Origin: Sphaerodactylus townsendi
Taxonomy: Eukaryota
Length of the DNA stretch: 64,000 bases
Direction: 5' to 3'
Assembly (NCBI RefSeq): GCF_021028975.2
Contig: NC_059436.1
Coordinates: 35,960,001 to 36,024,000 of the forward strand
Part shown: positions 1 through 64,000 of the stretch, piece by piece
Numbering within the stretch: position 1 is the first letter of the stretch
Layout of the letters: each line of letters opens with the position of its first letter
The notes under the pieces: generated by a model
Database searches by the model: none
What the model was told of the DNA's origin: nothing
Seen by the model: the letters and a program-made list of their open reading frames with translations, nothing else
Translations under genes and position numbers: made by a program

Positions 1-135
1 CATTGGGGCCGGTTCCTCCTCTCCCTCGAGCCCCCACTGCACATGAATGGAGCCATCACCGCCATGCCTGGCGGGCCGGATAAATGCCTTCAGGGGGCCA
101 CATTTGGCCCCCGGGCCGTAGTTTGGGGACCCCTG
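1..135. mobile_element. Right end of non-autonomous hAT (Charlie-type) DNA transposon
   Basis: Ends ...GGGCCGTAGTTTGGGGACCCCTG (reverse complement CAGGGGTCCCCAAACTACGGCCC, typical hAT TIR), followed by CACTAG; truncated by window edge. Confidence 0.65.
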
Positions 136-497
136 CACTAGGCTGTGTGCGCTCTGGGCTGGCCCAGGCAAGGGAATCAATCATTCTGAAATCAAAAGTA
201 CAAATGTGCCAGACTACAACAGTTGTGGAAATATGGAGACCTCCTTGCTTATTAGCACCCACCCCACCCCACCCCAATACATCCACTATAGCTATTGCTG
301 AGCAGGCTCGTAACTGAGGCAGCAGAGAAGCTCAGTGGTAGAATACCTGATCTTTGGGCAGAATACCCCAGGCATTTCCAGTGTATAGGCCTCAGCTTGC
401 AAGTGTTAAGAAAGATTATTTTTCCTTGCCTGAGACTATAGAGACCTGCCAGTGACACTACTGAGCTACGTGGACAAAAACAGTCCAGTTTGATATA

Positions 498-789
498 AGA
501 AGAAGAAGAGTTGGATTTATATCCCCCCTTCTCTCCTGAAGGAGACTCAAAGGGGCTTACACATTCCTTTCCCTTCCTCCCTCACAACAAACACCCTGTG
601 AGGTAGGTGGGGCTGAGAGAGCTCAGAAGGACTGTGAGTAGCCCAAGGTCACCCAGCTGGCATGTGTTGGGAGTGCACAGGTTAATCTGAATTCCCCAGA
701 GAAGCCTCCTCAGCTCAGGCGGCAGAGCGGGGAATCAAACCCATTCCTCCAGATTAAAGTACACCTGCTCTTAACCACTACACCACTGC
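498..789 (-). mobile_element. MIR/Ther1-related CORE SINE (Squam3-like)
   Basis: Reverse complement has tRNA-like head (GTGGTGTAGTGGTTAAGAGC, GGTTTGATTCCCC), CORE GGGTGACCTTGGGCTA and (CTT)n tail; close to copies at 30.7, 41.0 and 62.1 kb. Confidence 0.85.
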
Positions 790-907
790 GTAGTTTTGTA
801 TGTTGTGGAGTTCAAACTTGATCAATTTGGCCTAGCATCGATTTGCTACCAGAAGAAACATTCATCAAGCAGACAGCTGATTCTTTTTCAGCTGAACACC
901 TGCTTAC

Positions 908-1070
908 CTTCCCTTTCTGGACAATGCCTCTCAAGCGAGTTAAGGTCTTTGACAAGAATCCGCGGTTGCCCCTTTTCAATCCTCCGTATTGCCTCCCAGC
1001 ATGGCGGGTGTTGGCAAGCAGTCATATTGCAAATGGTTTCATCCCAGTGGCTGATGTCCACAGTCATCAT
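908..1070 (-). CDS. C9orf43: C9orf43 homolog, first coding exon ([39 protein letters not shown]...)
   Basis: Matches the WDET-C-CQHP-CW-IRRIE-G-PRIL N-terminal motif of C9orf43; acceptor TTTTCAG before 1102, donor GTAAGC after 908; head-to-head with POLE3 as in mammals. Confidence 0.85.
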
Positions 1071-1789
1071 TTCTGCAACTGTTTCTTGGGTTAAGGAGGA
1101 GTCTGAAAATGCTGTGTACAAGGAAAAACGTGAACCAGAAATAAACGTGAACCAGAAATAAACAAGCTTCACAAAAGGAATGGATTATTGGCCAATAACT
1201 TACCTTAGAACTGTGTCAGCTGTTTGATGTCTTCTGGTCATAGTTCAGAATGTTGATGTTGGTCTCTAAAGGTCTTAACACTTTGATTCCTTAACAGATC
1301 CCTTAACACATCATCTCCTCTGTTATGCCATCAAGACGTTTTAGATCAATGAAGAATGCCCTCTTAGAGGGCTGTATAATCTGTATGCCCCATTTTAAAC
1401 TAGGAACAGAGTTTTTCTCAGTGACAGCATCTCATGTCTAGAACTTCCTCCCCGTACCAGCTTTATCTGACGCTTGTCCTTTCTAGATTCAAGCACCAGA
1501 TAAAGACCCTTTTTCCTACCCAGATTTTTGGTTGTATGGGTTTTTTTAAAGGGCTGACAGTGCCACCTGTAGCAGAATTGCACCCCTCTACGTACTTAGG
1601 AAGCGCGTGACTCTGCTTAGGACTGAACTGCTGGTTATTTTGCTTCTGATTTGATTAATACAATTGCGTTTTGCTTCATGCTAGTTTTGTGAAAGTGCAG
1701 ATTTTATAGTTGTACTTATAGCAGTGCTGGTCTCCTTGGATTTTTAGTTCCTGTACTTGTATCTTTTTAAAGGGCTGCACTGGCCTCTT

Positions 1790-1893
1790 GGTAGTGGTGG
1801 AAAGTGCCATCAAGTCATGGTCAACTTATGGTAACACCACAGGGTTTTCAAGGCAAGAGATGTTCAGAGGTGGCTTGCCATTGCCTGCCTCCC
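1790..1893 (-). mobile_element. Sauria-type SINE 3' part (BovB/RTE-derived tail)
   Basis: Reverse complement GGCAATGGCAAGCCACCTCTGAACATCTCTTGCCTTGAAAACCC...CCATAAG...GACTTGATGGCAC. Confidence 0.7.
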
Positions 1894-3333
1894 AGGGAAT
1901 TTAAATTTCCATTTCCCTTTTCTAATGCTGGTTTTGCTGTTATTACATTGTTTTTATTACAAGCACCCTCAGTTGCCATCGGCTATGAGGTGAAGTTTAC
2001 AAATCTTTTAAATAAATAAATATGCAAAGAGTAAGGACTGTCTGACGAGCAGTCCCAGACACTGTCACCAGCATTACCTCTCACATTGAGGTTATTAGCC
2101 GGCGGTCACTCGGACAACCAAAGCAACGATGGCAAAATACCATCAATGCGGATCTGAAAGTTACATGCCTGCAACCAGACAACACGCTCAATCGAGGGAA
2201 GTGGAATTTAAAAATCTGAGCAGCAGACCCTGCATTAGTGAGACAACACTAGGAAGAAGAAGTAAGGACCTGTCAAGAGACATTTGCAGTAGCTGTCTTA
2301 CAACCAAGCAGCTCCACTTCTTTAGAGATCCAAATCTGGGCCTGAATATTTGTATCTTTAGGCTACAATTTCACAGCCATGCATAAACAGCTGTAGATTA
2401 ACTTAAAATTTAGTGGATATTAATTTTGTCTATTGGTTTATTATTTTGTTTAAAAAGCATATAAATGGCATTGTACATAGAACAAAAGTAGCAACTTCTC
2501 TTACTTGGGAAAGCACATGAATTGAAGCATTAAATACAATAAGTACCACAATTATAAACAGTGTAAGAAGAATTGCAAAATATTTTTAAAAAGTAACAAA
2601 CTCTCTCTCCCGTTCTCTCTATACAGAGTGAAAGAAGTACTAAAGTTAACATATATCAATATATAAAAACAAGGGTACATTTCAATGTAAAGAGATCATT
2701 GGACTCTCTAAGAAGAAAGTGACTAAGGTGGGAACTGTAGAAAGATAATAACAACTAAAGTTTATAGATACACTAAATTCTGTTATTTTTAACAGATCTG
2801 CGCTCTCAAGAAGGAATAAGATAAAAATGCAAAAAGAGCCTCAAACGCATTAAAAACTGCTCACTATACCTGGTAAATCTTGAACAGGGACTCAGTGGAA
2901 GCAAAACATTATTCTCAGGCCTAGTTTTCACAAACTGCTAAGGCGGCAGTTTGCGTTGCACCACTTTAGACTGCAAGAAGAAGAAGCACATAATGTAATG
3001 TTCTGCCATAAAAACAAATAATAATTCCTGCACATAAAAAGCAATCATGTCAGGGAGAATTCTAAGATAGAGCCTGACATATAGGGTGTTTGCTTTCTTT
3101 GTGGAGGAGCATTCTAATCATAGGAGCCCACACACAGTATTACTGTCTCATCTTTGTCATTGAGTCCTAGTAAATAGATCAATCTTTGTGGACAGTGATA
3201 GGTAAGAAGAACCACTGACTATCTGTGGCACATTTATTTTGCTTCATACTGCGGTTCCAGCACAGTGAACAAAACAGGCCATATAACAGTAAAAATACAT
3301 GAGATTTTCAGCACATATAAATGTTCCCATCTT

Positions 3334-3401
3334 AAGATCTTAAAATAAAACCACATACCAATACATAAAGATCTTAAAATAAAACCACATACCAATACAT
3401 A
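3334..3401. repeat. Exact 34-bp tandem duplication
   Basis: AAGATCTTAAAATAAAACCACATACCAATACATA x2. Confidence 0.9.
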
Positions 3402-3413
3402 AAATCAAACAGC

Positions 3414-3653
3414 GAAGTAATGGATTCAAGATGAAGGAAAAGAGATTCAACCTAACATTAGGAAGAACTTTCTGACTGTCAGGGCTATTTGACAGTGGAA
3501 TTCACTGCCTCAGACAGTGGAGTCACCTTCATTGGAGGGTTTTTAAACAGAGGCTGGATGAGCATATATCAGGAGTGCTTTGATTGTGTGTTCCTGCATT
3601 GTAGGGGGTTGGACTTGATAGCCCTTGTGGTCTCTTCCAACTCTATGATTCTA
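3414..3653 (+). mobile_element. CR1 LINE 3' end fragment
   Basis: ORF2 C-terminal remnant (SNGFKMKEKRF...RKNFLTVRA) plus CR1 3'UTR ending CCAACTCTATGATTCTA. Confidence 0.8.
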
Positions 3654-3823
3654 GGGGTTAAATCATCAGGACAAACAAAAAACAATAATGCAGACTCATC
3701 TTATTAGTTGAAAGCCAAACAAAATGAATCAACTTTCAGCAGAGTTACAGCAGGGACAGCGTGAGTCTAATCTCTTGAAGCAGGGTGTTCTAGGAGCAGT
3801 GACTTTATTATTTATTTATTTCA

Positions 3824-4750
3824 ATTTATATGCTGCCTTGAGGGAAGATTTAATAAAACAATTAAAACAGCTATAATAATTAAAATCTAATCCAGGCTAG
3901 ATAAAATACATTTAAATTAAAATCAACTTAAAAATCAGAGGTAACAGTTAAGACCGGCAACAGGTGTTATTGAGAAACAGATAGGGGATTAAGGGTTTAG
4001 GGCTGACAGCAAAAGTAACTGTAATTGAAAATAATTACAATTTTGGGCCTCAACCAAAAGCTTGGCGGAACAACTCTGCCTTACAGGAACTGCAGAATTG
4101 CACCAAATCTCACAGAGCCCTGATGTTAGGTGGCAGAGCATTCCACCAGGTAGGGACCAGGGCCAAAAAAGCCCTGGCCCTGGTTGAGGCCAATCTGACA
4201 GTAAAGGGGTCAGGGACCACCAGAAGGTTTGCATCTGCTGACCTCAGGTTTATCTGCGGGAAATATGGGGTAATGCAGTTTTGGAGGTATGCAGGTCCCA
4301 AGCTGTTCATCGCCTTAAAGGTCAAAACCAATATCTTAAACATGATCCGGAACTCTACCGGTAGCCAATCCAGTTTGTGGAGGATGGGGGTGATGTGCTC
4401 CCTCATCGATGCCCCATTAGGAAACCTTGTGGCCACATTTTGCACCAGATTCAGTTTCCAGATCAGAGTCAAGGGCAGGCCAGCGTAGAACGAATTACAG
4501 TAATCTAGCCTGGAGGTGACCGTTGCATGGATCACAACAGCTAGATCGGATTGGGAGAGATATGGAGCCAGCCACCGAGATTGGTGAAGATGGAAAACGC
4601 TGTGCGTGCAGTATGGGTTATCTGGGCCTCCACAGAAAGGGAGGCATCCAGAAACACCCCAAGACTGTGGGCAACAGGGATAGGTTATAGAGCCATTCTC
4701 TCTAGCAATGACAGCTGGAAATCCTCAGGTCCAAAGGTCCTACTTTCTGG
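3824..4750 (-). mobile_element. L2-clade LINE, ORF2 C-terminal fragment
   Basis: ORF 4110-4535 translates TSRLDYCNSFYAGLP...HITPILHKLDWLPVEFRIMFKILVLTFKA, a diagnostic L2 post-RT region; (TAAA)n-like tail near 3825. Confidence 0.85.
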
Positions 4751-5426
4751 CAGTTCAATCAAGTCTCCATACAATTTGGCATTGAAGATGGCACACCTAC
4801 CAATCTCTGGAAAAGTGTAAATGAGAGAAAGTGGTCACTGAAACACAGTAGCTGTTTGGGTGTTTGTAGGGCCATAGCCATCCCTTTGAATGTTTGTAAG
4901 ACCACAGCCACCAATACAGTTGTTCCAACACAAGTGTAACACAAGGATATCCTCTTGCTACCCCAAAACTAATTAGACTGCAGCATTCTGCATCAAAAGC
5001 TGTTTCTAAACCCTCCCCATGGCCACTTCCATATATCATGTATTTCACTTCCAACCTCACACTGGTTCTCTCAGGCCAGGACAAATGAGAACCCCAACAT
5101 CAGTTCATGAGCTTAACGGGTGAACAGGAATTCAAACCTGGGTTTCCAAGTACTGTATTCACTACACACCATTCCCAGCCAAATAGTGTGAACCAGCTAC
5201 AAGATTTTTAGCCAGCCCAACCTCAGACTGGCGTACGCGGGTCTTCCATCCTCCATTCTACTCTCACAATCCCATGAAGTAGGCTAGGAGTGAGAGAATC
5301 AACCATGACAGGTCCAAAGTAATCCTGTAAGCTTCACCGTAGAATACGCACTCATAACACAATCTGTTGTGAAGCTGCTGGTGGGTGGGTGGAAGGAAGG
5401 ACTTTGAGACCCTGTCTCTTTTTAAC

Positions 5427-5607
5427 AGGGTTGCCAAGTCCATGTTGAGAAATTGCAAGATTTGGAGATGAAGCCTGGGGAGGGAAGGAATAGGGGAGGG
5501 AGGGAGCTTAGCAGGGATAATACCAGTACAGCCTCCAAAGCAGCCATTTTCTCCAGAGGAACTGATATCAGGAAATCTCCATGCCCCACCTGGAGACTGG
5601 CAACTTT
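5427..5607. mobile_element. MITE-like repeat with AGGGTTGCCA...TGGCAAC ends (similar copies ~32965-33150 and ~45330-45817)
   Basis: Shared internal sequence and inverted termini among three copies in the window. Confidence 0.55.
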
Positions 5608-5699
5608 ACATTTTGAACCAGGGCCAAACTAATTTGCTTAATGAGAATTAAGAAAATGTTCCAGCGCTAAAACACAGGAAAAAGTATGGTATACTCAGG

Positions 5700-6250
5700 A
5701 AATTTTTCGACGCTTAGGGGAAAAAATCTGCGGTCCTCACGCAGAACTCTCGCACGTGGGTCCTTCTGCCCTCTTTCCCGCCTTTCTTTCCTTCTTCCCA
5801 CCAGCCCCAGCGGTCGCTAAAGACTGGCGCGCCTTGGCCTAGACCAGCTTTCCCTTCCGTTGCCGGGCAACGCTGAACGCTCTCGGCCAGCTTCCGCCAA
5901 ACCTTTCCCTTCAAATAGAAAAACAGAAAGGCTACAGTGACGCAAAAGCCTCCGTTTCTGGCAAATAGAAAAATGCCGCTCTAGCCCTCTATTTCTCTAT
6001 GGTAAAACGCTTGGCGTTTGCAAGAGATAACGAGTTTCTGTTTTACACCGGAAGTACTCATCTGCAAGAGATGCGCGTAGTGCCCGTTCAGGTCTTCTCG
6101 CTCTTAGGTACTGCTTGAGAAAGCCGTCTGCCTGTGAAGCCTGACGCGGAGCTCGCTGGGACGCGGGAAGGGGGCGGGGCTTAGTGAAGTGTGGCTGGGA
6201 GCAGCAAGTCGCCTTCCGTCGCGCGCCTTTCGAGCGGTGGCGGACGGTGA
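5700..6250. promoter_or_regulatory. Bidirectional CpG-island promoter of C9orf43/POLE3
   Basis: CpG-rich; palindromic X-box GTTGCCGGGCAAC 5859-5871; ETS CCGGAAGT ~6048-6055; GC box GGGGCGGGGC ~6171-6180; POLE3 non-coding exon 1 donor GTGAGC at 6247. Confidence 0.75.
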
Positions 6251-7209
6251 GCCGGGGGGTTTGGAGGTGTCTCCGGGTGTGGGATCCCGCTACTCCCTCT
6301 CCAACAGCTACCGGGGGATCTAATTGTTTTGCACTGTGTGCATGTTCAGAGGATGATTTTTACTCAGTAAGACAGCTTTTCAGACTACTTTGGATGGCAT
6401 AGACTGAGTGTGTTGGAAGAGAATGGGTTCGTATCTCCCCTTCCTACAGCATTGGCCCTCCTATGAGTGGGCCGGCGTTTCTGGACAACTTCCCCTCTCA
6501 TTCTGGAGCCCACTTTTATCCCAAGAACTCAGGGGATTTCTTTTCTTGCATTTTGCCCTCCCAACAGTCCTTTGAAGTAGGCTAGGATGAGTGGCCCTGT
6601 TGCTTTGAGCTTCTTATGAATGTGCCTAATACATGAAAAGTTAACTTGCCTTATACAATCAAACTTAGTCCATTTGGGACATTATTGTCTACATGGGTTC
6701 CTAGGCAGGGCTTTTCTAGTGCCGGAGATCCTCTGACTAGAGGTGGAAGGGTTTGAACCATGATCTAACCCTCTCTTAAGGAATCTAGGGATTCCTCCCT
6801 CAAAGTCTCTTGGTAAGGTTAAAAATCACACACCTCAAATGCTGTGAGAGATTTCGCAGCACAGAAGACAGTGGCTGATTTGGAGTTCATATACTGATGT
6901 AGGGGTTGTCTATTACATTTTATCATGTCCTTCCTCCATTGAGTCCAGGATTATGCATATGGCTGTCCCTTATTCCATTTTATATTCACAGAAAGCTACT
7001 GAATTTGGTTAGGATGAGAAAGTAGCTATCTTCAGGTTATGAGCTGAGCTTTCTGATTAAGTGTGGGCTTGAACCCAGGTGTCATAATCTGAGACTCTGA
7101 GCACTGCATCACGCTTGCTTCTCTAAATGGCTGCCCTAGAAGCATAGTCCTTTATATTTTCATCTGTTCCCAATACCTTCTTACTGTTATTTGTCTCCAG
7201 TTGTCCACA

Positions 7210-7275
7210 ATGGCTGAACGACCTGAAGACCTGAACTTGCCCAATGCTGTCATAACTCGCATCATCAAGGAAGCG
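7210..7275 (+). CDS. POLE3: DNA polymerase epsilon subunit 3 (CHRAC17), coding exon 1 ([22 protein letters not shown])
   Basis: Matches the known POLE3 N-terminus; acceptor TCTCCAG at 7200, donor GTGAGT at 7276. Confidence 0.97.
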
Positions 7276-7557
7276 GTGAGTAAGGGGTGTTCGAAAACTG
7301 AAAACCTGACTGGATCAGACCAATGGCTCATTTAGTTCAGAATCCTGTTCCCCACAGTAACCAAGCGAGTGTATTTGGTAGGGAGTAATTTTAGAAGTGC
7401 AGCATGAAGTAACAGTTCACTTGTGAGCTGGTCTGGCAGCTGAAACAAGGGATTCTTCCACACAGGACTTCCAAACAATTAAATTATGCCTTGGTATCTC
7501 TTGGCTCCAAGCTGTAATTTGCAGACAAACATCTCTTTGATCTCCTCCCACTCCCAG

Positions 7558-7643
7558 CTTCCCGATGGAGTGAACATTTCCAAAGAAGCCCGGAGTGCCA
7601 TCTCCCGAGCTGCCAGTGTGTTTGTGCTGTATGCCACATCATG
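7558..7643 (+). CDS. POLE3: POLE3 coding exon 2 ([29 protein letters not shown])
   Basis: Histone-fold sequence; CCCAG/GTGAGT boundaries; phase consistent. Confidence 0.97.
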
Positions 7644-7754
7644 GTGAGTGTTCCTTCTCTCAAGGTGCAGAAGTGTGGATGTATGACTAGTTTACCTAAA
7701 GTGCAACTACATTACTATTTAAGCTGTCTTTTGAGAATTTTATTTGCCAGTGTG

Positions 7755-7900
7755 CTCTGTGGTAGAGCTTCTGCTTTTCATGCGGAAAGTCTTTCATTCA
7801 ATCTCTGGCATTTCTGGTTTAAAGGATCAGTTAGTAAGTTATGAAAAGGACCTGAGATCCTGATGAGCTGCTATGAGTCAGAATACTAACCGTGGTAGAT
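7755..7900 (+). mobile_element. tRNA-derived SINE (Squam2-like); other copies ~320-490, ~6640-6760(-), ~38660-38830, ~42170-42365, ~49780-49910(-), ~60160-60270
   Basis: GGTAGAGC...GCATGC..AAGG..CCAGGTTCAATCCCTGGCA-type head shared among copies. Confidence 0.55.
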
Positions 7901-8741
7901 CCATTGTGCGCAAGGATTATGTGTAATACGACTGATGCTATAATTATATAAACTTGGTCTTGTCACTTCAATCTGCAGAATATTAGCAAAGCTCAGACTT
8001 CTCTAATAAAAGCATACACCTTTTACCTTTAACAATATTTAACAATTTAGATTGTGTTTACAAGAACTGTTAAGCACTATTCTTATGTCGAGATTTCTAC
8101 AAAAAATATATTGTGCCTGTCTGAAAAACGGGTTACCCTAAGCCGGGTGCCTTTCCAGTAACGTACCAAAATCAGAGTTCTTTATCCAGATACTCTCAAA
8201 CAGCTGAGATTTTAAAATTGTATTAAAAAGAAAGAAAAAAGAAATAATAGTCGGCTCTCTCTCAGCTCTAGACAATTCCAAGTATAAAAAGCAATACCAT
8301 ACAATACAAGGCTATTCAGCCCAAGGCAGATGAATGAATGTGAATGAATGAATTAATGTCTTTAGAATAGTGTCAGGGGTCTTATAGAATTTGCTCGTCT
8401 AGATCATTTGATCAGTAATTACCAATGATCAGTAAAAACCAATGGAGGTTGAATAAAATCAGTGAGGGAGATGACTTCCCCTCCCACCTGCGCATTCTGG
8501 GCAATGAAGACCTATCTATCTGGTTTAGGATGAAGCCTCTTAAAAGCCAATTCCGTTATGTAACCACAAACACAGTTTACAGCTTTAATAAGGGCCAAAG
8601 GGTCTGTGTAAAGGACCTAGCACTACCCAATTTACAAGATAAGTGCTCTCTAAGTAAATTTAAAGGAATATCTACTTCCTTCACACTGTCAATGATGAGT
8701 TTTGTGCTTTTCTCTTATCTTATTACATATTCCTTATTTAG

Positions 8742-8860
8742 TGCCAATAACTTTGCAATGAAGGGGAAGAGGAAAACTCTGAATGCCACAGATGTCCTTT
8801 CAGCCATGGAGGAAATGGAGTTCCAGCGATTTGTTGCCCCTCTGAAGGAATCTTTGGAAG
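8742..8860 (+). CDS. POLE3: POLE3 coding exon 3 ([39 protein letters not shown])
   Basis: Translated match; TTTAG/GTAGC boundaries. Confidence 0.96.
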
Positions 8861-8957
8861 GTAGCATGGAACTTATCCCATTGTCTTTCTACTCTATTTC
8901 CTGCAAATGGATTCTCCTTAACATGGGTTAGAGCCAACTTTGGTACGTTCACTGTTC

Positions 8958-9179
8958 CAGCGAGGGTGGAGTAGTGGTTAAAAGGGTTGACTCTGGAAAA
9001 CTAAGTTTGATTCTTCTCCATGTGATTTGCTGAGTGACCTTGGGCTAGTGACAATTTTCTCAGAACTCGCTCAGCCCCATCTGCCTCTCAAGGTGCTGAT
9101 TGTGGGAGTGGAGGAAGGAAAGGTGATTATAAGCTGCTTTGAGACTCCTTACAGTAGAGAAAAGCAGGGTATAAAACCC
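8958..9179 (+). mobile_element. Squam3-like SINE in last POLE3 intron, flanked by CACTGTTC direct repeat
   Basis: GTAGTGGTTAA head, GTGACCTTGGGCTAG core; CACTGTTC at 8950-8957 and 9180-9187. Confidence 0.75.
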
Positions 9180-9196
9180 CACTGTTCTTCTTGTAG

Positions 9197-9369
9197 CTTA
9201 CAGGCGTGATCAGAAAGGCAAGAAAGGAACTGTGGAGCTTAAAAAGAAAGACAAAGATAAGAAGGAAGATTCTGAGAATCCAGATAAGAACCGGGAGGAT
9301 GAGAACGAAGATGAGGACGAACGGATGGAAGAGGAGGAACAAAATGAAGAGGAGGAAGTGGATAACTGA
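9197..9369 (+). CDS. POLE3: POLE3 last coding exon, basic then acidic tail ([10 protein letters not shown]...EEEEVDN*)
   Basis: Acceptor TTGTAG at 9196; phase matches exon 3; TGA 9367-9369; candidate poly(A) signal ATTAAA 10038-10043. Confidence 0.95.
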
Positions 9370-11035
9370 GCAGCTCCGTAATACACTGCCAAGGCCAGGC
9401 ATCCTTTGTGTGTGGAAGGCAGTGACGCTGCCTCACTGCAGTATACTGCAGTGCTGTCCTGCAGTATACTGTCCTGCTGGTCTGTAAGGCCTTTTGTCAT
9501 ATTTGGGGAGCTCCAACAAAAGTCTCAGACTACATCAGCTTGGGGCAAAACCTATTTTGGAACAAAGTGCTAGTGATGTTAAAAAAAAAGGCTGCTCCTT
9601 CCATTGTATGGATGGCTTGTTAATGTAAAAGACTAGGATTTGGGGATGAAGCACAAAGATATTCCCTTCAAAACAGGAGAAACAAACATTAGTCGGCTTT
9701 GTTAATGATGTCTGAAGTCAGTGCTGGTGCATCTCTGAGGCCAGTTGGGTTCAGAGGTGGGGTATTAAATGCACAGGCTGCATTTTACTCAGACTCTTGG
9801 CCTGTTTCACTCCACTTCACATGTGCTTCAGCTGTGCCTTTTTTTTTTTGTCTGAGGATGCTGTTTGGGTCTTCTCTTGCCCTTCACGTCCAGTGTGTTC
9901 CTATTGTGGCTATCTTTGCCCACATCTCTCAATCTCCTGATGCCTCTTCTTGATTCAGATTCAATGCTACTGATTTCTACCATAAACTATCCAAAGTGTG
10001 GTTTGATAAACTGAAGCTTTTCTTCTAAAACAATGTCATTAAAAGGACCACCAAACTAAGGCAATATTTCTCTTAAGTCTCAAGTTTATGAGTCAGGTTG
10101 TCTACAGCAGAATAGGCTTTCTTCAGTAAAGCAGCTAATAGAAAGTAGGTGTTGTGCCTTTTAGGTAAAGGAGTTAATATGTTCTCATTGCAGTGACCAT
10201 AGCAAAAGATTGATGAGTCTGACCTAATTTCTCCATGTCCACTGGGATCAGAGTATTTCTCAGCTGCTATAGTGCTGGCATACACAGCATATATACTCTT
10301 CCCTTGGTTATGGATTGTTGGTAAAGCCTACACACTGCCATCACTTAAAGGATGTATGCTAATTTTCTTTGCCACCTTCACTGTGATAAATTAGGAGTGT
10401 TCTTACAAAATGTAGGTGCACGAGGCATTGGCAAAGCACTTTCCACACAAGGTGTTAGTATGTTGAAACCAAATCTTGCTTAACAAGCTGTGTTATGAAG
10501 TTCAAAGGCCAAAATAGGTCTACGAACAAAAAAATGAACATCTGTAATGTAGACCGAGCCTTGGATCCACCCAAATGTTTCTGCAGGTGGAAGGTTTTCA
10601 TGCCAGCAAGTGTGACTTTCTCTGCCACTGCAAGCCAAAATGCTGCCCCAATGCCGCTCGGGGGTGGGGGGGGGTGGGGTCCATGTCCTGGTCTATCACA
10701 GTATAGTTGGGAAAGAGCGCAACCATGCAGGGGGGACACGAGCCTCTGCTTTTCTGAGGGCTTGAGGAAGTGGGCTTCAGCTTACCCTGTAACAAAGAAG
10801 AGTGGTGAATCTGCGAAAGGTGTTGTGGAAACATTTTAGCCCATAAAGATACCGATTGATTATTTCTAAACCTTACTGAAATAATTGAGTAGTTCAGTAC
10901 TCCAGCTGGAGAAATGCATGTTTTACAACACTGGAGAGAATAATTAGAAGTGGAACAAAAGATGTGGGTGGGGTTGTAATGATAGATTTGGGATATTTTA
11001 GACAGTGGATGGGATGAACCTTTTCACAGATTGCT

Positions 11036-11487
11036 TGTAGTCTTGCCCACGAGGCCCCAAGGAAGAGACGAGACGCGGAGATTTCATCTGGTGGAGAGCG
11101 CCAGCAGCAGGAAGCGTGGGATCCCGTGATCCTGGCAACTCTGCCGTGTGCTCACCCCTCACACCTTTTATTAGGGTTTCACTGGGGGCGTGTAAAGGGG
11201 TCGGGCAGGCGGGAGAACGGGAGATCATCATGTGATGTATGATCTCATCGGGTGGCTACGTGCGGGAGGAAGCATCCGCGTCCGGGCCTAATCCTCACCT
11301 GAGGGCAAGAGCCCCTTTTGTCCCATTGTGTGGGACAGCTGGTGACCGCGAGTCAGGTAGTTCATGACCCGTGACTCATGGGGGAGCGGGGGTTGGGGGA
11401 GCGTGTGCACCCAGAAGGCCGTAGCCGGCACCGGCATGCCAGGCGCTCCTTCTACGGTTCTGCTGGGTTCGCGGGCTCACCCCTACA
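11036..11487 (-). mobile_element. Solo LTR (452 bp)
   Basis: TGTAG...CTACA inverted ends; 5-bp flanks TTGCT/TTGTT (1 mismatch); CpG-rich relative to flanks; AATAAAAGG on minus strand ~11165-11173. Confidence 0.7.
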
Positions 11488-14365
11488 TTGTTAACTGAAG
11501 ATGGGGTGGCTCCTGCCTTTGAATATGCACACAAAGTAGGTTCTTTCCCCAAAAGCAGAGATCTCGCTCATAAGATTTGATTGCTAAGCTTATGCACCAC
11601 AAAGATATCAAGAGTTCTTTGTGGAAGAGGGTGAACTCAGTCTCATGGAGTTCCAAGGGTAAACAATACGTTATACAATTTAAATGTTAATGACATAAAG
11701 TGTGCAAGTATAATATAGAAAATGCTAAAAGTTCTAAAAAAAGCCTATCCTGGTGATCCAAGAAAGTCAAAGTAAGAGACGTTTAATAATGGTTAAAAAG
11801 TTGTCTAATTTTATTTTAGACTCATCCAAGTCTGAAGAGTTGGGCCTCCTTTTCAGTTATGAAATGTGTTATCCATTTTATACATTTATTCATGTACTGC
11901 CACCTTTATTGAAAGATGATTTTGTCTCCATGCTGGTTACAGTGCAGCTATGCAAATATGAAATAATGTAGATTAGTCTTTTTACTAACTAGAATGTGGG
12001 TCCTCAACCTTTTTCAGCTCATGGACACCTTTGGAATTTCGACTTAGGGTGGTAGGCACAATTCCAGAATGGCTTTCCAGGAGATGGGGGCCACCCATAA
12101 ATGTCAGGGAGGGAGATCATGCATAATTCTAATGGTAACTCTTCAGTATTTTAGGCAGAAACTGCTTGATAGGATGCCTTTTTACATGAATATATTAAAA
12201 GTCTTGCTTTCACGCAGCTTGCCTTCAGTAATGCTGTGAAGATCCTTATGGTAGCAAGTGCTGCCAAAGCACATTTCAAAAAATGATCATAGCCAATCAG
12301 ATCGCCAGTGATCAATCAGAAGCACTGCTATGCAAAAGCTTCACCTGGCCCCACTCATATTCTAAAAACATTTGGCAGGCCCCAGGAAAGATGTTGATGG
12401 GTGCCATGTTGGGGAAATAGAGCATCATAATCTTGTTTATCCACCTGCCTACTGCATTCACTCATTCTTCCCTGATGCTTTAATTTTGTTTCTGTAGCTG
12501 TATGAAGTAGTTGAGGAAACTGTACTTGCAACATAACTTGCAGTGTTAGTTAGAAAACAAGTACTCTCTTTACAAGGCATGGCTTTTTCTGCAGTCCCAA
12601 AATGCCGCTTTCTATTCAAATATCTTCAGAAACTATCAGTGTCGACTCAAGAACTTCAGAAAGCTTATAAGTGTTTGTGGAGGGAACCAGAACGTCCTTG
12701 CATTGCATTTTTTTCCCTTAGCCTTCCAGAATGTATAGTTCACAAATAACCCTTTTCACAGAATTTGGTGTCCTAAAAGCTAACAACCTCATTTGATCAG
12801 TTAGTATATCTGTAGATAAAAAATTGTGTTTAAAAAACTAATTGCAACCAAGTTTTTTTCAAATATTTCCACCTAAGATGTCATTCAAACAGTTTTTGCT
12901 TCAAAAAACCCCCACTGTTTTCCATTGTGTTAATGCTTCCATTTATGGCTGTAAGCATACTTTGATTGGTGACTTTTTTAGAATGTTGGCCTTGAAATAT
13001 AGCATGATTTGCTTGTTTTTGCGAGCAAGTACCTTATAAACCTTACCTAGTACTTCCCACGATTTTAATTCCAGATCACTAGCTGAGTTAGTTTTAAGCA
13101 GCAAAGCAAAAACTGGAGACTCATAAATGTTTTGCTGCAGCATGTTCTCTTAGTCTCTTAAAGACTAAATGGGTCCTAGTAAATGGATGTGGGAACCCGC
13201 TTCGCAACTGTGTTATGTTGAGAATAAATTTAGAATGTGCAATTATATATAATGGTTTTAGCAGCAGCCAATTTGATTGCACATCCTCGCCCCAAATACC
13301 TATGGAGTCGAGTGCCTGTTACACATAACAGAAATCTCAAGAAGCAGGTGACATTTAAAAACTTCCTCTACCATCAGCTGGACAAGATAATACTGATCTG
13401 GATGGAGCAATGAGATGCTGCAATAAGGTAGCTTTGCATCAGCTTGGCTTGAACATGACTCTAAGAACCAAGATTTCCGAATTCCAGAGGGTAGGAGTTG
13501 GCACATGGGGCAGCAGTTCTTATCAGATTACACAGAGAAGAACTCAGAAGTGCATCTAAAAAGTCAGGAAAAGTTATTTTTTAAATTATTTATTACTTAT
13601 CCCCCATCATGCAGCTCAAGGTGGTGTATACTGAGAGATTCCCATGTGTTCTTTAGGTACCTATCAGCTCAGACAAGGCTGCCAGCTCTTGTGCCATCCA
13701 ATCAAAACCTGGTCCCAGTTTAGGAGAGGTAAGGTTTCCACATCCTGAGCTGTGTATTGTGTGATTGGATCAACTAAATGCTCCACATGCCTTTTGGATT
13801 GGATCAACTAAATGCTCCACATACACAGCAAGTATATTTTATCATGTACACCATCACTCTGCAACTTATGAAGCAAGACTTGAAAATCCTTTTGTTTTTG
13901 TCCAATCAGGTTTTGCAATAATTTTCCATATTTTGTTTCTCTCCCCAAGGGAGACCTAAAGAAGCTTCCAACCTTGTTTTACTCTCCTCCATTTTATTCT
14001 AATATCTACAATCTGGCAAGGTAAGTTAGGCTGAGAGAGAAGAGCGGATCAAGGTTATCTAGCAAGCTTCCACAACACAAGTGAAGATTCGAACCTGGGT
14101 CTCCTAGGCCCTACTCAACCATTCAGACCACAGTACTATGCTGACTGTAACACAGCCCTATTGAGCAGAGATATGAAGCATGCCCTCTTCTTAGCCAACA
14201 GTTCTAGTTTCAAAAAGGCTCCAAGGACATGTTTGTGAAGCTGTGTGACAGAAACTGTGGTAAAGACTTGTGTAATGTTAAAAGCTGCTATGCTGTCAGA
14301 CTTGGACACTGGGCCTCATTCCACGATTATTAGGACACTGGCACTGACAGCCCCTCCCCGTCCAT

Positions 14366-15934
14366 CAGGGCCAGCAAGGGAGGGAGGGCGGCCAGAGTCT
14401 CCCCACCGACGACGACGACCCTGCAGAAGAGCTCCCTCCTCCTTCTCCCCGCCCGCCGCTTCGCTCATGGGCCCCCTGGACGCTTCCGCCTGTACAGCCC
14501 CGCCGGCCAATCAAGCGGCAGGAGGAGGAGGAGGAGGAAGGGCGGCGGCCCAATTGGCGCGCTCTCTCGGGACTCGTCACCCCGGAGGCGACGGGGAGGG
14601 AGGGACGGGCTCCCGTCATTGGCTTCAAACGCCTCCTCCGCACTTGGCCTGGCTCCCCGGGACCCCCCCCCCCCCCCGTCCTGATCGGCTGCCGCAGCTG
14701 AATAAGAACTGCCCCACAGTGCTCGGAAACCCCCCCGTCCCTCCCTTGGACCACTCCACGCTGACCGCCGCCTTCGCACGAGACCCCACGTGGATGTTAT
14801 GGGGTGATTCCACTATCTTCCCAGGCCTCTTTGAGCTGGACAGCCCGTTGGGACAATGTAGCCGAGAGCCTAGGGCGCTACCTTCGCACGAGGCCCCACG
14901 TCGAGGTTGTGGCGTGTCCGAGCCTCTTTGGGCAGGGGAGCCGCTGGGGATGCTGCTGCCCTCCAGTGGCCAAAGGTGTGAATTACGAGCGCAACCACCA
15001 CCACCACCACCACCACCACGCGGCATTTCTCAGGTTATAGTTGGTATAATGTGGCGTGTCTCTTTGGGCAGGGAAGACACGGCGGAGGGCTCTCCGAGAG
15101 TGTGGTAACGCTCCCGAGATATTGCTAACTTTTCCCGAGAGCGTTGTAATGCTCTCCTAGATCGCGCTGACTCTTCCAGAGAGCGTGGTAGCGCTCTCCA
15201 AGATCGCGTTGGCTCCTCCCGAGAGCATTGTAACGCTTTCCAAGATCGTGCTGACTCTTTCCGAGAGCGTTCCAACGCTCTCCGAGATCCTGCTAATGAG
15301 CCCTCCGCAGCGGCTCCCCTGCTCAAAGAGACACGCCACATCATAGCAACTATAACCTGAGAAATGCTGGGGGGGGCGGGTTGCTCTTGTAATTCACACC
15401 TTTGGCCACTGGAGGGCAGCAGCATACCCAGCGGCTCCTCTGCCCAAAGAGGTTCGGACACGCCCATAACATCCACGTGCGGTCTCGTGCGGCGGTCAGC
15501 GTGGCTGGTCCAGGGGAGGGACGGGGGTTCCGACCACTGTGGGGCAGATTCTTCTCAGCTGCGGCACCCGATCAGGACGGGGGAATGGGGGTCCCGGGGG
15601 AGCCAGGCCAAGGTGGGGGAGGCGTTTGAAGCCAATGACGGGAGCCCCTCCCTCCCCGTCGCCTCCGGGGTGACGTGTCCCGAGAGAGCGCGCTGATTGG
15701 GCCGCCGCCCTTCCTCCTCCTCCTCCTCCTCCCCCTCCTGCTGCTTGATTGGCCGGCGGGGTGCCGATATTTTATTTTGGTGCAGATATGTCTAAAAATG
15801 CACACAGACCCCGCAGGCACCAATGACCTGTGCAAAACAATTTTTTGGTCGTGGTGGGGTGGCCGCCCATGGGGGGTGGGGGGAATCCAACTCAGGTTTT
15901 GCCCAGGGCTCCAGTTTGCCTCCTTACGCCCCTG
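14366..15934. other. CpG-rich composite element: ~1.26 kb imperfect palindrome with central tandem array, possibly bounded by hAT-like ends
   Basis: Arms 14498-15092 and 15298-15761 are reverse complements; centre is a 21/42-bp array; right end ...CCTTACGCCCCTG resembles a hAT terminus; left boundary uncertain. Confidence 0.7.
15093..15297. repeat. Tandem array of ten ~21-bp units with alternating A/B (42-bp) higher-order structure
   Basis: A ~CCGAGAGCGTTGTAACGCTCT, B ~CCAAGATCGCGCTGACTCTTT, five of each. Confidence 0.85.
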
Positions 15935-16329
15935 CCATTGATAATGGAAAATACTTCTTTATTCAACAAGGAATTAAATTGTAGAAATTCTAGCCAATGG
16001 ACATCGTTGGTCAGGAGCATGAGTAGCTTTAAAGGGGATGGAGAGATTAATTCAAACAGCTGCTAGTCACAGCGACTGAAGGGATTTTCATAGTCGGAGG
16101 CATCAAACTTTTGATTAGGAGTGATGAGAAGTAGCTTGAAAAGGAGGCCTTGCATGTGTGTGCTGGCAACTGGAGAACTGCTGGGTTTAACCAGGTGCTA
16201 GCCTAGGCGGGTCATTGATCCGATCCTCAGACCTGAAATAAATCAGATAAATGTGCAGAGTGCGCTTTCCTGAGAGAAAACTAAAACCATCAAGAAATTA
16301 AGAAGACGGTCTTCTGGGACGAGGAATCC

Positions 16330-16554
16330 TTTTGCTGTTTGAGCTGAGCCCGCACTCTCCCTCCAAGCAAGCGATTTCAACCGCAGCAGCACGGCCAAGC
16401 GTGATTCTCATCCGCGCACGGGAGGGGGGCGTGGTCATGCAAATGAAGGGCGGGCTCGCGGGGGTTGCTGGGAAAACAGCTTGGGTTGTTCCCACGCGCG
16501 GGCGGTCATCTGTGCCTAAGGACGGGATTCTAGCAGTGGACGAGCCGGCTTGCG
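16330..16554 (+). promoter_or_regulatory. ALAD: ALAD housekeeping CpG promoter and non-coding exon 1
   Basis: CpG-rich; GC boxes; octamer ATGCAAAT 16437-16444; donor GCG/GTAGGT at 16555. Confidence 0.65.
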
Positions 16555-18249
16555 GTAGGTACCGGGTCTCCTTAAATGCGTTGTCGTGCATGGCCGGATC
16601 TAGTGGGATGAGGCCGGAAAAAAGTAGGGTCTATGCTGGGTTGTCGCAGGGGAAGGTCTCCGGGGGTTAAAATATGGGTCCGTACCTGGACCCATGTCCC
16701 GAACGGGGGTTTCTTCCTTGTTCTATCTCGCAGTTGTCTGGACTGGGGTAGAGGTCACGGTGCTCCCCTTTGGAACGGATTGAGTAATCCCTTTGGATTT
16801 TTCATTGAGGGAAATGTTTTGCAAGGATTGCACTAATCCCAGCTGGTCAGGGGTTCACTGTGAGTAAAGCTAATAGAGGGGTGTGTATGGCGCATTCATG
16901 GTAGGTCCTTGGGGAGCGCCTAAGTGCTGGGGCCAGTGGCCAGCGGCTTAGTTCTTCTCGATCTCGTTTCCCCACCGAACGGAGCCGGGGTTGTGAGTTC
17001 TCCGGTGCTGTATTGTTACAAACCGGATCTTGATGCATTTTGACTTGGAAGCAGCCGGCCTTCCTGGATTCCAAGGGATTTACGCACATTGTTGAGGCTT
17101 AAGACTTCCAGTCCCATTCTGGGTAGTAACTGTCGAGCGTACCCCTCTGTAACGGTTTGCCTTCTCGTGGAAATCGGGTTAGCAAAACGAGAGCTTTTAC
17201 CCTCATAACTTTGGGAGCGGATCTACTCAGAATCCTACTCGAGTCCATTCAGTGGGGCTTACTCCTAGGAAAGCATTATTTAGACTTGCACTGTTACTTA
17301 CTCAGCATTCTATGTCTTGCGGTTGAAGTACAGGCCAATTATACAAACCCATGATGTAGTCTGGGGTGAGAGGGTGGAGAAGCAAAAGTGGTGTTTGGTT
17401 GATCTGTGATAAACGACTTGCATGTTTGCTAGCTTCTCTCCTTTCCCTTTACTTCCCCCAGTGTCAAAATGTGAATTGTATTAAATTTAAGTGCGAACCG
17501 CTTAGGGACTGGGATCTATTTTTGTGAAGCTGTGTAACTGTTCAAAGTCTGTGTACTCGTAGTAACAATTCTTGAAAACGCCGGTAATAAACAGTGCCTG
17601 TACTGAAGTTGTTGAGTTTGGGGCTACAGAATGCAGCTGGAGTTGTCTTGGGTGGCTTTAAGAGGCGATGGGGTGGGACAAATTCATGGTGGACGAGCCC
17701 TTCAACGGACTTTTGGCTGCAACAGCTAGTTGGAGTTTCCAACTTTGGAAGCAGTGAATACTATTTGCTGAGGCTGCAGACAGTTGTGTTGCCTTTGTGC
17801 TGTTTGTGGGCTTCCCAGATGGCATCTGGCCGGCTGCTGTTGAGATCAAGACACCAGACTAGCTGGGCCTTTGATCTGACCCAGCGGGACTTAGCTGCTT
17901 ATATGAATTTTTGGCTGAACCTGCAACCCTCTTCGTTGCAATGAGTTTTATGTTGCACCAGCAGCTAACGTCTTCTCAGCCTGGCCTTGAGTCCTGAGAT
18001 AAACTGAGTTGCAAAACATTCTCCCGATTATGTGTGTCTCTCTCTCTTTTATTGCTGTTATTATAATGTGTGGCTCTGAAAAGGGTAGCGTCATGAGCAG
18101 CAGCAGATTGTATCTTGCAAGAGGCTGTATTTTTCCTGATGTTCTCTATATGTGCAAAGGTTATTTGACCCATGTGGTGCAACCAGAACCCTCTGGGGAA
18201 GGGATGGTGGTTCTGAGTCTCTTGCTCAACATTAATTAAAATTGGTGGT

Positions 18250-18452
18250 GGTGAAGGTGCTGTCAAGTCATAGCAGCTATAGGTGACTTATGGCAGCCTG
18301 TAGAGTTTTCAAGTCAACATCCCAAGGAGCTTGCCAATGCCTGCCTTTGCATAGCAACCCTGGACTTCCTGGATGGTCTCCCATCCAAGTACTAACTAGA
18401 GTTGACCCTGCTTAGTTTCTGAGATCTGATGGGAGCAGGCTAGCCAGGGCAG
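18250..18452 (-). mobile_element. 5S rRNA-derived SINE with Sauria/BovB tail (similar copies ~31710-31870(-), ~53450-53610(+), ~57250-57395(+))
   Basis: Reverse complement GATCTCAGAAACTAAGCAGGGTC...GTTAGTACTTGGATGGGAGACC (5S internal control region) joined to Sauria-type tail. Confidence 0.75.
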
Positions 18453-18932
18453 GGCAGGAGATCTTGGAGTGTTCATGCACTTTGACTTACATAAATGGTC
18501 TTCAATGTTGCAGTCATTTTATTATTCTTTAGATATTATACACAGCTTTTCTTCCCAGTGGGACCCAAAGTAGCTTAATTGCTTTGTTTTCTGCTTCTCC
18601 ATTTGATTGTCTTAAAAACAGTGGTGTGGGAGGAGCAAGGCTGAGTGACTAGCCCACTCAGAATCGTAAATTCCAAAGCCATCCTGTTTGGTTCTTGCTG
18701 CATACAGGCGAGATGTGGTTGCTTGATTCTGCTCACACTCCAAAGAACTATTTGTGCTTCGTGGTTTCAGTCCCTGAGCCATGGCAATCAGATAGTCCTA
18801 CCTGCAGCATTATTGGATGATCTTGCAGAGTATACATCCCCCAAACTGAACAATGCTAAAAAAAAATACTATCAGGAATAGGCTAGGCCTGCCAGGATCC
18901 AGCTCTATGAAAACTGTGTACTGTGAGTTTGT

Positions 18933-19073
18933 GGCTCATTCCACACATGCAGAATAATGTACTTTCAAACTGCTTTCAGTGCTCTTTGAAGCTGTGCGGA
19001 ATGGCAAAATCCACTTGCAAACAGTTGTGAAATTGGTTTGAAAACGCATTATTTTGCGTGTGCGGAAGGGGCC
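18933..19073. mobile_element. Palindromic PIF/Harbinger-type MITE (second copy ~63425-63556)
   Basis: Termini GGCTCATTCCACACATGCAGAATAATG / CATTATTTTGCGTGTGCGGAAGGGGCC; 3-bp TGT on both sides. Confidence 0.65.
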
Positions 19074-19960
19074 TGTGACTGACTTTTGAAAGCCAGATTC
19101 AGTTGGATAGGAATAGAACAGGTATGATGAATTTCTCAAATGAAAGGTGCTTGGAATGAACGCATTAGTTACGGAGAGGGCATACATCATAAATGTAGCT
19201 GAGTAGCTGCCCCTTCTCGATGCTCATATACCATTTGCTGGTCCCCTCCCAGGGTTGGGACCGGGCACCACCCACCAAGTGGTAGATTGGTCATACTGCT
19301 GCTATTCTAATTAGTGGATTCCATGGTTTTTAATGATTGATTGTCTTTGTGCACTGGACTTTATTGTTTTATTCTTTTGTTTACATGTACACCACTCTGA
19401 GCCCTTCAGGAGTAGAGCGGTTAAGAAATCTAATAATAATAAGAATAATGATGATGATGATGTTACTTGGATGGCCTAATTAGTAGTGGTAGTGGCTGCC
19501 TCGGCTGTTGAACCTGCAACAGGCTCGCCAGGCTAGATTGGTACTGGAGGAAGTGGTCAGCACCGGGAGGGGTGGTGGCTGCCTTAGCTGGTGAGCCCAC
19601 AGCCAGCTCCCTAGCCCAGATGGGCATGAGGGGGTGGCTCGCCAGGACAGATTGGGAGAGGGCGGAATGGGTGCTTGGATTGGCGAGCCTACAGCTGGTT
19701 TGCCATGCCAGACCAGAAGGGGGGTTGCCTCACCTGGCTTCCTGACCTGATAAGTCCTCTCAAGGGGCCGGATCCAGCCCCCAGGCAACACGTTCGGCAC
19801 CCTGCTCTAGATGTCTGTTCTGAGGGCTACAGTGAAACCCAAGACTGCACATAGTAGAATATGAGTGCATAGGAACACGTTCCACGTTAAGGTCACTGTG
19901 CTTGATGGCTCTTTGTATATTTCAGAATCTCTTCACCCTGAACCTTACTGGTGAGATCTT

Positions 19961-20076
19961 ATGATGCAGTTGGAGTCTCTCTTGCACAGTGGCTACTTCC
20001 ACCCCGTGCTTCGCTCGTGGCAGACGTCGGCCACTTCTTTTGATGCCACCAATCTCATCTACCCCATCTTTGTTAC
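19961..20076 (+). CDS. ALAD: Delta-aminolevulinate dehydratase (porphobilinogen synthase), coding exon 1 ([21 protein letters not shown]...NLIYPIFVT)
   Basis: Matches ALAD N-terminal arm; acceptor TTTCAG at 19925, donor GTAAGT at 20077; start is ATG 19961 or 19964. Confidence 0.95.
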
Positions 20077-20784
20077 GTAAGTCGGCGGTACTGGTGAGTT
20101 AACGGAAGGAGGGCAATGTATATTGTTAACACACTCAGTACTCTTCATCCATTTTCTTGTAATCCCTACGGCAGCTCTTTGTTAGGCCAGTATTATCACC
20201 CCCATGTTGCAGATGTGAGGAATTAGGGGGGCCAGAGAGAGCCATCAAATTCATGGCAGAGATGAAATTTGAGTAGGGGATTGTCTGGTTAGCTACTACA
20301 TAACAGCAGTTCAGCTGGAACTCAGATCTTGAGTTTTCTGCACATCAAACCATACTACTCCCTTGTAGTGAGAAGTCTTGAGGTATGCTGCCGTCCCTTT
20401 TTCAGAGGAGCAAAACACCAGACCCCACTGAGCTGCTGTCAATATCCTTCTGGCTGCTGTCAGTGAAGGGGTCAGAAGTCCTTCAGTTTACCATCAGCGT
20501 GAATCAATCAGACTGAAGGGAAACCTCTCGACTCTGCTTCCTTGAGGCAGAAGCATTGTGATCAGAACTTTGGTCACACCCTGCTTGTACAGCCCCTTCC
20601 TGCTCCCCAGGGCATCTGGCCACTGCTGTGTTGTACCGGATAACTACAAAAGTGCTTTTGCTGGCTGTGCTGAAAGCTGCCAAACTTTTCTGCTTCCTTG
20701 ATTTGCTTTCAGCCTGAGCCAAAAGCACAGCCGTACCAGGCACTTCTAAACTGTTCGTCTCTTTCTCTTGCTTAACCCTTTCAG

Positions 20785-20835
20785 GGACAGCCCGGATGCC
20801 GTGGAGCCCATTCCCAGTCTGCCTGGCCAAGCCCG
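20785..20835 (+). CDS. ALAD: ALAD coding exon 2 (DSPDAVEPIPSLPGQAR)
   Basis: TTTCAG/GTAAGT, 51 nt, phase consistent. Confidence 0.95.
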
Positions 20836-21072
20836 GTAAGTAACTGAAGGTCTCTTTTCATGGGCATGTTGCTTCTTCATAGATGCATCCCATGTAGCTC
20901 CCGTTGCTTTGGGGGTTTCCAGCTTGCAGGAGGTTTTGGAGGGAGAAGGCTTGGAAAGAGGCATGGAGTTTGGGGCCTGCTGACATTTTTGTGTCATTCC
21001 TTTTTGTTTACAAATGTTCAATTTGAGCAGGGGCACTTGACAGGCATCCTGACACAAAGTTCTAGTCACTGG

Positions 21073-21369
21073 GAGCCAACATGGTGTAGTGGTTAAGAGC
21101 AATGGACTCTAATCTGGAGAACAGGGTTTGATTCCCCACTCCTACACATGAGCAGTGGACTCTAATCTGGAGAACCATGTTTGTTTACCCACTCCTACAC
21201 ATGAAGCCTGCTGGGTGATCTTGGTTTGGTCACAGTTCTCTCAGAACTCTCTCAGCCCCACTTACCACACAAGGTGTCTGTTGTAGGGTGAGGGAGGGTG
21301 ATTATAAGCCACTTTGATACTCCTTACGGTTGAGAAAAGCAGTGTATAAAAACCTACTCCTTTTCTTCT
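21073..21369 (+). mobile_element. Squam3-like SINE with internally duplicated head segment
   Basis: GGTGTAGTGGTTAAGAGC head; GGACTCTAATCTGGAGAAC occurs twice; CTT-rich tail. Confidence 0.8.
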
Positions 21370-21779
21370 GCTAGTCTACAAAACAGCCAAGCCTGGCACA
21401 GAGTTGAAACATGTGCCCTGCTACCATCCCATAATACAATCCCACGAGCCATGATAGAAAGATGTCTAATTTTGGAAAATAACCTATTTGGTGTTAAAGG
21501 TTGCAGTTCAGATCTAGTGCCCCTGAAGTTTCAGGACCCAGGAAAAAGAGTTGCTGTCCCCATCCGCTGCTTGAGCTCTGAAACCAACATTATTTCCTAG
21601 CTGATTCTTTAAGCTGACTCCAAAATAGACATATCTCTTTGGCTGGCTGACTCACCCCTATCCCCAGTTTTTCCCAGCCATACGGACACAGGAACTCCAT
21701 ATGTAATCTGCTCCTTCCATATGATGTCCTCATTTCACACATTAAGCAAAGGGATGTGAACTACAGCAGCAAGAAAAAC

Positions 21780-21992
21780 AGCATGGTGAATTCTAGTCTG
21801 GAGAACCGGGTTCAATTCCCCACTCCTCCACACAAACCCTGCTGGGTGACCTTGAGCCATTCACAGTTCTTTCAGAACTCTCTTAGCCCACGTGGAGGCA
21901 GGCAGTGGCAAACCACCTCTGAACATCTCTTGCCTTGAGAAACCTACTTGCCATAAGTCAGCTGTGACTTGACAGCACTTTTCTTCACTACC
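21780..21992 (+). mobile_element. Chimeric SINE: Squam3-like head/CORE joined to Sauria-type tail
   Basis: GGGTTCAATTCCCCAC...GGGTGACCTTGAGC then GGCAAACCACCTCTGAACATCTCTTGCC...GACTTGACAGCAC. Confidence 0.6.
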
Positions 21993-22637
21993 AAGTTCCC
22001 AGAGTAGTGTGTGAATCAGGATGGGGTGGGCTTAAGAAACATTGCTTGCCAATGAAGAAGAGTTGATGAGGACGTGGGCATGACTTGCTGGAGGGAGTGT
22101 TGGTTAGTAGGGCTGTCCTTCATTTGTGCAGAGTAAAAATCTGGTTGGAAATTATTTCTGAAGCTAGGGTGCAGCCTGTTGGCATTATGTGGAGGAAGAA
22201 ACTAATGTGGAAATCTTTATTGCCTGTGTCTGTCTTGGACTTGCATGGGGGATGGTCTCTGGAACCTGAGAGATAAAGGAGACTTCAAGAGTAGAGCTGA
22301 TGCTCTCCTTTCTCCACAAGCGCACTGGAATTGACTCTGCCTCCAAAAGATAATGGCTCTTTTGTTTTTTACTGCAAATGGAAGTCAAGAGATAGGGTTC
22401 ATCTCAATGAATGGGCCTGCACATTTGGTGACAGATAAAGCTCACCCTTCCCTAATCTACCCTTCTTTGTGAAAACAGTTTGAGGTTGGGCCGTGAGCAG
22501 CTTTCCTAGTATCACAAAATGATGCCGCCTGCTGCTTTTCCATCTTGTGTGTATAACTTGCTCCCTGATCCATTGTTTAACTTCTTAAGAAGCAGGAGTC
22601 CTTCTGATTCTTTGCATGCTGATCTGATCCCTCTTAG

Positions 22638-22734
22638 GTATGGAGTCAACAAGCTGGAGGAGATGCTCCGCCCCCTGGTGGCTGACGGTCTGAAGTGCGT
22701 CCTGATATTTGGAGTCCCCACAAAAGTGGCCAAG
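22638..22734 (+). CDS. ALAD: ALAD coding exon 3 ([32 protein letters not shown])
   Basis: CTTAG/GTGCGG, 97 nt. Confidence 0.95.
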
Positions 22735-22868
22735 GTGCGGAGAGGGACAGTGTGAACCTGTGGGACCTTCCACGTGCATAGCCTGGAGATTCAACGCTTT
22801 GGCTGAGGCCCAGTTCCTCAGTCTATATTCTGTACCTGTTCACTTATATCTTGTCCCCTTCCCAACAG

Positions 22869-23004
22869 GATGAACAAGGCTCTGCGGCCGATGCCAAGGA
22901 CACACCAGCAATCCAGGCTGTCAAGAAGATCCGGTCTGAATTCCCAGAGCTGCTGATAGCCTGTGATGTCTGCCTGTGCCCGTACACATCTCACGGACAT
23001 TGTG
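22869..23004 (+). CDS. ALAD: ALAD coding exon 4 including Zn-binding [13 protein letters not shown] motif
   Basis: AACAG/GTAAGT, 136 nt; three Cys zinc ligands intact. Confidence 0.97.
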
Positions 23005-23675
23005 GTAAGTTCCGAGGGGCACTAGTGCTGTCTGCCCTCTGTTTGCAAGGCCAAGACACTGTTTGGGCTGTGCGTTGGACTAGATGAGGCCAGAAAGGGA
23101 AGAGGCTGTGATCCGGTGTCCTTTGCCATTGTGTCTGCAATAACATTTCACTACAACTATAATTGATAATTTACATTCATTTTTACTTGCTCTGTGAACC
23201 AATTTTTGTTGCTGTTGAAAGGCAAGGTAAAAATAGAAACCAATAATAAATGTCGTATCCGCAGCTAGAAGATTCTGCAACCTTGTATACATTTTCTTAC
23301 AGTCAACAGGATGCAAGACCAATGTTCCTTATTGCATAGGACTGGAGATCTGTGCAGAGAGCACATGTGCTATTTTTTGCCATTTGGGAATACTGATCAG
23401 AGTTTTCTACCCCTTCCTGCCTCCTCTGTTTCTTTTTTCTTGCATTCATTTCAGTCTTAGGGGCTAGAAACCTGGGTTTTGTTTTTAATGTAGGGTAAAA
23501 TGATGTGGCAGCAGCCTGGACTATTTATTCTACAATAGAAGCCTTGACAGGTTATTTAGCTTGGTTCTCACAAGCCTAACTAAAGCAGTGGGAGTAGGCG
23601 GTGAATGATGCCTCTTCTCGTCATATCTGGGACTGGACACTGACTGTTATTTAATGTGTTGATCTTGCCTTTTAG

Positions 23676-23759
23676 GCATCCTTCGGGAAGATGGCACCCT
23701 CCAGAATGAGGCCAGCTGCCGGAGGCTGGCAGAGGTGGCACTGGCCTACGCCAAGGCAG
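23676..23759 (+). CDS. ALAD: ALAD coding exon 5 (GILREDGTLQNEASCRRLAEVALAYAKA)
   Basis: TTTAG/GTGAGT, 84 nt. Confidence 0.95.
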
Positions 23760-24119
23760 GTGAGTGCTGAGTCCATGCTGTTTTGTAGTATATATATTCA
23801 AATGTTGTTGTATGCAATAAACATAAGGAAAGACTGAGTGTATTCAGAAGTCCGTGTGGCATAACAACCTGTTGCCAGCATGGGCCAACCAGATGTCCTG
23901 AAAGATTTAGAAACAGGGCACAGAGGCCAAAGCATCATCTTGTACTTGGTACCTGAGTAACTGGCATTTGAAGATATGCTGCCTCTGAACATGAAGATTC
24001 CATGGATGGGACTTGACCTCCTTGAATTTCTCTAATCCTACATCCTGTTTATCGTGAATTTAATTAAATACTATAGGAAAAAGTGTCAGAAGGTACTCTT
24101 TGAAGGTGATGAGTTAGAT

Positions 24120-24304
24120 CAGTGGTTCTCAACCTTCCTAATGCTGCGACCCTTTAATACAGTTCCTCGTGTTGTGGTGACCCCCAACCCTAACATTTAT
24201 CCATTTTACAGATGGAGTACACTGATGCAGAGAGTCTTAGGTGACCCCTGTGAAAGGGTCGTTCGACCCCCAAGGGGTGCTGACCCCCAGGTTGAGAACC
24301 ACTG
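24120..24304. mobile_element. hAT MITE
   Basis: TIR CAGTGGTTCTCAACC...GGTTGAGAACCACTG; exact 8-bp TSD AGTTAGAT. Confidence 0.9.
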
Positions 24305-24470
24305 AGTTAGATGCAACTAGTTCTGAATCCTCATGATCCCAGGATAATTAGCCACTAAAAGTAACTAACCCTTCAGCCAAGAGACAATGGGACAAAATCT
24401 CTAGCTCTGGGTCTTAAAGAAGAAGCTGAGCTCCGCCAAACACTTACTCTGGTAGCTATAGCCAATAAAA

Positions 24471-25076
24471 TGTTAAAGTGCTGAATTCAGACAGGAGCCC
24501 CAGGACCCAAGAAAATATGATTAATAAGATTTATTAAAAGAACATACAATATAAGAGCGGTAAATAGCAAGGATAAAATAAAGAAAGCTAAATATTTAAC
24601 CTTAAGGCACTTTTGCAAACATTGGTTCTCTAATCCAGATGTTACCTCCTCAAACTGAGTCCAGAGGTTCAAAGTCCAGCAAGTCCCCAACCTGGTTCAG
24701 AATCAAGAAATAATCCAATGGCAGATGTAATCCAAAGGGGTACTGACTAGAATGAAAAACCTTCCTTTATGCCAAGTGGTCTGCATTGGCATGATTCTAG
24801 TTGGCCAGTCGAATGTGTTGCTAACCAGGTGACCTTAACCAATCAGGTGTATTGCCAGCAGGCATCCTAACCAATCTGGTGTGTTGCTACTCTACAGCAG
24901 CGCACAGACCCAGTTAAGCAAGTCACCTTCTCCCACCCAGGAATCCTTGTGCTAATAAGATGGAATTGTATAGTCAAAACTCTCCCAGTTCCTGGCCTGG
25001 AAACTTCCAGGCCTCATGGCTTCACTGGCACCTCTATCAGACTACCATCTCCCCCTCAGCTTGCTGGCTAAAACAT
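24471..25076 (-). mobile_element. Possible LTR-like insertion
   Basis: Starts TGTT; on the minus strand has repeated CCAAT-containing modules (24810-24890), TATA-like CATAAAGG and AATAAA; right boundary and TSD not resolved. Confidence 0.35.
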
Positions 25077-25487
25077 CAGTCAGCATGACCTCAAGTTTCC
25101 AGAGAGAGAGAGAGAGAAGCTGCTATGATTTTATAGGCCCAAAGCCTGAACCATTGTTTCTGGAAAGCCCAAAAGCTTCTAGGCAAGCCAATCTGTTGAT
25201 AAGAAGTGCTTCCTTTATCCTGATTCTATTACCCATCAGCTTCATTATATTGCTAATATTTTGGAAGTGGGAGGCCATTTCCTCCACTTTCTCCCCCACT
25301 ACACACAATTGTATAAACCTTTATAAAAGGTTTATGTTGAAACGTAGAAACAAAGAATCATGCAAGTCCATTTGCCATCCTTGCAATTCGACAATGCATA
25401 ATAAACTGACCGCTATCAAGGTATTAATTGCATAGCTTCACTGTTACTTGAAACCTCTTGTCTCCTTTGTGTTGCTTATTCTTCCAG

Positions 25488-25576
25488 GATGCCATATTGT
25501 GGCCCCCTCGGATATGATGGACGGACGCATCCGTGCAATAAAGGAGGCCCTGATTTCCAATGACATGGGCAACAAG
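25488..25576 (+). CDS. ALAD: ALAD coding exon 6 ([30 protein letters not shown])
   Basis: TTCCAG/GTGGGC, 89 nt; conserved APSDMMDGR. Confidence 0.97.
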
Positions 25577-26012
25577 GTGGGCAATGAGGCAATTGTAAGA
25601 GATTGCAGGCTGCTTACTTGAGCCCCACACCTCATTTGTGTGCCACACCCCTACCTGCAACAAATGTTATGTACACAGGATGATGATGGCTGTGAGCACA
25701 TGGGCTTTTGACTCAACATAACTGCAGAGTATAATTCTTTTCATGTCAGCTTGACCTGAAATGCTGTTTTCCTATCTTCAAGTCATACATTGCAGTGACT
25801 TAACCCTTTCCAAACCCTCAGTAACATTGAAACTTTAGTCGGTTTTCTCTTTCTTCAGGGTTGTGGTAAGTTGATACTACTAAAGCTTTCAGAGCATGAT
25901 TAGGCTCTCGAGGCTCACTGATTGTGATTTTCAAGAGCCTGCGCTGAGGGTGGGGTGGAAAGCTTCAGACTGAAGCCCCTGGCACACCTTCATCTTTCTT
26001 TTTTGGCTACAG

Positions 26013-26068
26013 GTTTCGGTCCTGAGCTATAGTGCCAAGTTTGCTTCCTGCTTCTATGGCCCTTTCAG
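26013..26068 (+). CDS. ALAD: ALAD coding exon 7 (VSVLSYSAKFASCFYGPFR), first Schiff-base Lys
   Basis: TACAG/GTGAGA, 56 nt. Confidence 0.97.
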
Positions 26069-26460
26069 GTGAGACTGTGTTGGGCTTTAGAGTCCATTTC
26101 TGATTTCTGAACAGGAGGGTTTTCGGTTGTCCTGGCAAGCTGGGTAATATTGTAACTCTGGTTTAATCATTGACTGATGTTCTCCAAGCTGAGCAACAGA
26201 CCTGAAAGACCATTTTTAGGCCTATCCCCCCCCCCCCCCCCAAATTCCTGCCCCTGTGCCAAATGTTATACAGCTTCTCAGGACAGAGAGTTATTTTTTA
26301 TTCTGCAAAGTGCTATCAAGTTAGACGCTGTATGGATAATAATGATGATAGCAAAGTATCTGCTGAGAGCGGTGCTGAAAAATCTCTTTCTGGAAGCTCA
26401 TTGGAGATTTTGCCAGTCCCTGCTTTGTTTGTTTTTTAAATCTATTTTCCTTTTCCATAA

Positions 26461-26811
<351 letters not shown>

Positions 26812-27196
26812 TAGCTGCTGCTACATCAGACACTACAAAAAAGCTGGGAAGTCATTGGTTCATTATTCTAAGGGGCTTTGTGTTGGGGAATCTGCTGCCC
26901 TGGCCCTCTTGCAACACAAACTGGAGATCCTCTTAGTGGATTTACTTTGCCTGGGATTGGAGATTAAGGCTGAGGCTGATGCTCAGGGAGTCGACCACTA
27001 GAGATTATGCTGAGGGTATTTTTTCCTTCTGAACCTGACTGTGCTTATTGAGAGCATATTTTTGGGGGGGTGGGATTGGTATTGAAGTAGGAACAACCAT
27101 CAGGTCCTTGCTAACAATAAATGAGAACCCCCTTAATGGCAGAGCATGTGAGTTACATGTGGCAAGATCCCAAGTTTAGTCCCTGCTCTTTAGATC

Positions 27197-27300
27197 CTCT
27201 TCAGATCCTCTGAAGATGCCAGCCACAGATGCAGGTGAAACAGCAGGAGTGAATGCTGCTAGAACACGGCCATACAGCCTAGAAACCACACAGCACCCCA
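27197..27300 (+). mobile_element. Penelope-like terminal-repeat fragment with hammerhead-ribozyme core
   Basis: CCT-CTGAAGA-TGCC...GGT-GAAA; same repeat family at ~50335-50515, ~52340-52500(-), ~57095-57215(-). Confidence 0.6.
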
Positions 27301-27810
27301 CTTCATCCCTGCTGTTAGCAGGAAAGATACTAACACCATTCAGACATAATGCCAAACAATAGCTTGACAGTGTGGCCTTCTCCCCACTTCTTCTGTTTCT
27401 CCCCTTCTGCAGTCAAAGTTAGTTAATGACTGAGTTTAGCACAAGCCATCATTGCTACAATATGAGAATTTGCCCTGGTCTAAAAGACCACATTATGCAC
27501 AGTAATAATCTGAAAGCGCCTCCTCTATGAGAAAGATAAACAAAATGTATAGATCTTCACTGCCTAGTCACCTGGAGGCTTACATGCCTCAAGGGAAAAA
27601 TATGAAAAAAGAAACCCAGCCTCTTATGAAATTTGTTCCTTTTTCCCTCACGAAAGTTGTCGTCCCTAAAAGCTAGTTAACTGGGGAGAGACCCGGTTTG
27701 GTGAGCCAAATGACTTATTGGGATATGGTGTCTGCATATATGCATAGAAGAAGAGACGTAGAGAAACATGGAAGCTCTGCTGTGCCGTGGGCTCTTTTTC
27801 AACATGTTAG

Positions 27811-28053
<243 letters not shown>

Positions 28054-28126
28054 TGATCTTGGGTGGACTAAGGCATTCTGGTCTTTCCAGCATCTTGGAG
28101 GAGCTGTGCATGTGTTTCTTTTTCAG

Positions 28127-28256
28127 CATCCCACCCACCCGCTGGCTGTTTACCATGTCTCCGGGGAGTTTGCCATGCTGTGGCACGGAGCACAAGCTGG
28201 GGCCTTTAACCTGAAAACTGCAGTTCTGGAGGCCATGGCGGGGTTCAGGCGAGCAG
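28127..28256 (+). CDS. ALAD: ALAD coding exon 10 ([43 protein letters not shown])
   Basis: TTTCAG/GTGAGA, 130 nt. Confidence 0.97.
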
Positions 28257-28694
28257 GTGAGAGGAGGAGGAAGATCAGCAGAAGCCAGAAATGCCATGAG
28301 GACCCCTGATGGCCAGGGAGTGTTCTGGTGTGGGCCAGAGTGCCCATTGCCTTCTGGGTTGCTGACATTGCAGTCACAGGCGCTGAACCTCGAATCGTTC
28401 CTTCTGATGTGCTGATGTGATTTGCATATCAATCGTTTTTCTTCAGCACCTACATAAAAATAGTCCCACACAGTTACCCAAAAGACAAGAGTTCTTCCTG
28501 CAGACATTTTATGAGTGCAAAACTATTGGAAGAAGGAGGGGCTACAGCTGAGTGGGAAAGTATTTTTTTTTTATTTTTTAAATTTTTATTGTATCTATAC
28601 CTCGCTCATTCCCAACCGTAGTTGGGCTCAGGTTGGCTTACATGTGTTATACACAGAAGATTCCAAATTCAGTCCCTGGCATCTCCACCTAAAA

Positions 28695-28881
28695 CAGTGG
28701 TTCTCAACCTGGGGGTCGGGACCCCTTTGGGGGGTCAAACAACCCTTTCACAGGGGTCGCCTAAGACTCTCTGCATCAGTGTTCTCCATCTGTAAAATGG
28801 ATAAATGTTAGGGTTGGGGGTCACCACAGCATGAGGAACTGTGTTAAAGGGTCACGGCATTAGGAAGGTTGAGAACCACTG
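28695..28881. mobile_element. hAT MITE (same family as 24120, opposite orientation), nested in a Squam2-like SINE
   Basis: TIR CAGTGGTTCTCAACC; flanks ACCTAAAA/ACCTAAAG. Confidence 0.85.
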
Positions 28882-29442
28882 ACCTAAAGGGTCCTGGGTA
28901 GTCACTGTTAGGAAGGGCCCTTCTCTCCTAGAGACCTTGGCATAAAGTGGCTTATATTCAAAAGAACGGGAAGGACAGAGGACATTTTGAAAAGGGAAGA
29001 AAATTAAAGGGATACCAGAACTTCACAAATAAAATCAAAATATTGGGAGGAGCACCAAAGACATTTAAACCAAGGAATATTGAATGTCAATAAATATTGA
29101 GACTTCTGAAGGTGTGTACAGTTTTAATAACCTAACAATAAAGCTTATACTTGGGATGCAGAAAGTTCTGGGTTGAATCTGGTGCAGTGACCCCTCTTTA
29201 TTTCATTTTGATCTCATCCTTCTTTGGGGGAGCTCAAGGCAGCATGCAAAGATCTCCTTTTATCTTCACAATGACCCAGTGTGGTAGGTTGGATAGTGAG
29301 ATGCCAAAATAACCAAGGAACAACATGGCAGAGCAGGGGTTTCAACTCTGGACTCGATCCAACACTATTTAACACTACGTTAGACCTACAAACAGCTCTG
29401 GTCTGCAATAAAGATTTATTTATTGGGTGTTTTTAATTCCAG

Positions 29443-29510
29443 GGGCTGATATCATCATTACATACTACGTGCCTCAGCTCCTGCAGTGGCTTAAAGAAGA
29501 CCGGGCATGA
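29443..29510 (+). CDS. ALAD: ALAD last coding exon (GADIIITYYVPQLLQWLKEDRA*)
   Basis: TTCCAG acceptor; TGA 29508-29510; exons sum to 1002 nt (333 aa + stop). Confidence 0.96.
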
Positions 29511-30688
29511 AGCATGCATCTCCCTGCTCCCTGGAATGGGAGAACAAAAAGGAACTTGGAAAGGGCTGGCATCAAGTGACCTGCACCACATGGATTTTTA
29601 GAAAATCGAGCAAGACATCAAGATGCAGACAGCATGCCCTCCTGACCGCAGTGCCCCTTAGAAGCCAAAGGAATAATTCCTCCCAAAGTGCTTTTGCAAT
29701 CAATTCCTGAGGCCCTTGAATCCAGCGCTGGTGCTGCAACCCCTTTTATTTTTCAGAGTCAGAGCTATTTCTTCAAAAGATGTTAGGTTTAAAAATGCCA
29801 CAATCAAGGAATAGTTATTTATCCTGCAAAAGCCATTGCTTCATCAGTAATACATTAACTGACATGTTTATATAGCAGGAGCGCCTACTGGTAAGGGGTA
29901 TCATTCAGCTGTGAAGGTCTTGTGGGAATAAGGCTAGCCCTTTCTCTGTGATCCCCTAATTTAAAATCTAGCTGGGATGCTGCTGCTTTTTTATTCCACA
30001 AATTACCAAGTTGTCTAGAAAAGAGGCAAAACCCCCCAAAAAACATTCCACTATCCATCCATGCCAAAATTGCAAAAGAGTGGCTGCAGGTTTGCTTGGC
30101 GTATAAACTTATCCTGTATGTGACAGATGTAGTTATTTTGAGAATATGGGCCACATTTTAGATGGCTTCTACTGTTACCACTACTTTTCCCTGGTAGGGC
30201 TCCTACGTTTTAACCAGCAGTATGACAGATACAAAAATCTCATCAGAATGAGCCTTTTTATACAGAGCAGCTGGTCAAGAAATGGACTATGACTTGATCA
30301 ATTAATTACTAAGTTGTTGAAGTAGACTGCAGAGTGGGGTCATTTGTAGTCCTGGTGAAACCAGTGGGGCCAGGCAGTAAGCAGTTTGTAGCTAAGTGTA
30401 TTACAACTCTGAGTGCACAAGTGTCCTTTCATGTATTTTGACCACTAATGCCCTTGCCTGCCCACCCCCATGTATTTTGACCACTAGTGCACTGGCCTCC
30501 CCACCCCCAAATGCTGTGATTTCTTGAGCAATTAGACTGCACCTTCTACAGAGCCATACTCCAGCGTTTCTTTGTATTATTTTAAATTAAACTTCGGAGG
30601 AAAAATTAAAAATACTATTTTCTTGACGTTGTGGCTTATTTGGTTCTTTAGGAAGTTTTTAGCTCACAGCAGAAAATAGAACTTTTTA

Positions 30689-30980
30689 GAAGAAGAAAAA
30701 TAGTTTGAATTTATACTTAATTTATATTTATAAGGAGAGTCAAAGGGGCTTACCATCTCCTTTCCCTTCCCCCCCCCCAACAAATACCCTATGAGGTAGG
30801 TGGGACTGAGAGAGCTCTGAAGAACTTGAGACTAGCCCAAGATCACTCAGCTGGCATGTGTTGGAGTGCACAGGCTAATCTTGTTCCCCAGATAAGCCTC
30901 CACAGCTCAAGTGGCAGAGCGGGGAATCAAACCCAGTTCTCCAGATTAGAGTGCACCTGCTCTTAACCACTACATCGCTG
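30689..30980 (-). mobile_element. Squam3-like SINE
   Basis: Close to 498-789 copy. Confidence 0.85.
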
Positions 30981-33829
30981 CTGCTGCTCCTTTTAGGGAG
31001 GATATTGCTATGCAGATGGGTTAGACAAGAGGTAGTATGTGGGAGAGGGTGTATGCAGCTGTGTGAAATGGTGGTATGGATGGATGGTGAATCCTGCCTG
31101 CAGGAAATTCTCATCTCTTGCTGTTCCATCTGATTTCACCCAATACTTTAAGATATCTTTTCCATCTTTGAATGTTTTATAATTAATAACATTTCCAAAC
31201 TCCTTTTCTGACTTCATAAGGGCCACTAAAATGGCTAAGAAAACATGCATGATAAAATCACATTTTAAAACCTTTAAAGCCAACAAAAACACATTATTAA
31301 AACTATTAGAACTTAGGGCAGGAAGGAGAAACTACTGCAGTTGGCAACATGTGTTTTGGTTGAACCTTGAAAAAGGAATTCAGAAAGGGATTGTGTTTTA
31401 AGTGACTATTAAACTGGTCAGAAAGGGCCTTTTCCAAGAGAATTCTGGGAATAGTCGATCTTGGAGCATGGTAAGGATTCTCTCCAATCAGTTCTTGATG
31501 CCTTTTCTACCCTGCAGTTCCCAGGGTTGGTTGGTTGGAGGGAGTTGACCTGTAAAGCTTTTTTTCTGACCTGGGTTATCCTGGTCAGAACTATGTTAGG
31601 GTATATTCACCATTTACATTCAGCATTGTTATTAATGTAGGGCACACATCTGGATAAGGCATACGAATTACGGAGCCTTGAAGGGACATCTCTCTATTCA
31701 GTAGAGGTAGAGGAAAGTGCCTTCAAGTCGCAGCTGGTTTTCAAGGTTCATAAGTGGTTTGCCATTGCCTGCCTCTTCATAGCAACTCTAGGTTTCCGCT
31801 AGCTCCCATCCAAATAGACACCAGGACAACCCTGTGCAGTTTCCAGGCTCGGGCTAGCATGGCTATCTAGATCTGGACCAATTAGATTTCTTTCTGAGCA
31901 TATATGCCAAGGGTTGCATGCACTGCAAATGTGTGCGAATCCTTGCCCCTAGAAGCCTTAGCTTATGTTTGTTTTTTCCCCAATCCATATCATATATTGA
32001 AAGTAATCATTTTAGAAGTATTTCTTTTAAAGGAAAAAGAGGACTAGAATCAAACCCAGAAATCATTAATCACTACGTCGTCAAGACATATCCTTGATCA
32101 CACTCTGCACTTTACAATTAATTAAAAAAATTAATTGTAAATGGTACGAAAAAACTTTCTGCTCCCATTTTCATGGAGTTCCTTAAGTTAAGGGAAGGCT
32201 TGAGTGTCCCAGCTATCAGCCACAGGATCATGACACAGGCAGCAATATTATCACATAAACTGTAATAAAAGCCAGAGAAAAGGCACTGGAGATACCTTTG
32301 GCAAAGAATCCACAGAGGACATGAGTGAGGATACCTCAAACTTTGGAAACTGTCCTCTAAGTAGGAAAATGTCTGTTCCAGCCCAAAACACAAGAAAGGG
32401 TTCATAGTTTTTCATTCTGTTTGGCTCCTGCTTCTTCTCTGAGGAGATTGGCTGAGAATATGTGAGTGGGTGCTGGGTCCCAGAAAGCGTTCTGCACCCA
32501 TTAGTTGCATTAAAGCCAGAACTGAACAAGATGAGGCAATTATTTTTCACTAGAACCAGTTAAACATGGGTGGGCCTGATAGTCATCCCTCTGGGTTATT
32601 CACCACTTGAATTTCTTTCTTTTTTTATCCTTTATACATTCCTTGAGGTTTGAATAACAAAAGATGAAAAGGTGGGAAAATAGGGCTCTTTTTCACCTCT
32701 TTCACCTATTAAAACCCATATCTTTAATTGTTCCCCTATACACAGAAATGTAACTGGTACAATTTCTCCTATCATAGCGGCTTCACGGTTGGCAAAGTGT
32801 CACCTGTTGTTTTTCTGGCTGACACGTAGCCTTTAAAATGCACGGGAACACTGCTAGGAACAGCACCTGGTGGGCCACTGCGAGTAGCAGAGTGCTGGAC
32901 TAGATGGACTCTGGTCTGATCCAGCAGGCTCTTATGTTCTTATGTAATTTTGAGCAGTAGGAGACAGGGTTGCCAACTTCCAGGTGGGGCCTGATGTTCT
33001 CCAGGACTTAATGGATTTCCTGGCTACAGATATCCGTTCCCCTGGAGGAAATGGCATGAGAGGATACCACCCAACCCCTGTGGAGGCTCCATTTCCTCCA
33101 CAAATACCACTCCCAAATTTCCAGGAATTTCCAGGTCTGGAGTTGGCAGCCAAATAGCAAATGTACCCAGAAAGACCCCTTCTTAATTTCAACGTGTTCT
33201 GGGTGAAGTCTGAGCTTTCTTGTGACGTTTGACAACTGCACCTTGTGTCCAGATACAAAAGCAAAGATGTTCTCTCTGAGAGCCTGCAGGAACAACAGTG
33301 AGGTTAAACCAGTTGACTTTCTGCCTGCCTAACCTCTCTAAAAAGCACTGTAGGCTGGCAATGCGAGGGACAGCATTAGGGAGAAGTCTGGAGAAAACTG
33401 GAAACCTTTTACAGACTACCTGCTGGAAAAAATATGGTAGAAGAGAAATAATTGCAGGGGATGAAATCTAAAAGAAAACAACAGACTGAAATAGAATATT
33501 AGAAATGATAAAGTGTGGAACTGATAAATTGGTCCATTTTAAGTAGATGCACAAACCTAGAATGGATTGGAATTCCAAAATGAGACAGAGAGAAATCATG
33601 ATTTGGTTATTTTTGTATTTTTGTATTTCATGTTCTTGAATTGTATTGACGTGATGGTGTGAAAGTGATTGTGTATTTGTTTGTTGTTGTTGTGTATGTT
33701 GAGAAAATTAAAAAAATAGTAAAAACAACAACAACCTGTAAGTACCAAAAGTCAATCCTGAATAGGGTTAATCTATTTATTGTCTCTCTTCCCTTTCATT
33801 GGCCAGAGAGCATTACACGTGCAAATAGG

Positions 33830-34210
33830 GCAAAGTGAGGGCGGAAGTGACCCTAGCAAGCGTCATCAAGCGTGTTTCTCACATACGCAGGACACGGAGC
33901 AGCATGAGTTTTGATTGACAGGTAATGAGTTTGGAAGGCTCTTCAGAGGGGGTGGCTGTAACACGCCCCCCCACCCTCCGCCGGTTGTGATTCGGCCGCT
34001 GTGTTTAGCCCCCGGCTAAACACACATCGCCATGCAACGGAAGTGTTCCTAACGGTGCTGCAGTGCAAAGCGGAGGAAAGCAACTTTGCTCTGCACGTGC
34101 TCGGAGACTTTTCTTTTTAAAATACCCGATCCCGACTTGGCAGTGGAAAATAGGATTCTGGCCCAACTTAGCCCCGTGAAAGAGGGCTGGCTTAAATGAG
34201 AAGGTAACGA
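33830..34210 (+). promoter_or_regulatory. HDHD3: HDHD3 CpG promoter / non-coding first exon region
   Basis: Local CpG enrichment; ETS motifs GCGGAAGTG (33841) and ACGGAAGTG (~34037); candidate donors at 33922 and 34204. Confidence 0.55.
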
Positions 34211-34734
34211 TGAACAAGATATTTTGCAGGAGAAAAGGAAGTTGGTCTATCTAGCTCCCTATTGCTCTGAGTGGCAGCTGCTCTCCAGTGTCTCAGGCAC
34301 AGGAAAGCCTTTGCCAAGCTAAGATCATTAAAGGAGCCAGAGATTTGGCTTTGGATCTTTTGAGTTCAAGGGAGTTCTGGGAAGATGACACATATGGCAA
34401 CTCGAGAGCATTCCAGGAGTGAGAGGGGCAGAGGTAGCCTGCCATTGTCTTCCTCTGCATAGCAACCCCAGTCATCTAAGTACAGACTCTGATGAGCTTG
34501 GACTAAGCTGGGCTACTGTTCATAACTGCCTCATGAACTAGACATGATATTTGTATGAGCAGATACAATACGATACCCAATACTGTACCCTTCACCCGCT
34601 GTGATGGGTAGTGTATTCTTCATCCTTACCCCATCTTTAGAAAGAGAGGAAGACTCTGATCAGAGCAGGTACAATGATTGGGCATTGCCTCCAGGGATGA
34701 AGCAAATGCAAGTTTGACTGGTTGGTTGTGTAAC

Positions 34735-35105
34735 ATCATTTCTGGCTCATGCTGAAACTGTGGCTTTGTTCAACCCAACCCTGTACTTTTCTCACCTTTT
34801 CGCCCAACTGGTTTGTCTGCCCTTTCCTGCTGGGTAACTCAGGTTGAAATGGGCATTCTTTAACATCCTGGCCAGGAAAAATGGAGTTGGAAATCTTGCC
34901 AAGAATCAAGAGGTTTAAGAACTCCACTGGCTTTAAGAGCTTTTAGAAACCATAAAGCCATCAAGACTTGCACTAGACTTAATATGATTGTAGAGATTTT
35001 TAAAATTATAGATGGTGCAGAGAAAGTAGATGAAGATAATTTTGCATTACTGACAGTAAAAAAGAATGGATTTTTCACACAACTTGTGGAACTCACTGCC
35101 ATAAG
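34735..35105 (+). mobile_element. Degenerate CR1 LINE fragment
   Basis: Remnants of R...MIVEIFKII.GAEKVD and FFTQ.V..WNSLP-like ORF2 C-terminus. Confidence 0.45.
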
Positions 35106-35834
35106 ATGGGGTTCTTTACTAATTAAGATTTGTTGTACCCCATGGGCTGGGAATTAACCTAGTATATTTTGCAGGTACAGGGGTGGGATCCCAAAATCAA
35201 ACATCATGTAAAATTGAAAGTGTGTTGAAATGAAATGTCAATTTATATATACATTCTAATGTTCTCAAGCAAATCAGAGTTAGAATTGTCTTGATTTTTT
35301 CTCTATTCCTATTAATTTTACCTCTACTAAAAACCATGTTGTCTACTATTTCTTCTGTTCATATAGGGAGGGTAACCCGTTGCATCTCTGCATGAGTCAT
35401 TGGTTTGAGTCACATAGAGTTAAGGATGAAGTTGTCTTCATCATCTGCCTAGTTATTACAACCCACCTTCTCTTTCCCAGACACAACCTCTTCACTGTGC
35501 TTTGCCACTTCAAATCACTCTTAGTGAATTATTAAACAGTTATTCGTTCTGCCTGCTGACCAGATGTCAGTTTCGTAAATCATTATACTTTTAATTTGCA
35601 TTTTACTAGACTGGAACATTCCGTATTGGCAGAGATTGAAGGGTGGCTTTTTTTGGCCTGTTGACTGTTCAGGAGTCAAGGTTAACTTCCCCAAGATCAA
35701 ACTCCTCCTAATCCCACCCATACTCTTTCTCTGTGTTAGGAGGGCTTCAAATCACACCAACAGAAAGGTATGACAGGATTTCTGACATTCCTTCTCCGGT
35801 CTGTCATTCCAGGACATTCAAATGTTATGCCACA

Positions 35835-36557
35835 ATGTTGAAACTACGGCTTTTGACATGGGATGTGAAAGATACTCTGCTTCGACTCCGGATTCCTGTG
35901 GGCGAGAGTTACGCTGCTGAGGCCCAGGCCCATGGCCTCCAAGTGGAAGCTGAAGTGCTCAACCGGACTTTCCACTGGGCCTACCAGGCTCAGGCCCAGC
36001 GCTTCCCCAACTATGGCCAAGACAGAGGCCTTAGCTCCAAACAGTGGTGGCTGGATGTAGTCATGGAAACCTTCCGGCTCTCAGGAGTCCATGAGGACAA
36101 AGTCCTCCTGCCCATTGCGGAGAAACTGTATTATGATTACTGTAGCAATCGCACCTGGGAGTTGCTACCGGGTGCCAGCAAGACCCTCCAGCAGTGCCGG
36201 CAGTTAGGTATCTGCATGGGTGTCATCTCCAACTTTGACCGGAGGCTGCCAGAGATTCTGGCTCAGTGTGGCCTCCAGCAGCACTTTGAATTTGTCTTGA
36301 GCCCCGAGAATGTGGGCTTTGCTAAGCCAGACAAGAGGATTTTTCTGGAAGCCCTGCGAATCTCTGGGGTACCCCCTCCCTTAGCAGCGCACGTTGGGGA
36401 CGACTACATGAACGATTACAGGGCACCGAGGGAGGCAGGGATGCACAGTTTCCTAATTATGACAGCCAGGAAAACTGACAGCTGGGAGGCAGAAGTGCCT
36501 CAAGAGCATATCTTGTCCACACTCACAGACTTGCCCTCTCTTATAGAGAAAGGCTAA
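35835..36557 (+). CDS. HDHD3: Haloacid dehalogenase-like hydrolase domain-containing protein 3 (240 aa, single coding exon)
   Basis: MLKLRLLTWDVKDTLLRLR start; HAD motifs (VISNFD, KPD, HVGDD); synteny; AATAAA 37154-37159. Confidence 0.95.
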   Translation: MLKLRLLTWDVKDTLLRLRIPVGESYAAEAQAHGLQVEAEVLNRTFHWAYQAQAQRFPNYGQDRGLSSKQWWLDVVMETFRLSGVHEDKVLLPIAEKLYYDYCSNRTWELLPGASKTLQQCRQLGICMGVISNFDRRLPEILAQCGLQQHFEFVLSPENVGFAKPDKRIFLEALRISGVPPPLAAHVGDDYMNDYRAPREAGMHSFLIMTARKTDSWEAEVPQEHILSTLTDLPSLIEKG

Positions 36558-38182
36558 CTCAGGGCCTTCAATACTGTGCACAATTCCTGTTGAAGCCCTT
36601 CCTGGATTGGACTGTTCGCCATTAAACCGAAGTCCATTGAAGTCAAGGGGCTTAGCAAAGTATGACTCTGCTTATGATTTTACAGTTAGAATAGTATGGG
36701 GTTGTTGATTTGTTTTGATTTTATGTACTTCTACAGTAAAAAAAAGAAGAAAATGTAGGAAGCTAGCACACCATACAAAGAGACTGTCACCTGGCCCTTG
36801 CCATGACATGCTCCCTTCCCTCACACAAGCAGCTTTTTATATGGAAAATTCTTTTAAAATATCCTGTCCCACTTATAGATCAGAAGTGGCACAGGCAGGA
36901 AGGATTATGCCACAAGATTTTACATGGTATTTAGAAAGCAGAAAAGCAGAGCAGGAAGAAGAGAAGCCTCATGTCTAACAACCTGATGAAAAACCACATG
37001 AGCAAACCAACCAATAGAACTGTGACCTTTGATATTTCATGTTTCTAGTTCCAGTTAGCTTAGCAGCTGCCATTAACAGAGTAAAATCCAGTGTTTCTGA
37101 GACCAACCTCTTTCCTTCCGCTTTTTTTAAGTAACACATTTTGTTTAACACACAATAAATTTCTGTCTTGACTGGGATCAGTCTCTCACCAAATGAGTCT
37201 GCTCAGCAGATGAAAAGGTATGGATTGGAGGCAGAGTATTGAAGAAACAGCAGCCTGCTCAATGAAAGGTGGGAAGTCTTGAACTCAGGTCTTCCCACTT
37301 CAAGCCTTATTTTGTGGAAAACTGTGGACATGCATATTGAGGTGGGGAGGAAACAATGGACCATAGGTCATAAATGGGGCAGTGACATGTTTGGGGCCAG
37401 GGACTCCAAGAACACACAAGTATGCTGGAAAGCAGAGTAGTACAAGGTAGGAAACACCTAACCCATTGTCTCCTTAAACTGCACATACATACACAGCACA
37501 AAGAGGCTTGGAGTGTTCCAGATTACAGTGGCAAATCTTCATTGAGTAGAAAAGGAAGTGTTCCCTGCTGTTTTTCAGATGGATGCTATTTTGCAAAACA
37601 AATCTAGTTTAAACTGACTTGTTCTGAAAATTCATACATCCTTTTCCTAATACATAATGCCTCTCTTGTAATGTACTGCAACTTTCTAGGGCATTTGTCT
37701 CTAGGAAAATGGGATGAGTTTCTATAAAGCCGCTGCTGAGGTTTTGATTACATTATGAAATGCAGTTTCATGAATTTCAGGGCAGCGCATTGGCCCGTAT
37801 CTGACAGCTACAGTGATAAATCTGCCATATGCATAGTGCCTGTACTTTTTGCTGGCTGCAAGGCAGAATTAAAGTTCTGTTCCCCGAGGCTGTGTGTGGT
37901 GCAATTCTATAGCAGCACAGAATGTAACAATGGATGCAGGAATTAACTTCCTCAAAATGTTAGGTTTTGTTAAAAAACAAATAGCTGATAAAGTGCTTTA
38001 TACTTGCACTTATACTTGTGAAAAAAAATATTTAACAGTTCATAGACACTGCTTGTGACCAGAGGGGAAGCTGAAAAAGACTTCTACTGGTTGGGGCTTT
38101 TTGGCCCTGTTAGGAGCTAGCAAAACGCTAATAAATCATGCATGATAGTAAAAAAAAAGCAGATTTGGTTACAAGGAAACAG

Positions 38183-38465
38183 GAAGAAGAATTCGGATTT
38201 ATACCTTGCTTTTCTCTCCTGTAAGGAGACTCAAGGCAGCTTACAAACTCCTTCCCTTCCCGTCCCCACAATAGACACCTTGGAAGCTAGATTGGGCTGA
38301 GAGAGCTGTGACTTACCCAAGGTCATCCAGCAGGAATGTAGGAGTGGGGAAACAAATCTGGTTCACCAGATAAGAATCAGCCACTCATGTAGAGGAATAG
38401 GGAATCAAACATAGTTCTCCAGACTAGAGTCCACCTACTCTTAACCTCTACATCATGCTGGCTCC
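38183..38465 (-). mobile_element. Squam3-like SINE
   Basis: Same family; close to the 62137-62419 copy. Confidence 0.8.
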
Positions 38466-39370
38466 CAAGAGCAATTATATGCAAATATGCTAAATGTATA
38501 TAATTTATGCAGGTCAAAACTTCAGTTTCACTCGGCAAAGAAATTGGAGTGTATAGGAAAGAATTCTTGTTATTGTTTTAGCATGGGTGACCAAACAACC
38601 CCTTGCTGTTTCCCCTATCTCTTGGGACATGATTGGGAAGAGTCCTGGCTAAAACAAAGCACTTACTTTGTACACAGAAAGTCTCAGGTTCAATGCCTGA
38701 CATTGCTAGTCAAAGAGATCTCAGCTAGAGGGTCTTGGGAAAGTCCCTGGGGTAACACTACAGTCAAAAGAGACAACACAGCCTTAGAAGGGCCAGCGGT
38801 CTGACTCAGTAAAAGGCAGCATCATATGAATAGATAAAACATAAATTTTAATGACCACATAAAATGACCCTTCGAACACATGTCCCATACTGAGGCATCA
38901 GCACTGCCTGTCACATAAGTACCCTCCACTCTCTCTCTTTCACATAGACTGCCAAACCACTAGCCAGTGTAGATTGATTGTATTACCCCACCAAGTGGCA
39001 AGGAGAATGTTCCTATCCACTGGAATCCAAACATGGTGGAATAACTGGTAAAGTGGCTGACTCTGGATGTTAAAGTTTAAAAGTTTTAAAAGTTTAATTT
39101 GTCACATTCCTGGAGTTTCTGGATACCCTCAGTTTCCTCCTCTCTAGCCAATTAAGTAGCAGAAATAATTTCACTTGCCATTTCAGTTATGCTTTGGGTG
39201 TGTCCGATTTTCTGAGCTTGTAAAATTGTAAGGAACCCGAACGCCACAAATTTCAAGGAGCCATAAATGTTGGATAATCCACACGCATCCATGCAGTTTT
39301 AGCAAATAATCTCAGTGTTCACAGAAGATAAGTTTGACCTCACAAAGGGTATCTCAACAGAGTCTCACTC

Positions 39371-39891
39371 TCACCGTATCAGTGAGATGCTTTGATCAGT
39401 TACAGCCAAGGCTGGGTAGATGGGAGCAGTGAAGTTTTCATGGTGTGCATGCAGAACAACGCAGGATTCTGGGTCGTAAAACAATAGCTCTCCCACATCC
39501 AAGTCTACCAGGATCCCAATTTCCATCGGGCACTTGAGGAGGTCCACTGTCTGGTGGCAACCGTCATGTGAAAACCGAAACTCCTTGTCATAGCGGGAAA
39601 AGACCCAGGAGAATGGATTGTAGCCCAGACGGGCTTCAGGACCCATTCCCTTTCGTGGCAGTGATTTATATGAGATACCCAGCTTGTATGCGCCGCTGTT
39701 TGCCACGCTGACTCTCCATGCGTGTGTCCCTTTACGGAATGATTCTTCAGCCAAGGCATTGGGCCAGTGGTCAAACCGTTCTGGACCATCGATGTCATTC
39801 TTGATTTTCTTAGGACTAAAGGTCAACGTTTTCTTGTCTTCCGAGAGCATCAATAGCGGGCCGACTGTTTTCTCATCAATGTGGACGTCAT
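39371..39891 (-). CDS. BSPRY: BSPRY last exon, PRY/SPRY (B30.2) domain
   Basis: GPERFDHWPNALA...FSWVFSRYD.EFRFSH...DQSISLIR*; acceptor GTACAG chosen by phase. Confidence 0.93.
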
Positions 39892-40428
39892 CTGTACTGG
39901 GAGGATACCAAGCTGGTTAGTGCATGTTTGGCAGGCACTTTGCATGAGAGATATGTGCCACAGGGTACTTCTTTATGCATCAGAAATAATGAAGTTGATT
40001 TCTATGGCCTTTCATATTCGGCTTAAAGTCCATAAGCAAAACATTTTTTTTTCTAAAATGCAGACATCCCTTAGAACCCAAGCACTTAAAAACAGAACCT
40101 GCCGTTTCAAATTTGAATTTCCAGATTGTAATACCCCTTTGCAAACTTTTTGATTCTAACTTTACAAAACGGGCATTTTGACAACCTATGTATCGTGCTG
40201 TTTTGCCATACACATGCCATTCTGTCGTAAACAGACTGTTACCAAGCAGTCTCGGAAGCAGCTCACAGCCGGTTCAGCAGTTTAATGTAATCAAGCATCT
40301 GGTACAGAAGGTGTAACAGAGCCAAGCCCAAAGCAAGATCTAAAACCAGGTTCAGCCAACAGAAGCATAAACAGTGGCTTTCAGGTCCAAGCACGACATT
40401 GCTGCCACAACGCAGCTTGACTTCCAAC

Positions 40429-40564
40429 CAGTGGCGGGATTCAGCCGGTTCGCACCACTTCGGTAGAACCAGTTGTTAAAATGGTGCTTGTAAAATACTA
40501 GTTGCTAAATTATTTGAATCCCACCACCGGAACCGGTTGTTAAATTAGTTGAATCTCACCACTG
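40429..40564. mobile_element. hAT MITE (second copy 50628-50763)
   Basis: CAGTGGCGGGATTCA...TGAATCTCACCACTG; exact 8-bp TSD CTTCCAAC. Confidence 0.88.
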
Positions 40565-41012
40565 CTTCCAACCCCTTATAAAGCAAATATCCCACCTGCC
40601 AGTGCAAAAACCTCATGTAGCTGCATTACTTCAGTGTGGCTCCTGCAGAGACTTATTGAGCCCAGCTCACCCCAGAGCTGCTAGCCTGCTGCTGCGTCTC
40701 CTTTCCAGCAAACTGGCACGCAGCTTCCTCCATCATTGCTCCTGGGGCTCCAGAGAAAAAGGGGGCAAGAGAGCTGGCAGGGCCTCCCCTGGTTTGGTGT
40801 CAGGAGGCTGAGGAATCTCAGAGCTGGGGCTTGGCTGTGGCTCCCAGCCTGTTCGCTCTGTCTGAGTCTCTGGACCTGGTCTTGCAGGTGCTACTGGAGG
40901 CTCAAGCTCTGAGACTATAGGCATTACCTGGCACGCTCTGGGGCCAAAGCTGTGCCCTCTGCCCAGTCTGAGTCCTCCTGAGGAGCAGCCCAGTCTGAGT
41001 CCTGCTGTGGAG

Positions 41013-41308
41013 CAGCAGTGGCATAGTGGTTAAGAGCAGGTGTACTCTAATCTGGAGGAACTGGGTTTGATTTCCCGCTCTGCCACCAGAGCTGTGGAGG
41101 CTTATCTGGGGAATTCAGATTAGCCTGTATGCTTCAACACATGCCAGCTGGGTGACCTTGGGCTAGTCACAGTTCTTCTGAGCTCTCTCAGCCCCACCTA
41201 CCTCACAGGGTGTTTGTTGTGAGGGGGGAAGGGCAAGGAGATTGTAAGCCCCTTTGAGTCTCCTATAGGAGAGAAAGAAGGGATATAAATCTCAACTCTT
41301 CTTCTTCT
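41013..41308 (+). mobile_element. Squam3-like SINE, full length
   Basis: Head, CORE and (CTT)n tail intact. Confidence 0.88.
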
Positions 41309-41671
41309 CCTCTAAAGAGTCCCCGAATATACTTGGCTGGGCCATAAGACATACATGGAAGTTCATAACATGTAAAACACAAAATAGATGTAAAACTGCA
41401 GTCAAACAAAAGCAGTTCATAATAAGCAACACAGATCATTAGATCAATTTAAAAAGGGGGTCGCTCACAAACTTACCAGTTGGTCATATAACCAACAGAA
41501 TAAAAGTTTCAGGGCATAAATGACAAGTGCCCTTTGGAATAAAAGTTAATGCAACTTTCTAGATGGTCACAAGGAAGCAGCCTGACAAGTCTTTAGGGGT
41601 AGGAAAGGCCAAACCCTGTGGACCACAGCTTCAAAAGCCTAGACCCACTGGTCGTCAGCCTCCACCTAGAC

Positions 41672-42106
41672 CAGGGGTAGGGAACCTTTAACACTCAAAG
41701 AGCCATTTGGACCCGTTTTCCACGGGAAAAGAAAACACTTGGAGCCGCAAATAATTTTTGACATTTAAAATAAAGATAACACTGTATATATTGGGGGTTT
41801 TTTACCTTTTACTCCACTCATTCTGAGAAGCGCATGGATGCGCCCGCCCTGCTGCCTGCCAGGCGGGCAAGGATGGGGCCAGTGGCTCAGCCTCGCCGTC
41901 CACCGGGAAAGCGCCCACCCCGCCCCAAACGGGGCGGGCGAGAAGGGAAGCCTGCGGCGCAGCCCAGCCGTCCACGGGCAGTTGGTGCGCCCGCCCTGCT
42001 GCCTGCAGGGCAGGCAAGGATGAAGCCGGCGGCTTGGCTCGTGGAGCCGCAGTGCAAGGGCAAAAGAGCCGCATGCGGCTCTCGAGCCGCAGGTTCCCTA
42101 CCCCTG
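41672..42106. mobile_element. Non-autonomous hAT element with GC-rich internal repeat
   Basis: TIR CAGGGGTAGGGAACC; exact TSD ACCTAGAC. Confidence 0.9.
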
Positions 42107-42545
42107 ACCTAGACAGAGGGGTCATACAGATGATCACTTGGGGGAATTGTATTCAGCTTTCTTAAGAGGAGAGGGCCTGTAGCTCATGGCAGAGCACATC
42201 TGTTTGGCATCCAGAAGGGCCCAGGTTCAGTTCCCAGCATTGCAGTTTAGAGGTTCAGGCGGGAAGTGCTGTCAAAGGCCTTTGACTGAGACTCTGGAGA
42301 ACGGCAGCCAGTCCAAGCAGGCAACACTGACGTTGATGGTCTAACTTAGCATAAGGCAGTTTCATCGCATCAGTTCAACTGCAGCTGAGTGCATGCATGT
42401 AGCTAAACGGTTTTCCAGGAGTGAATTCTGTGGAACTAAAGACAATTTCAGACACTCAATTCAATAATTGACACCTGCTTTAGTATTTAGAGAGGACAAT
42501 ATGGGCAAAACAATCCTGAGTCCTCCTAGAGGATGAAAAACTGAC

Positions 42546-42670
42546 CTGAGTTCCAGCACAGAACAGCAGCGGCCCATAACCGGCTCATCAACGGACTCTG
42601 GATACACTGTGGGTTAAAGTTTAACTTCTCAGATTCCCGCGGTTTCAGGATCCCCTCAGCTTCCTCCATT
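42546..42670 (-). CDS. BSPRY: BSPRY exon 5 (MEEAEGILKPRESEKLNFNPQCIQSPLMSRLWAAAVLCWNS)
   Basis: GCTAG/GTCAG boundaries, 125 nt, phase consistent. Confidence 0.92.
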
Positions 42671-44061
42671 CTAGCCAATGAAACAAAGAAGTCATTGTAC
42701 TTGGCATTTAACTTATACTTTTGCAGTGTAGCCATACAATGGCCAGTGAGGGGCAGGTTAGGACAGATTTGGTCTTTCCTATATGCACTACCTGCATTTC
42801 TCACAGCACTTCTAACCTTGCAAGGTAGGCCAGAGGTATTAGAGCCGTACGCCTAAGTATCTTAGCTATGTGGGTATCTTTTACTCTTCATCCTCTTTTT
42901 TGCTCTCAATTGCCTTCACTTTCTGTCTACTGTTTTTATTGTTTAGGCAGTGCTTTTACACATCCTCTTAATTTCTGCTACTTTTATTGATGTTATCCTG
43001 CACTTTTAGCTCTTGGATAGTCTATCAATAGTGCGAACCGCCTCAAGTTCTTTTTCAGTGGAGTGGTGGCTCATAAATGTTTTCAACTAACTAAATAATT
43101 GTTCCATATGAGAAGTTGAGGCTGAGAGAAAGTGTCTTGCCCAAGGGCAGTTCATGAGTTTACAGCTGAGACTTGAATTCAAAACTTCCCTCCTCATCCT
43201 TACAGTCACCACACATCACTTATTTTTTTTAATAGACCATTCTGTGGGTCTCTAAATGGGTCCCAGTGGGACAGCAAATTATCAGTTTTCCTCCTAATGT
43301 TACTAAAGTTATGTAGCAGGTCTGTGACGATTTAGAAGGATGTTCGATGGCAGGTGAGCATCAGTATTTAAGCCCTAATCTTGAGCCATTTATGCGGCTA
43401 CAGAAAACAAGGCACACAACAACTAAAGACAGGTTCGTATCCCAGCGTTCATAGTTCTGCGGACTCAATTGGGCACCCAAACATTGCAGGACTATGGGAA
43501 TGGCTATGTACAATCTGTGCATCGGTTATTGCAACACATTGCAGTAACCGGAAATTTCAGGTGTATTTTGAAAATGACAAGACTAGTTCTGAAGACCAGC
43601 TATGCTCAAAAAGATGTCAACAATGCCTGGTAAAGTCTCAGGTGCATGAAAGGATGAAGGAACAATAACTGGAAAGTATCTGAAAGCATTTTGGTACTCC
43701 ATATGCTTTTTGGTTGGCCAAAGCAGAATAAATGGGGGAAGTGAAATCCTACACACCCTCTCTGCAATATAAATATACAGATACATAAATGCAAAGACAT
43801 AAGCAAATTTCATACAGAGGTAATACATATGCCCATTTTGCCTACATACACAAATTTGCTTCATTAAAATCATCTATGTATGTCATAAATTTCTGCAGAA
43901 TGTGGGTTCCATTCGACACACTTAATTTCTCATGCACAGTTCTGTGCATAGGACTATAACCAAGGCAAAACCACAGAACTGAGAGCAGCATGAACTGTGT
44001 GCTCATCCCATGTAAAAGAGGTGTGGTGGCATATAAAAACAAAAGAAACCAGAGAACTCAC

Positions 44062-44087
44062 CTTTCAAAGATTTCCTCTTCTGCCTG
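44062..44087 (-). CDS. BSPRY: BSPRY exon 4 micro-exon (QAEEEIFER)
   Basis: TCTCCAG/GTGAGT, 26 nt; restores phase between exons 3 and 5. Confidence 0.88.
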
Positions 44088-44920
44088 CTGGAGAAAAGGA
44101 AAGAGAAAGCATTACAAAAGGTGAAAATTACGTCCCATGAATCATCTTGGATATGCCCCAACATTATAGGTGCTGGGTGGGTATGATCAACCCCTTGGAT
44201 TAAGATTGTAAATTAAGGTGGAATAACACCCTTTTAAAAGAAGAGTGAGTGCCTCTGTTTTTAGCTCTTGGCGGAGGCAACCTCAAGACTGATAACATGG
44301 TTTGTGGCAAGCAGCCAGAATGTAATCCAAGGACCTCTTCAAAGGCAAGGCTTCTCATAGCTTAACCACTGAATCACACACAAACCTCCATCTCTCCACC
44401 AGGCTTAGTTCAAAACCACACAACAGAGAATAAGATGGCAGAACTCAGAGGTACTAGAATGCTCACTGCAAGTTTGGCAGAGTAAGCTTCAGCTCTCGAA
44501 AGCTCATATACACCCCACCCCACCCCCCAATCTTGTTGGTTTCTAAAAGGCTACTGGACTGGAATCTAGCTGTTCAGGTCTCAAGTGGCGGAATTCAGAT
44601 GTTCCTTTGAACAAAAACTCTCTGCAAACAGGAAGCTAGTGCAACAAGTCCAAAATATACTTCCACGTTGCTTTGCTATGTTGGTTTTTTTGTTTGAAGG
44701 TGACTTTTTTAAAACATAGGGGAGCAAAATGTCACCCTTTGTAACCTCTTCCTCCTGTAAGGTGGTGATGTCTTGAACCCTGGGCTTTGTCATGTCGTTC
44801 TCTTGCATGACCCCCAATCTTTATTCATCACGTCTGCAGCAGTGTTAACCAGGTCTTAGACCAAGTTCTAAAGATGGCGATCATCTAACTCTAGTGGATA
44901 TAGATACAACTATGCTGACT

Positions 44921-45137
44921 TGTGGAGGCTTATCTGGGGAACTGGATTAGTCTGTGTACTCCAACACATGCCAGTTGGGTGACCTTGGGCTAGTCACAGT
45001 TCTTTGCGCTCTCTCAGCCCCACCCACCTCACAGGGTGTTTCTTGGGGGTGGGGGGAAGGGAAAGGAGATTGTAAGCCCCTTTGAGTCTCATTGCAGGAG
45101 GGAAAAAGGAGATATAAATCCAAACTCTTCTTCTTCT
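44921..45137 (+). mobile_element. 5'-truncated Squam3-like SINE
   Basis: CORE and (CTT)n tail. Confidence 0.8.
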
Positions 45138-45503
45138 AATTGTGATTAAGGCTGGCAAGTTAGAAGTTGCACAGGAGAGGGAAGGGAGTGTGTGATTCTA
45201 CATTTGTTTCCTTAACCTGGGGAACGCACACAAAGATGGAAGGGTCCGACAATGAACAAAGCACAGCTGCCCCACTGTCAAAAGTGCAATAAACACAAAC
45301 CTCTGTCAATCATAGACTTCACCACCACTAGAGTTGCCAGCCTCCAGGTGAGGTCTGGAGATCTCCTGGAATTAAAACTGAACTCCAGGCTGCAGAGATT
45401 AGTTACTCGGGAGAAAACAGCTACTTTAAAGAGTGGGCTCTATGGCAATATACCACTGAAGTTCCTTCTCAAACCCTCTCCTACCCAAGCTATACCCCAA
45501 AAA

Positions 45504-45784
45504 CAGTGGCGTATCTGCCTAGGGACAAGGGGTACCCCTTGTCCCCAGGCGCCACTCTTCTGGTCACGTGGGGGGCGCAAAATCGGTCCCCCACGTGACC
45601 AGGAAGTCCTGCTGGGGGAGTCTGGGGGGGAGGTGGGCACCCTAAACCTTGCCCATGTCCATGGTGACATGGATGGGGTCAAGGGCAGTGGGGACGGAGC
45701 CAAGGTGGGCGGGGCAGGGGCAGAGCCTGGGGTGTCCTGGAGACAATTTGTCTCCGGGCGCCATTTACCCCTGGTACGCCTCTG
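45504..45784. mobile_element. hAT MITE nested in another repeat
   Basis: CAGTGGCGTA...TACGCCTCTG termini; exact 8-bp TSD CCCAAAAA. Confidence 0.85.
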
Positions 45785-45910
45785 CCCAAAAATCTCCCAA
45801 ACCAGAGCTGGCACCCTAACAACTACAAAGAGAGAGCAGTGAATCTGTAGTGTAAAGAAACTGCATGGCAAACAAACACTGCTCATGAATGATAAAGTGA
45901 AGACGGTTAC

Positions 45911-46141
45911 CACGAGGCCGTGGTCATCCTTAGCAGTGATCATGGTCACCAGATAAGTCCGGATGGCATCCAGCTTCCGCAGCGACTCGGTCCAGTGGAC
46001 GTGCTGGGTAAGGATATTCTGGTGGGCCCGTTCCTCCTCCGTATGCACCATCTCCAACAGCCGCTGCTCCTCGCTCTCGCAAACATTCCTCACGAGGTTC
46101 AGGCGACGGATCAAGACCTCTCGCGCACTGCTGGCTGCACT
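45911..46141 (-). CDS. BSPRY: BSPRY exon 3, coiled coil (SAASSAREVLIRRLNLVRNVCESEEQRLLE...DDHGLV)
   Basis: TTGGCAG/GTAACC, 231 nt. Confidence 0.93.
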
Positions 46142-46484
46142 CTGCCAAAATATAAAACGGGTGGAACCGTTCAGGGCTCCGGTTCCCCAGAATCAGCCTG
46201 TCGAGGAAATTCAGAGATTGCAACAACTGTGCTCACACAGAGGGTAACTCCACAGGGCTATTTAGGGAGGGGTGAGCCCCCTGGCATCACTTCCTAGTTC
46301 CTTTTTTAGGAGATCTCTCGTGGAATACCAAGATTACTTAAGCGATCCTGATGATACACTCCTGTTTACAAATACAGGAAGTCCACTCGGGCAACAGTCA
46401 TGGGGAGTACTGCAGAAGCCAGCAGCTGCTGGGTTATTCCACCCCACGCCCCCAAAAACCTAACAAGGATCTAACAGTCTAGAT

Positions 46485-47236
46485 CAGGGGTCGGGAACCC
46501 GCGGCTCGCGAGCCGCTGTTCTGCGGCTCCATGAGCGGAGCCGCTGGCCCCACCTTCGCCCGCCCTGCAGGCAGCAGGGCGGGCGCATCCTTCGCCCGCG
46601 GCCGGCTAGGCCGCGCCGCGGGCTTTGCCTCCTGCCCGCCCCGCTGCTTGCGGGGCGGGCGCTCTCCCGGCGGCCGGGCAGGCCGAGCCGCCGGGCCCCT
46701 CTTCGCTCGCCCTGCAGGAAGCAGGGCGGGCACATCTCTAGCCCGCGGCCGGCGAGGCCGCACCGCGGGCTTTGCCTCCTGCCCGCCCCGCTTCTTGCGG
46801 GGTGGGCGCTCTCCCGGCGGCCGGGCAGGCCAAGCCGCCGGGCCCCTCTTCGCTTGCCCTGCAGGAAGCAGGGCGGGCACATCTCTAGCCCGCGGCCGGC
46901 GAGGCCGCACCGCGGGCTTTGCCTCCTGCCCGCCCTGCTGCTTGCGGGGCGGGCGCTCTCCCGGCGGCCGGGCAGGCCGGGCAGGCCGAGCCGCCGGGCC
47001 CCTCTTCGCCCCCTGACTTTGCTGGTTGCGGGGCCGCCGGCCCCATCCTCACCTGCCCTGCAGGCGGGGGGGGTGAGCGGGGGGAGGGAGGGCGAGCGAG
47101 TTGGCGGGGGAGCGGACGGGGGGCGAGCGAGTGGGTGGGGGGGTGAGCGGGGGTGTGCCAAATGGCTCTTTGGTGGTGAGCCAAATTTGGTGGTGAGCCA
47201 AATGGCTCTTTGAGGGGAAAAGGTTCCCGACCCCTG
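46485..47236. mobile_element. Non-autonomous hAT element with three 147-bp GC-rich tandem units
   Basis: TIR CAGGGGTCGGGAACC; exact TSD GTCTAGAT; CCTGCAGG at 46564, 46711, 46858. Confidence 0.92.
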
Positions 47237-47619
47237 GTCTAGATTGGTGCAGCATAATGGTGAAAAGAATAAGCTGTGATCCCAAGGTCACCTCAGATAC
47301 ACACTCAACCCAGTGGCCTTATATGAGCTGCTTAGTTCCCTCATCTGCACTAAGACTGGCCTAAAAGATTGTCTGTCATCAGGGAGTACATATTAGGGAT
47401 GTCCGACTGGATGGAGTCTGTGAGTTACTGGTAGTTCACCAGCTGCTGCAAAACAGCTTGTTCAACCTTGATGATCCAGGAAAAGATCCCAAAAAGATCT
47501 GAGCTAGGGTGGTTTTTGTTTCCAAAGCATTTTCTGCCAGTGGATTTTTCTGTAAAGGGCTTTTCTGTTAAGTGGCTTAGCTGATGGCTTCATCCCTGCT
47601 CCAGGCCCTCTTCCTAGGA

Positions 47620-47755
47620 CAGTGAGAGCGAACCTTTTCGAGACCGAGTGCCCAAATTGCAACCCAAAACCCACTTATTTATCTCAAAGTGCCAACGCGG
47701 CAATTTAACCTGAACAACCACCTTTGGCACCTGTGCCTTAGGTTCGCCACCACTG
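47620..47755. mobile_element. hAT MITE
   Basis: CAGTGAGAGCGAACC...GGTTCGCCACCACTG; exact TSD TCCTAGGA. Confidence 0.85.
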
Positions 47756-49118
47756 TCCTAGGACAAAACTTAGCAGCATGTGGGGGAAGGGGCAGACAGT
47801 AGTTTGGGATATTTTTCATTACTCAGAAATACCCCTCATTAAAGACAGGGTTAGTGACCCTGGTATATATGCTCAGTCTGGACCTTTAAAACTTCTACAC
47901 AAATGCCAAGTAAGATTGTCTCTGGGTGATTATTGTCAATTCTTTTTTCCAATCAGTTCTGTTTATATCAGCAGGTCAAAGTGCCATAATTGAATAGGGG
48001 GTAAACCTTCCACCGTTAGTCTTTCCTCCATCGTCACCTGCTACTCTTTACAATCACAGCGCAGGGACCGTAAATAAGTATCATAATTTTAAAAGCACAA
48101 CAACCCAAGAACTAGCTGCGTTATTTATACATTCATCTAAAGAACCCTTTATGCTGCATCTCATAACCAATGGCTTCGAAAACAATACAGTCAGAGCAAT
48201 TTAACAATAAAATAGGTCCAACACTAATTTTTATAAAATATACAGCCGTTTGGAAGTTTAAACCCCTAAAAAGGCCACCATTGAATCAGGAGATTAGCCA
48301 GTTTGAGGTATCACATACCCCCACCCCCCCCAGGACAGCTAAAAAATATCATGTCCAAGCAAGAATAAATATGTGGGGGGGATTGGTGGAATAATGGGGG
48401 GGGGGGAAGGGTCACAAGTAGAAATTTAAACGGCTTTCTCTTTGCCAAGTCTCTTGCAAATTCCTTCCTAAAATCTCCCTTATTAAACCCCCGGTTCCTG
48501 GTGTTTTAAGATTGGCTTGTGAGGCTGTGCTTAGAATACCCCTCCTTATGAGCACCAGGCTAACTACACCTGGAACAATCCTGGTATCATAAACATGGGC
48601 TGGTCTTTTGAATTCTTCAGGAAGCAAACAAAGGCATTTTTGTTCAGCCAGGCTTTTGAAAACAGAGTTCTCCAGTTCTTGGAATGAATATGTTTTGGAG
48701 GAGGACTGAACCTGCTGATTGTCTGTTCTGTTCTCCAAAAAAAAATACTCTGTCCTGTCTTTACATTGCAAACTGTTTTGTAAACCAAACATTGAATAGA
48801 GGTGTATTGGTTCAAATAAAATCAGTAAATGGGCAGAGCAAGACAATTGGGCGTCTTCCCCCTCCCTTCCTGTCCTGGGCAGGGTTCTGTGCCTTTTCAG
48901 TACTTCATCATACGCCACTGGAATTCAACCAATGCAGTTTCCCTTTCCCTATCACTGCATTACCTGGTCAAAAACTGAACTCTGTCTGTTCCATTTCTGT
49001 CTGCAGTGCAGTGGCCCAAAGTGGTGGCTACTATAGAAGAAGGGGATGCTACAGAGGAGCGATGGATGAGGCACAGCAGCAAACACATGGAATTTTGTTA
49101 GACTCCATCAGACTATGT

Positions 49119-49256
49119 CAGTGGTGACGAACCTTTGGCACTCCAGATGTTATGGACTACAATTCCCATCAGCCCCTTCCAGCATGGCCATGCTGGAAGG
49201 GGCTGATGGGAATTGTAGTCCATAACATCTGGAGTGCCAAAGGTTCATCACCACGG
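49119..49256. mobile_element. Fully palindromic hAT MITE
   Basis: Hairpin arms CTCCAGATGTTATGGACTACAATTCCCATCAGCCC; TSD GACTATGT. Confidence 0.88.
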
Positions 49257-49473
49257 GACTATGTTCTACCACGGGACTATGTTCTCTCTACTTCAACTTG
49301 AAGCAGGGTCTGATTCAATATAGGGCAGGTTTGGGTGTTTATTAGGCTCTGCAGGGACATAAACAGAGAAAGGCTTTCCCTACTTAACAGGCTATAAACC
49401 TGAGATCTTGCTCATGCTCTTCCCTTAAATAAACAAGTTCCATCAGTATTGCACAGGGGAGCATCTTATAGCT

Positions 49474-49603
49474 CATAGGTGTCAAACTCGTGGCCCTCCA
49501 GATGTTATGGACTACAGTTCCCATCATCCCCTGCCAGCATCATCAGGGGATGATGGGAAGTGTAGTCCACAACATCTGGAGGGCCACGAGTTTGACACTT
49601 ATG
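49474..49603. mobile_element. Palindromic hAT MITE
   Basis: CATAGGTGTCAAACTC...GAGTTTGACACTTATG; TSD TTATAGCT. Confidence 0.88.
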
Positions 49604-49616
49604 TTATAGCTTATAC

Positions 49617-49764
49617 CAGGGGTAGGGAACCTGCGGCTCTCCAGATGTTCAGGAACTACAATTCCCATCAGCCCCTACCAGCATGGCCAATTGGCCATGC
49701 TGGTAGGGTCTGATGGGAATTGTAGTTCCTGAACATCTGGAGAGCCACAGGTTCCCTACCCCTG
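49617..49764. mobile_element. Palindromic hAT MITE
   Basis: CAGGGGTAGGGAACC...GGTTCCCTACCCCTG; TSD GCTTATAC. Confidence 0.9.
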
Positions 49765-49997
49765 GCTTATACCAACTCATTCCATTGTTCATGTAGGCCA
49801 AAACTGGTTGCTCTGACCAGCTGCAGCAGCTGTGCAGGGTCCTAAGCAGAGAACTCCTATCAAAATGTCCAGAGATGGAATCAGGGACCTTCAGCAAGCA
49901 AAACAAGCACTGAGGACCAAGTCCCAGTCCCAGGTCCAAGGAGAGCATCTCAGGTCAGTCCCACCCCTTCGTCTCAGTATCCCCTGAGAATTCGTAC

Positions 49998-50096
49998 CAC
50001 AACATGCTGTTTCTTCTCCGGCAGCACCTCTGCAACATATTTAGCGGTCACAGCACTCTGCAGCTGAAGAGTCTCACAATGATCTACAATTCTGTT
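49998..50096 (-). CDS. BSPRY: BSPRY exon 2 (NRIVDHCETLQLQSAVTAKYVAEVLPEKKQHVV)
   Basis: TTTCAG/GTACGA, 99 nt. Confidence 0.92.
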
Positions 50097-51630
50097 CTGA
50101 AACAGAAGAAGCGGGAAACTGTCATTGCTGCTTCACCCTCTCATCTTCAGTTGCCTGGTTTAGTAACATCCAAAAGGAAGCATGACTCTGAGTCTGAGCA
50201 CACTAAGGATCAAGAGCTTCACCCCCAACAGATTCAGAGTTGAGGAACAAGACTTCCAAGAAATGGCTTCTTTTGCATGTATCACCAATAAATTAGTCAT
50301 TGTACTGTCACAGGCTTTCACAGCCGGAATTGCTAGGATGCTGTGCATTTCCCAGGTTGCATGGCCATGTTCCAGTAGTATTTTCTCCTGACATTTCACC
50401 TGCATCTGTGGCTGGCATCTTCAGTGGATCTGTCAGCCACAGATGCAGTTGAAAAATCAGGAGAAAATACTACTAGAACACAGCCAGACAACCTGGAAAA
50501 CCCACAACATCCTAAACTAGTCATCGTCTGAACAGAACATAAGGAGAGGCACTCTGGTTCAGACTTTTTAGTCCAACATCCTATTTCCAACAGTGGCCTA
50601 CCAAATGCCCATCAGAAGGTCTACAAGCAGTGGCGGGATTCAGCAGGTTTGCACCACTTCAGCAGAACCGGTTGTTAAAATGGTGGTTGTAAACAGCCAG
50701 TTGTTAAATTATTTGAAACCCACCACAGGAACCGGTTGTTAAATTATTAGAATCCCACCACTGTTACAAGCAACACCCAAAGGCTTCCACCAGCTGTTGA
50801 CCCACCAGTTACAGATTTTTAGAGGTAGCCTGTCTCTGAACATGGAGGTTCAATGCTGCTCTCATGGGTAACAGCCACAGGTGGGCCTCCTCCATGGATT
50901 TGTCAATGTGTGTTTGTCGTTTAGGGCTGGCAATCCAGCTGTCATTCCAAAATAGCAGGGGTGCTCAAGTCTAAACGTTCTGGAAAATGTCCCCAACCTC
51001 CCAAAAGATCCAGACCATCACCTTTACCACCTGTTCCCAAGTATATGGAAGGTGGGTCACAGGTGTGCAGCAGGAGGCCTTTGAGAATGTCTGGAGGGGA
51101 AGCCATTGTGATGCAGCAGTGTCAAACTAGGCTGAGGGAGACCCAGTTCGAATCCCACCCACCCACCCACCCCGCCCTGCCCCGCCATTTTTAGCTTGCT
51201 GGTTTATCTTGGGCAAGTAACAAACTCTCAGCCTGACCTCCAAACAGAGGAGAGGAAAACAACCCAAGCAGTTTTGTGTCACCACTGGGGAGAAAGGGGA
51301 TTAAAATTAAGCAAATAAATTAATCATCACACATTCCAGAAACTGTAGCCACTTAACACACACACAAACTTCCTGGTACATGTTTCTATATCTTTGTAGC
51401 AGAAATCCGACAGGGCTGGATTTCTCCACTAGAAGAGCTTTGCCAGTTGAACTGATGCCTGACTCACATATGAGAAAGACGCCAGATCATTTTAAACGCT
51501 TAAAGGCGGTTCCGAGCAGAGTGCCATAAAAGAGAGGCAAAAGGGCCCCTTTTTTTTTATCCTCCCGGGGCAAACCCACCGCGGTGCCACCCCGGACAGA
51601 AATGCGGCAGCCCACCCCGTCCAGCCTCAC

Positions 51631-51867
51631 CCGCCGCTCGGCCGCCTCCTCGGCCAGTGGGCGCCCGCGGTGCCCTCGACAGCTGCCCTGGCTCGGGCAC
51701 TGCGCGCACACCAGCCGCCTCTCGGTGCAGCAAAACCAGCCCCTCTCCAGGGCGTGGTCGGGGCAAATGCCAGCGCTCGGCCGCCCGTCCCTGCGCCCTT
51801 GGCCCTGGGCACAGCCCGGCTGCTCCCGGCGCTCCTCGGCTCCGCTCGCTCTCGGCTCCTGAGCCAT
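51631..51867 (-). CDS. BSPRY: BSPRY exon 1, B-box (CPDH...FCCTERRLVCAQC...CRGH)
   Basis: B-box Cys/His pattern; donor GTGAGG; in a CpG island; exons sum to 1239 nt (412 aa + stop). Confidence 0.9.
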
Positions 51868-52499
51868 GACGGAGGGACTGAATCCAGGAGCGGCCGAAGC
51901 ACCTGATGCTCAGGTAGGCGGGGCGGGCTGCCCCGAGGAGCCTCGGGAACCGCCCTAATTGCCTTGAAACACGCCTTGCCGGTGTGGCAATCAGCTCGCT
52001 CGGGAGCAGGTGTTCGCCTGCTTCCTCACGGTTCTGCATTTGTTGTCCCAGAGCTTCCATGTGCGGGAGCAGTCTAGCCCTGAAGATCTAATTCCTTTTG
52101 GCAAAAGAACAAGGGACGTGGACCATTATGCTCCCCTCGCTTGGGAACTTTCCAGAGACACCCGGGCAGCGCATTTTGGAGGCTGGCTGGACTTGCTTAT
52201 AACTGGTACAGACTGAAATTACCTGTCGCCTGTTTGAATTCCGTGTTGGCTTGATTTGGCATAGAGCTCAGTTCTAGAACCTGTTTTGAATGCCAGTGTG
52301 CTTGAAATGTAGGTTTAAACGTTAAACCTTGAAATGTAGTTGGTTGTGGTGGGTTTTCCGGGCTGTGCGGCCGTGGTTTGGTAGATCTTGTTCCTAATGT
52401 TTCCCCTGCATCTGTGGCTGGCATCTTCAGAGGTCTATTACAGAGAGAAGTCTATTACAGACAATGGAATGGTACTGTTACAGACTTCCTTCTGTGATA

Positions 52500-53070
52500 C
52501 TCCATCACCTTCCGAGGAAGTGTATTCCACTGTGAAACAGCCTTTACTGTCAGGAAGTTCTTTGTAATGTTTAGATAGAATCTCTTTTCTCTTAATTTGA
52601 ATCCATTACTCTGTGTCCTAGTCACTGGAGCAGCAGAAAACAAGCTTTCTCCCTCTTCAACATGACATCCCTTCAAATATTTAAAGATGACTATCGTGTC
52701 ATCCTTTAACCTTCTCTTCTCCAGACCAAACATACCCAGTTCCCTAAGTCTCTCCTCGTGGGCATGGATGCCAGACCTTTTACCATTTTGGTCGCCCTCC
52801 TCTGGACACATTCCAGCTTGTCAACATCCTTCTTGAATTGTGGCACCGAGAACTGGATGCAGTATTCCAGGTGAGGTCGTGACCAGTGCAGAATAGAGTG
52901 GTATTATTACATCCGTTGCTCTACACACAGTTATACTGCTATTGATGCTGATCAGAATTGCATTGGTTTTCTAAGCTAAGCTGCCACATCACGCTGGTGA
53001 CTCATGTTCAGCTTGTGGTCTATGAAGACTCCCAGATGTCTTTTACATGACTGGTGTTGCCCATCTTATA
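52500..53070 (-). mobile_element. CR1 LINE ORF2 C-terminal fragment
   Basis: [20 protein letters not shown]...FKYLKG...SNGFKL...NFLTVKAVSQWNTLP. Confidence 0.88.
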
Positions 53071-54789
53071 TCTGGGCATTTCACTTTTTCTGCCTGAGTG
53101 TAGAGAGAAAATTTCTTCCTTTCCCAAATACTAGAATTCAGGACTGTGGGGTTAAATTGATGGACTGACCAAAGGAACTTTTCATAGTGTATAACTAGGG
53201 CTGCATCTACTTTTTTTTTTAAGTGGAGCAAAAGTACAAATAGGCACCCCCCCTAGATTATATACATTTTTTCCTTTCTATAATCTGTTGCTGCCACTGC
53301 CTCACTTTGCGTGCTGCCCAGGGCAGGTGCCCCCTTGGCCTCCTAGATCCAACCCTGTGCATAACTAACCAATAGAGAAAGCCAGTGTGGTGTATGTCAT
53401 TCTAGGATCTGGGAAACCCAGGTTCAAATTCACACACTGCCATGAAAACTTACCGGGTGCCATCAACCCTAGCATTTGGATGGAAGACCACTAAGGAATA
53501 CCAGAGTTGCTGTGCAGAGGCAGGAAATGGCAAACCACCTCTGAACATCTCTTGCCTTGGAAACCCTACAGAGTCGCAATAAGTTGGTTGTGACTTGATG
53601 GCAAAACACGTACTCACAGCTAACCTATGGAACTCATTGCCACAACGCATAGTGATGGCTACGAGCTAAGATATGTAATCAAAATGTTATTGTCTGTACC
53701 TCTTCTGTTTAAACCACCTCTCATAATTTCCCCCTTTCTTTCGCTATAGCCATGAGCCGACCAGAGCTACAGTCTATACATCTGATATCTGATAAAGTGG
53801 CTCTAGCCCACTAAAGCTGATGTCCTAATAAATTGGCCATTTTTAAGGGACTACAGAATTGCTTTCTGGTTTTGCTGTAACATTGCTGACTTCTCATCAT
53901 TTCTGTGAATACAGCTGTATTCAATTAACTATGAATACTTAATTGCCACTGTATGGACCTTACTTTGCTCTCTGAAAAGAACCTGCTGTATAAGGGAACA
54001 GCATAAGGACTTTAAGAAGAGCCTTCATATGAAACAAAAATATTTATTTTAGACTGTTGACAAAGCATAATTTAATTGGCTTGAGAAAGAACATGATTTT
54101 GAAATAAAACCTAATCCGGAGGTTTTATTGCCTCGGCTCCAGCTTACAAACCTCTAGTGCGTTACTCATTGCTTCACCTGTTGGATAGAATTACAAATTG
54201 AGACTGTATACATAACTTATTATTTGTACTGAACTCTAATATTGAGTGTATGTACGCTAGGGTGTAGTTACTAATGTTGTGCTTTCTATACACCTACTCT
54301 GTAAAAATGGTGGGTAACATTAGTCATGGCAACTAATAAAACCTACATGTTCAGAGGCAGTTTACCTCTGCAAGGGGCAGCAGCAGGGAGGGGGCTGAAG
54401 CCTTCATGCCTTCCTTGTAAACCTCCTGCAAGGTGGCTGCAATTTCAAACAGGATGATGAGTGTGCTGCTGGATCTTGTCCCTTTGGTATGATGCAGCAG
54501 GGTTCTTGGATGGCCTTTATGCCTCCTCCACTCTGCCACAAAAGCCACAGCAAGCCCACTTTCACATGGGGTCAAAAATCTTCCAGGCACGAGCAGCTCC
54601 CTGGCTCTCCTACTCCCGAAGTTATGCACAGCCTCTGCTCCCCGGAGTCGCCTTCAAAATCATCCATGTAGCTGCAGAGATTGGAGGGTTTCGGGTTGCT
54701 AATTGTGTCATGCAGCCAAGGAGTGCTGAATCCGAGCCCTGCCCTCTCTTGGTTTCAGAGGGGAAACCAAGCACGGAGCTCCATCAGAC

Positions 54790-54910
54790 AGTCCCTCCCC
54801 GGCAGAAGCATCTCCGCCCCTTGGCGGCTGGTTGCCAGGGATGAAGTGGAGTGGCAGAGCAAAACTGGAAGGATGCAGAAAGCTGGAGAGATTCAGTGGG
54901 AGGCAGGCAG
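54790..54910 (+). promoter_or_regulatory. Candidate WDR31 promoter / non-coding first exon
   Basis: GC box CTCCGCCCC ~54812; X-box half site GTTGCCAGGG 54831; strong donor CAG/GTAAGG at 54911. Confidence 0.35.
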
Positions 54911-55087
54911 GTAAGGACAGGTGGGGACCGGGAGACAGACAGGGCCCCATTGTCCATCTAGCCCTGACAGAAATCACATTCGGAGGACCCATCAGAGAAA
55001 GAGAGAGAGTGTGTGTTCTCCAGAACATCCTATCAATAACAGCCTTGCTCAGATCTTGCAAACTGAGATTTGTGGCTTCCTTTAGGG

Positions 55088-55222
55088 CACAGGTGTCAAA
55101 CTCGTGGCCCTCCAGATGTTATGGACTACAGTTCCCATCATCCCTTACCAGCATCATGCTGACAGGGGATGATGGGAACTGTAGTCCATAACATCTGGAG
55201 GGCTGCAAGTTTGATACTTGTG
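55088..55222. mobile_element. Palindromic hAT MITE (family of 49474 copy; another relative at 59976-60080)
   Basis: CACAGGTGTCAAACTC...GTTTGATACTTGTG; flanks CTTTAGGG/CTTTAGAG. Confidence 0.85.
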
Positions 55223-55229
55223 CTTTAGA

Positions 55230-55515
55230 GTCAATCTATCTCCTGTTGATTCTTCCTCTTTTCCTGCTGCCTTTGACTTCTCTTTGCATTATTGTCTTTT
55301 CCAATGACTCTTGTATTCTCATAATATGGCCAAAGTACGATAGCCTCAGTGTAGTCATTTTAACTTCCAGGGACAGTTCAGATTTGATTTGATCTAGAAA
55401 CCACTTATTTGTCCTTTTGGCGGTCTACAGTATCTGTAAATCTTCCAACACCACATTTCAAGGGAATCTACTTTCTTCCTGCCAGCTTTCTTCATTGTTT
55501 AGCTTTCACACCCAT
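55230..55515 (-). mobile_element. RTE/BovB LINE ORF C-terminal fragment
   Basis: Reverse complement encodes GCES.TMKKA.RKKVDS.EMWCW...LSLE.KMT.LRLSYFGHIMR...LEKTIM-like sequence. Confidence 0.8.
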
Positions 55516-57404
55516 CATGGTAGACCCCTGCAAAACAGATGTCGGACATTTCTCTCATTCCCACCATCTTGCCTGGGTTGCCAAATCTCCACCCAGTGGC
55601 TTCTTCTAACTGGGAGACTGGTCCCTCCTCCTTTCCAAGCATAGAAAAGGGGCAGCCTAAATGATCAAGGGGGTAGTGCCCCCTCCCTATAAAAAAAAAA
55701 GGCTGAGGCGTTAGGGGCTTTTTTGATTTCGACAGACCAACCTGAGATTTTCCTCCTTCTCTAATAATACTAGATTGTCATGAAAGGAGAGAGGCATTAA
55801 TTGATGGCTGATTGGTTGAGCATACACAAAGTAAGATAATTCAGACACAGTCAACTTAGAATGGTTGTGAAAGAGGGTTAGACCAATTTATGTGGGATGG
55901 AACCATCAATACGTGTGAACCAGAATAGCTAAACAGAACCTCCACGTGCAGAGGCAGTTTGCTTGGTGGGACAAATGGGAGGGCTGCTACCTTTACGCCC
56001 TGCTTTGGGACTTCTTTTTGTGACCTCTGGACTGCATGGGCTTATGATCTGATCCAGTGGGGCTCTTCTTATGTTCTTCAAAAGTATACCTGCAAACCAG
56101 ACAATATTTAGTTTTTTTGTTAGTGTACCCAAAGGCCTTGCTGGATTGAACCAAAGATCCACCTTCCCCTGCATACAGCAGCTGGAATGCTTCCACAAAC
56201 AGGGCATAAATGCAAAAGCTCTCTTCCATTGCTTGCCTTTAGCACCTAGTATGCAGGGATATACTGCCTCTGACTATGGGGGTTCCATTTAGCTATGATG
56301 GATAATAGACCTGTCCTTCCTTTTTTGCCAGGTCAAACATCTTCCAAAAAATGATTATGAAGTTGATAATTTATATTGATGTTCTGTTGCTATGGGGAAG
56401 GGAAGCTCATGATGATGATGACAAAGTGGAGCATAATGCTTGGTTTGCAAGGGCTGAACAACAGATTATCCTTTAAATCTTTTGGATATAGAGATACGAG
56501 GCTTAGTTGTGTCTCACTGTTTGTTTAGCCAAGGGGGTGAAATTAGAATAGTCTCCAAGAATGCAGCCCGCGATACCTCTGGCAGCTATTTCATCCTCCA
56601 AATTCTTACAGGTGGTTGTTTCAATAGTACTGATTATGTTTCGAATATGAACCAATTTGTAAAAATAGGACTTTTTCCAGTCCTGCCATTGTTGGAGCTT
56701 CAGATAAATGCAACAGAGGAAATCTACCACCATGAATCAACTACAAGCATCCCTGGTTAGGGAAGAATCTAATTTCTTGGATTCTGACTGACAAAGGAAA
56801 CGGAATTCTTTCAGCTGCATGAAAATCCTGGCCAGAAGGTTGATGGTTGCAGATTCCAAAGTCATTGTTGGCTCATTGTTCATGGTATGGTGCCGCAAAT
56901 TGTGCATTTGTCTGTGTGTAATTCAAGTTGTGTCATTGCAAGCCTGTCGTTTCTTTATGAATTGCACATTTGGGTCCTGGAAATGGAAACCCAAACAACA
57001 GGCAGACAACATCAAGATTCAAAGAGCTGCAGTGCAAGATGATCCCTTGGTAAAGTCACCTAGGTTTTGTCGAAGGCTTTCACAGCCGGATTCAAGTGGT
57101 TGTGGTGGGTTTTCTGGGCTGTGTGGCTGTGGTCTGGTAGATCTTGTTCCTAACGTTTCGCCTGCATCTGCGGCTGACATCTTTCAGAGGTGTATCACAG
57201 AGAGAAGTCTGTTACACCCTGTTTGGTTAGAGGTATACATGGTAAGCATCCTTGACCTGGTTTGGCCCTGGTTAGTATTTGGATGGGAGACCACCAAGGA
57301 AGTCCAAGGTCACTAGGCCAGGAAGGATATGGCAAACTGAGCAGCTCTTGCCCTGAAAACTCTATGGGGTCACTACAAATTGTCTGACACTTGAACAGGG
57401 AAAC

Positions 57405-57482
57405 ATACATACGTACGTACGTACGTATGTACGTACGTACATACATACATACACGCATGCACGCACACATACATACATACAT
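57405..57482. repeat. Compound tetranucleotide microsatellite (TACA/TACG/CACG)n
   Basis: Direct reading. Confidence 0.9.
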
Positions 57483-58976
57483 GTGCATCTTTACACTGAT
57501 GTTTTCCAAGAAAGCCGTCACTCCTTAACCCTTTCCCCACATTGAAATTGAGAAGTTTCTAGGTCTGTTGTGATATGGAATGCAACATTAAAAAAAACAA
57601 AAGTTTGAAAATGCATTGGAGTTTTCAGCGGCCTCTAAGAGTGTGATCCTATGTATGCATACCTGGGAGCACAATCCACTGAATACCATAGGCCTTTTTT
57701 TTCTGAGTAAACCTGCATGGAATCATACTGTAGCTTTTTGGATCCCAGCCATTTTATTCTTTATATGGAACAGCATGGAAGAAAATCAATAAATTAAAAA
57801 TCCCATACATTACAACAAAAGAAAGCTATTTAGTTCAGGAAAAGACAAAAATGTCAGTTTCAGGTAACACAATTTGGAGTGTTCTCTCACTCAAGAGTGG
57901 GAAGATGTCTTCCTATCCGACAGGAGGACCAAAGGAAGACTGACTTTGCAGGTGCCACTTCCATTACTTTTCACCCTGTCTTCTACCATTGCTGTGCCTT
58001 TGTGAAAAGACAACAGAAAGGCAGCTGTAATTGCACCTGTATTGAGTTTCTGTGCTGACTGACGGCCAGCAGGAAGAATGATTCACAATTGCATTTCAGT
58101 GCCTATATCACTAGACTTTCCACAGTAGAGGAAATTCAGGCCTCCTCAAATTTCCTGCCTAAAGGCCAGTTTTATAAACTTTTGACAAACCACAAAAAAA
58201 TTGCAAAGAAGATAAAAGTTCATCACAGATCTTTTTTTCTCCCTCTTCCCCTAAAAATCAACATGCAGAATTACTGGACATCTCCTTAGTCACAGCAAGA
58301 AAAATTGGAAATGTTCCAGAGTGATCCATCAACTTGGGTACGAACCAGCATCTTACATTCCTTCTTGCTCCCTGCGTTTTTTACTTATGCAAGCTTCATG
58401 CAGGCCTAAACATTCCAAACATCTTTATAGGGTCAGATCCCCTGTAACATGCACATTACTTCCTTCCTTGTAACTTTATGGGCAGCAGAACAAACATGAG
58501 GTCCAAGGAGATCTAGGGCAGTAACATCAGCTGTATCAGTGGCCTTTGAGGATGGACCATTCATGCATGTTACCCTTCAGTGCTGCAGCCATGAAGGCAG
58601 GAAACCTGAACCAGCCCCACTGAGCCTACATAATAAACTGGAAAACTATTAGAAATAGAAGGGGTACACATTTGAATTGTACACCTCTCTGGATACTCTT
58701 ACCATTCACAAAAATGTTATAACTAAAATACACTGAAATGATAAAGGAGTAATAGGCTTGACTGACAGATGGTTCTAGAGTCAGGAAGGAGGGGATGCTG
58801 GAACAGGGTAAAGATGAGCAGTGAATACAAGAGAATTAACCGGCCGAGTAGGCTCAGGATGGGCAGCGTGCTGTGATGTGAGCAAGTTAAGTCCCTTTTT
58901 AATTCCCTTCCTTGTCTTTCAGCCAGAGATTCTTGCCAGGCTAAGCTCTCCCCTTTCTGCTTTCTCGAGGGATATC

Positions 58977-59023
58977 ATGGGGAAACTGCAGAGCAAAATT
59001 CGTAGCAGGCCCTCTAAATACAG
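58977..59023 (+). CDS. WDR31: WD repeat-containing protein 31, coding exon 1 (MGKLQSKIRSRPSKYR)
   Basis: Matches MGKQQSK segment of WDR31; acceptor TTTCAG at 58922, donor GTAAGG. Confidence 0.85.
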
Positions 59024-59801
59024 GTAAGGGGGAATTGCTGGGTTGGCCATTGTCCTATTGAGCAACTCCTGCAACACTGTGATCTGGAAGGGAAGGGAAA
59101 GGTGGCAATGGCTTCAGTCCTTGGGCTTTGTTCTACTAGCAATGGCCCTTTCCTCTGCAGCATGAAGCCCTCTGTTAAGGCAAGACGCTCTAGGCATCTC
59201 TTGCATCAGGGTATGACTCCATGAGCAGAGGAAAACACTACCAAATGGGGAATGGATTTGTGGGCTTTCTCGCATGCTTGATCAATTTAACGTTGGTATT
59301 TATTCATCTGTTTATACCCCATTTATCTCCCCAGTGAAGGCCCAAAGCAGTGTATGGTGCTATTCTCTCCTCCATTTTATCCTCCCATCAGCGCACCTCT
59401 TGAGTTGGGTGAGGCTGAGAAAGAATGACTGACCAAAGACGACTTCTGCGGCAGAAAGAGGATTTGACCCTCCAGTCCAACACTCTAACCCCTGTACCTC
59501 ACTGGCTTTCAGATATCATGTTTTTGATCTGCTGTTATTAATTTTTTTTCATATCGTGCCGAACAAGCACAGGGCACTTTACAGAGTACAGGATGACCCC
59601 AAGGAGATTACTATCTGAAAATAGACCCAGAGAACAAACTAGGGGAAGGGACAAAGATCGAGGTGGGGAAAAATCAAGGTCTGGGGCGATTTAGTTTCAG
59701 TAGGAGACTGTTGTACGAAAAGATGACTGAGTGGGACCACTGAACAAGGAAATCAACGCTTGGTACTGAATCCTCATTTCTCTTTTGCTCCTGCTTGACA
59801 G

Positions 59802-59922
59802 GGCTGAGGAAGAGAACCCACCCTCCAAGACTGTGTTGCAGTACAGCCCGGCTCACGGGGATGCTGTTGCTTCTGTGGCTTCCCTCCCACCAGATCTGTG
59901 CCTGTCAGGAGGAAAAGACAAG
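59802..59922 (+). CDS. WDR31: WDR31 coding exon 2 (AEEENPPSKTVLQYSPAHGDAVASVASLPPDLCLSGGKDK)
   Basis: GACAG/GTTGGT, 121 nt; YSPAH...DLC.SGGKDK motif. Confidence 0.92.
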
Positions 59923-60408
59923 GTTGGTCAGGTGTCACTCTTGGCTGGCAACAGCACTGGAATCCTGCTGTAGAGCAGAGGTGTCCAGCTCTGGCCCTCC
60001 AGATGTTCATGGACTATGATTCCCATCAGCCCTGCCAGCATGTCCATGAACATCTGGAGGGCCAGAGTTGGGCACCCCTGGTCTAGACAGACTAGTGGTG
60101 TGTCGTGGTGTCCACTGTCTTAATAAGATCATCTACGTGACATGGGAACTGTGGCTTCAGAAAGATAGTGAATTGGTGGCAGAGTACCCACTTTACTAGT
60201 AGGAAGTCCCAGTTTCAATCCCTGACATCTCAGATGTTGAGAAAGTCTTCTCTATTTGTGCCTGAGACAAGCCGAAGGTCAGTGGCTACCCCATCAAACG
60301 ATAGCTCCCGAATTATTTGCTTAAACCAGTTTGTATATAGTGTGCCAAATCATTAGTCCTAAGTAAAGTATTTTTAAAGCAGGAAAACCGTGATATTCCC
60401 TAAAATGA

Positions 60409-60552
<144 letters not shown>

Positions 60553-62136
60553 TGAATGCGGTTCAAGCAGGTCTTCGGTTCAGATCTTTCCACAAAGATC
60601 ATGGCTTTCAACAAATCACAGTCAGTCTCTCCTAATATGCTGGCCTATTTAACCAGTCTGTTGTAAGGATTATAATGTGCTCATGTGTATGAAGCATTTT
60701 GGACATTAAAAGATATATAAATGCTGAATAGTATTATAGATCCTACCTGAAAACCTGGTTCTTTTCCATCCCTTTCTAAGCAGGTAGAGCGCAGTTCGCA
60801 CTAAGTGAAAGGATGACCTCTGTTGGTTGGCAAACCAGGGCACCAGGCAGCTCCAATGAACCACAAAAATATTCTGCTAACAGCTTTTTCCTTCAGCACC
60901 CCCTCCCTCTGGAATGGGGTTTCAGAGGAGACCACATTCCTCCCAGTCTTTACAAAAATGTGCAAATCTGTATTATTTGGGAGGCGTCACTGTTGAGGGT
61001 GCTTGCTCATTAATTATTATCTTTTTGGCAGGCAGATTGTCCCTGTTCATTAGTTTGATGTGTCAGTTTGATGTCTGTTTTAATTGAAAGTTTCCCTGGA
61101 TTATTAGAACAGTGGACTAGAATTTTTTGGCAAATGAAGAAATATTTTTTTAAAAACAGTTAATACCTTGGAGTAGTTGCTGGCCATCCATTCCAGGGCC
61201 AATGTCACAGTGGGACCAGTAGCACTGTGTGATGGTGAGAGGGTCAAACTAAGATCTGGCAGACCAAGGCTGGAATCCCCACTCAACTATCGAAGGTTGC
61301 TGGGTGACCCTGGGCCAGGCCGACCTACCATACAGGGTTGTTGTGAGGATAAAATGAAAGAGAGGAGAATGATATAAGCCATTTTGGGTCCTCACTGGGA
61401 AGAAAAGGGGGATATAAATGAAGTAAATAAACACTGTACCTCTGGAACAGTAGTTTCCTTCATTGAAGAATATTTTTTTAAAAATCTGAGTGAGTATAAT
61501 GATGAATTGGGGCGGGAGAAACTGCTCAAAGAGACAAACGGACATCTTAAGGAAGCATTTTTAAAACTTTTTGATGCTGTCTCTTCCTAGATGCTAAACT
61601 ACACAGATCTTGAGCTCAACCACAGGGTTCTGAGAGTTTCTATTGGTAATAAAGAGACCAAAGAAATCCCTGGCTTTCCTTTTTATGCCTTTGAATCCCC
61701 ATCTGGAGATATTGCAGCCCCACCTGGTGAGAAAATCTGGCTACAGCCCTATATTAATCAAGATTCTGCTGTCTGCTAAAGGCAGGTCATAAAAACACTG
61801 GAGAGTGAGAAAAGAATCTTTTTTTGTATAATTATGTATATAAAAGCATTTGTATTGTTCAAAGGGCAATACATATTATTGCAGTAATCCTCATGACTGG
61901 CACCTCTTAAGTCTTTGGCAGAGGTATTTGTTTTATTGTTGATTAGTACTTATGTGCTATGATTTATGTGCTTTTCACAGCAGTTTGCTACAAACTTATG
62001 TTTGTGCCAGATACAAAATCACTCAGAACTTTTACCTATTCAAACTAAATATTTTACATTTATTGTAGGAACATTTCTAGATAGGATAGAATAGGGTGTA
62101 TAAAATTTCCTAATCTAGTCTGACTAGGGTGGAGAG

Positions 62137-62419
62137 AGAAGAGTTTGGATTTATAGCCCACCTTTCTCTCTTGTAAGGAGACTCAAGGTGGCTTACAAGC
62201 TCCTTTCCCTTCCTCTCCCCACAACAGACACTTTGTGAGGTGGGTGGAGAGTTCCAAAGAACTATAAATAGCCCAAGGTCACCCAGCAGGAATGTAGGAG
62301 TGCGGAAACCCATAAGGTTCACCAGATAAGCCTCTGCCACTCAGGTGGAGGAGTGGGGAATCAAACCCAGTTCTCAAGATTAGAATCCACCTGCTCTTAG
62401 CCACTACACCTTGTTGGCT
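62137..62419 (-). mobile_element. Squam3-like SINE
   Basis: Same family as above. Confidence 0.85.
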
Positions 62420-63139
62420 CAGATGGAGAAGTATGGATGTGTGCAAGTGGAGGTATGAGAAGAAGCAGGAAGGAAGGATGTTTCCCTGAGAGTGGCAGTC
62501 TGCACATCAAATGAATAATGACAGAGCAGCAGATAAAGAATGCTCAGTGTCTTGACTTCTCTATCTGTCTGACTCTTACTAGTCAAGTTCCTCTCTGAAG
62601 AGACAGAACAAAGTCCTTCACTTCCTATAAAACCAGCATGAGTAAATGCAATCAGTATCAACACAACATCAGCAGCACTGATAATCTGAACCATAAAAAA
62701 CAGCAGCAGATCAATACACACAGAGAAATCTTAGGCTAGGAGATGAGAGGGATGGATGAGAGGGATGACCAGGATAATAAAGTGGTCCAGCAGGAGGCCA
62801 AGCCAAGTCCCATATTGCTGCTACTGACCAAGCCTTAGCCAGATGGCCATACAGGGATATCAGCTTTATTGTGGCTTGGTTTGCAGCTAACTGCTAGTGG
62901 CCTCTTGAGCAACAGCCTTCTTCACACCTTAAAGGGCCTGTCTCCCTTTGCTGATGAAGACTTTACCAATGACATGAAGTAATGTCGTTGTGTTGACGTT
63001 GTGTTGATACTGATTGCATTTATTCACAGTCGCAGTGCTATGCCAGTACAAACAGCATGGTTTTCAGACAACCTGTATGCCAGGTTTTCTAAAGGGGAAT
63101 AAGGTCTGCTTGAACCCACCATTATTGTCTCTTGCCTAG

Positions 63140-63284
63140 GTCACCGGCTTCCCCCATTCCAACTGGCTTTTCAGTGCATCCCGAGACAAAACAGTACTGC
63201 TGTGGCAGTTGCATGGCACTCTTGGGCCAGCTCAGTGTTTCTCAGGACACGATCTGGTAGTCACCGGACTGGCTGCTAGCCCAG
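63140..63284 (+). CDS. WDR31: WDR31 coding exon 4 ([26 protein letters not shown]...[13 protein letters not shown])
   Basis: CCTAG/GTGAGG, 145 nt; WD40 motif. Confidence 0.93.
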
Positions 63285-63354
63285 GTGAGGGAAATGTGAC
63301 TCTCATCTCAGACTTCTAAAACCTGAGCCCTCCAGAGGAGGGCGGTCTGTAAAC

Positions 63355-63377
63355 CTAATTAATTAATTAATTAATTA

Positions 63378-63415
<38 letters not shown>

Positions 63416-63416
63416 A
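63355..63416. repeat. (TAAT)n(TGAT)n microsatellite
   Basis: Direct reading. Confidence 0.9.
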
Positions 63417-63599
63417 AAAAGCTGTACAGACATGCAGAATAATGCACTTTCAATCCACTTTGAAGCTGGATTTTACTGTGTGGAATAGCAAAATCACTTG
63501 CAAACAATTGTGAAAGTCAGTTGAAAGTGTATTATTCTGCATGTGCAGAAGGGGCCTAACTTGCCATGCTTTTTCACTAACACTGTCTTGCTTGTTCAG

Positions 63600-63700
63600 C
63601 TTTCCGACAGCTCTGCACAGGTTCCCGTGACAACACTGTCTGCCTGTGGGACATAGAGACAGGTGACTGTTTGCACAGAGCTCCCATTTCAAGGAACCTG
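63600..63700 (+). CDS. WDR31: WDR31 coding exon 5 (AFRQLCTGSRDNTVCLWDIETGDCLHRAPISRNL); gene continues beyond window
   Basis: TTCAG/GTAAGA, 101 nt; LCTGSRDNT..LWD motif. Confidence 0.93.
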
Positions 63701-64000
63701 GTAAGACCAAATGAAATCTCTCTGTTTCTACATGGAAAAGAAAAATCTTTACAAATTAGACATGTCAAAGATGCAAATATTTTTTAAAATAGTGATAGTA
63801 CTGTCACTATTTTCTTTGATATATGTCAACAGAGCCTCCATGTTCAGAGGCAGTATACCACTGAAAACCAGATGAGAAAAACAATATGGAGAGGATTTCA
63901 GGTCCTCTTTGGTACTCTTTGGAGAACCCTAGTTGGCCATGGTTGAAAATAGGATACTAGATTTAGACAGACCTGTGGTCTGATCCTATCAGGGCAGGTG

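What the first reader, a model, noticed from the sequence alone, without database searches (positions are those of the whole stretch)
15093..15297. Array of alternating hairpin and spacer 21-mers at the palindrome centre
Seen: ten ~21-bp units alternate A/B. A units are self-complementary (GAGAGCGTT-CC-AACGCTCTC is perfect at ~15263-15282; others are GAGAGCGTTGTAATGCTCTC and GAGAGCGTGGTAGCGCTCTC). B units (AGATCGCGCTGACTCTT-like) are related but not palindromic. A CCRAGA-like word recurs about every 21 bp, two helical turns, so the sites lie on one face of the helix. Inference: an iteron-like array for a dimeric DNA-binding protein (transposase, viral origin protein or host factor), or a string of RNA stem-loops.
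Basis: partly seen in the sequence, partly recalled or inferred. Interest (0 to 1): 0.7.

Follow-up and report, generated by a model that had tools for sequence, protein, structure and literature searches.

The report
Transposon-borne minisatellite in mobile CpG island
This 21-base repeat is the variable centre of a palindromic, promoter-like cargo that a cut-and-paste jumping gene spread to at least 55 places in a lizard genome, mostly on the six smallest chromosomes; it shows no sign of selection for RNA hairpins, and the cargo likely escapes the DNA methylation that normally silences such elements.

Summary
The array is real: ten ~21-bp units with a 42-bp period. A and B are variants of one near-palindromic 21-mer. 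It is the centre of a 1.26-kb palindrome carried by a non-autonomous hAT composite. Four of four copies with both ends have 8-bp target duplications (one 7/8). The window copy lacks the left hAT unit and shows a footprint-like junction, ~370 bp upstream of the CpG island before ALAD. Across 21 paralogous arrays, length runs 99–513 bp. Alternation is family-wide (r = -0.41), but compensatory changes are not in excess (24 vs 34 expected), so RNA stem-loops are unsupported. No viral origin was found; protein binding is untested. The surprises concern the cargo: 50 of 55 loci lie on the six smallest chromosomes (15% of the assembly), 12 of 40 lie within 1 kb of a single-copy CpG island (controls 3/40, 1/20), and CpGs decay only 1.75-fold faster than other C/G, against 3.5–7.5-fold in control repeats. 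Sister cargos carry differently built arrays of the same CGTTATAACG core. The scan noted Pack-type hATs with CpG-island cargo in other lizards; sequence look-ups did not find this family.

The parts
15093..15297 (+). Minisatellite: ten ~21-bp units in 42-bp A/B dimers; family consensus CGAGAGCGT(G/T)(G/C)TAACGCT(T/G/C)(T/C)C; CpG observed/expected 1.23
15263..15282 (.). Fully self-complementary A unit; its CC centre differs from the family's GT
14498..15092 (+). Left arm of the palindrome, with two ~110-bp subrepeats starting at 14766 and 14876
15298..15761 (-). Right arm of the palindrome (internally deleted relative to the left)
14342..14497 (+). Unpaired left part of the cargo; shared with a sister GC-rich module that continues further left
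14339..14341 (+). TGG at the left junction, matching a hairpin-type excision footprint of the lost left hAT unit (inferred; could also come from a local 9-bp repeat of 14304-14312)
15762..15934 (+). Right end of a high-copy non-autonomous hAT, terminal repeat TTACGCCCCTG at 15924-15934
15935..15942 (+). Expected target-site 8-mer; its left copy is not preserved in this copy
14958..14969 (-). CTCF-like word (motif recalled, simple pattern match); mirror copy at 15406-15417 on +
14507..15752 (.). Six CCAAT cores in the cargo (14507, 14550, 14618, 15632, 15696, 15748); pattern matches only
16301..16800 (+). Host CpG island, likely the ALAD promoter; ALAD exons follow at 22.5-28.3 kb on +

Best explanation
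The array is a 21-bp minisatellite, likely grown by slippage of a 42-bp dimer, at the centre of a palindromic CpG-island-like cargo that a non-autonomous hAT transposon carried to at least 55 sites, and it likely acts, if at all, as double-stranded DNA within a cargo that likely stays unmethylated in the germline. Shown: the repeat structure; the composite (whole hAT unit + cargo + second hAT right end) bounded by 8-bp duplications; variable unit number among copies; no covariation; low CpG decay; the chromosome bias. Inferred: the hAT unit landed in a GC-rich module, a second right end let the transposase move both together, and later the inner hAT unit excised by its own two ends and left the cargo stranded with one end, as here. 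One ancestral near-palindromic 21-mer diverged into A and B, and the pair then became the unit of duplication. I take the array itself to be mostly a passenger, and protection from methylation to come from the cargo as a whole (CpG density plus CCAAT and GC boxes).
For: Composite target duplications 3 perfect and 1 at 7/8 in the 4 copies with both ends, of 10 examined. Cargo-free hAT copies: 5 perfect, one 7/8, one 6/8, two unmatched, of 9 with both ends, 11 examined. Among 19 two-ended cargo rows, 6 keep 7-8 letters of the downstream 8-mer at the left junction and 4 show TGG; such footprints are described for hAT elements (PMC3499496, passages). Arrays 99-513 bp with 4-19 scored units in 21 copies. 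B units are more alike within than between arrays (5.6 vs 7.2 differences). Off-period steps of 19-23 and 27-36 bp are common. CpG/non-CpG transition ratio 1.75 in cargo, 1.31 in the array, 3.5-4.4 in the hAT, 7.5 in another GC-rich repeat; 1.57 near and 1.84 far from islands; 1.76 in 8 copies found with a CpG-free word. A colinear single-depth contig of organism C differs at 10 of 171 array bases vs 20 of 1058 flank bases.
Against: A units are better conserved than B (3.3 vs 4.75 differences of 19; 18 of 20 arrays) and A-type neighbours are rare (3 steps vs 58 A-B steps), which a pure passenger does not require. The same core and a 21-bp step recur in sister arrays with unrelated flanks. The window copy keeps only 3 letters of its expected target duplication. 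No transposase and no single-copy donor were identified. Methylation is inferred from substitutions, not measured. Paralogs share ancestry, so unit counts are not independent. Orthology of the organism C contig is not proven; a second similar contig exists.
Confidence: 0.6

Rival explanations
1. The array is a functional landing pad: full and half sites of a TAACG-type motif for a host factor that keeps the cargo open and unmethylated and draws it to promoter-rich chromatin.
For: CGTTATAACG-like core in three array types with different flanks; step 21 in 31 of 53 type-1 steps and 21 of the type-3 steps. A better kept than B. Array CpG decay ratio 1.31. Cargo 50 of 55 on small chromosomes while the matching hAT left end is 4 of 16.
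Against: Type-3 arrays mostly step 12, also 15 and 27. 58 of 183 near-unit steps are off 21. Divergence in A is 10.6% in the core and 8.9% in the left flank. Common descent also explains a shared core. No binding data.
Confidence: 0.25
2. The units are relic transposase-binding repeats of an older, long-armed transposon whose pieces were later picked up by hATs.
For: Arms are built of ~110-125-bp subrepeats in direct and inverted order, and the same modules ride beside a second small inverted-repeat element.
Against: No fixed termini or target duplication were found for the inner palindrome; the array is central, not subterminal; no transposase was searched for.
Confidence: 0.08
3. The array works as a string of RNA stem-loops.
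For: The stretch folds better than shuffles (RNA z -5.9).
Against: The predicted fold pairs A units with each other, as any palindromic repeat would; no excess compensation and no G.U strand bias.
Confidence: 0.03
4. The palindrome is an integrated viral replication origin with iterons.
For: Palindrome with central 21-bp-spaced dyads resembles some herpesvirus origins (recalled, no call).
Against: One isolated match to the A unit in viral contigs; the two long ORFs over the element have no Pfam hit; flanks are hAT ends with 8-bp duplications.
Confidence: 0.02

Closest known systems
Multicopy Pack-TIRs of animals, e.g. Pack-hAT-N8_XT (Tan et al. 2021, PMC8277862; passages read)
   Same: Non-autonomous TIR element carrying GC-rich non-TE cargo, multiplied by repeated transposition; copies lose a TE end.
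   Different: The paper's passages describe four multicopy cases in frog and alligator with an identified parent; here at least 55 loci, no parent found, a palindromic cargo with a central minisatellite, and an inner hAT unit that excises. 'CpG' does not occur in that paper's main text; supplements not seen.
Non-autonomous hAT families of Anolis, hobo-N_AC series (Novick et al., PMC3014272; hAT section read in full)
   Same: 8-bp duplications, YARNG termini, incorporation of extraneous genomic DNA, structural shuffling.
   Different: This terminal repeat is not in their Table 1; that section reports no central minisatellite or methylation escape.
Tandem-repeat-bearing MITEs: DTC84 (PMC3879986, abstract); miDNA4, Xstir, CgHINE (review PMC9659126, passages)
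   Same: Short variable array inside a non-autonomous DNA transposon, ordered repeat variants, palindromes within units.
   Different: Unit is 21 bp and CpG-rich, sits in a 1.26-kb palindrome, and the carrier is a hAT composite.
TcBuster hAT (PMC3499496, passages)
   Same: Hairpin-type footprints and increased integration near transcription starts and CpG islands.
   Different: Here the bias follows the cargo rather than the hAT ends.

Membership tests
Non-autonomous hAT transposon (carrier) | 8-bp target-site duplication | tested here: met
   Composite 4 of 4 two-ended copies (one 7/8); cargo-free 7 of 9 at 6/8 or better. Not preserved in the window copy.
Non-autonomous hAT transposon (carrier) | Short terminal inverted repeats starting YARNG | tested here: met
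   CAGGGGCGTAA at both ends; criterion from PMC3014272.
Non-autonomous hAT transposon (carrier) | Hairpin-type excision footprints | tested here: met
   TGG filler in 4 of 19 rows and target remnants in 6 of 19; interpretation inferred.
Non-autonomous hAT transposon (carrier) | Cognate hAT transposase in the genome | not tested
   No transposase search was run.
Multicopy Pack-TIR | Cargo between TIR ends, several copies with distinct duplications | tested here: met
Multicopy Pack-TIR | Identifiable host parental copy of the cargo | tested here: inconclusive
   Only multi-copy sister modules were found; searches return best candidates only.
Minisatellite (VNTR) | Tandem units of 10-60 bp with variant repeats and variable number | tested here: met
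   (among paralogs)
Minisatellite (VNTR) | Length polymorphism at this locus | tested here: inconclusive
   Organism C contigs are colinear without gaps; a second organism A sample has one identical and one variant contig.
Conserved RNA stem-loop array | Compensatory base changes above chance | tested here: not met
   24 vs 34.4; A only 3 vs 3.5
Conserved RNA stem-loop array | Match to a known RNA family | tested here: not met
   Rfam scan of the window: only a 5S-like match at 18358-18452
Iteron-type protein-binding array | Fixed helical spacing | tested here: inconclusive
   125 of 183 near-unit steps are 21; sister type steps 12
Iteron-type protein-binding array | Sequence-specific protein binding | not testable with these tools
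   needs EMSA, footprinting or pull-down
CpG island | GC above 55%, CpG o/e above 0.65, over 500 bp | tested here: met
   14342-15761: GC 0.64, o/e 0.73
CpG island | Unmethylated in the germline | tested here: inconclusive
   Indirect only: CpG decay ratio 1.75 vs 3.5-7.5 in controls

The most novel reading that the evidence does not exclude
A vertebrate DNA transposon carries a self-protecting, portable CpG island whose central array of TAACG-type sites binds a host germline factor; this keeps every copy unmethylated and steers or confines the composite to promoter flanks on the small gene-dense chromosomes, after which the carrier excises and leaves an orphan island.
Probability: 0.2. Interest if true: 0.8.

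Novelty: new variant of a known kind. Interest (0 to 1): 0.45.

Why it matters
Vertebrate transposons are normally methylated in the germline and are reported to be nearly absent from CpG islands (PMC12582260, abstract and opening text seen). A family that seems to keep its CpGs at dozens of sites is a natural replicated test of which sequences protect an island from methylation, and a possible route to orphan islands. The array alone, without that context, is an ordinary transposon-borne minisatellite.

Tried and rejected
RNA hairpin selection: rejected. Coding heptad repeat: rejected; 89 of 96 non-21 steps break frame and the overlapping ORFs have no Pfam hit. Circle integration or rolling-circle origin, considered from the head-to-tail junction: rejected once whole hAT units with 8-bp duplications were found. 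Inner palindrome as a free-standing Harbinger-type MITE: no fixed ends or duplication seen. Ascertainment by CpG-bearing queries: a CpG-free 19-mer gave the same chromosome bias and decay ratio. Promoter test: the first version counted repeat-derived islands and was redone with repeats masked; one hit (L180) proved to be the element's own arm and was dropped; five distance cut-offs were tried and p-values are uncorrected, the effect fading at 2.5 kb (p 0.07 and 0.37). Pfam on 18 first-exon ORFs near other copies: no hits. Expression: no RNA holder listed. Literature: searches for this family were blank or off-topic; most subscription papers and Repbase/Dfam were not searchable. Scan look-ups by sequence and place found nothing.

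Full report
Observation. The array is as described. Tandem Repeats Finder gives period 42 (4.7 copies) and period 21; autocorrelation at 42 is 0.70 against a maximum of 0.43 in 5000 shuffles. A units keep 6-9 of 9 possible pairs, B units 2-4. It sits between inverted arms 14498-15092 and 15298-15761.

Setting. The genome is a 1.81-Gb lizard assembly (gecko by earlier scan notes). ALAD exons lie at 22.5-28.3 kb on + (Pfam PF00490) and a CpG island at 16.3-16.8 kb is its likely promoter. The element ends about 370 bp upstream of it.

The carrier. The array belongs to a dispersed repeat spanning 14342-15934. Its last ~170 bp are the right end of a high-copy element (1730 first-look candidates) with short terminal repeats CAGGGGCGTAA and 8-bp target duplications (7 of 9 two-ended copies at 6/8 or better, 11 examined). 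These are hAT features as listed for Anolis (PMC3014272, hAT section). Some copies keep a whole hAT unit left of the cargo. In all 4 such copies with both outer ends (10 examined) one 8-bp duplication brackets hAT unit, cargo and second right end, so the composite moved as one piece. Many copies, including this one, lack the left unit. Of 19 two-ended rows, 6 keep 7-8 letters of the downstream 8-mer at the left junction and 4 carry TGG, the complement expected from a hairpin on the cargo end (mechanism in PMC3499496, passages). I infer that the inner unit excised and stranded the cargo. In the window the TGG is present but the target remnant is not, and a nearby 9-bp repeat could also explain the junction. 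Left and right flank contigs run into the element in runs labelled as four and three organisms respectively, so the insertion predates their split.

The array across copies. In 21 paralogous arrays bounded by both arm tips, length runs 99-513 bp. A profile from 242 units gives one consensus, CGAGAGCGT(G/T)(G/C)TAACGCT(T/G/C)(T/C)C; A and B differ mainly at the centre. Of 221 steps 125 are 21 bp, 58 more are 19-23 bp, and 13 are 27-36 bp, often with a half-length unit. Alternation of more and less palindromic units holds across the family (lag-1 r = -0.41; permutation null -0.02, sd 0.07; 0 of 5000), strongly in some arrays and not at all in others. Compensatory changes number 24 against 34.4 expected, 3 against 3.5 in A units alone, and G.T and A.C mismatches are equal. 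The strong folding z-score follows from the palindromic unit. A units are better kept than B (18 of 20 arrays), but their left flank is as conserved as the core. A colinear contig of organism C suggests the same unit number and about three times the flank divergence (10/171 vs 20/1058, p 0.005), with orthology unproven.

Sister modules. The cargo's left part continues into a related GC-rich module at other loci. These modules carry their own arrays around CGTTATAACG: 12 arrays step mainly 21 bp (31 of 53 steps), 27 arrays step mainly 12 bp. Some ride beside a different small inverted-repeat element. The core is thus older than this hAT composite; shared descent and shared binding both fit.

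What is unusual. (1) A CpG-free 19-mer of the arm has 82 exact matches at 55 loci (my grouping); 50 loci are on C12-C17, 14.8% of the assembly. The left end of the matching hAT subfamily has 16 exact matches, only 4 on those chromosomes (p 6e-7). (2) 12 of 40 cargo copies lie within 1 kb of a single-copy CpG island, against 3 of 40 sites 250 kb away (p 0.020) and 1 of 20 cargo-free hAT copies (p 0.043), after dropping one false hit. The hAT controls are mostly on large chromosomes, the p-values are uncorrected, and most copies (28 of 40) are not near an island. (3) CpG transitions are 4.8% against 2.7% at other C/G (ratio 1.75); the hAT gives 3.5-4.4 and another GC-rich repeat 7.5. The ratio is the same near and far from islands and in 8 copies picked without CpG bias, and 1.31 in the array. 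This suggests, without measuring it, that the cargo stays largely unmethylated in the germline.

Mechanism. Shown: structure, composite transposition, array turnover, absence of covariation, the three biases. Inferred: slippage of a 42-bp dimer, excision of the inner hAT unit, germline hypomethylation. I put 0.6 on the array being mainly a passenger in a mobile CpG island and 0.25 on it being the binding platform that protects and positions the cargo. Motif names (CTCF, NF-Y) are recalled and rest on pattern matches.

Comparison. It works like a multicopy Pack-TIR (PMC8277862, passages) combined with a repeat-bearing MITE (PMC3879986, abstract; PMC9659126, passages; PMC12187468, passages). The carrier passes the hAT tests that were run; the Pack-TIR requirement of a parental copy is unmet so far. 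Paper searches found no description of this family (supplied comparison papers), but repeat databases and supplements were not seen. Earlier scan notes report hATs with CpG-island cargo in other lizards; one judged its copies likely silenced, unlike the pattern here.

Verdict. Real, transposon-borne, not an RNA structure or viral origin; a new variant of a known kind, with a testable hint of a methylation-resistant mobile CpG island. Interest 0.45.

Noticed in passing
L108:5420-5540, L109:4140-4340, L110:4160-4345, L111:4745-4940, L253, L257, L260: Sister GC-rich modules with 21-bp-step arrays of GTCGTTATAACGAC, several directly beside promoter-like CpG-rich DNA; L108 and L111 also hold CTCF-like words (motif recalled).
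   Followed up: partly
L310:3705-5070 and related loci L311-L329: The same arm subrepeats and a 12-bp-step CGTTATAACG array travel beside a different ~130-bp inverted-repeat element, a second carrier for the cargo modules.
   Followed up: partly
L118, L120, L125, L126, L133: Cargo copies sit on the upstream side of first exons; translations resemble PSMD5, UCK1 and TIMM22 (names recalled; Pfam gave no hit).
   Followed up: partly
L179 (G000:C15:15.16-15.17 Mb): Two cargo copies with the same target site in a local duplication that also carries tRNA-Gln genes.
   Followed up: no
G000:C4:141-158 Mb: The distal part of C4 holds most cargo copies outside C12-C17, as if it behaves like a fused small chromosome.
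   Followed up: no
L104-L106: Segmental duplicates on C3, C5 and C16 with an intronless piece resembling TRIM24/33 (name recalled) next to a sister module; L106 has 1.4-kb inverted arms.
   Followed up: no
window 46538-46979: GC-rich 147-bp tandem repeat, three copies, 93% matches.
   Followed up: no
window 16437-16444: Octamer word ATGCAAAT with GC boxes in the CpG island before ALAD (motif recalled).
   Followed up: no
window 18358-18452 and about 18930-19075: A 5S rRNA-like match and a short palindromic MITE-like element in the likely first ALAD intron.
   Followed up: no

What the first reader, a model, noticed from the sequence alone, without database searches (positions are those of the whole stretch)
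14498..15761. 1.26-kb CpG-rich foldback: two inverted promoter-like arms around a phased repeat core
Seen: 14498-15092 and 15298-15761 are reverse complements along their whole shared length, with scattered substitutions and indels. Each arm carries CCAAT/ATTGG boxes, GC-rich boxes, TGACG half-sites, a (GGA)n run, a CACGTG and a CTCF-like site. CpGs are abundant, unlike the flanking DNA. It is not part of POLE3 or ALAD and matches no repeat family I recognise. It sits ~0.6 kb upstream of the ALAD promoter. Inference: a symmetric bidirectional promoter/insulator module, a foldback-type mobile element, or a relic of a viral or plasmid-like origin (palindrome plus iterons). It could form a cruciform or a long dsRNA hairpin. 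The arm divergence argues against a simple assembly artefact.
Basis: partly seen in the sequence, partly recalled or inferred. Interest (0 to 1): 0.8.

Follow-up and report, generated by a model that had tools for sequence, protein, structure and literature searches.

The report
Repeat-derived CpG-rich foldback between POLE3 and ALAD
The 1.26-kb palindrome is real, but its arms belong to a repeat family present in roughly hundreds of copies in this gecko and three relatives, so it is most likely an old transposon-type foldback, not a one-off regulatory device.

Summary
14498-15092 and 15298-15761 are inverted copies, 91.4% identical over 455 aligned columns with 10 indel events. They flank a 42-nt (2 x 21) tandem array at 15094-15289. 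The region is a CpG island (GC 0.63, CpG o/e 0.73). It lies between POLE3 and ALAD, both on the + strand.

It is not unique DNA. Contigs from four public runs (four organisms) give single-copy depth up to about 14340 and again from about 15936. Between those points the summed depth is 10^2 to 10^4 times higher, with thousands of contigs that are mostly 90-95% alike. The repeated block is therefore 14342-15935, wider than the palindrome. Its two outer pieces are not inverted copies of each other. Its right end is a very abundant repeat terminus. Its ends carry CACTGA/CATTGA, and a few contigs join the two ends head to tail.

The core and the arm-core junctions sit near single-copy depth. They are present in a second species, so the palindrome is genuine and old.

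There is no coding capacity, no Rfam or tRNA match, and no viral or plasmid similarity.

Best reading: a fixed copy of a non-coding, transposon-derived foldback or composite repeat. The superfamily is unresolved. CpGs have not decayed faster than GpCs, so CpG-island-like behaviour remains possible but untested. Interest is modest.

The parts
14342..15935 (.). Whole repeated block (1594 nt) that contains the palindrome
   Evidence: Single-copy contigs of X1 and X3 stop at 14367 and restart at 15907/15908; with k = 31 that puts the branch points near 14338 and 15937. Depth rises 10^2 to 10^4-fold between them. A head-to-tail joint 15935->14342 is seen in X1 and X3.
14342..14497 (-). Left non-palindromic part of the block. 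GC-rich. On the minus strand it follows the CCAAT boxes with an ATG, 16 codons and CAG|GT (exon-like; reading from sequence only).
   Evidence: Summed depth 10818 against 77-85 in single-copy flanks. At least 43 contigs in X1 cover 14400, almost all with C where the window has T. No inverted match to 15762-15935.
14498..15092 (+). Left arm of the inverted repeat
   Evidence: Summed depth is 7.5k-51k in its outer 470 nt and falls to about 1.4k in the inner 100 nt.
14766..14985 (+). Two subrepeat units of about 110 nt inside the left arm. The right arm has one hybrid unit.
   Evidence: D3 and D4; alignment A2. Other genomic contigs (X1 records 3-6) also carry 14804-14875, so this stretch belongs to the family and is not a local insertion.
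15093..15297 (.). Central array: 4.7 x 42 nt, alternating hairpin 21-mers (GAGAGCG..CGCTCTC) and spacer 21-mers
   Evidence: (D1, D2, I15, I16). Low copy: summed depth 557, about 7x single copy. X1 contig 15063-15320 is identical at depth 117. X5 contig 15148-15318 has 10 differences at single-copy depth.
15298..15761 (-). Right arm of the inverted repeat
   Evidence: Summed depth 17k-29k.
15762..15935 (.). Right non-palindromic part of the block. Its last 90-130 nt are the end of a very abundant repeat; the reverse complement begins CAGGGGCGTAAGG.
   Evidence: Bin 15806-15972 has summed depth 1.86 million in X1, partly inflated by G-runs. In each run 64-125 contigs end their match at 15934 and 32-75 at 15935, then continue into long, mutually unlike sequence (table 7).
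14342..14347 (+). CACTGA, left copy of a 6-nt direct repeat at the block ends (right copy CATTGA at 15936-15941)
   Evidence: Sequence and boundary scan. The head-to-tail joint reads ..CCCCTGC-CACTGA-CAGCCCC.. (tables 5 and 5c).
15936..15941 (+). CATTGA, right copy of the 6-nt direct repeat

Best explanation
The palindrome is the inner part of a 1594-nt non-coding repeat block (14342-15935) built from dispersed repeat families. Each arm is a copy of a CpG-rich unit present at the order of hundreds of copies. That unit has an outer part with three CCAAT boxes and inner 110-nt subrepeats. The two copies lie head to head around a low-copy 42-nt array. The right edge of the block is the terminus of a far more abundant repeat. 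The block was already at this site in the common ancestor of at least two, probably four, related gecko species and has drifted since, giving 8.6% arm divergence and loss of one subrepeat from the right arm. Shown: it is a real palindrome, multi-copy, with discrete block ends, orthologous presence, no coding capacity, and no viral or plasmid similarity. Inferred: it arrived as, or derives from, a non-autonomous foldback-type or composite transposable element that depends on enzymes encoded elsewhere. Any promoter or insulator activity would be a by-product of the promoter-like sequence the family carries.
For. Flank contigs sit at depth 77-85 (X1), 5-12 (X3), 20-36 (X5) and 32-39 (X8). Bins across 14303-15972 reach 10^3 to 10^6 in all four runs. 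13111 contigs were laid in X1, the largest class 90-95% alike. At 14400 and 14879, 26-48 contigs per run carry the family base C where the window has T. Window-versus-contig changes are biased (T>C 13 and A>G 8, against C>T 2 and G>A 2 in X1), as expected for a decayed copy of a GC-richer family. Many contigs end at 15934/15935 and continue into unlike flanks. The joint 15935->14342 appears in two runs. X1 records 3-6 are other copies that carry the 14804-14875 stretch missing from the right arm. The core is low-copy and orthologous in X5; there is no second copy in the window, so this is not a local tandem event; none of the nine longest ORFs has a Pfam match; no RNA family and no tRNA; subrepeat architecture of the inner arms. 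Earlier scan notes report many foldback and hAT-type non-autonomous elements in this genome; these are leads only.
Against: The inverted repeat stops 156 nt and 174 nt short of the block ends, and the two outer pieces are unrelated. A transposase therefore would not see matching termini. No clean target-site duplication exists: the best candidates are CACTGA/CATTGA (5/6) or an 8-mer at 6/8. The core and inner arm ends are only about 7-18x single copy, so most family members may not be foldbacks. Summed contig depth is not a copy number, and G/C runs inflate some bins. I could not compare with Dfam/Repbase or with the rest of the assembly, and no second full copy was seen.
Confidence: 0.6

Rival explanations
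1. Local inverted duplication. A single family copy, together with about 100 nt of neighbouring low-copy DNA and a short array, was duplicated in inverted orientation at this locus by fold-back repair or replication template switching. The palindrome is then a locus-specific rearrangement of a repeat, not a mobile foldback.
For: The low-copy inner arm ends (15009-15092 vs 15298-15381, 85%) are palindromic too, so the duplication covered more than the high-copy unit. The palindrome does not reach the block ends. The core-arm junction contig is near single copy.
Against: Several other contigs carry core-like arrays with different unit counts, at about single-copy depth each (tables 5 and 5c). 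The head-to-tail joint of the block ends also shows the whole block exists elsewhere as a unit. The arms are as diverged from each other (8.6%) as from typical family members.
Confidence: 0.25
2. Exapted regulatory element. Whatever its origin, this copy now works as an unmethylated CpG-island bidirectional promoter or boundary between POLE3 and ALAD.
For: It meets CpG-island criteria and is the largest island within 10 kb. CpGs are kept in both arms about as well as GpCs (28/39 vs 37/48), and only 5 of 39 arm differences are CpG transitions. NF-Y-type, CRE-type, E-box and CTCF-like strings are mirrored. The block is retained in four organisms.
Against: No expression or chromatin data: no listed run is RNA. 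Motifs are string matches in GC-rich DNA. The arms evolve at about the neutral level (8.6% between arms against about 3.4% substitutions between species in the flanks), with 10 indels. The family consensus is GC-richer than this copy, so some decay has occurred.
Confidence: 0.1
3. Assembly artefact: a chimeric foldback read or a mis-join.
For: Palindromic chimeras occur in long-read data. No single contig spans the whole element.
Against: The arms differ by 8.6% and 10 indels. X1 short-read contig 15063-15320 matches the centre exactly. A second species (X5) has the core and the same flank break points. X8 contigs cross 14470-14573.
Confidence: 0.03
4. Relic of a viral or plasmid-like replication origin (palindrome plus iterons).
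For: Only the formal resemblance of a palindrome flanking short tandem repeats.
Against: No match in 50,697 phage records. Among 72,556 plasmid records there was one 39-nt chance hit. None in IMG/VR for arm or terminus 23-24-mers. No Rep-like or any other ORF. The sequence is high-copy and dispersed in the host genome.
Confidence: 0.02

Closest known systems
Foldback-type transposons with long subrepeated inverted arms (Drosophila FB; Galileo of the P superfamily, PMC3688188, PMC2775673)
   Same: Most of the length is two long inverted arms. The arms carry tandem subrepeats toward the centre, and a short repetitive middle sits between them. It is non-coding and multi-copy.
   Different: Here the inverted repeat does not reach the ends of the repeated block. 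There is no 7-9-bp target-site duplication. The arms are CpG-rich and promoter-like. No transposase partner is known. Sequence relationship was not tested and is not expected.
Non-autonomous or cargo-carrying hAT elements and MITEs (reported as abundant in this genome by earlier scan notes)
   Same: The right end of the block is a very abundant terminus whose reverse complement begins CAG(G/T)GGCGTA, a hAT-like start. The make-up is composite, with internal arrays.
   Different: No matching inverted terminus at the left end. The 8-nt flanks agree at only 6/8. Membership is not shown.
Elements that pass through circles or form head-to-tail tandems (DIRS/Crypton tyrosine-recombinase elements, Helitron tandems, TE-derived satellites)
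   Same: A head-to-tail junction of the two block ends exists in reads. The block is flanked by a 6-nt direct repeat, of which the junction holds one copy. DIRS elements also have inverted terminal repeats.
   Different: No recombinase, reverse-transcriptase or Rep ORF. No Helitron TC..CTRR ends. The junction is rare (about 2-6x single copy) and could equally be a local tandem duplication.
CpG-island bidirectional promoters with multiple NF-Y boxes
   Same: GC content, CpG o/e, length, three CCAAT boxes per side, CRE-like and E-box strings, and outward-facing symmetry.
   Different: The sequence is a dispersed repeat, no transcript is shown, and there is no conservation above the neutral level.

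Membership tests
Foldback-type transposon (FB/Galileo-like architecture) | Two long inverted arms make up most of the element | tested here: met
   Arms of 595 and 464 nt within a 1264-nt palindrome, 91.4% identical.
Foldback-type transposon (FB/Galileo-like architecture) | Arms contain tandem subrepeats | tested here: met
   Units of about 110 nt (2.5 in the left arm, 1.5 in the right) plus the 42-nt central array.
Foldback-type transposon (FB/Galileo-like architecture) | The inverted repeat extends to the termini of the mobile unit | tested here: not met
   The repeated block runs 14342-15935. The outer 156 nt and 174 nt show no inverted similarity.
Foldback-type transposon (FB/Galileo-like architecture) | Target-site duplication of fixed length (7-9 bp) | tested here: inconclusive
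   Best candidates are CACTGA/CATTGA (5/6), an 8-mer at 6/8 and a 12-mer at 9/12, at roughly chance level after scanning many offsets.
Foldback-type transposon (FB/Galileo-like architecture) | Many copies share the same foldback arrangement at different sites | tested here: inconclusive
   Arms are of the order of 10^2 copies, but the core and inner arm ends are only about 7-18x. Full copies could not be retrieved. The window has no second copy.
hAT non-autonomous element | Short terminal inverted repeats (about 10-20 bp, YARNG start) at both ends | tested here: not met
   The right end has CAGGGGCGTAAGG (reverse complement). The left end has no counterpart; the best local alignment scored 7.
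hAT non-autonomous element | 8-bp target-site duplication | tested here: inconclusive
   GGCACTGA vs GCCATTGA match at 6/8, and only if the ends are set at 14348 and 15933.
CpG-island promoter | Length over 500 nt, GC over 0.55, CpG o/e over 0.6 | tested here: met
   14301-15851: GC 0.63, o/e 0.73, 111 CpGs.
CpG-island promoter | Transcription starts there; unmethylated, open chromatin | not testable with these tools
Indirect evidence only: CpG kept as well as GpC between the arms.
Penelope-like palindromes (seen elsewhere in this genome) | Hammerhead ribozyme in the repeat | tested here: not met
   Rfam scan of 13500-17500 at E <= 1 gave only weak miRNA-model hits on the (GGA)n/(CCT)n stretch.
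Viral or plasmid origin | Sequence or protein similarity to a replicon, or a Rep gene nearby | tested here: not met

The most novel reading that the evidence does not exclude
The arms represent a transposon family that carries a complete CpG-island-type promoter cassette (three NF-Y boxes, a CRE-like site, an E-box, a CTCF-like site, and possibly a first exon with a splice donor). The cassette resists germline methylation, so the family seeds hundreds of orphan CpG islands or bidirectional promoters across gecko genomes. The block may propagate through a circular or tandem head-to-tail form, as suggested by the end-to-end junction and the 6-nt repeat.
Probability: 0.12. Interest if true: 0.6.

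Novelty: new member of a known kind. Interest (0 to 1): 0.3.

Why it matters
As it stands, this is one more repeat-derived palindrome in a genome that earlier scan notes describe as rich in foldback elements. It should be masked, not annotated as a POLE3/ALAD regulatory device. Two features deserve a cheap follow-up. First, a repeat family of roughly a hundred or more copies keeps a CpG-island composition and shows no excess CpG decay between 8.6%-diverged arms. If general, that would mean transposon-borne unmethylated islands in a reptile. Second, the block ends are joined head to tail in a few copies. A 1.26-kb near-palindrome 0.5 kb upstream of a housekeeping gene's CpG island is also a potential fragile or cruciform site and a potential hairpin-RNA source.

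Tried and rejected
- **Second copies in the window:** blastn with words of 9 and 7 found none.
- **Typed IUPAC pattern for the right terminus:** it was one base too long and did not match even the window's own copy, so it is uninformative.
- **Rfam at E <= 1:** only sub-threshold miRNA-model hits on the GGA/CCT stretch; rejected as chance.
- **ARAGORN:** no tRNA-like SINE head in 13500-17500.
- **Pfam:** no hits on nine ORFs of the block.
- **Word-based protein search:** the 110-aa right-arm ORF was used to try to fish family copies out of public contigs; nothing came back.
- **Phage and plasmid blastn:** nothing meaningful.
- **Exact 23-24-mers of the arm and of the abundant terminus:** 0 hits in metagenome and viral contigs. 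No further family copies could be fetched.
- **Findings search by sequence:** blank, which per the operators means nothing.
- **Literature searches:** general foldback and long-inverted-repeat papers only, nothing on this family.
- **Readings considered and rejected or left open:**
  - Helitron: ends do not fit TC..CTRR.
  - Two head-to-head solo LTRs: TG..CA can be read at some ends, but the outward continuations of the two arms differ and there is no TATA box; the only AATAAA lies outside the arms (15771-15776, minus strand).
  - 5' end of a LINE: the copy would have to be 3'-truncated.
  - Penelope derivative: no hammerhead.
  - The weak inverted match 14385-14413 / 15846-15867 is treated as chance.

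Full report

Yes. The region 14498-15761 is a diverged palindrome. A self-blastn pairs 14498-14803 with 15463-15761 (86% including gaps, E 2e-99), and pairs 14876-15501 with its own reverse complement (E 1e-100). The repeat finder gives a collinear series of arm pieces at 81-97%.

In a MAFFT alignment of the left arm with the reverse complement of the right arm, 455 columns align. Of these, 416 are identical (91.4%). There are 20 transitions, 19 transversions and 10 gap events.

The centre (15094-15289) is a 42-nt tandem array of 4.7 copies at 78% match, with a 21-nt sub-period. Hairpin 21-mers (GAGAGCG..CGCTCTC) alternate with spacer 21-mers. Folded as single-stranded DNA, the whole stretch forms one long hairpin (-610 kcal/mol), as any such palindrome must.

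The arm-length difference is not a foreign insertion. The inner arms consist of subrepeats of about 110 nt. The left arm has units 14766-14875 and 14876-14985 plus a partial third. The right arm has one hybrid unit that starts like unit 1 and ends like unit 2, so it has lost exactly one period.

The composition claims hold. The arms have GC 0.65-0.66 and CpG o/e 0.63-0.71. The core has o/e 1.23. The left flank has o/e 0.17 and the whole window 0.33. The listed motifs exist and are mirrored, but they are string matches only.

**2. Context**

POLE3 lies on the + strand. Its exons read [22 protein letters not shown].. at about 7210, with further exons at about 7570 and about 8750, and the acidic tail at 9232-9369. 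I named the gene from my own knowledge of the protein; the exon pieces are too short for Pfam.

ALAD lies downstream on the + strand, with exons from about 22519 (PF00490, E 4e-17).

The next CpG island, 16301-16751, is 540 nt from the right arm. That it is the ALAD promoter is plausible but not shown.

**3. The decisive result: the sequence is repetitive, and the repeated block is wider than the palindrome**

I laid Logan contigs from four public runs on 12800-17800. The runs come from four coded organisms and three studies.

- In X1 a 1996-nt contig covers 12800-14367 without a difference at depth 84.7. A 2263-nt contig covers 15908-17800 at depth 77.2. X3 breaks at the same places (14367, 15907) and X5 within two bases (14365, 15907).
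- With 31-mers this puts the branch points at about 14338 and 15937.
- Between them the summed word depth in X1 runs, bin by bin: 10.8k, 7.5k, 14.9k, 50.8k, 1.4k, 0.56k (core), 28.6k, 17.1k, 127k and 1.86 million. The same profile appears in X3, X5 and X8.
- 13111 contigs were laid in X1, most of them 90-95% alike.
- At 14400 and 14879, 26-48 contigs per run cover the site, and nearly all read C where the window reads T.

The tool warns that summed depth is no copy number, and G-runs inflate the last bin. Even so, dozens of distinct, deep contigs over non-simple sequence, in four organisms, mean that the arms and the 156 nt to their left are multi-copy, at the order of 10^2.

The last 90-130 nt of the block belong to a much more abundant repeat. 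In each run, 64-125 contigs end their match at 15934 and 32-75 at 15935. They continue for up to 255+ nt in mutually unlike sequence (agreement 0.32-0.36), which is the signature of a repeat terminus. Its reverse complement starts CAGGGGCGTAAGG, or CAGTGGCGTACCT in the commoner variant seen among the loose ends.

**4. What is unique and what is shared**

The core and the innermost roughly 100 nt of both arms are low-copy, about 7-18x.

- X1 contig 15063-15320 is identical to the window at depth 117. It bridges the inner end of the left arm, the array and the inner end of the right arm.
- X5, a different organism whose flanks differ by about 3.4% substitutions (42 in 1221 nt), has a contig 15148-15318 with 10 differences at single-copy depth, and the same flank break points.
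- X8 contigs cross 14470-14573 and 15535-15684.

Together with the 8.6% arm divergence, this rules out an assembly foldback. It also places the structure before the split of these species.

X1 records 3-6 are other genomic copies that contain 14804-14875. The stretch missing from the right arm is therefore family sequence.

A handful of contigs carry core-like arrays with other unit counts (tables 5 and 5c). A few other loci therefore have a similar centre.

**5. The block ends**

The two outer pieces, 14342-14497 and 15762-15935, are not inverted copies of each other. There is no clean TSD.

The best feature is a 6-nt direct repeat, CACTGA at 14342-14347 and CATTGA at 15936-15941.

Two contigs each in X1 and X3, at roughly 2-6x single copy, join 15935 to 14342 and read ..CCCCTGC-CACTGA-CAGCCCC... 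The whole block therefore exists elsewhere head to tail, with one copy of the hexamer at the joint. Three explanations fit equally well:

- a tandem duplication or small array of the block;
- a unit of a transposon-derived satellite;
- an element that passes through a circle and integrates at a short homology.

I cannot separate these.

**6. What it is not**

- No ORF of the block has a Pfam match.
- There is no tRNA-like head.
- No Rfam family matches, including no hammerhead, which sets it apart from the Penelope palindromes noted elsewhere in this genome.
- There is no similarity to phage or plasmid records.
- No 23-24-mer of the arm or the terminus occurs in viral or metagenome contigs.
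- The window holds no second copy.
- A word-based protein search with an arm ORF, tried as a route to other copies, found nothing.

**7. A feature worth noting**

CpG is not decaying faster than other sites. Only 5 of 39 arm differences are CpG transitions. CpG dinucleotides are kept in both arms in 28 of 39 cases (72%), against 37 of 48 (77%) for GpC and 84.5% for all dinucleotides.

Either the locus has been largely unmethylated in the germ line since the arms separated, or part of the arm differences was inherited from two different source copies.

Against full protection, the window copy has T/A where the family has C/G far more often than the reverse (21 against 4 sites in X1).

On the minus strand the left arm plus the left outer piece reads like a promoter cassette: CCAAT, TGACG, CCAAT, ATTGG, then about 35 nt, then ATG, 16 codons and CAG|GT. 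This is a reading from sequence alone, and the donor is weak. It may be the same family; I could not check.

**8. Explanation**

Most likely (0.6) this is a fixed, old copy of a non-coding, transposon-derived foldback or composite repeat. Two copies of a CpG-rich, promoter-like family unit lie head to head around a short array. They sit inside a block with discrete ends that also exists head to tail elsewhere. Mobility would depend on enzymes encoded elsewhere. The superfamily is unresolved: there is a hAT-like right terminus but no matching left terminus.

The main rival (0.25) is a locus-level inverted duplication of one family copy plus neighbouring low-copy DNA.

Exaptation as a promoter or boundary (0.1) is compatible with either origin and is untested. 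An assembly artefact (0.03) and a viral or plasmid relic (0.02) are essentially excluded.

**9. Novelty and score**

This is a new member of a known kind: a foldback or composite non-autonomous repeat. Earlier notes already record many foldbacks in this genome. I used them as leads, not as evidence. The scan has not, to my knowledge, reported this particular family on other DNA.

Interest is 0.3. The structure is genuine and tidy, but it is ordinary once its multi-copy nature is seen. The preserved CpG-island composition and the head-to-tail junction are the only parts that could grow into something more.

**10. Limits**

All four runs were contigs, so there are no strand, start-site or expression data, and no true copy numbers. 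No Dfam/Repbase or whole-assembly search was available.

Noticed in passing
window 15806-15935: Terminus of an extremely abundant repeat. Summed contig depth is about 10^4 times single copy in all four organisms, partly inflated by G-runs. Many contigs end at 15934/15935 and run into unlike flanks. The reverse complement starts CAG(G/T)GGCGTA, which is hAT-like. A commoner subfamily variant (..AGGTACGCCACTGC) shows up among the loose ends at 15921.
   Followed up: partly
window 11051-11501: Orphan CpG island (GC 0.61, o/e 0.71) about 1.7 kb downstream of the POLE3 stop codon and 2.8 kb upstream of the repeat block. No ORF of note; function not examined.
   Followed up: no
window 17142-17308 and 17327-17561: Another repeated piece: depth about 30x single copy in X1 and elevated in all runs. 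Next to it is a species difference: the X5 contig has 46 nt where the window has 235 nt (17327-17561), suggesting a lineage-specific insertion or replacement.
   Followed up: no
window 13969-14135: Short stretch at about 8x single-copy depth in all four runs; a small repeat fragment just upstream of the block.
   Followed up: no
window 13763-13822: Perfect 26-nt direct repeat (GATTGGATCAACTAAATGCTCCACAT) with 34-nt spacing, giving a 60-nt local tandem duplication.
   Followed up: no
window 45901-47251 and 51451-52101: Two further large CpG islands (GC 0.65-0.66, o/e 0.76-0.79), presumably promoters of downstream genes; not examined.
   Followed up: no
window 14432-14542: Sub-threshold Rfam hits (MIR6426, mir-4433; 21-25 bits against gathering scores of 77-96) on both strands. 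They are caused by the CCT-rich stretch pairing with the (GGA)n run and are judged chance.
   Followed up: yes
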